A stretch of DNA of 64,000 bases, from the NCBI RefSeq assembly GCF_009914755.1, contig NC_060925.1. One strand, 5' to 3'. The notes under the pieces are model-generated. The model saw only the letters and a list, made by a program, of their open reading frames with translations, was not told where the DNA came from and did no database searches. A program made the position numbers and the translations under genes. This stretch comes from the human T2T-CHM13v2.0 reference genome, Homo sapiens. This document shows positions 1 to 64,000 of this stretch, in pieces (the stretch's first letter is position 1; each line of letters starts with the position of its first letter).

Positions 1-2443
1 TTCTTAAAGTGCTACCATTTATAAATTCAATAATTTTCCCAAGAGAGATAAGTTACATATAAGTTAAATGTCTTTTTCTCCTGAGCATTAGAGCATAAAA
101 TAGAATTTGAAAAGCAATAGGTTAACTCAACAATACAGCCTCACCACATTAGTAGCTGACACATGTTAACTGATTATTGAAAAAGTCATTTGTGGCACAG
201 GTTGACATAAGCTCGTGTATTGAGAGAGGCCAAATAACGGTGTGTAACTAACACCGGTTTTGGAATCATAGGCCTGGGATCAAATCCTGACTTAACTATG
301 TGATTCTAGGCAATCCTAGGCCTCAGTTTACATATCTGTAAAATAGGTATAATATTTTCCTTTTATGGTTATTGTTAGGTTAAATGAAACATGAATACAT
401 GAATGGTGCCTGGCACATAGTAACTACTAATAATTAATCTCTTGTGCTTATTAAATGCCAGCCACTTGACAGATTATTAAAACTCACACCAACCCCACAA
501 GTGAGTGTTGTAATTATTCCCATCTTAAAATGAAAACTTGACACTCAGCTATGTTCAGTAACCTGCCTGGGGTCATGGAGGTATTTGGAAATTGAGACTG
601 GAGCTCTGCCTATCTTAAATTTCTCAGATTCTCCTCTCTTATGCTGTCTTTCAATAAATGACAGCTGTCATTATTGCCCTCATCCTCACCCAGAACCCAG
701 TATAATTCAGTGGCCAGGCACATGGCTCAGGTTTGAAGTCCAAGGAGCTGGATGTTTCTTTCCTTTCAATAAATGACAGACATGTGACCTTGAGTGGGCT
801 CCTCAATTTCCCTATTCCTTGGTTTCCTCATTTGTAGGATGAGGAGGATAATCTAGTTTTAGGGTTGTTTTGAGGATACCTGGTAAGCTCTCAATACTTC
901 TGCTGCTTTTTATGTACTTAGTCAGTCCAACATGCTAAATAAGAATGAATTCTGGGTCTTGTCTTGCCCATGTTTTCGAAGCTTCTACTAAAAGTTTTTG
1001 TTTTTTAGCACTTTCCCTGAATCTCAGGTGTGAGTGCAGTAAAGGTGTTGGCTGAAGGGGGATGGAAACAAACGTTAATTACACCTTCAAGATTTCTCCA
1101 GTCAGAGTTTGGTCCTTCTTCTGGTAGGTGGTAAACTCTCTTCAGTTATATGGCCCTGAAAATCCTTGAAGCTCCATATATTGAAGGGATAATGGGCCAA
1201 TATGTGAACAGCATCTCACCACTCATCTTGTGATGTGCTTGGCAAACAAGCTCACAGCGACAGGGGCTCAGGATTTTCGGAATTCTATCTGCTCTGCAGA
1301 TTGGAGCCCGACTCCAAAGAGGCATTGATAGGGGGAGCTGATGCAGAGATGACTGCGTGACATGATAGCCGAGATACTGGACAATTCACTGTGTACTGTC
1401 CATTTAAATGAAAGGTTAGAGTTAAGAGCAGACACTGCCAGTGCTACCAAGGGATAATTTTTTGTATGCACGTGTGCTCATGTGTTTATATGCTTTTAGC
1501 TTTCTTTTTGATAGTAAATATAGGAAAAGACCTTTCAAAGACTATACATGCTAAGTTTCTGAGAGGGAAGAACTATCATTAAAAGCATAAAACATCACAT
1601 TATATTTGAGTTCAGTAACCTGAAGTTCAGCAAGTTTTCCACAGTCTCAGGTTTCCTAACAAGAAACAATGCACGTGTCTACTTCTGTACTTTCATAACA
1701 CTTTATTCTGTGCTACAGAATAAAGTATTTTAACACCCCTTTATCTCTCTCCTTTATGCACAGTGTGCATAAAGATGAGAACATCATGAACCAAGATGAG
1801 GCAGAACGACAGCACAGGGGTGGTTTCCATTTCAAGCTAGCTGTTTTCTGCATCCTCCCACCTCCTTCAAGAGTTGCATGCTTGATTGAATTAACTAATA
1901 CCAGTTGTGCTTTACATATTTGAGTTAAAATATATGTGTTACATGTCAACATTGTGCTAAAATGTATTACTGATTTTTTTATTAACAAGCACTGCTTTAA
2001 TTTAGTACTGAAGAAAGTCTATGTTTATTGGACAGCAATTTTATACCTGTGTATGAATACCTGAGTATGTAGAAGAATCAGATATGTGATTAGCTAAACT
2101 TCCAAAGTTGATAGAAACTAGGTGATTATTTAAATTGCACAAAACCCTGTATTTTACTTAAATTTCTATAAAAGTAATAATGTCTTACATTTGCTTAGTG
2201 AGAAATGCTTTGCAGATGCCTTTGACATATATTATCTCCTTTGTTCCTCTCAAAATTCTTATGAACTAAGGAGAGAGTGACTATTGTCTGCATGTTTTAT
2301 GGATAAGAAAAAGAGAAAGCATCCTTAGCACATTTGAAATGTATTACCTTTACAAAAAGGTAATTCATCATCACCTCTTTAGAAAGCACAATTCAATGTG
2401 GAAAGTAGGCCTACCTCTGTTTACTCTATGCATGTATAGTTAG

Positions 2444-4325
2444 TGTCCTGGTTATCTCTTGCTATGTAACAGATTATCCTAAAACTTACTGGCTTAAAAC
2501 ATCATTTTATTATGTCTCACTATTTTTTTGGTCAATAGTTTGAATAGGGCTCAGCTGGGTGATTCCTTTGTTCCATGTGGAGTCAGCAGAGATAACTTGA
2601 TGATACCCAGCTGCCAAATGAGCTGGTCTGGAGATTCCAGATGGCTTCATTTACAAATTTAGTGATGGGGATGGCTGAAAAGCTGGTCTTGGCTGGGACT
2701 GGCAACTAGAGTGCCTACATGTAGCCTTTCCAACATGATATTAGGGTAGTCAGGGACTCAGTGTTCCAAGAGAACTTAAGTGGAAGTTGTTGGTTCTTAA
2801 GGCCTGGATCCAACAACTGGCCCAGCATCACTGCTGCCGTTTTCTGTTGATCAAAGCAAGTCATGGAGCCCACCCAGATTTGAGGGGAGGGAATATCTGC
2901 CCTACCTCTTAATGGAAGGGTATCAGAGAATTTGTAGCAACCTTTAATCTGTCACAGTGCACATTTTGGCCATTGATTATGTTCCTTGCCTATGGGAAAA
3001 TACATTCACCCTTTCTAAAACCCCTAGACTCTCAACTCCTGATGGCATCAGAACACAGGCAGCATCAAGATCAGGCTCAAGATGCAGGATTTTATCATCC
3101 AAATCAGGCCCACATATGGATGAAACCCTTCAGGTATGTTTCTTCAAGTATGGTTCCTCTCGACCTGTGGACTAAAGAAACACATTATTTGCTCCTCCAT
3201 CCCCAAAACACAATGTCGAGATGAAGGTAAGAAAAATGCAGTTGGCATTCTCATTCAAAAATAGAATGAAAAGCAAAGAGCAGTCCCTAGTCTGTAGTAT
3301 TTCTGAAATCTTACTGGTCACATGTCCACATTCTTTTATTACATCTCAGTCCTGCTTCCTAGGAATTACATAGTAATATGACAAAATAATATAACTAATT
3401 ATTTAACTACAATAAACATTTCATTTCTAAGCTCACCTTTTTCTATACAGTATTATACATGCATAAAACAAATCATTTGGCACTTCTGGCATTCCTATCA
3501 GAGATCCAAACCCAGCCAAATCCATCAGTTCATTAGGTATATATTCTATTGTCTAGATCACAACAGGCAACAGTATTGTCAAAATTTCTGCCACTTCATA
3601 ACCAGGGTCACTTTTTCTCCAGCCTCCAATAGTAATTCCTGTAGTATCTTCCTCTAAGTATTCACTAGAAGTCTCCTTCAGGTTTTTCTATTCTCATTAA
3701 CAGTGTCCTCAAGATCTTTGCAGCGTTTGCTCATTGTCTGGTTCCAAAACCATGGCCACATGTTTTAGATAGTTATGGCAGCACTCCACTTCCAGGTATC
3801 AAATTCTGTTCTTATTATCTACTGCAGCATAGCAAATTACTCCAAAACTTAGTGGCTAAAAATAACAATCATTTTATTATATCAGGACCTTGTTGCTTGG
3901 GCATTTGGGCATGCCTCTGCTGGGTGATTCTTCCGCTCCATTTCAAATTGACTGAGGACACTCAATGGTTTTCAGCTGGTGGGTCGGCTTGTCAGGAGGG
4001 TCAGGATGGCTTTCCTCACATGACTGCCACTGGCTAGAAAGTGGGGTTCAGCTGGGCTTGTTGTCTGGAGTGTCTACACATGGCCTCTCTAGTAGGGTGG
4101 CTTTAGGGTAGTAGAACTTCTTACATAGTGACTAAGTGTTTCCAGAGAGAGTGTTCCAAGAGACAGAAAGTGAAAGCTACCAGTTTCATAAGGTGTAGAC
4201 TTGGAATCTGGGCTGGCTTCACTTTTGCTATGGCTTTACTGGCCAAACAGCCACAGAGACCACCCAGATTCAAGGCCATGGGATGTAGACCCTATTTCTC
4301 TGTGGGAACAGTGAAAAATTTTTAG
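2444..4325 (-). mobile_element. Ancient MaLR (MLT1-type) element: two LTRs (2444-2956; 3807-~4325) flanking internal sequence
   Basis: Two diverged direct repeats (..ttatct..gc....aaaactta.tggc.taaaa..atcattttattat..; ..cacccagatt..); internal segment ends ggtatcaaattc. Confidence 0.7.
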
Positions 4326-5454
4326 TATGAAAGAAAAATAATGTTTAGTTTTTCATCTTGAATTGCCTACTAGTGCTTACAAGGCTGACTGACTCAATGA
4401 ACTAATTCAGGTTTAGGAATTACACATTCGAGCTTCTGGTTCCATATCTCCCATTGCTTGGCTGCACTTGAACTGAGGTAAATAACCTTTAGGCTTTAAT
4501 TTATATCATAGGCAAAACGGAGATGATGATAACTGTTGGCACCTACTGGTTCAGGGAGATGTTGTGCCTCTTTTTATTTTTTTTTAAATCAGTATTTAAA
4601 AAGTATTCTCTAAAGTGCTCTAGGAAGTAGAATAATAAATTGCCGTGACAAATTGGACCATTACAAATTCACCACATATGTTTTTATTAAGATAGAAAAT
4701 TGGGTCTCAATATTGTGTAACATCAACAGGGATATGTAGGAACTCTAGTACTCACAGAAGTCTCACACCCCACACACACCAACCTGTGCCATAGCATACG
4801 CTTCCTCCATGTTTCATGTATGGCAGGCAATGTATGTTTTCTCACTGAATCTTTGCCACACTTTTTGGAGAGTTAGGTGCCATTATTAACATGTTAATCA
4901 TGTTTTCTGAAACATTTTTTTTTTCCTGGAGTTTAAATTCTAACACATCTTTTGCATATTTATACATAATGCATCTTTAAAGAATCTAATGAAACCTTTA
5001 GTAGAGTCTGTAGGGGTTTTGTTTAAATTCTGTGGAAATCATCCCTTTTTATTTTTATACAAATATTCTTGCAAAATGAGATAAAAGCAGATTTATGAAG
5101 ATATCAAGATGATATAACAAAGATGAGATACAAAATAAAAGCAGAGGCATTAGCAGGAGCTAGTTTTACTCATGGAAGCCAGAAGGAGGATGGGGTGGTT
5201 GATACTGTGGGAGGAGAGATGGGCTGGGAGCCAGGGCATCTGGCCCTGCTGTGCCATTAGATAGGAGCTAGGTATGCAACCTCAGAAAGCTTATTTCCTC
5301 CTCTAGGCCAAAGTTTTCTTCTGTGTCATATGACAGTATTAAACTAGATTAACTCTAAAGCCATTGCAACCTTAATATTCTTTTATTATTCCAAGTAAAG
5401 GGGATGAAACACTAAATCAACATTTCCAGGCATTAAGAAGGTGATTTGCAAAAA

Positions 5455-7380
5455 CATTTCATTTATTCTTTCAACAAGTCTTTGTTGAGACTCCTATGTG
5501 CCAGGCCTTATTCTAGGTATTTAGGGGTACAGCAGTTAATAAAAACTCCCTTCCCTCATGGAGCTTACATTCCAGGTTGGGGGATACAGACAATAAATAA
5601 TCTAAGTAAGTCAAACATATGATATGTTAGACAATCATAAGTGCTTAGCGGAAGATAAAGTAAGGAAGGTGGGTAGAGCATGCTGGGTGGGGTTTGCAAC
5701 ATCAAGTAGGCTAGTCTTGGAAGACTTCACTAGTAAAGATCTGAAGGAAGATGTGAGCCATAATGACTTTGCTTCCAGTTCATGGAGAGAATGAAAGCAT
5801 TTTCAGGGAGAGGAAACAGCAAATGTAAAGGTGCTGACATCGAAGCATGTCTTATATTCTCAAAAAATAACAAGGAAACCAGTATAGCTGGAGTGGATGG
5901 AATAAATGAGGAGCAGGGTACCAGGAGGCATGAGAGAAGACTCTGGGGAGATGTTGAGGAGAGAGTGCCATTTGGCATGTTTTAATGAAATAACTTTATT
6001 GCTTCATTAAAACAGTGTAGAGAATAGACTAGAAAAGGTCAAAGACGGAAAGAGGAGAACAGTTAGGAGGCTACTGCACTAATCCAGGCAAAAGATGATG
6101 GTGGCTCAGACTATAACGGCAGCAGTAGAAGCAATGAGAAGTGATGGGATTCTTGATGTGTTGTGAATGTAAAACCAATAGGATTTTTTGTATGTTTAGA
6201 ATGGGGGTATGAAAAAAGAGGACTCAAGGAAACTGCAAGGAGTTTTGACTTGAACTAAGAGTTGCTACTTGCTGAGATGGGGAAGACTGTGGGAGATGCA
6301 GTTTTTGTGATGCTGCTGTAGGCTATTAGGAGTTTAGTTTAGACATGTCAACTATTAGATGCCTGTTAGGTATCCATTCCATGCATGTATCATGTCTTAT
6401 AAAGACATGAGTGTGAGTTTCAGGGGAGAGAGCCAGGCTGGAAGTACCAATTTATTACAGCTCTGAGATTGGATGAGCTTCCCAATGGAGTAAACATAGA
6501 TTAAAAAAAAAAAAAGGTTCAAGGACTGAGCCTGGGGAGTAAAACTGCAGAGATGAGAAGAAGCATCGAGGGAAACAAAAAGAAGTGACTAGACAAGTAG
6601 TAATAAAACTGAACAAGCAGAGAGTCTGGAAGCTCAGTGGAGGAAAAAAAGTGTTTCAAAGAGGAGAGAGTGATTGTGTCCAATGCTACTGATTGTTTGC
6701 ATAAAATGAGGACTGAGAAATGACCACTGGCTTAGCAAAGTAGGAGTTTTGGTACCTTGATCAGAGCAGTGTCTGTAGAGAGGTGCAGGTGAAAGTCTGA
6801 TTAGAGTGAGGTCTAGAGAGAACAAAAGGAAAGAAATTGGAGACAGGGGATATGGACACTCTTTCAAAGAGTGTTGCTATTAAGGAAGTGTGAGAAAGGG
6901 GAATCGCTAGTAGGAATTGGAGTAAAGAGAGTCTTTTAAAAAATATGAGAAAACAAGATGTTTGAATGTTGGTGAGAGTGATCAAATAGAGAAAAAACAG
7001 GCAAAGTAGAAGAAATAAAAGAAAATCACTGGAACAGCGTCCTTCAATAGATGAGTAAAATAAGATCTAGCAGCAAGCTAAGGGGTTGATTTTGACTAGA
7101 AGCATGGCTAGGAGGAAAAGTTGAGCAGATGGGCACACATGCAGGAGAAAAGGAGGTGGTGCTGGAGGCTGAGTGCAGTTTCTTTTGATTGCTGTTATTT
7201 TCTCAGTGAACTAGGAAGCAAAATAATCAGCTTGGAGTGAGGATGACAGGGGCATTTAGAGGTTTGAGAAGGGAGGAGTAGGCATGAAACAGTTTTCAGG
7301 GGAGTAGGAAAGTTAATGGACTACGGAAATATTGTATGTTTGCTGGAGAGTATTAAGGACGTAACTGAGGTCAATACAGA
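5455..7380 (-). mobile_element. L2 LINE fragment
   Basis: Starts catttatt..caacaagtc..tatgtgccaggc (L2 3' end, antisense), then a purine-rich degenerate L2 body. Confidence 0.7.
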
Positions 7381-7701
7381 ACTCTTTGGTCTTCCAAAGT
7401 CATCTATGGCCAGTCCTTTTCAAACTGGTGTTCTTAGAGCAGGATATTCCTTGCAGCACTGAGAGGAGATGAAAGCCTGGAAGTGAATAAATGTCCTAAG
7501 ATGCAACTGTTGTAACATAGCCACTTCTTCTAGAACACCACCAATATTTCCTTGGGAAATATTGAGATTTCTTTCCCTAACTCCTTTCTTCCTTTCTTTT
7601 CTGGTCCTCTTCCTTATTTGTGCTAAGATACAGCTAGAGTGGTCGTTTATGGGTTTCAGGGAGCAGATCCACTTCCTGTACCTGATGGGTTTGTTTTACT
7701 G

Positions 7702-8075
7702 TTGTATTGGATAGCTTTTTCTATGTTATACTCTGGTAACAAACAATCACCATTTCTCAGTGGCTTACAACCATCTGGATTTATTTCTCTCTCTTGTTAC
7801 AGGTTGGCTGTAGGTCAGTTGCAGCTCTACATATCTTCATTCTGAAATTGAGTCCCTATTTAGGTCATGCCATTCTTTGGGCAGAGGGAGAAGAGCAATT
7901 GTGGAGCCACAAGATGGCTCTCAGTTTCCACTGGGAAGTGGTAATTGTCACTTTTGCTCACATTTCAATGGCCAAAGCAAGTCACATGACCAAGCTTGAT
8001 GTCAATGGGATGGGAAATTATAAGCTTCTTTTAGGGAGGAGAACTCATAATTTGGAACAATCATATAATTAGCTG
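7702..8075 (-). mobile_element. MLT1-type LTR fragment
   Basis: ctcagtggcttacaacc...tgctcacatttcaatggccaaagcaagtcacatgaccaag motifs. Confidence 0.6.
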
Positions 8076-8277
8076 CAACTTTTTCCATGTGTGGCAGTAA
8101 AAAATCATCCTCAAGCAAGACAGTGGGGCAAATTACCTCTTCCTAACCATGATCAGCATTGAGCCCTCAGGAGTAACCCCAAAGTGACTTGACATTTGGT
8201 ATGAATTTCTGGGTGCAATTTTATGTCTGGCCCTGTGGGCTAGATTATTTAGCTTTAGAATTTAGAAGCTGTCTTAC

Positions 8278-8782
8278 CTTCAGGGAGGCAGTTCATGTAT
8301 TTAATCACATACATTTTAGGTATTATAATAATAAAAGCAGCTATGCTAAATTTTACAAAATACATCTTATAAGCTGGAAGACAGAGGCCCATCCAGATCT
8401 GTCTTTGGAGACTTTCTTAAGTTCTACATACTCAAGATCAATTTTATGATAATATAAATACAATAGGAGAAAGAGCTCTGCTTGCAACTCAGTAATAAAA
8501 AATTCAGAGATGATAGGAAATTCCATATCTATTCTTGGCCTAGCAGGAGGAATTTTGTAGCTTGAGAAGGAGCTGGGATATTTCTCTAAGACACTGTGTA
8601 ACCAAGTCTCAGGCCCATGATTCACCACTTCTTCTTCTTTGGTGCTCTGCAAAATGCCATGGGTTGTTCTGAGTGATTGCCTCACCGTGGCATGATAGAC
8701 ATGAGAACTCAAGACGAGCAATGAAAGTATCATGATTGACACAAATTCCAAGTATGTTGGCTTAACTATTTTCATGTTTGTT
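8278..8782 (-). pseudogene. Candidate decayed first coding exon of an unidentified single-pass (type II-like) membrane protein gene
   Basis: Acceptor tcttctgtgttaacag|, aacaaacATG at 8775, 140-codon ORF with an N-terminal hydrophobic stretch, strong donor gaag|gtaaga at 8278; a second frame is open up to the donor. Confidence 0.4.
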
Positions 8783-9708
8783 CTGTTAACACAGAAGAGA
8801 CCAGGTTCTGCTGCTGTGTGTTCTTTAGTTGCATTTTAGTGAGACTTTTCCTCTCCCTTTATGAATATAGGATTCTGACAGCTGACAAATGACATTCCAA
8901 GAACTTAGCCAGAGCCCAGATTGTGCCCTGCTGTGGGAATTTCTCCTCATAGATTTGTCCAACAACTCTGCTCTGGAGAAAATGCTCAGGTGATGCATTC
9001 CCAGTGGTAGCTCAGTTCCCATCAACTCACCACTGGTGCCTGCATTAGGATGTTTTTCTTTCTTCAGGTATTTGTTTTCAGTCCATCTTCACCTCCCACC
9101 ACAGTGAATTTACTGTCCGTGAAAGGGACTGGGTAGCTCTCCCCTGAGACTACCCTGGGTTTATTTTTAGCACAGGCAGTTTGGAAAAATTACTTTCCCT
9201 TGCTGACTGCACCAGGACTCTCTTAACTCTGACACAGAATTCTGGACCTTTCACATTGGATTGAGAATGAGTGGGTAATCCATGCCTTCACTTTAGAGAT
9301 GGAGGAATCACATTACAACGGGGATAAAAAATTTGCCACAAGTTACCCAGACACTCAATTGAAAGAGCTTTTCTTTGATCTGTTGGTCTCAGATTTATAA
9401 GATGTTTAACAGTGTAAAAATTGCAAGTTAGTCTGACTAAATTGGACAGATTGCAGGTAAAAGCCCCGCTCCCTAAATCCCAATTGATCCCCTGAGCCAT
9501 TTGTACTACCTAAAAGTGGTATTATTACTTTCAAGCTACATGCTCAAAAATTATTTCCCTTGGGAACACACACCTAACCCAAACAAAAAGATTACTACTT
9601 TTTTTCTACTCATTCAATACCCTTTGTCCCAGCTATCTTGTTTCTTTCTTCCTATGTCTCATTCAACATTATATTCACATGCTATGATCTCCCCAGACCC
9701 CTGCAGAC

Positions 9709-9790
9709 TATTAGGTTGAACCACATGAAATTGCCAATATTCAGCTGGTTTTGACCAATAAAGGTGGTGATTTCATATAATTCAAGCAAA
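9709..9790 (+). mobile_element. MADE2 mariner-derived MITE
   Basis: TATTAGGTTGAACCACATGAAATTGCC...GATTTCATATAATTCAA, ~80-bp imperfect inverted repeat. Confidence 0.75.
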
Positions 9791-12700
9791 CCCTATTAGA
9801 ATGAGGTAGCAAATTGTGGAAGTTCTCATGCAGAACAATGCAAGTTATTGACCAAATCAACTACGGCTCCATACATGGAATCGAGTTGGATGTGTATCCA
9901 GGCTCTAATACAATCTGTTGTAAAATGCAGGCTAATTAGCATATTAAATGAGAATTTAATACTTGGAATATTAAAAGGGAATTTCAACTTCTGATAGGGA
10001 AAAAATGTATAACTGATGTGCACTCATGTATGTTAATATGCCAAGATTCTCTGTGTGCAACGGCTGTGACCACTACTCAGCATACGCAACTTGCTCAGGC
10101 CTTTGAAAACCAACTCTTTACATACTTTCTCTCCCCCACCACCCCCAACTTCCTCACTCTCTTTCTCTGTCTCTAGTCTCTCATAGTCAGACTTCTGAAA
10201 AGAGCAGTCTACACTCACTTTTCTACATTCTCTTTCTTATTCATCCTGTAGCTCACTGTAATCTGGTTTCTGTTCCCAACACTCCACTAAAATAGTTTCT
10301 GCCAAGGTCACTAATGAACTTTGATTGACAAATTCAACAGAAATGCTTCTGTCTTTATCTTTCTTAACTTCCCTGTTGCATTTGACAGATGTGCCAAGAT
10401 TTCCTTCTTAGTATTTCATCTCTTTCTCTGACTTGCATGATCTGCCTTTCTTTTGATTTACAGATATTTTCCCAAACCAGATTTTCAGCCTTTTGAGGGC
10501 ATAGGATTTGTGTCTTATTCAGCTGTGTATCCCAGGGCCTAGTTTAGTATAGCCTCTGCAAGGTGCTTATCTATATTTGTTGAATGAATGAGAAACAATG
10601 AATTAGCGAAATGACAGCACTTTGTTAATTATTAGTCATTGCAAATATTTAGTTTCTCTTTGGTTTAATCCCTATGTCTAGCAACTTCTCTACCTGACTC
10701 ACTGCCATGCATAATTTTAATAATGTATAGCTGGCAGGGTGCCACATTCTTCATGTTTTCGTCTGAGAAATCCTACTTGATAGTTGGAGGCAAGGCAGTT
10801 GAGACTGAAATCCCTACTGGTTCCTTTTCACATGGCTTCCTCTAATTCTGAGCAGTTATAATATGCTGGGCTATCACTCATGAATTTTAGTAACTCCTAA
10901 CTCCTAGGAAAAAAGATCTCTGTGTCCTTTTTTTCTTTTCCTCCCAAAAATGTGTCATTTTGAGATCCAATAAAGTGTGTCCAGCAAAAGGCCACTTGTT
11001 GCTTGCTTAACATATGACCTGAAAAACGGGGGATAAAACCTAACACAAGACTCAAGGATAACAAAAGAAACATGCCAATAGAAAATGCAATACACACACA
11101 CACACACAATTTATGCAAGTTTAATTTCTGTTGTTTTGGTTGGAAAAGAGCTGCAGGTGTCCTCTAATTATAACCCCATTTTCACAAATATCAACTGTCA
11201 TATTTAATCTGTTATATTCACCATATAGCCTACTGTTGCAGCACATTTCTTTCATTACAAATTTAGTAGCAGAGTTTCAAATGCTCAAACTAACATTCAG
11301 GCTAGTCAATTAATGCATTATTTACAAGTTAAATGTTATTAAAAACAGGTTCTTAATTTGCTAATGATTTACTAGACCCAAAGCAATATTCCAATTTTTT
11401 GTTGTTGTTGTAGTGTTTGAAAATGGAAGAACATTTAGAACAGTTGGGATGGGAGAGATGTCAGGGATACTTTGGCCTTTCTCATCCATTTCTGAATTTC
11501 TTTTCTGCATTCTTCCTTCTTGTGTGCTGTGTTTGATGCCTATATTAACCAGTTGCAGCATGGTTGAGAAGAAAGACTTATGAAAAACAAGACCAGCATA
11601 AATACTATTGTGAGGAGTGTTTTAAAAAATCACTGGGCAGTTTGGAATGACTAAATACACATGTTCCCCATACAATTTAGCATATTTTGATTTACAGTCC
11701 CATTCCAGCAGCACAACAGGTTAAGAAGTTTAGAAGTCCAGGAAATTAAATGTTATTGGCATTCCACTGTTGTCAGACTGCACACACTGAATATATGTCT
11801 CTTCAAATACACTTTGAAAGAGTTTAGAGTTTCTAAGGTTCTAGGGCCTCAGAATCATCCCAACAATCTGGATTTTCTTCTTTCTTTTAGTTTTCTTCCT
11901 CTTTTTTCTTTAACCTAGATCATGTTCTAAATCCATACCTTTCATGTTCCATAATTCCATGGCACACTACTTATTTATGAAAGATAATATGGGGGGTTGA
12001 GCTCTTTGATGAAAAATAATTCAGGTTCCATGAAGCCAGTTACCTCATCTTCATGCCTTTCTCTCCAGCTGTTTCCTTGGCCTAGAGGAATCCATTTTCT
12101 CCTCCCCACTTTTCTCTTAAAAATTTTAAAAAACCTAATTTTCTTAATAAAATCTTGTTAAATTTAAATGTAGCTCACAACAGTCATTCACTTCTCTGAA
12201 TTCTATTTTTTTATATTATTATATCATATAAATTTAAAGTATACAACATGATGTTTTGATATACGTATGTATAGTGAAATGATTACTACAGTCAAGCAAG
12301 TTAACATATTCACCATCTCACATAGTTACCTTTCTTTTTTTACAGTACAAGTACCTAAAATCTACTATCTTAGCAAATTTCCAGTGTGCAATATAATATT
12401 ATTGACCATGGTCCTCATGTTGCACATTGCGTTCTCTGAATTCTTATAACTCTTCACAAGAAAGTGTCATGTAGTCACTCACTTAAATTTATATTGCCTT
12501 TTATTTTCCTTACATGTAATTGTTTCTCTATAGGACAAGCTATAGAGTCAGAAAGATCTGCTATGAATTGATGGTGTTACCTAGGCCAAGCTATTTCTTT
12601 TCCCCAAGTCTCAACTTTTCTCATCTCTTAAATGGAAATAAAAACTCATATTGACTAGTTGTAAGAACTGGTGAGAGCATGCATGTGAAGAACCTGGTTA

Positions 12701-14217
12701 AATTGTAGCTGCCTGATACATGGCAGCTCCTGTTGCCATAATGAAATAAGACAATATATATAATTTGCCAGGTACAGTCCCTGGCTCATGTTTGGTACTC
12801 AATAAAATTTAATTCCCTTTGATACAATGAATAAGTCACAAGCATTTCTTGTTTTCATTTTCACTCAGAGTAAAGTTTTCTCAAGGGCAAAGACTAATTT
12901 TTTTTTCAAACTTTTCAGTTTGTGTGAATTAATGTTCCATCTTCTGTATTTTGGGAGGTATTCTGCACATCTCTCAGGAAACCCAGATGAAATTGAGTGC
13001 CTGCTGCCCACATCAGCAACCCAGGTAAGGCACTTTTTTGTTGGTTCTTCTTTGTTTCTCTTCTTACTCTCCCTGTTCTCTCCAATCCTCGGATCACCTT
13101 CTAAATACACTACTGGTATCCAAACCTTTGTCTCAAGCTCTACTATTGGAGGAACCCAAACTAAGTAAGGAAAAGATTCAAATGACAGAGAAAGACAATA
13201 GTGTACAAAATAGCAGAAGAACTTTCAGAGCTGTCCAAGGCAGCTAAGACAGGAAAATGTCAATGGAATAAGACAAAAATAGAATTCATTCATTCACTTA
13301 TAAAAAAAAAGGTACTTATTGAGCACCTAGTATGTACTGAACATTCTTAGGCCTTAGGGATATGGTAGTGATCAAAACTGGCAAGACATTTACATTGTAG
13401 TGAGGGAACATGCAATGAACAAGCAAATCAACATGCAAAATCATATCAGGGAGTGAGAAGAGCTTTGACAGTAAATGGCATAGTAAGAGACTGTGTGCAG
13501 GAAAGGTAGCTATTTTAGACAGTGTGATCTATTTAGAGTGAATAAAGGCCTACCTGGGAGGGTGATACTGGAACAGAAACTTGGTCAACGTGAGAATGAC
13601 CCACCTTTTGTCCAATGACTATCTTCTCCTGAAGTGCAAGCAGAAAAAATCATGTGTGCTAGCCTGGGTATGGATAATAAGACAGGATCAAAATGCTGCT
13701 AGTTAGAAAAATGGGATGCACATATTTCTCAGTGTCCAATCTTTCAGACTGAGTGCTGGGCTACTCCAAAATGGACCTTAGGACCGGATATATGCCTACA
13801 GCTCATGGGTAAGGCCTTTCTGTAGCAATACCTGGGGGGATTTCATCATTTTATCCTTCATTAAAAAAAAAAAAATCTTTTCTCCTGTCTTTCTTGTTCA
13901 GGGCATCTTTTTCTTCAATTTCTCAGATGAAAAGAATGCCTTTATTTAAATAAGACTTTAGGGCATATGCAGCGCATACTTTATCTCATTTGATTCCCAC
14001 ACAACTTTGTCCATTAAGTATTTTTATTATTTTTTATAGATGAGGAAACTGGGACTTGGGGGCTTTGCTTGAGAGAGCTGGGACACAAACTGAGTCTTTT
14101 GGCTTCAAGTCCATGATTCATTTCAATGCTGAGTCCACTGGCCCCTTAACCAATCTTCATCATTTTCCTGCTACCCCCATTGATGGCAACAGGATTTTAT
14201 AAGCTGATGATCTTCAC

Positions 14218-14587
14218 CTACAGGATCCCATTCCTCTGATGTTTCATCAGCGGGGACAGGATCAGGTTTCAGTAAATCTAGAAGATTAAAACTGGAAAGT
14301 CTGAGGATAATTCTATCAAGAGATCCTGTGTATTTAATGTTCTAACTTAGTCCACGTGCTGTACTTGATAGTATTTTCTCAGTGCCACATTAAGATAACA
14401 AGGATTTTCTTAAATGTAATATTTACCTTTAAGTATGTACTAAGGTGGCTGATTCTTAATGCTCCTCCTTTTGAGAAAACTTAAAGGTGAAATTGAACAT
14501 AATTGCTCCTGATCCATTTCACTCCACCTAGTGGGCCTTTTGTTTGTTTTTCTTCCAAGACATCCCACTTGATTCTGCTTCTGGAGC
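14218..14587 (-). ncRNA. Two putative minus-strand exons (14587-14427; 14277-~14218) of a spliced transcript leaving the CpG island
   Basis: Minus strand: ccattttcccatcttag|GCTCC...CTTAAAG|gtaaat and ttttaatcttctag|ATTTAC...; unique, non-repeat sequence. Confidence 0.45.
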
Positions 14588-15137
14588 CTAAGATGGGAAA
14601 ATGGCAGGTGTCGCAGGTTGCAGGGGAAGGTCGGAGACCAGTTGAGGGCCCCGGAGTCTGTCTGGAAAGAGTTTTCCATCCAGCCCGTCTCGGTTTCCGC
14701 ATCCGTGTGAGTCCTTTATGACGTCGGGAATGCCAAGGTCTGAGTCCTTTATGATGTTCAGGGTGCCCCGGTCTCACCCCGGGAGCCTCCTCGCTCCGGC
14801 CTGCTCCTGGCTACCCGGTGGGCGGCTCTGGCCCCAGCGACCCGCTACTGTTTCTCCATGCGCTGCCACTTCGCAAAGGCACATCTCTAGGTCAGTGGTC
14901 AGCTGCAGCCAGGGCGCTGCAACTCGCTCCAGGACTCGGGAATCAGGGCCTTGGTGGGCCTCGCAGAGTGCTGGGTGTGTCGCCTGCGGGCTCCTCTTTT
15001 GGAGAAAGGAGGGAGGGAAAGGCCTTGTGAGACGACTCCAGGAGCGACCAGCGACCCCCACAAGGCCCAAGTCCTCCCAGCGCACTCAGAAACAGTCACT
15101 TAAATGGCAATAAGGTTGAGAAAGACTCTCCCGTGCC

Positions 15138-15209
15138 CCCGTGCTGGTGTAGTGGCTGTGATTCAGTCCTTTCACCACCGCATCCCGGGTTCGATTACCG
15201 GTCAGGGAG
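15138..15209 (+). pseudogene. tRNA-Glu(TTC) pseudogene
   Basis: Collinear with recalled human tRNA-Glu-TTC (TCCCTGGTGGTCTAGTGGCTAGG...CTTTCAC...GGTTCGATTCCCGGTCAGGGA) with ~14 substitutions that disrupt stems; followed by TTGTTTT. Confidence 0.88.
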
Positions 15210-16257
15210 TTGTTTTGCACTGACTGCCCACCCGCAGTAATCTTTCTTTACTCCGCTGTCAGCCGGCCTGCTCCAAGAGCCAGAGGCAGAAGAGTCTCCC
15301 TGCAAGGTGCAAACCCTGGCGAAGGAGGGCAAGTCCTGGTGGACGGCCTCTCATGACACACCCTCTTATTTATCTCCGTGTCCACCATTCGCAGAAGGGG
15401 CTTTAGAGAGCGACTGAGCGTCTCGCTCAGGTGTACACCACCGTGCAGAGATGGCAGCTCTCCTGGAGGTGTACCCAAGAAGCCCACCATCTTTGCCGCC
15501 TCCGCCATCCCAGAGGCGCCGATTGGGCTGAGCTGCAAATAACTAAGAGAGAGAGAGGCCAAGCCAAGTCGTGGCGTTTGTGTGCGGCACACGTCGTCAG
15601 CTGACACAGGCGGTCAGCTGAGCCTCCTCACCTCAGTTCGCAGCTAACATGCTTCTTAGGCCTTCGGAAGAGGCGACAGGAGGCGATGGCCGCGAGGTTG
15701 GGAGGGGGGTGAGCGGCGGGTGAGGTCCTCCAGGACCGCCCATTTATTGACTGGGTGGTACAGGAGGGCGATGTTCGCTTACCCAACAACGACAGCAGGT
15801 GGAGTAGGCACTAATGGAAAACTGTGGCCGGTGCCCTAAGCAGAAGGCAGGTGTAAAAATCACTAGGACATCAAAGGGATAGTACCACAGTCAAATCCCG
15901 CAATGTCTGTCTACACTCTACCAAGCAATTGTGCACCCTCCCCCTTTTCCATTCAGTACTCCCAAGAAGGGTTGGGACGAACCCTGTGTCCACTGTAAAG
16001 CTCAGGGGAGAGCGGGAGCGAGGGAGGTGAAGTGCACAGACTGGGCAGAGGCGGCGGGCAGAACTGCGGGGGTGAGAGGGCGCGGTGGCTGCGGGGCGGG
16101 AGCCTCTGCTGAAAGGAGGCCTGGGTTGTCCTGTGGGTGACTGTTGGTGGAATCTTTGGCAGCGAGTGGTTGGAAGAATGGCGACGGGCGAGCAGAGGGG
16201 AAGGTGGTGACCCTGAGCGTCTGGCTAGGGGAGAGGAGGCTGTACTGACACTCGTCT

Positions 16258-16424
16258 CCTCTTACCTGGCGAGGGACAGACCGTGGTCAAGAAGGGAGCT
16301 CTCCCTGGTTGAGGCTAGTCCACCACACTCCAGCTGCTCTGACCCCTGCGATTTCCCTACACGCGGGGCGCTTGTCTGCGGTGGTGTTTGCGCTACCCGG
16401 GGGCTGGGTTCACGCAGGCTCCTG
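16258..16424 (+). pseudogene. U1 snRNA pseudogene (DNA-duplicated type with flanking promoter remnants)
   Basis: CTTACCTGGC...GAGGCT...CACTCC...CTGACCCCTGCGATTTCCC is collinear with U1 for ~120 nt. The U1-70K loop, U1A loop and Sm site are mutated. A PSE-like GTGACCCTGAGCGT (16207) and GAGGCTGT lie upstream as in U1 flanks; no poly(A) tail. Confidence 0.85.
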
Positions 16425-17534
16425 ACAGTCCTTGGCTCACCGCCCCCGACGCGGATATCGCCGCTAGAGACCCTTCCGCCACCCTCCTAGGGATCTTGAG
16501 GGCCTTCCTTGTTGTTCCGACTGAAGCTCACGAACAGACAGATGTGAGCTCTCTGTCTTTTACACGTTGAATTTGGCTATTGGCAAAAAAAGCCCTGACC
16601 CAGAGCTTGGGACTCCTCCCGGCCTGCACACGACTTCCCGACTCTTGCCTCCTAGCGCGGCTCTTGGCTAGCGGGCGGGCAGCCTCCACCCAGCGTAGAA
16701 CCGCGGCAGCCGCAGCCCCCGCAGGCTGGCGGTCAGACACTAGCAGGAAAAGGGACACAAGGCCTGCGTGGTGGGAAAGCATGGGAGACGTCGCTTTCCC
16801 ACCAGGCGAGAAGGTCTCCCTACAGTCTTTGGACAGAAGATGGAGGGAGGCACCCCTTCCAGGAGCAAGGCGGCTGCTCCTGAGGCCTGGCTCCGCACGG
16901 AGGCTCCTGGGTCCCGCGCGCCCTCTCCCTACCGGTTATAGCCAGAGCTGCTTCACACATCTCAGCCGGCTTCCTCTTCCGCCTCTGCCACCTCTTCCTC
17001 CCCAGCTCGTGGGAAAGACCTAGCCTCCTCTCCAACACTTGGAGAGGGAGTTGGATGAACGTCTCCTAACCCCAGTAGGACAGAGATCCTGAGGTAGGAG
17101 GGGACCCCTTGCCTTGCTGCTTCTTTTGGCACCGCTGACCCGGGCCCAGGACTCCTCGCTCCTCCTGGAAGGCCTGGGTCGTGTAGCCCACAGAGGTGGC
17201 CACGTGGGCATCTCCCCCACTGCTCCTCATAGAACCGGAGGCATTATCCTGCCGGGCCCACTCTTACCCATGAAAGAAACTTGGGAAATGCTCCCGGGGA
17301 AGCCGGGGATCTGGGCGCTCGACCACTTCGGTGTGAATCTTCCGTCCGCTCATCCTTCCTTCGGAGGGTCTTGGGGAGAGGAGAAATGCTCAAGGACGAT
17401 GCGCTTTGCAGCGTCTCAAGGGAAACTAGATCTCAACGGATACCAGAAGTCTGGAGCGTCTTCCTGGAGGAAGGCGGCCCGAGGCCTGCGGTTGCAGGGA
17501 GGCTTGCGGAGCACAGCGCCCTCTCTCAGCCTGA

Positions 17535-17899
<365 letters not shown>

Positions 17900-19973
17900 T
17901 ACTGCGGCTCTTCTATCCTGGTGTTCTTTGAATGCCTATCTTCCTTTTGTGCCACAGAACCTCTCACGCCCGCCACAGGTTGCTCATTTCCTTGGTTGTT
18001 CTGAACTTTAAATAAGTTAATGTATGTAAGAGTGCCATAAATGCTCAGTAATTGACATCTGTTATTTTCATCAGTAACATCATCTGAATCATCTGTATTG
18101 TCTATTTTTAACAACTGCATTTTTCATTGTCCAAATAAAGTCACATACATTTGAACATTATATAATGATTGAATAATAAAATTATTCTGCTATTTTACAA
18201 TAAAAATTAATGTTGCAGAGAGTATTCTTACACATATATCTTGGCAGAGGTAAGCCAGAGCCTGTTCTTGTATCCATCCTGTGGCCAACCTATCAATGTA
18301 GACACCTTTAATGAGATTTTGCCAGCAATGGAAGCCTTCAGGAAAAATGTCCCTAGCTCCTTACTACTTCCTATCAAGGACACGGGACAATTGGCACAAC
18401 ATCCTGGAATAGCTGAAACGGAGATTTTATTCTCCGCTCTCCTCTGTTGTCTTTGTCTTTTTACAACTTCTTAATGACAGTGCTGGTGACAAGAGTGTAA
18501 CTATGTCACTGTTCTCCTGCTGTCCTTGCCTGTGTGGGTCTTCTCACAAACCCGACTTTCCTCCAGCGGCTTCACTGAAAAACAGAAGGGGGCTGCCTGG
18601 GGGAGGGTGGCGGGGAGGGGAGGAGGAAATAACTTGAATAGGGCGGAAGCTTCTCACAGGCCAGGAGAGGGTAAGGAAGGGAGTCAAGGACAGAATTTTC
18701 TTCAGCAAACAGTAAAAGGGGAAATCCGGGGACGCTAAGAGTTTTTAAACCTTTGCTCCATCACATAAGTAATCCATGATTTTCCGTTACACAAATCAGG
18801 ACTCCCACTCCTCCCTCCCCACCCCCAATCCTGATTCCTGTTTACAAAGAATGCTCAAAAACACAGAATTATGTGTAACAGTTCCCAGTTTACTCAAGAA
18901 ATTCTCAGATTACAAAGAGACTTTACAAATAAACAAGTGAAGAGAAGAACCTTCGTGGGTCCAACATATAGTATGGCCATGGTTTTATACTCAAAATATG
19001 GAAAGACAACCTCAGAATAAGGAAACTTTTGGAATTGAATAAATCAAGTTTATCATTAGAACGCAGAGAAAAAAACACTCTCCAAATGTTTCTGATCTTC
19101 TGTTTTAAACTGCTCTTAGACTGGGGAGCGGGAGAGCAAGGGAATCCGCCAAAGATTTTTGGATGAAAATTCACCACCCCTTGTCTACCATAGTCACACC
19201 TCAATGCCCCTCAGATTGGAATCCTTTGGAAGGAGAATCCAAGAGGTATAAAGCAAAACCAGAAAAAAAGCAAAACTCGCAAATTCTGTAGTTCGTTTTC
19301 TCTCATTAAAAATATAACTATCAGGCTAACACCTGTTGACACACAATACCAGGGACACAGAATCTCTCCCGGAAGACCGACGGGCCCACGGAAGGCGCGG
19401 ATGCCAAGGTGGTTGAGGAGGTTAAGTAACTCGGTGTTTGGGCATACCTCTGCGTGGGACTGTCTCCGCCGCGCCCCTCATCTCTACGCGGATAGATTCC
19501 CACACGCTTCCCTTTTCCTTGGGCCGCTGAAACCTCTCCGACCAACCGCCGAAGAGTCTCCCTGGACCCCGCAGCTTCTCTCCTTCCCGGACCTTCTTGA
19601 TCCTCGCTCCATAGTGAGACGTGGCCTAACGTAGCGGAAAGCCCAGCACGCGAATCCCTCTGATGGGCTTTGGGTTACCCAGGGGTTTGCCGGGAGACTA
19701 GATGAAAGTAGCAAAGGTTTTAATTCCCAGTATTTAAAACTGCAGCAACCCACCGGAAACACTCCCCACTTTCAAGGACAGGCTTCGAGCACAGGAACGT
19801 AAATTCCGGGATTATTAGTTCGAGCACAGAGAATGCTCCAGAGGTGGCACGCCCCTCAGGTTAGCTTCTAGCTGCCACGACCAAGGTCCATAAATGCAGT
19901 ACAGCCTGTATAATATAATAACTTCGTTGGGTAGAAACGTAGTAGCCCTTCCTGCCGGAAGGGTAAGAAGTCC

Positions 19974-20044
19974 TGCATGGCCGGGAGTCGTACCGGAGTC
20001 GCCGGCGTGGGAGACAAAAACCTCTACCGCTGAACTACCAATCC
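19974..20044 (-). pseudogene. tRNA-Gly(CCC) pseudogene
   Basis: Reverse complement GGATTGGTAGTTCAGCGGTAGAGG...CTCCCACGCCGGCGACTCCGGTACGACTCCCGGCCATGCA aligns to tRNA-Gly-CCC; B-box mutated (GTACGA). Confidence 0.85.
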
Positions 20045-20875
20045 CCTACCGGGAGCAGTTTCACCAGATCTAATTTGAAGTCTCTGGACGGCCTTTGAAG
20101 CGGTGGTTCTAAAAGAGGTTTGCATAGGAAATTCATCCAGCATTTGTCTCTGGTCCCAGATCTGGCGAAAACTTCTGGAAATTTCATTTCCTCACTGATG
20201 AGGTAATCTTTTTGCCAACCCTTGCCTTGGTACTTTCCAAACCCTTTCCTCCCAACCCTGAGGCAAACAGGCTTTCGAAGACCCAGGAGCTAGAGATTTA
20301 GGGATGTGTCCAGGTTACTCCGGAAGATCTGTGGGATGACCGAACTTCTCTTCATCTACATCTCTTTTGAGTCATTTGAAAACGCCAAGTATCTTGCTTC
20401 TAAACCCATATATTTTAAGAAACCTACAGAAGTGGGAGTGAGTGAAAGTTCACTCCAATATTTCTTTTCTTATCCACACTCTCTTTGGCCACTCCAGGAG
20501 GCTATGTCGAGTGGCACAGTCATCCCAGGGACCCAGAGCTTTTCTCCTCAGATGCGTCTTTGGAGTCTCTAGTAAAGTCCAAGAATCAAAACGACTGTCA
20601 TCCAACTTTTGTGTCTTACAGAGATCTACACAAGAGAGAAAGTGAAAATTTCACTACAGAATTTCTTCTCTTGGCAAACTGTGGAAGGTTTACGGCAAGC
20701 CTTTGCTTCAAGTGCCTGTTGCTTTGTTAGCTCTGTTTTCCAAAAATATCTGTGTCAGCCTATTATAGAACTTTCCCACCTCCATCCTCCCTGCCCCCTC
20801 ATGCCTGCCCATAGCACTAGAGATTATCTTTAAGGAAAAAAAAAAAAAAAACTATGAGAGGTTATACCAAACGGA

Positions 20876-20948
20876 GCATTGATGGTTCAGTAATAGAATT
20901 GTCAACTCCCACGCTGGAGACCAGGGTTCAACTCATAGGGTGAATGCA
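20876..20948 (+). pseudogene. tRNA-Gly(CCC) pseudogene
   Basis: GCATTGATGGTTCAGTAATAGAATT...CTCCCACGCTGGAGACCAGGGTTCAACTC...AATGCA aligns to tRNA-Gly-CCC; D-loop GG lost and T-stem broken. Confidence 0.85.
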
Positions 20949-21011
20949 TCTCATGTCTGAATCTCCTCTTGCTCCCTTCTTTCTTTCCTCCCTCCCAAGC
21001 TTACATACCTT

Positions 21012-21630
21012 TGTTACCGGCTGGTGTTGTGAAGTCCCAGGTTCTTGGTGTCTAACAAAGAATTGGAAGTGACACACACACATGTAGCAAAGCAGCAAGA
21101 GACTTATTAAGCACAGTAACACTCTCAGAGAGGGGAGAACGGGCTGACTTCTGCAAAATGAGATCAGCGTCAGTTTGGTGAACTTTGGGCTTTGGGTCTT
21201 TTTACATGTTTTTTTTTTTTTCTTTTTTCTCCTCTTCCTGGGGCTGCCTAATCTCTACCCAGCATGTGCCTTCTGATTGATAGGTGGGTTGCTTAGTTAC
21301 TTGGCCCCTGTGTGCTTCCGCATCACCTCCATCCCATAATTTTAAGTACACCCATGATATGCAGTCCATATGCATTAGCTTTAATGAGCTGATTATCATA
21401 CGGGGTCATTTTAAGGCTACTTTTTCTCTGTCATATGCATGCCTTTTACTGGTTTGTTCTGGATCCTGCCAGCCATAAACTTTTACTCACTACTCCATCT
21501 CACTTTTGTTTTCGCTGCTCAACTTCTGCTTATCTTGCTTCTTGCTCACCCACCTCTTTATCCTGCTTCCGCTCCTACTCAGTTCACCCTTTATCCAACT
21601 TCCACTTCCCTCTGCTGTTCTTCTGCCTCA
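21012..21630 (-). mobile_element. ERV1-class solo LTR (MER51-like)
   Basis: TG...CA termini, reverse complement begins TGAGGCAGAAGAACAGCAGAGGG, 4-bp TSD CCTT. Confidence 0.72.
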
Positions 21631-22234
21631 CCTTGACTCCTCGTTGCTTGGCCTGTTGCACACCAAATTTACTGCAAATAAAACTCTCTCTGATGATCTT
21701 CTACTCCACCTGTGGAGTTCCACAGTATGAGCAGCAGAGTAGCAGGAGCTGGAGCAGAGGTGGTGTTGGGTGAAACTCACACAGTGAAATTTCACTTATG
21801 CAAATGCTCAAGCACTTGTGAGAGGTTAGAATTAGCTCTTTCTTTGGAATGAACTATTTCAGTGAGATGTTAAGCTTACACTTAAAGTGTAAGCTCTTTC
21901 ACCAAATTAATTGATGTGCTCAGGGTGAGTGAAATAAAGGGGTAAACCAGGATTAGTGCTGCAGGGTCAGAGCTAATGACACAAGCTTCTCTCCTCAGGT
22001 CTATTCATTTGAGATACATCTCAGGCACTTAAGCACAGCAATGCTACGTTGGTGCCAATTATATACATACACACATATAAATATATAAAAAGCATATAAT
22101 ATAAACATTACATATGTAAATATAAATTGTACCAATAAAATCAACACCAAGCTTGTTTTTAATCATTCACTCAAAATGTATTGAACAGCTACTGTGCAGT
22201 GTTGGGACTCCTTAGAAACTTAAGACAAAAATAT

Positions 22235-22670
<436 letters not shown>

Positions 22671-23394
22671 ATAATAACATAAAATAAACCCATAAACCTC
22701 AAACAAAAAGCAAACTATGATTTCAATCATTGTGAAGCTCTTGATCTAGTAGATGAGTTATATATATATATACCAAAAATATTACAATTTCAGAGAAGTG
22801 CTATAGGGTCTAATATTTAATAACTTATGGCATTTGACTGACGGTAGTCAAAGCTCTTCCCCCATTTTCCAGGGGGTATAAATTAAGGAAAGTTATTTAG
22901 TATTTACTAAATTTGGGCTTCTTCATATGCAAGGGGGTTATGATAATAATACCTACCTCGTGAAGACAGTATGAGGACTAAACAAAATTGTGTATGTATA
23001 GCTTTGGCCAATACCCATAGACACTGAGCGCTCAACTAGGTGTTAGCTACTAGATTTTAAATTTTAAATTATTTTTATAGTTTTTAAGATAAAATTTACA
23101 TTCATTGAAATGTTAACTGAATTTTTTGTAATTCCTACCCCTATCAAGACAGACCATTTTTAGCACCCAGAAATTTCTCTTGTGTGCCTTCCCAGTCAAT
23201 ATCCTGTTAGAAGGAACTGCTGTTATGATTTTTTCACCACAGATTAATTTTGCCTTTTCTGGAATTTCAAATAAATGGGATGGTATGCACTCTTTTGTGT
23301 CATTTATTTATCTTCACATACTTTAAAATAAAAAGGTCCAATTGGGGATGTAGTAAAAACCTCTTTCCCACCAGTAGCCACCAGTCAAGAGTCT

Positions 23395-23708
23395 TTCTTT
23401 CTCTCTCTCTCTTTTTTTTTTTTTTTTGACAGGATCTTGCTCTGTCATCCAGGCTGAAGTGCAGTGGCATGATCATGGCTCACTGCAGCCTCTCAACCTT
23501 CTGGGCTCAAGCAATCCTCCCACCTCAGCCTCCCACACAGCTGGGACTACAGGTGTTTGGGACTACCAGCTAATTTTGCTTGTATTTTGTGTAGAGACAG
23601 GGTCTCACCAAGTTGCCCAGGCTAGTCTCAAACTCCTGAGCTCAAATGATCTGTCAGCCTTGGCCTCCCAAAGTGCTTGGATTACAGGCATGAGCCACTG
23701 TGCCTGGC
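23395..23708 (-). mobile_element. AluJ
   Basis: Alu consensus with a poly(T)/CT head. Confidence 0.85.
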
Positions 23709-25009
23709 TCGCTCTTCCTCTCTTGAAGCAACCAATGTTATTCGTTTTATGTGGACCATCCCAGGGCTATCATTATTAATTCAGGTGTTTATACAAGGCT
23801 CTCTGAGAACTCAGTTTTAAAGATTACCCAAAGAGTCCCTGCAACAATCCAGCCTAAAACGATATAAAATCAGTTTTAATATAACTGAAGTTTTTAGATT
23901 CTGCCTCCAAATATCAGATTGTGACATTTTACCTTTCTCTGACTTTATGCCAAATTTACTTCAACTTCTAGCATCTATCGTTCTCATTTAGGAACAAATA
24001 TGTATTTCACAAATGTGGAAATACAACCATGAGCCAAACAAAACCAAATCCTGGACTTACGGAGCTGATGGTAGATTCCCCAACATAACCACTTGATTAC
24101 AGTTTTATGCAATGTGATGGGAGTAAGGGACCACCGTAGGGAGGTCAGAAGTTGCCTCTCAGAGGTGGAGACTACAGCTGTCGTCAGAAGGATGAGGGTT
24201 GGAAGAATCTTCAGGCACAGAGCAAAGCATGAGCAAAAGCTCTGTGGAGTCCAGGAAGCTGAGTAAATAGGGAATAAAAGAGGCCAGTTTGGCTGAAGCA
24301 GAGAGAGCAGGATGGAATTGGTCTGACCTGTAAGAAGACATGGAGAGGTGGGCAAAGCGCCTGGCCATTCAGGGCTTGGTTAGTTAGGAGGTTTTGTCTA
24401 AGAGAACGGGAAGGTGTTTAAGTGGTTTGGGCTGGGAAGTGACAGGGTCACATTACATTTTGAAAAAGCCACTCTGCCTGTTGTGTTGAGATTAGAGAGG
24501 CGATAAAGGGGATATGGGTAAACCACAAGGAGACTAGGTCAGTAGTCCCTCCACCCCCACTCCCCAGGTGAAGGTAGCCTAGACTAGGGTGGTGATGGAG
24601 GAGGTAGAAGAGGACAGATTCAAGGAAAATTTGGAAGGTAAAAACCAGTAGGATTTGCTGATGGACGGAATATAGGAGGGGAAAGGTAGATTATCAGGGA
24701 TGTATCTTAGTTTTCTTATAGAAGATGTATTTAGTTGCAATGCAATTGTTAATTGAAATTGACTTTAAATAATGGCACGACTTAAAATTATGCAAACATT
24801 TGCCTTAGATAAAATTTCAAGTTTTCAAAGTTTTTAGCTGGGTAGATGGCATGGCTTTACTTCATATTTCTTGGTATTTCCTAATCTTGTTAAAAAAAAA
24901 GTTTTTCTTTTTCTCAAAGGCTTATTTCAGTGGAAGCCCATCTGCGAAATCTGTTATAAATTTAAATTAGAAAATAAATACAAGTGCCATTGACACGTTG
25001 GTTATTGTT

Positions 25010-26200
25010 TTTGCGAGTGACCTAAGGCCACCTCTCGCGGGAGCTGGGGGCTGCCTTCCGACTCCTGTGCGTCTGCGCCGCGGGCCGAGCCCGGAAGTCA
25101 GACTATGGGGCGGTGCGGCAGCGCGAAGCCTGCAGTCCTAAACGCGGGGTAGCTCCGGGCTTCCGAGGGGGTGTGTCTCCCGCCTCTTTAACCTGGCAGG
25201 GGCGGTTCAAGTGGCCGGGGAAATCAGCGAATTGCAGGGTCAAGGGCTGGTGCTTTGAAAGAGAGGCGGAGGGGAGAGAGGGATTTTCCCGTCCCCGCTG
25301 CGCTCTGTCCTCCATTACTCCTTTTCTCGGCCCGCGGCCCGAACCCGCTGTGCGGTAGAGGCAGCCGGGTCCCTTTAAGGCCCAGCTGCGCCTGTGCCTT
25401 GGGCTCTCCTGACACGGCCCATCCGGACCCTGAGGAGCCAGCGGGCCGCAAGCAAGTTGCTGGGCGGCGGTGGAGATAGCGGCGGTGCTGGGAGGGGTAG
25501 GTGAGGGTCGCGAGGCTGCCTGAGCTTCTGAGTGAGCCTGGTGATTTTGGGAACGCGGGACGGGCGACCTGCGGCGCCAGGAGCGGGGCCGAGGTACGGC
25601 GGCACGGCTGCAGCCTGGATGGGAAGTTCAAGTTTACTGCGAAGTCCACCCAGCGTTCCGGAGGTGAGGGCGCCGCGCCAGGCCGGGCGGGAGGTGAGTC
25701 TGGGACCTGCGGGCTCACAGCTGGGCTGAGGCGCGGCGGGCTGGGCCGCCGCAAGTTTTGTTAGGCGAGCGGGGCGGTTGCGCCGGGCACTGCCGGGCTC
25801 CGCAGGGCTCCGCCGGGGCCTAAGTTCCCTGCGCTTGATTCCTCGCCTGCCGCTGCAGCCCGCAGCCCTCCTCTCGTGGGCGCTGGGGAAGAAACTCCCT
25901 GGCAGGTGTTCTGTGGCATCCCAGGGGGTGGAGGGACGGAGCAGCTTCGGGGGCACGTCTTCGGAAGTCCTGTGGAGCACACTGACTTCGCACCCCACCC
26001 TCGAGGCCGTTCTTTCTGGGAACTTGAGGGGCAAGAGCGCTCGCGCCCCTGACTTGCAAAGTTGGGGTCTTTATTGGCCTCCGGGATTCTGCTCCTGGCG
26101 GTGTCTCCAGGCTGGTGATGGGCAAGCCAGGTGTGCCAGGTCCAGGATGCATGTGAGGAGCGTTTGTAGCGATCACTGAATCATCTCATGACTAGCGGGG
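25010..26200 (+). promoter_or_regulatory. CpG-island promoter and first non-coding exon of the NBPF gene (probably the EVI5-derived NBPF promoter)
   Basis: High GC/CpG content; ETS motif CCGGAAGT at 25091 and TCTCGCGGGA at 25033; donors tag|gtgagg (25500), gag|gtgagg (25663) and gag|gtgagt (25693). The EVI5 origin is recalled family knowledge, not verified here. Confidence 0.75.
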
Positions 26201-26417
26201 CAAGCCTCCAATTAACCACAGGATTTCTGGTAGGTTGGACTGTGGTGTTGGTGTTTGCAGTCCAAAGAGTTGCTGTGATTTTTCTGTGCCTGTCTGTCTT
26301 TCTTTGAGGCTTCTTAGATCATCTCATTTGGCGTCCTTTCACCCAAGAGTTAACCAAGCGAGGAATGGTTTCCTCGCTTTCCTCCTACCTTTTGCTGGTG
26401 GAGCTGCTTTCGAAAAG

Positions 26418-27259
<842 letters not shown>

Positions 27260-27610
27260 GTACAGGTCATGTGTTTTTACTAAATGAACCACCACAGATT
27301 AAGAAATAGAACATTACTATATTGGGGTATATATGTAGAAGTGGCATTGTTGGTTTTAGAGCTATATGAATGATAAAACTTTAGTATTACATATGGCTGA
27401 ACATTTTCCCAAAGTGTTTTATCAGTTAGCAGGGAATATTCCAGTTACCCCACATCCTTGCTGATGCTTGTCAGTTAAAAATTATTTTGTTATTCTCGTA
27501 GAGGTGCAGTAATATATCAATGCGGTTTCAACTTCCATTTTCCTGGTATTGAGATTGAGTATCTTTTATTGCCATTTATATGTCCTCTTTTATGAAGTGC
27601 CTGTTAAATC

Positions 27611-30600
27611 TTTTTTTTTTTTTTAATTTTAAATCTTTAATTTCCGTTTTCACGTATTTTCTTCTTGCTTCCAAAAGGAAAGGAGTGCGTAGCTCTGTTG
27701 CCTGTACATCGTCCACAGCCCCTGGGTCGGGGCGGGGTCCCCTGGGCCGCCCGGGGGGGTCCACATGCAGCCCCTGGGTGGGGGCCGGCGCGGGGTGAGG
27801 TCCGGGGGCCGCCTTATTGCTGAGGTCCGGCTGGTTGGGGCCGCCGCTAGGCGCGCTGGCTGGGCAGCTCCTGGGAGATGAAGCGACGCAGGCGCTCCAG
27901 GTACTGGCTGTAGAGCTCGATGTCGTTGTGCCCGGCGCCCTCCACCCACAGCGGCTCCACCGCCTTGGGGCAGCGCTCGTAGAGCGCCAGCCCGTGCGAG
28001 AAGTCGATCACCTCGTCCTCCCTGCCGTGGATGATGAGCACGGGAGACGTGATCTTGGACACCTTCTCGATGTTAGGGAAGGCGTCGAAGCAGTAGGTCT
28101 TCTTGGTGTCGCGGAAGGCGACGCGCATGCCCGAGGTGAGCGGCGAGTGCAGCACCACCGCGGCACACTCGTAGCGCGAGGCCAGGTCCATGGTGGGCAC
28201 CGTGCCGATGCTCTGCCCGTACAGGATGATGCTGTCCGGGCTGATGCCGTACCTGGCGGCGCCGGAGCAGGGTCAGCCGCGGCCTCCAACGCGCGCGCAC
28301 CCTTCCCACCAGCGGGCGTCCCCGGGCCCAGCTCCGGATGCGACCCTCCAGTCTCCCCACTCAGCCAAGTCAGTGGGTCAGGCTCAGGCTCCACACCAGT
28401 CCCGAGGGCCACCCCCAGCCCCCAACACCGTGGCGGTGGGCGAAGCCAGCGGCCCCGCCCCGTTCCCTGCGCTGCCGTTCACTGGCGTTTCCTAGCTAGG
28501 ATCTGCAGGGATCCTGCCTACGGAGTGCCCCTGGGGCGGGGGTAAGGGAGGCCCTGGCGCCTCTCCTCCTCCTGGTCACCCCTAGGTGCACACTGGGAAC
28601 TGTGTGGCCCCCACATCCTGAATGCTTCATACCTTCCTGCCCGGGTTAGAAAGCCGTTCCTGGTGCACTGGCCAGGACAGCGGACACTCTTCCTCCCTGC
28701 AGCCCTTGCCCACCCCCTTGGCCATGAGGAATTCAGGCAGCTGTGTCCCCAAATGTCTCCACCCAATTTTGGACTCTCGGAGTCCCCACGCCCAGTGAGA
28801 TGCCAGTGCAACCCAGGTCAGCATCGAGGGTGGTGGCTGCGGAGGTGGCACCCCCTCCCACCAGCACCTTCCCTTGGGAGTGGACAAGTCCTCGGCCACC
28901 TCAGCACCACCAGCTCCCACCCAGGGGCACCCTCACCCCCAGGTCATTGGTGTGCGGCCCCTGACCCAGCTGATCCAGCACCAGTTACAAGGCCTCCTCG
29001 TGCCCAGTCCCAAGCACGCGGGACCCACCTGCCACCCTGCCCATGCCGGGACCCCACAACTCTCCTCCCACACGCTCTAGGCTCTGATCCCAGGCAGACG
29101 CCCTCTTGCAAGGCAGGAGCATGGGCAGGTGTGCGTCCCCTCTGCCTGGCATTCGGACTCCACCAGCAGGGCTGTCCCCGTCCCTGGCCTGGAATCCCAG
29201 CCTCCTGGCAGCACTCCACAGCTCGCCACTCACCCATGCCCCAAAGGATGCTGCCTGGCTGGTGCCTGTGGCCCCAGCTCTGCCTCGGCCTCCCCGGCCT
29301 GCTCCCTGGCAGCCATGGTCAGTAGTGTGCTGAGCCAGCCCAGCCCTGCCACCTGCTACAGGCAGGAGCCCCCAGCTGCCACCTGGATGTCACCACTCAA
29401 ACGAACGGGACACATCCCCAGTGGAGGCCCTGGGCACGCTCTGGCCTCCCCCTCATGGCTCTGGGCCTAGGTTCCTGCAGGACAAAGGGGCAGCAGGACA
29501 GATGGCCGAGCAGACAGAGCTCAGAGCTGGCCATGGCAGGTGTGACTCTGCCAGTGGCCCAGGCAGTAGAGACAGGAGGGGCCGAGGAAGCCGCATGAAG
29601 TGGTGATTGGTGTCAGCGTCCCACAACTGCCGGGAGGCCCCTGGAGCCAGGGTGGTGCCAGGGGACCAGCTCCCAGGCCCACAGCAGGGACTGCCTGCAT
29701 ATCACCAAGGCAACGACGACCCCACCTCCCTAGGGCCTCTGACTTCTCAGAGCTGTGCCTGGTCCCTGCGGGAGCAGGTCAGACCAGTGGGCTGGGCAGG
29801 GCCAGGACGAGACAGGCCCAGTGGATGGCGAGCAGGAAAAGCCACCAGAGGCCCAGCCGGGTCTCCTCGTCCAAAGCAGCACTGGCCCGGGCGCTGCTCA
29901 AACACCGGTGAAGGGCCCAGGCAAGCACAGGGCTGGGGACGTGGATGACTAGGAGGGCTGGATCTGGAATCGAGGCTGGCCCAGACCTCGGATGTGTGCT
30001 GCGGGTCTGCACCTTACCCTGTAGGCCCTGCCCCAGGATGGCCAAGCTCCGCAGCCACAGGGCCTCATGGGCCAGTCCTCCGGACCTGGATGCAGCAGCC
30101 TCGCCTCACTTGGCCCCAAGTGCTGCCTCAGCCGATGGGCTCCCAGCCACACGTGCACAGACCCCCAGACCACCACCCACTCCCTCCCGCCAGGTGGCAT
30201 CCACACCCCTGTGACAAGCTCAGCCCCTTCCCATCCTCAGGCCAGGGGTTCCCAGGGAGCCTGGCTCCACAGGCCAGGGTGTGGGAGGACCGCCTGGCCA
30301 CACCTCAGCCATGTGGAGGCGGCACCTGCACACCCAAGCTCGCCTGTCCGGCTCTCTGGCCCTGTGCATCCACTGTGGCTCCCCTCCTGCAGGGCCGCCC
30401 ACCTTCCTCCCAGGGAAGCCCGCCCCCCGGCCCCCCGCCTGGTCCCCTCTTGGGTGTGCCCAGGCTGAGCTGCCCCCAGGGTCGCCCTCACCTGGTGCGC
30501 AGGGCCTGCCAGGTGGCGTCGATGTCGGCATAGAGGTTCCTCTCGGAAGGCCTGCCCGAGCTGGCACCGTAGCCGGAGGAGTCGTAGGTGAAGATGTTGC

Positions 30601-31348
30601 AGTGGAGGCGGGAGCCCAGGCCAATGTAGAAGCTGCTCATCTGGCCCAGGTCCACGGCATTGCCGTGCGAGAAGAGGACCGTGTACCTGGCACCAGGCAC
30701 GCAGCGAACATACATGCAGGAGACACGGTTGCCGCGGGCGCTCTTGGTGGGGAAGACCTCGATGGTGTCCAGCTCGCGCTGGCTGTACTGGAAGTCGGCA
30801 CGCTCCGTCAGGTGCAGCTTCCAGCGCCCGGGTGCGCCCGAGGAGGCTCTCAGGGTCCCCAAGGGGGCGGCCCCGGCCCCACCAGGCCCCAGCTCGGGCT
30901 CAGGCACCAGGGAGTAGGTGGCCTCCGGCGGCAGGAAGGCGAGCTTGGCAGCGATGCGGCCGGGGCAGGGAGGGCAGCAGAAGAGGCAGCAGAGCTCACT
31001 CAGCGACAGCCCGTTCATGGCGGGCGCCGCCCGGGCCGGGCCTCCACCGGGGCCCCCGCCAACAACGCCGCCCGGCCTGGCCCGGCAGGGGAGGGGTGGG
31101 GTGCTCCGAGTCGCGGGCAGGGGGGAGAGCGCCCCCCCAGCTACCGCCCCAGACAGCAGCCCCGTTAGGAGGCCAGGGCCCAGCCCCATCGCGGTCCAAG
31201 CCGAGCCCCAGGGAGCCTCGCAACCACAGGTCTCCATGTCGTGCCGTGGGAAGCCCACCCCGGCCCGCGCCCCCGGGCCCCAGGGCCGCGCTCCATGGCT
31301 CCCGGCCGCCCGCCCGTGCGTCCGTCGGTCCCTCCGCACCCCTGCCCC
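27611..31348 (-). pseudogene. ABHD17AP1: Semi-processed ABHD17A (FAM108A1) retrocopy retaining one intron (28253-30491); spliced ORF 31018-30492 + 28252-27847 = 933 nt, 310 aa, intact
   Basis: Translation [28 protein letters not shown]...GQSIG...HGREDEVI...GAGHNDIE...LPSQRA. Other parental exon junctions are fused. Poly(A) tail appears as a T-run at 27611-27624, ATTAAA signal at 27641-27636, TSD TAAATCTTTTT at 27605 and 31349, inserted into an old L1M. Confidence 0.93.
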
Positions 31349-31519
31349 TAAATCTTTTTATCCAGTTTTCATTGATATGCTTTTCTGTTGATTTGTAATA
31401 CTTTATTCTGGATATGCATCCTTTCTAGGATATATATGGATTGCATTTCTCTTTTTTCAATCTGCAGCTTGTGTTTTCACTCTTTTAATGACGTTTTTTC
31501 ATGAATGGAGATTCTCTAA

Positions 31520-32722
31520 TTTTTTTTCTTTTTGAGACAAGATCTCACTCTGTTGCCCAGGCTGGAGTGCAGTGGTACAATCACAGCTTAGTGCAACCTC
31601 GACCTCCCAAGGCTCAGGTGATGCTCCTGCCTCAGTCCCCAAGTAGCTGGGACCTACAGGAGACCACTACCATGCTCAGCTGTTTTTTGTATTTTTACTA
31701 GACATGGGGTTTTGCCATGTTGCATAGCCCGATACGGAATTCCTGGGCTCAAGTGACACCTGCCTCGGCCTCCCAAAGTGTTGGGATTATAGGCATGAGC
31801 TACCGCACCCGGCCAGAGTATCTTAATTTTAATGAAATATACTTTATCAATCTTTTCCTTTATGGTTACTGCTTATTGTGTCCTGTTTAAGAAATCAATG
31901 CCTGGCCAGGTGCGGTGGCTCATGCCTGTAATCCCAGCACTGTGGGAGGCCTAGGCAGGTGGATCACGAGGTCAGGAGTATGAAACCAGCCTGGCCAACA
32001 TGGTGAAACCCCGTCTCTACTAAAAATACAAAAATTAGCTGGATGTGGTGGCGGGCACCTGTAATCCCAGCTACTCAGGAGGCTGAGGCAGGAGAATTGC
32101 TTGAACCCAGGAGGCGGAGGTTGCAGTGAGCCGAGATTACACTACTGTACTCCAGCCTGGTTGACAGAGCAAGACTCTGTCTTGTACCAAAAAAAAAAAA
32201 AAAAAAAAAAAGAAAGAAAAAAGAAATCAATGCCTAGCCTAAGAATATGAACACACTTTTCTATATTAACCTTATAGCAATTTTATTTTAGTTTTTGCAT
32301 TTTTTTTTTTCAGACAGGGTCTTACTCTGTTGCCCAGGCTGAAGTGTGTTGGCATAATCTCAGCTCACTGCCACCTCCACCTCCTGGCTCAAGCAATCCT
32401 CCTGCCTCAGCCTCCTGAGTAGCTGCGACTATAGGCGTGTGCCACCATGCCTGGCTAATTTTTGTATTTTCTGTAGAGATGGGGATTCAACATGTTTCCC
32501 AGGTTGGTCTCAAACCCTTGGGCTCAAGTAGTCTGCTTGCTTCAGCCTCCCAAAGTGCTGGGATTACGGCATGCACCACCATGCCCAGCTAATTTTTTAT
32601 TTTTTGTAGACAGGGTCTTCCTGTGGTGCCCAGACTAGTTTCAAACACTTGGGCTCAGTTGATTGTCACACCTTGGCATCCCAAAGTGTTGGGATTACAG
32701 GTGTGAGCCATCACATCTGGCC
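31520..32722. mobile_element. Alu cluster: antisense AluJ 31520-31815, sense AluS 31904-32221, antisense AluJ plus extra monomer 32300-32722
   Basis: Alu consensus in alternating orientation. Confidence 0.85.
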
Positions 32723-33726
32723 ATTTTAGTTTTAATAATTTTTATATTTTTCTAATTTAAAACAGGTACTAAAATCTCTTACAGCTATTATTTGTAAATA
32801 TAGTATTCATTATTGTTATTATTTTTTTTTGTATGTGTTCAATCTCATTTTCAATATAAGCTCCTGGAAATTAGAGATTTTGTTTCTTTTATTCACCACT
32901 GTATTCTCAGTACTTGACCTCGCCTGGCATGAAACAGATATTGAATAAATATTTGTTAAATGAATGAATGAATGAACATACTAATACCATATTCAGCAAT
33001 CTCCAAGTGTCACGGTTTTCACCATCTAACAAATAAAATAGCTTGTATAGAGCAGAATCATAGTCAAGCTGCCATAAAAGGAAATGCCAATGAAAAATAA
33101 ACCTTTGTATGTGTAGCTGCTAAGATTTTGGGGCTTTTGTTACTGCAGCATAACCTAGTGAAAGCTCAGTGAGACAGCCTGTAGAATATACGGGTACAGA
33201 TAGACCAGATAGACCAGTAGATGAGATTCCAAAGAAGCATTAACTACGCCCACACACTCTTAATTCCCTAACAGAAAGAATCGAATTCTTGTTCACTAAG
33301 ATCTACCTCAAATATTCCTTACTTTGTGAAAACTTCCCTGGCTACTCAAATATTTAGTCAGAACTCTATTTTTTTCCCCCCAGGCTGGAGTGCAGTGGTG
33401 CCATCATAGCTCACTAACCTCTAACTCAAGGCTCAAGGAATCCTCCTGCCTCAGCCTCCCGAGTAGCTGAGAGTGCAAGTGTGCGCCACCATGCTCGGCT
33501 AATTTCTCATTTTTTATTTTCAGAGATGGGGTCTTACTATGTTGCACAGGCTGGTGAGGACTGTTGATTACATATGACAGAAACCCAACCAACTCTAGTT
33601 CCCCACCACCTTTCAATCTGCTCCTGCCTGGGTCTTCCCAGTCTCGGTAAATGGCAGCTTCACCCTTCAAGTTGCCCAAGCCCCAAATCTCAATGTTAAC
33701 CTTGATTTCTCTCTTTTATCTCATAG

Positions 33727-33998
33727 GCATTCTGAAGGCAAATCCTGTTTAGACCCAGGCAAAGGTTCCTGGTGACCCAGGCTCTCATGAGCAGATTGTC
33801 CCTTATCATTCTCCTGAGGATGTCTGGAGCTTCAGTGCTGTGTGCTCTTGGCCTCCACACTGGGGGTGCCACCAACTCCCACTGTCCAGGGCTTCTGGTG
33901 GACTCTCCGAGGCACCGATGTAGAAACTTACCCATTCAGTGCACCAAGAGCAGCTTCACATGGTGTGGGCCGACATGAAGAGCTGCCAGATCCAACAG
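33727..33998 (+). other. NBPF 5' exon (272 nt) homologous to the NBPF3 N-terminal coding exon; start codon is GTG here
   Basis: Acceptor cttttatctcatag|, donor acag|gtaaaa; frame from 33866 reads VPPTPTVQGFWWTLRGTDVETYPFSAPRAASHGVGRHEELPDPT, matching recalled NBPF3 MPLTPTVQGFQWTLRGPDVETSPFGAPRAASHGVGRHQELRDPT. Confidence 0.8.
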
Positions 33999-35224
33999 GT
34001 AAAAATCCTGAGGCATTGCCAGCTCGATGGGGTCAGAGAGTCCTCTTTCTATTATGACTCAGATGTGAAGGGAAGATGCCAAGGGCCCTAAACATCACAG
34101 GGCCTTGCCTGGCATCAAACAGATATTAAATAAATATATGTTAAATGAATGAACAAATATTCACAGCGTGTGCCGCCCTGGACTTGCAGTGCCATGGTCG
34201 GGTGAAAGTGATTTTACTTCAGGAGAGGACATGTTCTCTTCAGGACTTTTCCTTGGTAGCTAGATCTGCATCCCTCTCCTCTCTCTTCCCCTCTCACCCC
34301 CCATTCTCTGCCCCCATTTCTCTCTCTGTTTCCACCCTGCTGTCCTCTTTCACCTGCTTTCTCCTCTTCAGCTTTCATGGCTCACCCCCTCCCTGTCCAC
34401 CCGCATCCCCCAGGCTAAGGCTCTGCACTGTCCTGGGTGGGGAGATGTGTGTGGTTTTAGGCAGTGCCCTCTAGATGTGTCCAGGATGGGGAAACATGGC
34501 TCAGTTGCCAGTATAATGGGTTAAAAGAGAGACCACTTTTGAAGGCCGATCCCATCTCCCATTCCAGAATCCTGTAGGACTTAGAATTTATGGGCCACAG
34601 TGGAATTCTTGGTTCCCCAGGACCTTGTGGTGGACGCCTTCTTTCACTGACCATTCATGGGGTGACTATTAGGTACCATGCCCTGCTCTGGGCTAGAGGC
34701 CCCATAATGAGTAAATCTCAGGTCACTACCCCACGGAACCCACCACTGCAGGCATTGAGAGGGGGAGAAAGAAAGGGGCATGGCCTGTTTGTATCCTTCT
34801 CACGTGGCTGCCCACCAGGTCCTGGGGGAGTGGGAGCCAGTGCAAGGAGGGAAGTCCAGTGAGAATGACAAATGGACGATGTCAGACCCAGGGGCTGAGG
34901 CCCCCACCTGCAGCCGGGCAGCTTCTGGAGTGGACAAGGAGCAGCAGGGAAGGTTGCGGCCTGGTGTTCTGGGATCCACTGTCTCATCTCATTCTTTGGG
35001 GCACCAGAACTTATCCAAAGACAAGACTCAGTGTCTCTGGCAACAGCGGGCCAGAGGAATAATGTGTTTCAGAGGAGGAAGAAGGGGTTGTACCCCATGG
35101 AAACAGTATATAGTTTTACAGTAGTGCGTCTCTCTCTAATAACTAGTTAGCATGTTCCTGTTAATGGAAATACTGGTGGTGTAAGTTCCCCTGGATGTTC
35201 TCATCTTCATGTAAATTTGTTCAT

Positions 35225-35485
35225 TTCCTTCCTTCCTTTCTTCCCTACTTCTCTCCCTTCCCTACTTCCCTCCCACTCTCTTTCTCTCTCTCTTTATTCT
35301 TTCCCTCCCTCCTTCCCTTCTGCCTTCCCTCCCTTCCTTTCTTCCTCCCTTCCTCCCTCCCTCCCTGCCTTCCTTCCTCCCTCCCTTCCTTCCTTCCTCC
35401 CTCCCTCCTTCCCTCCCTCCCTCCATTCTTTCCTTTCTTCTTTTTCTTTCTCTCTCTCTCATGCTCTCTCTTTTTCTTTCCTTTT
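35225..35485 (+). repeat. (CCTT)n/(CT)n polypyrimidine simple repeat
   Basis: Nearly pure C/T for ~260 bp. Confidence 0.92.
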
Positions 35486-35939
35486 TGTTCTACTATTTTA
35501 AATAGACCACACTGCACTGAAATCTACATTGCTTATCAAAATCTCTGGAGCTGCTTCTGTCTTGTGGGCAGGGAGCTCATCCTGTAGCCCTTAGGTCCTC
35601 CCAGCCTCCTCCTCCTCTGATTTGTGGGTGCCACTGGGGCAGCTGCTGAGTCTCAGTGGTTCCTAGTCATCACCAAGTTCTGCCCACCTAGATGGTTTGC
35701 ACCTGTCCTTACCAGAACCCTGAACTGTCTAGATGACTGAGGCTGCTTCTGCCTAACTGATCTGCTAGCTGTGTTCCGGGGGCACCCCAGGGTTAGAGGT
35801 AAATGGCATAGGCATTGAAATCTCCAACTGCTCTGACTCCAGGTTGGTGCACTTCAATGCCAAGTACTAACCAAACAATAACAGGATGCCACCAAAACCT
35901 TGGTATGGGGCTGCTGCATCCTAATTAAAAAAAAGTAAT

Positions 35940-37400
35940 AGATGTTATTTTTTAGAACAGTTCTAGGTTTACAGAAAAATGGAGTAGATAGTACAGAGAG
36001 TTCTCCTAGGCTCCCCTGTCCTCCAGCACACAATTTCCCCTATTAGTATGTTGTATTAGTGTGGTCCATTCGTTACAATTGATGAACCACTGTTGATACA
36101 TCATTATCAACTAAAGTCCATAGTTTACATTAGAGTTCATTCTTTGAGTTTCACAGATTATGGGTTTTGGCAATTACGTAATGTCCTAAATCCTCAATAC
36201 AGCATCATGCAAAATAGTTTCACTGCTGAAAATTCCCTGTGCTTCACCATTTCATGCCTCCTCCTCTCCTCCACCCCTGACAACCACTCATCGTTTTACT
36301 ACTTCTATCTTTTTGACTTTCCAAGAATGTCCTAGAGTTGGAATTACAGTATGTAGGTTTCCAGACTGGCTTCTTTCTAGCATTATGTAGTTTAAGTTCC
36401 TCCACGCCTTTTCATGACTTGATAGCTTGTTTTGTAAAATCCCTGAATCAGATTTCATTGTATGGCTACAACACAGTTTGTTTATTCATTCACTTGGTGA
36501 AAGACGTCTTGGGTACTTCCAAGTTTTGACAATTATGATAAAATTGCTGTAAGTACTTACGTGCAGGATTTTGAATGAACTTAAGTTTTCCAAAGTGACT
36601 ACACTTTTGATTTCCACTAGCTATGGAGAGTTCTGGTTGTTCCTGATCTTTGACAGCATTTGGTGTGTTCACCGTTTTGTGTTTTAGCCATTCTGATAGG
36701 TTTATGGTGATATCTCGTTGTTTTAATGTGCAATTCCCTCACAAATGATTTTGAGCATCTTTCTCATATGCTTATTTGCCATCTGTATATCTTATTAATG
36801 AGGTGTTCAGATCTTTCACCTTTTTTTTTTTTGCTTTGTGTTGTTTAGTTCTCAGAATTCTTCATATATTTTGGACAGCAGTTTTTCCATCAGATTATTT
36901 TGTAAGTATTTTCTCCCAGTCTGTGACTTGCTTTTTCCATTCTCTTAACAGTGTCTTTCACAGAACAGAAGTTTTTAATTTTAATGAGGCTCAACTTAAT
37001 TTTTTTTCATTAGTAGATTGTGCTTTTGGTTTTGTATTTAAGAAGCCATCATTGAACCCAGGATCCCCGAGATTTTCTCCTATGTTATCTCCTAGGATTC
37101 TTATGGTTTTGCGCTTACATTTACGTGTAAGATTTATTTTATAAAGGATATAACATGCATACCTGGATTTATTTAGTTCTTTGCATGTGGTTGTCCAGCT
37201 GTTCTAGCACCACTAGTTGGAAAGGCTATCTTTGCTGTTTTAAATTGTCTCTAAACCTCCATGGAAGATCAGTGGACTGTATGTAGGCCTGCTTCTGGGC
37301 TCCGTATTCTTTTCCATGCATCTATTTGTGTGTGTTTTCTCTTTTGACCAACTTCACACTATTTGGGTTACTGTAGCTTAATGTAAGTCCTGAAGTTGGT
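35940..37400 (-). mobile_element. Old L1M fragment (3' end/ORF2, antisense)
   Basis: ttttagaacagttctaggtttacagaaaaat.. and attcttcatatattttggaca.. L1M motifs. Confidence 0.7.
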
Positions 37401-38269
37401 AGTGCCAAACCTCAGGGAGTTTTTCTGAACTTCATCATGAGAACCTGGTTGAGATCATTGTAGTAAAACTTGGAAATGTGTAAGATTCCCCCTTAGTCTG
37501 GTCTTCAAGGAGTTTTTAATGTTCTAGCCAGGCTACCCTCAGCTTCTAGTAACCTGTCAATATCATTTAAGTGCTCCTCCCACTTGCTGTCCCCAGTAGC
37601 TTCTCTTCCCTGTGACCTGTGACTCCTTATGTGTTAGCCTGTGTTTCTCATTTTTAAGGTGGCAGTTTTCCCTGTGACCTCAATTCTCTGATCCACCCTA
37701 GAAGGGTTGACTTTCAGTTTGTTCAGCTTTTTTCTAGCTGTGAGGACAAGTGATGACTGCCTAGCTCTTTCCATGTTGAAATAGAAACCCAAAAGTTTGT
37801 TTAAAGAATTACTTGTTATAAAAGTCCCCCATTGTTAATGTACAACTCAATGATGTAAGTTGATTTATCGAATTGTGCAGCCATCAGCAGAGTTCTACTT
37901 CAGCATATTTTGTCACTTCCCAAATTCCCTTGAACCTGTTTGTAGTCATTTCCTAATCCCTGGTCCCCATGACTGGGTCTGAATAGAATAAACATTTGGA
38001 AAGCAGATTTCATTATATTTACATTTTCCTGTGTTTGGGACTTTATGTAGTGGACTATTGTGTTCGTTTTGTGACAAATAGAGAAGAGATTGCATTCTAG
38101 GGATGGTTTTCGGGGGAACATAATAGTAGTCCTGTTTATGGCTCTCCTTGAATTGGTTCTTCTGTGCTGGTGACTGGTATTTGTTACCAAACCTTGTCTG
38201 GTGAGCACAAGAAAAGGAATTTTTTAAAATCTCCTATTAAAATTGAGATGATACATTTTCACATAATAA

Positions 38270-38600
<331 letters not shown>

Positions 38601-38607
38601 CCTGAAC

Positions 38608-39580
38608 TGTGGGGAAAAGAAAGAGAGATCAGATTGTTACTGTGTCTGTGTAGGAAGAAGTAGACATAAGAGACTCCATTTTGTTCTGTACTAAGAAAAA
38701 TTCTTTTGCCTTGAGACGCTGTTAATCTGTAACCCTACCCCCAACCCTGTGCTCCCTAAGACATGGGCTGTGTCAACTCAGGGTTAAATGGATTAAGGGC
38801 TGTTCAGGGTGTGCTTTGTTAAACAAATGCTTGAAGGCAGCATGCTTGTTAAGAGTCATCACCACTCCCTAATCTCAAGTACCCAGAGACACACTACACT
38901 GCGGAAGACTGCAGGGACCTCTGCCTAGGAAAGCCAGGTATTGTCCAAGGTTTCTCCCCATGTCATAGTCTGAAATACAGCCTCATGGGAAGGGAAAGAC
39001 CTGACTGTCCCCCAGCCCGACACCCGTAAAGGGTCTGTGCTGAGGAGGATTAGTAAAAGAGGAAGGAAGGCCTCTTTGCAGTTGAGATAAGAGGAAGGCA
39101 TCTGTCTCCTGCTCATCCCTGGGCAATGGAATGTCTCGGTGTAAAGCCCGATTGTATATTCCATCTACTGAGATAGGAGAAAACCGCCTTAGGACTGGAG
39201 GTGGGACATGCTGGCAGCAATACTGCTCTTTAAGGCATTGAGATGTTTATGTATATGCACATCAAAAGCACAGCACTTTTTTCTTTACCTTGTTTATGAT
39301 GCAGAGACATTTGTTCACGTGTTTACCTGCTGATCTTCTCTCCACTATTATCCTATTGTCCTGCCACATCCCCCTCTCCGGAAACGCCCAATAATGATCA
39401 ATAAATACTAAGGGAACTCAGAGGCCAGTGCAGGCATGGGTCCTCCGTATGCTGAACGCCAGTCCCCTGGGCCCATTTTTCTTTCTCTGTACTTTGTCTC
39501 TGTGTCTCTTTCTTTTCCAAGTCTCTCCTTCCACCTAACGAGAAACGCCCACAGGTGTGGAGGGGCAACCCATCCCTTCA
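38608..39580 (+). mobile_element. HERV-K(HML-2) LTR5 solo LTR (LTR5B-like), 973 bp
   Basis: Starts TGTGGGGAAAAGAAAGAGAGATCAGATTG, ends CCCTTCA, AATAAA at 39400, 6-bp TSD CTGAAC (38602-38607 and 39581-39586). Confidence 0.93.
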
Positions 39581-42500
39581 CTGAACCATTTTTATTCTTT
39601 CAGAAATGTGATTGATAACAGTAAAGCCACACTCCTCAAGTGCCTGAAATACCCCTCATTGTCTTCTTCAGGTGGCAAGGGCTCTGGAACAGCCACATAA
39701 AGGTGAGGGCAATATTTTTACTGTAGTTCTTTCATTGATTGGTCGATTGATTGATTTTTTTCTCTTAGAGGGTTAGCATACATTTATCTGAAATTGAAAT
39801 TCAAGAGGAGAGACAGGCACCTGTACTAGTTTTCTCTCGCTGCCTATTATCACATTACCACAAACCAGTGGTTTGAAACCACAGAAGTCTGGAATGAAGC
39901 GGCCGGGTTCTCTGATCAGAGTCATGTGAGACTAAAATCCGGGAATGGGCTGGCTGTGTTTTTTTCCTAGAGCTCAAGCTATTTTTCCAGGTTCACTACA
40001 GATAATGAAAGAGTTCCTATTCTTGTTTGTGGGGGACTGAGGGCCCTTTTTCTGTGCTGGCTGTCAGCGGGGAGACAGTCTACTCTGACTCCAGAGGCCA
40101 CGTGCTTTCCTCCTTACCTGTCTGTTTCATCTTTCAACCAATAACAACTTATGGAGTCCTTCTCAAGCTCCCACCTTCTCTGACTTCATCTTCTCCAACC
40201 AGCCACACAAAGCTCTGTCATGTATGGAGTGATGTGATTAGATCCAGTTCATGCGGTAACCTCACCATCTTAAAGTCATATAACTGGCATATAACAATGT
40301 AGTCACAGGAATGGTGTCTCATCACCTTAAGAGGCTTTAGAGACAAGGGTGTGGCATGTTTGGGGACCATTTCAGAAATTCCATCTACCACAGTAGGACA
40401 CTCACATTCCCCCATCTGCAAAGTGCATTTACCCTCTCCCCTGAGGTTTCCAGATTTCATGTCATTAAAGCATTAGTTCAACATGAAAAATGTCATGTAG
40501 ACCACATCAGATCAAAAGCTTAAAATCCCATCTAAAACATCCACACCAGGTGTGAATGAGGCTTCCGAGAGTGTCCATTAAGTGCAGATCCTTGACATAA
40601 TTCCCTTACCTCTGTCGACCTGTGAAACTGAACAAACAGCTTATCTGTCCCTAATGTGAAATGATGGGACAGGCATAGAATAACAACTACAGTGATTCTA
40701 GTTCAAAATGAGGGAACATGGAGGGGATAAAGAAGTCACTAACCCAAAATAGTTTGGAAATGGAGCTGGGCAAAATCCCGCAGGAGTTTCTTAGTAAGGA
40801 TCCACAGCCTGGGACTGACCCTCTGTCCTGTGGGTCTTTGCCTCTGGGCTCTCTGCTCTGCATTTCTTGAAACCATTATTATTTATCATTTTTCTCACAC
40901 TGTTTTGCGTATGGCTCCTATTGCACTCAAAATGTTTTTGAGATTCATCCATGTTGTTTTGTGTGTCAAAAGTTTGTTCCTTTAGCCATTCCATGGAATG
41001 AATGTATCACATTCTTGTATTGATAGATATTTGAATGTATATTGATAGATATTTGAATACAAGAATGTATCCATTCTTGTATTGATAGATATTTGAATGT
41101 TTCCAGTTTTTCCTATTACGAATAAAACTGCTATGGACATTCTTGTATATATCATTTTCTGCACATATGTTTTAATTTCTCTTGGATAAATGCTTAGGAA
41201 TTACTGAGTCATAGAATAGGTAGTTGTTTAGTTCTGTAAGAATATGCCAGACGTTTTTTCCCAAAGTGTTTATACTATTGTACATTCCAACCATTAATGT
41301 ATGAAGGTGAGAAAGCTTTCGCTACTTCCAAAGAGGCCTCTCTATATACATGTAATTTTTTCTAACTGGAGACAGGCTGATGACTTCAGGGACATGAGCA
41401 TGGGATACCTGTCATCACCACCACCATGAAGTTGGGATTCAGGAAGGAGTTTAATCATGTAAAGAATCCTGTGACCAGTATGAGCTTCTCTCAGGCCACA
41501 CAGGGCACTCAAGTGAACAGGGTCATGGTAAGAAAGTGTCTCATTGGTAAAACCTTTTCCTCTGGGGAGGTAAATAAATTATTTGTTTCTTCTTGGTAGC
41601 CCTTGAAGATAAGGATGGTCAAACAAAATAATATCATACCTGGAGAAACTCAGATCTTGCTAAGATTTACTGGTTGGGAATCCAAAGTTAATGCCAAGAA
41701 GCAGCTGCCAGTTGGGATCAAATGTGAGCCTATGGATCAAGGTGCGTACTCAAACACAGAGAGCTTTCTGAAAGATGCTACCAGTAGTTTTTCCAGGGCA
41801 GAGATGTGTCCTTTATTTTTCTCTCTAATCTAGCCCATATGCTTAGCTGAGTTTTCTTCATATCACTTTAAATGATGATGTCCCTTGTTCAACAATTTTC
41901 TAAACATTCTTTAGATAATAATTTTATGGGCATTCTTTATTGCATTAGGCTTAAATTTAATGCATCTTAAGGTTTTATTGCAAAATATTGCCTTGTTTCC
42001 TTTTTAAGATGATACAATTTATAATATGCAAATTTGCTGTCTGTCCCCTCCCTTTATGTACATAGAAAATGAGCAAACAGGTGGCCATGAAACAGATGGT
42101 CATAGAATTGTTTCAGTGCTTGTGAGTGCAGCAACCCAAGAGTGTCTTATCTGAAATACCACCAGGAATGTCTGGACACAGTAGACAAAGGTTTTTCAAC
42201 AGGATGCCTTAGGATACATGCTTCCAAAAACAAAGTAGCCAAAAAGAAACCAGAGTCACAGAATATCAGAGCCAGAGGAACATTTGGAGGTAATTCAGTA
42301 CCTCCTCCTTTTCAGCCTACAGGGGAGATAGTGGAAGAGAAGCAGGGATGGGTCTGCCTTCTGTGCCCACAATTCATTGGAGATTGTTGTGGTGAAGAAT
42401 TTCTTTTATGATGAAGGAGAAATAAACTCCCATCAGCTTTAATTCAGGCAGGTTTATTGAAAAGGTGAAGAAGCATCTTGCAGAAGCAAAGCATGGTTGA

Positions 42501-44498
42501 GGCTTGTGGGCTCTGTCTGGACAAATGAGCAGCCGACAGTGGCTGGTGCTGCCCCTGACTCTAGGGCCGTGTGGTCTGTGGTTGTCTGTGAGCATCTCTT
42601 CTATTCTCTTGCATCGTCCCTCAGCCTGGCAGTCTCTGTGTACTCTTCAACACATAATTGAGTGAGGCTGTACCAGCCCCAATGCCATGTAGCACTTTAT
42701 GTCAAATTAGAAAGGCATGAAATAAACTGGCCCTTTATAATACAACTGTTGGAACAACAGTTGAAAATAACAATATCTTGACTCCTGGTTGAGTGCTTTA
42801 TGCTGAGCTTTCTTTTCTGAATATGAGCACAGACTTGGGGATATTAGTGTCACCTAGCGTTATTAGCTAGTATTCTCCTTTTGTTTCCCCATAACATCCC
42901 CTCCTCCTTCCCACAGATCCACTTTCCACTCATTTCCATCCTGTCTTACGCCACTTGGGGCTTGTCCCTTCTAGAATGCATCCCTGGCTCCCCTGTGTGC
43001 ACACTTCTAGTTAGGTTTAGCAATGTGGGCACCCGATGGAGCCTGGAAGTGAGAGGAAGGTGAGGTCCGTATTTCTTCCCTCTCCCTCCCTGCTCTGGCA
43101 CTGAGTATCTGACAATAGCTGCATCTGTCTATTACTTCAGTGGCCACTCTTCCACAGCCCCAATTCTCAGTGGGTCCCATAGCATTATTTACCTTTGTTC
43201 CTTTAGCTCCCACCAAGGAAGACCCAGAGGCATTCTCCTCACCAAGGCATTAAGAAATGCATGGGTGAGGGGAACAGCGGCGTGCATGTAAAGGTCCTGT
43301 GGCGCCTCTCCTCTACAGGCTGGAGGTCATGGCGGGAGATGCTGCATGGATTTGCCCTCCCTGCTGTCAGAACAACAGGGTTCTGGAAGAGTAGAGGACA
43401 GGCCGTGGGACTTGGCTGTCTAGAGACAAGGCGGGAGGGATTTCCTTGAGAGGCAGGGACATGTGGTGGTTACTAATCATTGTGAGGTGTCTGGGATGTA
43501 ATGGATGGGAAATCTACTAAGAAGTCAACTTATGTAATAATTAGAAAAGCTCTAGTTCTGAGGACAGAGACCTGTTGGAGTCACCATAGTGGAAATTTAT
43601 GACCTGGTATCCAGTTCAGATACCTGGAGCTTCTTGACTGGGGGGAGATTGGATCCCTTGGGGAAGAGTGAAGCCTTCAATGCTGCCACAAGTGTGATCC
43701 GCCCGCCTCAGCCTCCCAAAGTGCTGGGATTACAGGCGTGAGCCACCATGCCCGGCCTCTTTTTTATATTTAAAAAATATCATTTTATATATTACCAGGG
43801 CAAAAGAGAAAACTCGTATGATTACGTGGTCATACACAGTAAAAGCATTTGGCAAAATTGAAAACTTTTTTCATGATTTATAAAAACAAACCCCAGAAAA
43901 TGCTCAGCATGATGAGAACAGAAGGCAACACTTCCAACCCCATTAAGGGCAGATTTGAAGAACCCACAGGTAACATTATATTAAATGGCATAAGATTGAA
44001 TGCTTTTCTATTAAATCAGAGAAAAAAGTAGAATACCTGCTGTTACTCTTTTAATTCAGCATTATACTAGAGCTCTAAGTCAATGCAATAAAGTAAGAAA
44101 AATTAATAAAGTATTGAAAAGAAAGAATTGAAGCTGTCTTTATTCACAGATAATGACTGTGTTTGTTAACAATGCTAGAAATCTACAAAAATCTACCAGA
44201 ACTAATCAGTGAGTTTGGTAGTGTTGCAGAATGTAAGCTCTCAATGTAAGTGGTCTTTTGTATTTCTGTATATTAGCAATGAGCATTTGGAAAATGAAAT
44301 AAGAATACAATTTCATTTAAAGTAACATCTAAATACATGTTGTGCTTATAAATAAATTCAACAGACTGGGCACCATGGCTCACACTTGTAATCTCAGCAC
44401 TTTGGGAAGCCGAGGTGGGCAGATCATGAGGTCAGGAGATGGAGACCATCATGCCTAACACAGTGAAACCCCATCTCTACTAAAAATACAAAAAATTA

Positions 44499-44699
<201 letters not shown>

Positions 44700-45126
44700 T
44701 TATGTAAGGCCAGTACACCAAAAACTACAAAAAATTGCTTTGAGAAATTATGAAAGAACTAAATTAGTGGGGAGATAAACCTTGTCATGGATCAGAAGAG
44801 TTGTTATGTTTAAAGAGTCAGTTCTTCGTAAATTGATCTCCAGATCCAATGCAATTCTAATAAAAATTCCAAGTGGCATTTTGGTAGAAATTTTCAAGCT
44901 GATTCTACCATTTATATGGTAATGTCAATGATCAAGAATAATAAAATAGCAATATTATAAAAGAATAATGGTGAATGAATTCACTACCTATTTCCAGAAT
45001 TACTCTACAGCTATGAAAATCAAGATTATGTGTTTTGTTGAAAAAAAAAATAGAATATATATCAGTGGAAGAGAAGAGAGAATCCAGAAATAGATACTCA
45101 CATGTATGTCTAATTGATTCTTAGGA

Positions 45127-45170
45127 CATATATATATGTATACACACCCCCACACACACACACACAAACA

Positions 45171-45207
<37 letters not shown>

Positions 45208-45281
45208 TCACCGTTTTGAAGATTATCATCTCCAAATAGGGAATATATATATATATATACACACACACACATATATATATT
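45127..45281. repeat. Compound (TA)n/(CA)n/(TG)n microsatellites in inverted arrangement
   Basis: Direct reading of the sequence. Confidence 0.9.
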
Positions 45282-45658
45282 GCAGTCTGATAAGATAAAC
45301 AGCACAATGAAACAATTTCTCAAAAGACTTGAATAGATACTTCAGAAAAGAAGATACATGAATGGTCAATTAGCATAGGAAAAGATGCTCCACTGTTTAG
45401 TCATCAGGGAGATCAATCAGTGCAACAATGAGATACCAGTACATATCCATAAGAATGGCTAAAATTAAAAAGGCTGAAAATAGCACATGTTGGTGAGGAT
45501 ATAAAGCACTTGGAAGTCTTATACTTGTAGGAATGAAAAATGGTATTGCTCCTTTGAAAATCTAACAGTTTCTTAAAGGTTAAACATAACACAAATCAGA
45601 TAGACAGTCATTCCATTCCTAGGAATTTACACACTGTGTCTGCACAATGATCTGTATG

Positions 45659-46327
45659 TGTGTTTCCAGACCAACCTGAGGGGCGGGCTGCTATTTCTCG
45701 TGGCTCAGTAACGAGACACAGATGAACTGGGGAGGAAGAGAGTTTTGACTTCTGCAACTGGTTACAGGGAAACGGCCTGGAAATTATCACCAGACCAACT
45801 CAAAATTGGAAAGTTTTCCTGAGCTAATGTACCTTCTAAGCTATATGTGTATGTGGAAGTGTGCATTCATCTAAATACATAAGTGATTAACTTCTTTTAA
45901 TCTATAACTAAGTCTGAGTCCTAAAGACCTTCCTCTGGAACCTCAGTTAAATTCACTTAATCTAAATGGGTCTAGGTGCTGGGGGCCCTTATCTTGTCTC
46001 CTGCTAAATCACAGAGGTTTGGAGAGTCCCTTCAGATCTCCAATAAACTTGTCTGTGGAGGCCTGGGGAGTTTCTTCAGACCCCCAGTAAAACTCGTTTA
46101 ATACTAAATGGCTCCTGTTAAGAATGCCTTCGTTATTTCGTCATGCTTTAAGGCCCAGGAAAAACCTAGGCAAAACTCTTGGTGGGCTTTTGTTACATTC
46201 CAGCCTTTGTATAAGGGCACTGGCTTTTTTTTTTTTTTTTTTTCCTCTTAATATTTAATTGAACCACTCAGTCGCTACTGAAACAGTTTTTAGGGAGGCC
46301 TGTGTTAGTGAGACCTGGCCTGCTACG
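45659..46327 (-). mobile_element. ERV1-class solo LTR (LTR15-like)
   Basis: Reverse complement begins GTAGCAGGCCAGGTCTCACTAACACAGGCC; 4-bp TSD TATG; interrupts an L1M 3' region. Confidence 0.75.
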
Positions 46328-47259
46328 TATGGATGCTCATGATAGTTTCTTCATAATAGCCCAAACGTGGAATGATAGAAATGTCCAATAATAAGTGAAA
46401 GTACAAACATACATGGTATAGCCACATGAAGGAATACTACTCAGTATTTACAAGACATTACAGATGGATTTTAAAATTACATTGATGCATGAAAGAAGGC
46501 AGACACAAAAGAACACAGGTATCATTTCATTTATAGAAAATGGTTAAAAATGCAAACGGACCTGAAGTGACAGTGGCTCCTTGGGGCTGAGGGTTGAAAG
46601 GCTGATGAACTGCAAAGGGGTACAAGAAACTTTTGGGCATAGGGAATTTCCTCTATCTTGGTTGTGGCAGTAGTTCCGTTAGTGCATCCATTTGTAAACG
46701 TGCATTGAATTACACATTTTAAAGTGGTGCAGTCTGTTGTACCGAAATTATGCCTTTATAAAGTTGATTTCATCATCTTAATTTCTCCATACTAGCAATT
46801 AGCAGCTAGAAAATGAAATTCAATAAAACATAATAGAGATTAATAGCCAGAATCATTACATGCTTAACAATACATGCAATGAAGCAGGTACGAGGCCCCT
46901 AAAAGCAATTGGTGAGAAAAATTAAAGAAGGCTAAATAAATATATATCATGTTCATTGATTGGAAGACTCAATTTTGTTAGCATATTACATCAACACAAT
47001 TCTGATTAATATTTCTAGTAGGAGATTTTAGAGAAATTTGAAAGCTAGTTTCAAAATGTATTTGAAAATCAAAGAACCTAGAATAAGCAAGTCGGTCTTG
47101 AAGAAGCAATAAGTTGGAGGACTTGCTCTGCTAGATTTCAAACCTGATTTTAAAGCTACAGTAATTTAAAAACAGTAGTAATGGTGTAAGTATTCATAAA
47201 TATATCAAAGCAAAAGAATACAGATTCAAACAATATGCCCACATATGTACAGTTATTGA

Positions 47260-48068
47260 TTTTTTTTAGTAGAATCTTTTTTATTCATAAAAAATCCATC
47301 AAAACAAAAAAGTTTTCCAGCCACACACAGGAGGGGTATGGGTGGGGGAAGGTGTCTGTCCATCTATCCCTGGCCCCCAGCCCATGTGGTTTTGGCAGCA
47401 ATAAGGTGTGTGGGGTAATGACTCCTGAAATTAAAATGGTGTGTGTATGTGAAGGAAAGGCGGGCAAAGCTGTGGGGAGCGGTGGAGTGGAAGGAACAAA
47501 GGAGGTCAGTACTGGGAACGCTGAAGGTGGGAGGCCATTTCATAACATTACTTGTTGATGAAATTGCCATGGATACCTTCTTTGCCCATCAGCAGGCCTA
47601 GCGTCTTGGCAGTCATGGTGACAATGACGTTGAAGGTGGGGGCTCCACCGATGCTCTTCATACAAAGATCCGTGGTCAATTCCCCATCCTGCAGCAGTGA
47701 GTCCAGGACCACAGTATATTTCTGGCCCCCCAGTGTCAGCCCATTCATGACAAAGCTTGACCAGTCTTTGCCAACCAGGACACCAACCTCAGCTGGCGTG
47801 ATGTTGAGGAAGGTTTTCCCTGGGACGGTGGCACAGATGGAAGGTGGGTCCTTGTTGCCCACAATGGCCGTGTCCTAACAGGTCCCGTCCGCCACGAGGC
47901 TGTAGATGGAGGTGTCCACCTGGCCTTTGCGTTGCTGCAGGGGCTCCTCTGGTCGCTGCTGCTGGGGCCGCCTGGGCTGGCGGGTTGGGGAGGCGGAGAG
48001 CTCGATGCAGGTGCTGTCCTCCTCGCCACGACTCTGCTAGCTGTGCAGTAGCCCTCGCTCCGCCACTT
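47260..48068 (-). pseudogene. PFN1 (profilin-1) processed pseudogene, disabled (probably PFN1P4)
   Basis: Intronless CDS-equivalent 47927-47506 (..[29 protein letters not shown]..). ATG is replaced by AAG, with a frameshift near the start and in-frame TAG/TAA. AATAAA at ~47285-47280 and a short A-tail at 47260-47267. Confidence 0.93.
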
Positions 48069-48485
48069 AAAAAAGAAAAAATATATATATAATATATATA
48101 TACACGTGTTATATATATTGTATATTATGTATATACACGTATTATATATATACACGTATGTATATACACGTATATATAATATATATTCGTGTGTGTATAT
48201 ATATTTTATATATACGTGTATACATGTATATATGTGTATATATATAATATATATACATGTGTATATATAAATAATACATATACACGTGTATATATATTAT
48301 ATATATATATACACGTGTGCCATGTTGGTTTGCTGCACCCATTAACTCGTCATTTACACCAGGTATATATCCTAATGCTATCCCTCCCCCAGCCCTCACC
48401 CCATGACAGGCCCTGGTGTGTGATGTTCCCCGCCCTGTGTCCAAGTGTTCTCATTGTTCAATTCCCACCCATGAGTGAGAACATG
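48069..48485 (-). mobile_element. 5'-truncated L1PA 3'UTR fragment (48312-48485) preceded by a ~240-bp TA-rich repeat
   Basis: gtgccatgttggtttgctgcacccattaactcgtcattta is L1PA 3'UTR antisense; flanked by a 15-bp diverged TSD. Confidence 0.8.
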
Positions 48486-49447
48486 CTCGCACCGCCGCTT
48501 CTAAATGTTTTAAAAACAAAGACACCAATGCCCTTCATTGGGGAAATGAAAGACTTTTAAGTAAAACGATTTTGAGTGAAATAATATTTGTTGTTTTAAA
48601 AAGTTAATATTAACCACTCTCCATCATATATTGAAATTAACTTAAGATGTGAAAGTTAAAATTAGAAACCTTGTAAAGGAAAAATAGGAAATAGTTTCAT
48701 GAACTTGACACAGGAAAATATTTCTTAGACTAGATACTGTAGCACTCACCACAATAAGAAATCAAGCGAATTGCACTTCATTTTTAAAAAGCTTCTCCTT
48801 ATTATGTTGTTGTTTAACAACTTAAACGCTATCTCTAGACCAGGAATAATTATTTGCTATATAATACAGCAAAAAATATGTATGTATAAATGGACTCATT
48901 CAAAATATATAAAGAACTCCTATTACAAAGAAATTGACAAACAGCCCAGTATATCAATGAATATAAAAATTTGAGAAGATATTTTCCATAAGAAGATATC
49001 TAAATGAACATTAGGCATGAGAAAACCAAATTTTAGGATATCACTACACACCTGGCATAGTTTAAAAGACTGAAAATATTAAGTGTGTGGGAATGTAGAG
49101 CAACTGGAAATGGCCTACATCTTTCATAGAAATGTAAAACAATACAAATACTTTGCAAAACTCTGTCCAACATTTTCTACCCATTCACCAAGCAACTCCA
49201 TCCCTAGCTATAGATACCCAGGAAAATAAGTATGTATCTTCACAGAAATAATTGTATGAGAATATTCATAGTTACTTATGCACAGTAGTTATCAAGTAAA
49301 CCTGTCTCCCATCAGAAAAATGGATATAAAATTGTGTGATAATCATACAATCAATAGGATATTACTTGGCCAAAACAAAATGAAACAAGGGAAAAACACA
49401 ATCAAACAAATTAGTGGCATATATACCCACCTGAGTAAAGAGAAGTC

Positions 49448-49760
49448 GGCCGTGTGCGGTGGCTCACGCCTGTAATCCCAGCACTTTGGGAGGCCGAGGC
49501 GGCAGATCACGAGGTCAGGAGATCGAGACCATCCTGGCTAACACAGTGAAACCCCGTCTCTACTAAAAATACAAAAAAAAAAAAAAGAAAAATTAGCCGG
49601 GCGTGGTGGCGGGCGCCTGTATTCCCAGCTACTTGGGAGTCTGAGGCAGGAGAATAGCGTGAACCTGGGAGGCAGAGCTTGCAGTGAGCCTAGATCGCGT
49701 CACTGCACTCCAGCCTGGGCGACAGAGTGAGACTCTGTCTCAAAAAAAAAAAAAAAAAAA
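49448..49760 (+). mobile_element. AluY-like
   Basis: gagatcgagaccatcctggctaacac and gcgtgaacc/gagcttgcagt diagnostic motifs; A-tail. Confidence 0.88.
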
Positions 49761-50112
49761 GTCAAAACAAGAGAACATACTAAATGATTCCATTTTTTTA
49801 TTTATGACTTCATGACTACCATTAAGAAAATATAACCTGTTGGGAAACTGTTTCTGCCTTGATGATGTTGTACAGACAAGAGATAAACAGTGAGGAATAT
49901 GCTTAGATGTATTGGGAAAGACACGGGTCTGTGGCATTGTCACAAGGGTACACGAATACTGAGAGTGAATGCTGAAGGAATGATCCCCATTGGTGGTGAC
50001 CCTCAGGTGAGACTAGGGTGCCTGTGTTTCAGCAAAGCCTGGGCAATTGGAATGCAGGGCTCCTAAGATTCCATGACACCCCTACCTTCTAATTCTGTTA
50101 TTGCAACTGCAG

Positions 50113-50260
50113 ACGGTTACCTGGCACGCTGGCCACAATCTACCTCACTCTTATCAGAGTCTGAGCAGTGCTTTCAGCTCTGAGTTGAGGCACCTCGAAC
50201 CTTGTTTTTGTGGTGAAGGATCCTAAAGTGCTGTGGGGAGTGATCACATTTTTCACAACA
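50113..50260 (+). other. NBPF 5'UTR exon immediately upstream of the start exon
   Basis: Acceptor ttattgcaactgcag|, strong donor caaca|gtaagt, then a 102-nt intron to 50363. Confidence 0.75.
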
Positions 50261-50397
50261 GTAAGTTAAGAATTTCAGTTACTGACATCCCTCAGTCCTG
50301 ATTAAACCTATTTGATTTCACCAGTTTTTAACCCATCATATGTTTGGGTTTCTTCTCCCCAGTCCCTGACTCCACCTCTTCTGCCACAAACGTCAGC

Positions 50398-62960
<12,563 letters not shown>

Positions 62961-63192
62961 GTAATGTTGTGGAATTGTTGGCTGTTAATTCAGTAGTGAC
63001 ATCTGGAGATTGTAGATTTAGGGAAAATGAGGAAGTGATGAATAGAACTATTTCTTCCATTCACCCAGCTACAAATTGTGCTGATTTACAATGTTGTATG
63101 TCATTTGTGGCACTTGTGTTGGTTTTAATTTCATAGTCCTCTCAAGATAGGAACTTGCCATCAGATGAGCCAGGTGAACTAGCCAAACAGGG

Positions 63193-64000
63193 TTTTCTTG
63201 TTGATCTTTTCAAAAAACCAGCCCTGGATTCATTGATTTTTTGAAGGGTTTTTTGTGTCTCTATCTCCTTTAGTTCTGCTCTGATCTTAGTTACTTCTTG
63301 TCTTCTGCTAGCTTTTGAATTTGTTTGCTTTGCTTCTCTAGTTATTTTAATTGTGATGTTAGGGTGTCAATTTTAGATCTTTTCTGCTTTCTCTTGTGGG
63401 CATTTAGTGCTATAATTTTCCCTCTACACATTGCTTTAAATGTGTCCCAGAGATTCTGGTATGTTGTGTCTTTGTTCTCATTGGTTTCAAAGAACATCTT
63501 TATTTCTGCCTTCATTTTGTTATTTTCCCAGTAGTCATTCAGGAGCAGGTTGTTGAGTTTCCATGTAGTTGTGCAGTTTTCAGTGAGTTTCTTAATCCTG
63601 AGTTCTAATTTGATTGCACTGTGGTCTGACAGTTTGTTGTGATTTCCATTCTTTTACATTTGCTGACGAGTGCTTTACCTCCAACTATGTGGTCAATTTT
63701 GGAATAAGTGTGATGTGATGCTGAGAAGAATGTATATTCTGTTGATTTGGGGTGGAGAGTTCTGTAGATGTCTTTTAGGTCTGCTTGGTGCAGAGCTGAG
63801 TTCAAGTCCTGGATATCCTTGTTAAGCTTCTGTCTCATTGATCTGTCTAATATTGACAGTGGGGTGTTAAAGTCTCCCATGATGATTGTGTGGAGTCTAA
63901 ATCTCTTTGTAGGTCTCTCAGGACTTGCTTTATGAATCTGGGTGCTCCTGTATAGGGTGCATATATATTTAGGATAGTTAACTCTTCTTGTTGAATTGAT
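63193..64000 (-). mobile_element. L1PA fragment covering the ORF2 endonuclease region, frameshifted
   Basis: Minus-strand translation GDFNTPLSILDRSMRQKLNKDIQDLNSALHQADL.DIYRTLHPKSTEYTFFS..H.TYSKIDHI. Confidence 0.92.

What the first reader, a model, noticed from the sequence alone, without database searches (positions are those of the whole stretch)
27611..31348. ABHD17A 'pseudogene' is a semi-processed retrogene with one spliceable intron and a fully intact 310-aa depalmitoylase ORF
Seen: retroposition hallmarks (poly(A), ATTAAA, 11-bp TSD splitting an L1M, fused exon junctions), yet one 2239-bp intron remains with canonical CAG|GTGAG (30492/30491) and CAG|G (28253/28252) ends. Removing it gives exactly 933 nt = 310 codons plus stop. 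The N-terminal Cys cluster (CCLFCCPPC), the GQSIG nucleophile motif (S190), D255 and H284 are intact. Against the parent as I recall it there are 7 substitutions (P43L, S144T, Y147S, A169T, V197M, P223R, T253R). Known: ABHD17 enzymes depalmitoylate N-Ras and PSD-95, and intron-retaining retrocopies are uncommon. Inference: this may be a young, translatable paralog with its own CpG-rich 5' end, nested antisense in an NBPF gene; T253R (next to the catalytic Asp), P223R and Y147S could change activity. An intact frame could also simply reflect young age.
Basis: partly seen in the sequence, partly recalled or inferred. Interest (0 to 1): 0.8.

Follow-up and report, generated by a model that had tools for sequence, protein, structure and literature searches.

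The report
Young intron-keeping ABHD17A retrocopy, drifting neutrally
This is a young retrotransposed copy of the ABHD17A gene that kept one of the parent's four introns; its reading frame is still whole, most likely only because it is young, since its changes look like neutral drift.

Summary
ABHD17AP1 (window 27611-31348, minus strand) is an L1-type retrocopy of ABHD17A. Parental introns 1, 2 and 4 are removed exactly at their GT..AG ends, and intron 3 (2239 nt) is kept. It has a 14-A tail, an 11-bp target-site duplication and an extra 5' G. Ten paralogous NBPF sites are empty.

The idea of a working paralog is not supported:
- On the copy's lineage there are 7 nonsynonymous and 2 synonymous changes (omega about 1.1).
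- Exons change as fast as the intron.
- 6 of 6 mappable substitutions hit residues invariant in human ABHD17A, B and C.
- A frame this young stays open by chance about 0.29 of the time.
- A 1-nt deletion in the 5' UTR puts two upstream ATGs in frame, giving 383- or 367-aa ORFs.

New here: all 11 substantial ABHD17A-derived copies in this genome keep intron 3. They stem from at least 5 separate retropositions from the parent lineage. None is fully processed, and every other copy is frameshifted. The chr22 pair looks like a retrocopy of a retrocopy. Expression could not be tested.

The parts
31349..31359 (-). 5' copy of the target-site duplication AAAAAGATTTA
   Evidence: Ten of 10 paralogous empty sites carry it once.
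31348..31348 (-). Single G that is templated neither by the parent (C there) nor by the target site. This is the kind of extra 5' G expected from a capped full-length mRNA; that link is from my own knowledge.
   Evidence: column 48.
31256..31347 (-). Parental exon 1 (5' UTR, 92 nt), starting inside the parent's TSS cluster. It holds upstream ATG 1 (31296), which opens a 43-aa uORF.
   Evidence: 100% identical to the parent. Junction GGGGTG|GGCTTCC. uORF.
30687..31255 (-). Parental exon 2: the rest of the 5' UTR and the start of the CDS (ATG at 31018). It holds upstream ATGs at 31237 and 31189, and a copy-specific 1-nt deletion at about 31102 that puts them in frame with the CDS.
30492..30686 (-). 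Parental exon 3 (195 nt), fused exactly to exon 2. It carries S144T, Y147S and A169T.
28253..30491 (-). Retained parental intron 3 (2239 nt here, 2233 nt in the parent). The GTGAGG...CAG ends are intact. If the intron is left unspliced, a TGA stop follows at once and the ORF from the main ATG is 176 aa.
   Evidence: Contiguous 98.4% alignment to the parent across exon 3, intron 3 and exon 4. Splice sites. Stop. No Rfam family found.
28073..28252 (-). Parental exon 4 (180 nt). It holds the GQSIG nucleophile motif (S190), V197M and P223R.
27625..28072 (-). Parental exon 5, fused exactly to exon 4 (the 82-nt intron 4 is removed). It holds T253R, D255, H284, the stop codon (27849-27847), the 3' UTR and ATTAAA (27641-27636).
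27611..27624 (-). Poly(A) tail of 14 A, not templated in the parent gene.
   Evidence: the parent continues TTAGGGCTG.
27605..27615 (-). 3' copy of the target-site duplication. Its A's overlap the poly(A) tail.

Best explanation
ABHD17AP1 is a retropseudogene made by the L1 machinery from a capped, polyadenylated ABHD17A transcript. In that transcript introns 1, 2 and 4 had been spliced out and intron 3 had not.

How it arose:
- It inserted by target-primed reverse transcription at a TTTTT/A site inside an old repeat in intron 1 of one NBPF paralog (NBPF11), in antisense orientation.
- This happened at about the time, or just after, that paralog separated from its 99%-identical sister at G000:C1:147.87 Mb.

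What has happened since:
- The copy has drifted neutrally. Its frame, catalytic triad and splice sites survive because only about 0.7% of its bases have changed, not because selection keeps them.

Why it keeps an intron:
- Keeping intron 3 is a property of the parent gene, not an oddity of this copy. Every ABHD17A retrocopy in the genome keeps intron 3, across at least five separate retropositions from the parent lineage.
- So transcripts retaining intron 3 must make up most of the ABHD17A RNA that L1 copies in the germ line or early embryo.

Shown: the retroposition, the exon and intron anatomy, the empty site, the substitution pattern, and the recurrence of intron retention.
Inferred: that intron 3 is slowly or poorly spliced in the parent, and that the copy has no protein function.
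For: Retroposition:
- Three exact intron removals.
- Untemplated poly(A), an 11-bp duplication and an extra 5' G.
- Ten of 10 paralogous sites are uninterrupted, and the closest paralog's flanks are 98.5% and 99.3% identical.

Neutral drift:
- With the other copies as outgroups, all 7 nonsynonymous changes and 2 of the 3 synonymous changes fall on the copy lineage. The parent lineage has 0 nonsynonymous and 1 synonymous.
- Omega is 1.14. The probability of 7 or more nonsynonymous among 9 changes is 0.019 at omega 0.2 and 0.0009 at omega 0.1.
- The copy-lineage rate is 10/1481 in exons and 15-17/2239 in the intron.
- 6 of 6 mappable substitutions lie at residues identical in human ABHD17A, B and C. 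Of 240 covered positions, 174 are invariant.
- The chance of no stop after 9 substitutions is 0.80. The chance of no indel in 933 nt is 0.37, taken from 3 one-base indels in 2787 noncoding nt.
- The window copy is the youngest copy (98.8% identical to the parent) and the only one of 11 without a frameshift.

Recurrence of intron 3 retention:
- Five copies have their own duplications, tails and 5' ends.
- The tree is a ladder with the parent nested inside it: (parent, window) 100, then chr17 98, then the chr22 pair 100 (its attachment node supported at only 71), chr1:213.8M, and the chr15/16 family.
- All 11 copies keep GTGAGG..CAG and the body of intron 3.
- No fully processed copy turned up in three whole-genome searches in which every candidate was scored: 21 of 21, 29 of 29 and 26 of 26.
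- Intron 3 has the weakest polypyrimidine tract of the four introns, with a longest run of 4 against 7-8.

Annotation: RefSeq lists the locus as 'pseudogene', not 'transcribed_pseudogene' (hub annotation supplied with the finding).
Against: - The frame, the start codon, the Cys cluster, S190, D255, H284 and both splice sites are all intact. A functional copy would look the same in these respects.
- With only 9 coding changes the test cannot exclude mild constraint. Omega of 0.3 gives P = 0.07 and omega of 0.5 gives P = 0.24.
- The copy carries a CpG-rich 5' end.
- Sister copies show signs of activity. ABHD17AP6 RNA is measured in blood (passages read). ABHD17AP4 overlaps a candidate imprint control region (passages read).
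- Two sister copies kept their 5' CpGs better than their intron CpGs (Fisher P = 0.003 and 0.013).
- The chr22 pair suggests that one retrocopy was itself transcribed in the germ line.
- No expression data for this copy could be consulted, so 'not transcribed' rests on the annotation label alone.
Confidence: 0.82

Rival explanations
1. One reading: the copy is a young functional paralog. It would be transcribed from the CpG-rich 5' end it carried along, have intron 3 spliced out, and be translated into an ABHD17A-like depalmitoylase whose substitutions near the active site change its activity.
For: - The 310-aa frame, the triad motifs, the Cys cluster and the canonical splice sites are intact.
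- The 5' end is CpG-rich.
- Sister copies show expression or regulated CpG islands.
- 7 nonsynonymous against 2 synonymous changes would also fit positive selection.
Against: - Omega is about 1.1, and exons change at the same rate as the intron.
- 6 of 6 substitutions hit residues invariant in three paralogs, including Y147S in SYDYSGY, P223R, and T253R two residues before the catalytic Asp.
- An intact frame is expected by chance about 0.29 of the time.
- A copy-specific 1-nt deletion puts two upstream ATGs, each with G at -3 and G at +4, in frame. The first in-frame ATG would then give a 383-aa protein with the N-terminal Cys cluster 73 residues from the end.
- The one intron that must be removed is the intron that stayed unspliced in every retroposed transcript of this gene. 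Unspliced RNA stops after 176 aa.
- All ten other copies have decayed.
- RefSeq does not mark the locus as transcribed.
Confidence: 0.07
2. The locus matters as DNA or RNA rather than as protein. The CpG island it carried into NBPF11 intron 1 would act as an antisense promoter or a differentially methylated region that influences NBPF11, as intronic retrogenes do at some imprinted loci (that comparison is recalled, not from any call).
For: - The insert is CpG-rich and antisense, lying about 2 kb downstream of the end of NBPF11 exon 1 (and the hub annotation).
- Sister copy ABHD17AP4 overlaps a candidate imprint control region.
- Sister copies chr17 and chr22:22.5M kept their 5' CpGs.
Against: - In the window copy itself, 5' CpGs were lost about as often as intron CpGs: 4 of 80 against 6 of 83, P = 0.75.
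- 9 of its 25 lineage-specific substitutions are CpG transitions, as expected for methylated, unprotected DNA.
- No methylation or transcript data for this copy were available.
Confidence: 0.08
3. The copy arose by DNA-level (segmental) duplication of ABHD17A and later lost three introns.
For: The region is full of segmental duplications, and one intron is present.
Against: - Homology to the parent starts at a transcription start and ends at the polyadenylation site.
- The A-tail is untemplated, and an 11-bp duplication has matching empty sites in 10 of 10 paralogs.
- Three introns are removed to the base.
- No parental promoter or downstream DNA is present.
Confidence: 0.01

Closest known systems
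Semi-processed (partially processed) retrocopies, such as rodent preproinsulin I and the TMF1 insertion into CYBB
   Same: These are L1-type copies of an incompletely spliced mRNA that keep some parental introns and have a poly(A) tail and a target-site duplication. The class is described in passages I read from PMC4151081 and is mentioned in PMC5470649.
   Different: Preproinsulin I is a working gene, whereas this copy shows no sign of constraint. Here the same intron is also kept in at least five separate retropositions from one parent. I did not find that reported for this gene: searches for 'ABHD17AP1' and for 'FAM108A' with 'retrocop' each returned 0 papers.
Sister pseudogenes of ABHD17A in the same genome (chr1:213.8 Mb, chr22:21.1 and 22.5 Mb, chr17:20.8 Mb, four on chr16, two on chr15)
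   Same: They share the parent and the retained intron 3, with intact GTGAGG..CAG ends. Those that reach the 5' part also have introns 1 and 2 removed.
   Different: They have their own insertion sites, duplications and 5' ends. They are older, at 91-98% identity to the parent against 98.8% for the window copy. All are frameshifted. The chr17 copy and the chr15/16 family also keep intron 4, and the chr15/16 copies are truncated inside exon 3. My assignment of the names ABHD17AP4 and ABHD17AP6 to particular copies rests only on the neighbouring genes named.
ABHD17A, the parent depalmitoylase (S190 nucleophile)
   Same: The copy is 303 of 310 residues identical, with the Cys cluster, GQSIG, D255 and H284 present. 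S190A is reported as catalytically impaired in passages I read from PMC8523714.
   Different: There are seven substitutions, six of them at residues invariant in ABHD17A, B and C. The parental promoter is absent. The 5' UTR frame relation is altered. There is no evidence of selection.

Membership tests
L1-mediated processed or semi-processed retrocopy | Parental introns are absent exactly at the exon junctions | tested here: met
   Introns 1 (3547 nt), 2 (1119 nt) and 4 (82 nt) are removed to the base at GT..AG sites.
L1-mediated processed or semi-processed retrocopy | A poly(A) tail at the parental polyadenylation site that is not templated in the parent | tested here: met
   14 A's follow ...AAAATT, 11 nt after ATTAAA, whereas the parent continues TTAGGGCTG.
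L1-mediated processed or semi-processed retrocopy | A target-site duplication with a matching empty site, at a TTTT/A-like target | tested here: met
   AAAAAGATTTA flanks the insert. Ten of 10 paralogous sites read ...GGATAAAAAGATTTAACAGGC... without interruption. The L1 endonuclease consensus is recalled, not from a call.
L1-mediated processed or semi-processed retrocopy | For 'semi-processed': at least one parental intron is retained and is homologous to the parent's intron | tested here: met
   Exon 3, intron 3 and exon 4 align without a break to the parent at 98.4% over 2626 nt.
Functional retrogene | An intact open reading frame | tested here: met
   933 nt with no stop or frameshift. This is expected by chance about 0.29 of the time.
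Functional retrogene | Purifying selection (dN/dS clearly below 1) | tested here: not met
   Omega is 1.14 on the copy lineage, the exon rate equals the intron rate, and 6 of 6 substitutions lie at paralog-invariant residues. Power is limited, since omega of 0.3 gives P = 0.07.
Functional retrogene | Transcription and translation | not testable with these tools
   No RNA-seq, CAGE, Ribo-seq or proteomics could be consulted. RefSeq labels the locus 'pseudogene', and the name ABHD17AP1 appears in 0 papers.
ABHD17 family depalmitoylase (alpha/beta hydrolase) | An alpha/beta-hydrolase domain with a Ser-Asp-His triad and an N-terminal Cys cluster | tested here: met
   The GQSIG Ser190, D255, H284 and CCLFCCPPC are present. 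The C-terminal half matches Pfam Hydrolase_4 at 32.9 bits against a cut-off of 27. The exon-1-encoded 175 residues (copy exon 1 = parental exons 2-3) gave no Pfam match on their own. The spliced protein could not be scanned whole.
ABHD17 family depalmitoylase (alpha/beta hydrolase) | Thioesterase activity | not testable with these tools
   This needs an assay. Y147S, P223R and T253R alter invariant residues.

The most novel reading that the evidence does not exclude
The copy is not dead. It would be transcribed from the CpG island it carried along, sometimes be spliced at intron 3, and be translated into a hominid-lineage ABHD17A variant of 310 aa. Alternatively, the new in-frame upstream ATGs would give 367- or 383-aa products with a buried palmitoylation motif. 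Changes around the catalytic Asp (T253R, P223R, Y147S) would alter its substrate range or turn it into a dominant-negative protein. The locus lies inside the 1q21.1 copy-number region.

A second, better-founded novelty goes with it. ABHD17A intron 3 behaves as a detained intron, and transcripts that retain it are the preferred L1 template. All 5 of 5 separate retropositions from the parent kept it, which puts the share of retroposed transcripts retaining it at 0.55 or more (one-sided 95% bound).
Probability: 0.07. Interest if true: 0.7.

Novelty: new member of a known kind. Interest (0 to 1): 0.3.

Why it matters
For the locus itself the result is sobering. An intact frame in a 1%-diverged retrocopy is what chance gives, and the pattern of changes says drift. 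ABHD17AP1 should therefore stay a pseudogene until RNA or peptide evidence says otherwise.

Three by-products are of more general use:
- ABHD17A is a clean natural example of one specific intron being retained in every retrocopy over a long time span. Copy-to-parent identities run from 91% to 98.8%. These copies are a fossil record showing that transcripts retaining intron 3 have long dominated the L1-accessible pool of this gene. That makes the intron a good candidate for a regulated or detained intron.
- The chr22 pair, with 12 shared derived substitutions and two shared 3-nt deletions but separate insertion sites, indicates that a retrocopy of this gene was itself transcribed and retroposed.
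- The insertion is a single-paralog marker within the NBPF duplications of 1q21.1, present in 1 of 11 paralogous sites. It is useful for telling these near-identical duplicates apart and for dating them.

Tried and rejected
- Rfam, run in E-value mode on 27500-31500 on both strands, gave 0 matches. The retained intron hosts no known RNA family that might explain its retention.
- A sequence search of the PDB with the 134 C-terminal residues found only distant esterases (best E = 2e-6) and no ABHD17 structure. The substitutions were therefore not mapped on a solved structure.
- I made no structure prediction. The spliced protein is a joined sequence that I did not submit, and a fold would not settle the question.
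- CpG decay as a test for germ-line methylation of the copy's 5' end was inconclusive for the window copy (4 of 80 against 6 of 83 lost, P = 0.75). It was informative only for two sister copies.
- Literature: 'ABHD17AP1' returned 0 papers. 'FAM108A' with 'retrocop' returned 0. 'ABHD17A' with 'intron retention' returned 3 papers, of which I opened one (PMC6781777, which lists only an alternative-donor event), so I saw nothing on retention of this intron. FAM108A2 appears only in gene lists for 1q21.1 copy-number variants.
- A preprint (10.1101/2020.06.07.139212; section 5 and passages read) lists ABHD17A among the parents of GRCh38 retrocopies missing from at least one of 17 human samples. It could be this copy, another copy, or a mis-alignment to the 99%-identical empty paralog.
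- DNA-level duplication followed by intron loss was considered and rejected.
- A single master retrocopy as the source of all copies was considered and rejected. The parent is nested inside the tree and shares 13 derived sites with the window copy alone.
Full report
**What is in the window**

I read 27500-31500 on the minus strand and rebuilt the proposed gene in a script.
- The ATG is at 31018, and the first coding part runs to 30492 (527 nt).
- An intron of 2239 nt (30491-28253) follows, bounded by CAG|GTGAGG and CAG|G.
- The second coding part runs from 28252 to the TAG at 27849-27847 (406 nt).
- Joined, they give 933 nt = 310 codons with no internal stop.
- CCLFCCPPC starts at residue 10. 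The Ser of GQSIG is residue 190. D255 and H284 are present.
- The C-terminal 134 residues match Pfam Hydrolase_4 (32.9 bits, cut-off 27). The 175 N-terminal residues alone match nothing.

**The parent and the anatomy**

The window's own assembly could be searched. The parent ABHD17A lies on G000:C19. Alignment and the junction sequences show that the parent has five exons and four introns.

In the window copy:
- Intron 1 (3547 nt), intron 2 (1119 nt) and intron 4 (82 nt) are missing exactly at their GT..AG ends.
- Exon 3, intron 3 (2233 nt in the parent) and exon 4 align without a break at 98.4%.
- Homology begins at 31347, inside the parent's 5' exon, and ends at 27625, 11 nt after ATTAAA. 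There the parent continues with unrelated sequence and the copy has 14 A's.
- One G at 31348 is templated neither by the parent nor by the target.
- AAAAAGATTTA flanks the insert on both sides.

**The empty site**

I searched the genome with the two flanks separately. This found a set of paralogous chr1 sites in which the two flanks abut.
- In the 10 I read, the sequence runs ...GGATAAAAAGATTTAACAGGC... with a single copy of the 11-mer.
- The closest paralog, at C1:147.87 Mb, is 98.5% and 99.3% identical in the two flanks.
- So the insertion is specific to this NBPF paralog.
- It is about as old as the split from that sister. Flank divergence is about 0.75-0.86%. Copy-to-parent divergence is about 1.0-1.25% overall, or about 0.75% when CpG sites are left out (my arithmetic).
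- I cannot say whether it is human-specific.

Retroposition by the L1 machinery is thus established. A DNA-level duplication is excluded.

**Is the protein under selection?**

Against the CHM13 parent the CDS differs at 10 bases.

I used the other copies as outgroups (the window coordinates printed there are one too low).
- All seven replacements and two synonymous changes fall on the copy lineage. The parent lineage has one synonymous change.
- Over the whole insert the copy lineage has 25 substitutions (plus 2 ambiguous) and three 1-nt indels, none of them in the CDS.
- The rates are 10/1481 in exons, 15-17/2239 in the intron, and 9/933 in the CDS.
- With 702 nonsynonymous and 228 synonymous sites, omega is 1.14.
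- Seven or more replacements among nine changes has P = 0.61 at omega 1, 0.07 at 0.3, 0.019 at 0.2 and 0.0009 at 0.1.

I fetched the coding exons of human ABHD17B and ABHD17C. Six of the six substitutions that can be mapped lie at residues identical in all three paralogs, where 174 of 240 covered positions are invariant. They include Y147 in SYDYSGY, P223, and T253 two residues before the catalytic Asp. Substitutions that do not avoid conserved sites are what drift gives.

The chance that nine random substitutions create no stop is 0.80. The chance of no indel in 933 nt at the copy's own noncoding indel rate is 0.37. Together that is about 0.29.

The parent's 5' UTR has three upstream ATGs. 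Two of them open an out-of-frame uORF that overlaps the main start. In the copy, a 1-nt deletion at about 31102 puts these two ATGs (31237 and 31189, both with G at -3 and G at +4) in frame with the CDS. That gives ORFs of 383 and 367 aa. If the intron is not removed, a TGA at the donor ends the protein after 176 aa, or 249 aa from the first in-frame upstream ATG.

**The family**

The genome holds ten further substantial ABHD17A-derived copies (every candidate of the first look was scored).

Five copies, including the window's, have their own target-site duplication, A-tail and 5' end:
- window copy: parent position 1037
- chr1:213.8 Mb: 1003
- chr22:21.1 Mb: 992
- chr22:22.5 Mb: 988
- chr17:20.8 Mb: 1007

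The four chr16 and two chr15 copies share flanks. They start inside exon 3 and end at the parental poly(A) site with a short A-run. They look like one old 5'-truncated retrocopy that was later spread by duplication. I saw no duplication for them.

All eleven copies keep intron 3 with intact GTGAGG..CAG ends. The chr17 copy and the chr15/16 family also keep intron 4. None of the five copies that reach the 5' part keeps intron 1 or 2.

Identity to the parent:
- window copy: 98.8%
- chr17: 98.0%
- chr22:22.5 Mb: 97.4%
- chr22:21.1 Mb: 96.9%
- chr1:213.8 Mb: 96.9%
- chr15/16 family: 91-92%

The maximum-likelihood tree, rooted on a chr16 copy, is a ladder with the parent nested inside: (parent, window) 100, then chr17 98, then the chr22 pair 100, then chr1:213.8 Mb, then chr15/16. 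The node joining the chr22 pair to that group has support of only 71. That is the pattern of serial retropositions from one evolving parent, at least five of them, and it excludes a single master retrocopy.

Five of five events keeping intron 3 puts a one-sided 95% lower bound of 0.55 on the share of retroposed ABHD17A transcripts that retain it. Intron 3 has the poorest polypyrimidine tract of the four introns, which is a modest hint at the cause.

The two chr22 copies share 12 derived substitutions and two 3-nt deletions, yet sit in different insertion sites. One is probably a retrocopy of the other. An alternative is that both come from a lost source.

Only the window copy lacks a frameshift.

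**Activity of the carried CpG island**

The copy's 5' part is CpG-rich. In two older sisters the 5' CpGs survived better than the intron CpGs. For chr17, 3 of 76 were lost against 16 of 83 (P = 0.003). For chr22:22.5 Mb, 4 of 80 were lost against 15 of 83 (P = 0.013). The window copy shows no such difference, with 4 of 80 against 6 of 83.

In print, from passages I read:
- ABHD17AP6 RNA is measured in blood (PMC6643643).
- ABHD17AP4 overlaps a candidate imprint control region (PMC9665137).
- Nothing was found under ABHD17AP1.
- Its old name, FAM108A2, occurs only in gene lists for 1q21.1 copy-number variants beside NBPF11.

**Comparison with what is known**

Semi-processed pseudogenes are a described class (PMC4151081, passages; PMC5470649, passages). 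This locus meets every defining feature that I could test. It does not meet the selection criterion for a functional retrogene. Its expression is untested.

A preprint lists ABHD17A among the parents of reference retrocopies that are absent from some human assemblies. Its supplementary table, which would say which copy is meant, could not be opened.

**Verdict**

The object is an annotated pseudogene of a known kind, and its intact frame is best explained by youth. What is worth keeping is the recurrent retention of one particular intron across all retrocopies of this gene.

Noticed in passing
L033 (G000:C22:22527200-22534199) and L032 (G000:C22:21075300-21082299): The two chr22 ABHD17A retrocopies share 12 derived substitutions and two 3-nt deletions. 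They nevertheless have different target-site duplications, and their 5' ends lie 4 nt apart. This looks like a retrocopy of a retrocopy, which would mean one copy was transcribed in the germ line with intron 3 again left unspliced.
   Followed up: partly
L034 (G000:C17:20786000-20794500): The chr17 copy keeps both intron 3 and intron 4. It also lacks 54 nt at the exon 2/3 junction, in a way that fits use of an alternative acceptor (..GAGCAG|CTTC) inside exon 3. A later microhomology deletion would look the same.
   Followed up: partly
window 31102, 31189, 31237: A copy-specific 1-nt deletion in the 5' UTR converts the parent's overlapping out-of-frame uORF into an in-frame N-terminal extension, giving ORFs of 383 and 367 aa.
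   Followed up: yes
G000:C22:17712722-17713097; C22:11030172; C21:7811867; C21:10783604; C13:13906286; C13:10786836; C13:13718166: Seven places, mostly on acrocentric short arms, match the last-exon part of the query at 66-68% DNA identity over about 390 nt. They were not found by the protein searches. Their nature is unknown.
   Followed up: no
G000:C14:67255365-67255478: A 114-nt fragment is 92% identical to the very 3' end of the ABHD17A 3' UTR. It is probably a severely 5'-truncated retrocopy and says nothing about intron retention.
   Followed up: no
window 26400-27610 and 31349-32600, against G000:C1:147866261-147868710: The nearest NBPF paralog is 98.5-99.3% identical in the flanks but lacks the insert. 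Nine further chr1 paralog sites, at 81-91% identity to the window's low-side flank, are also empty. The insert is therefore a single-paralog marker within the 1q21 duplications.
   Followed up: yes
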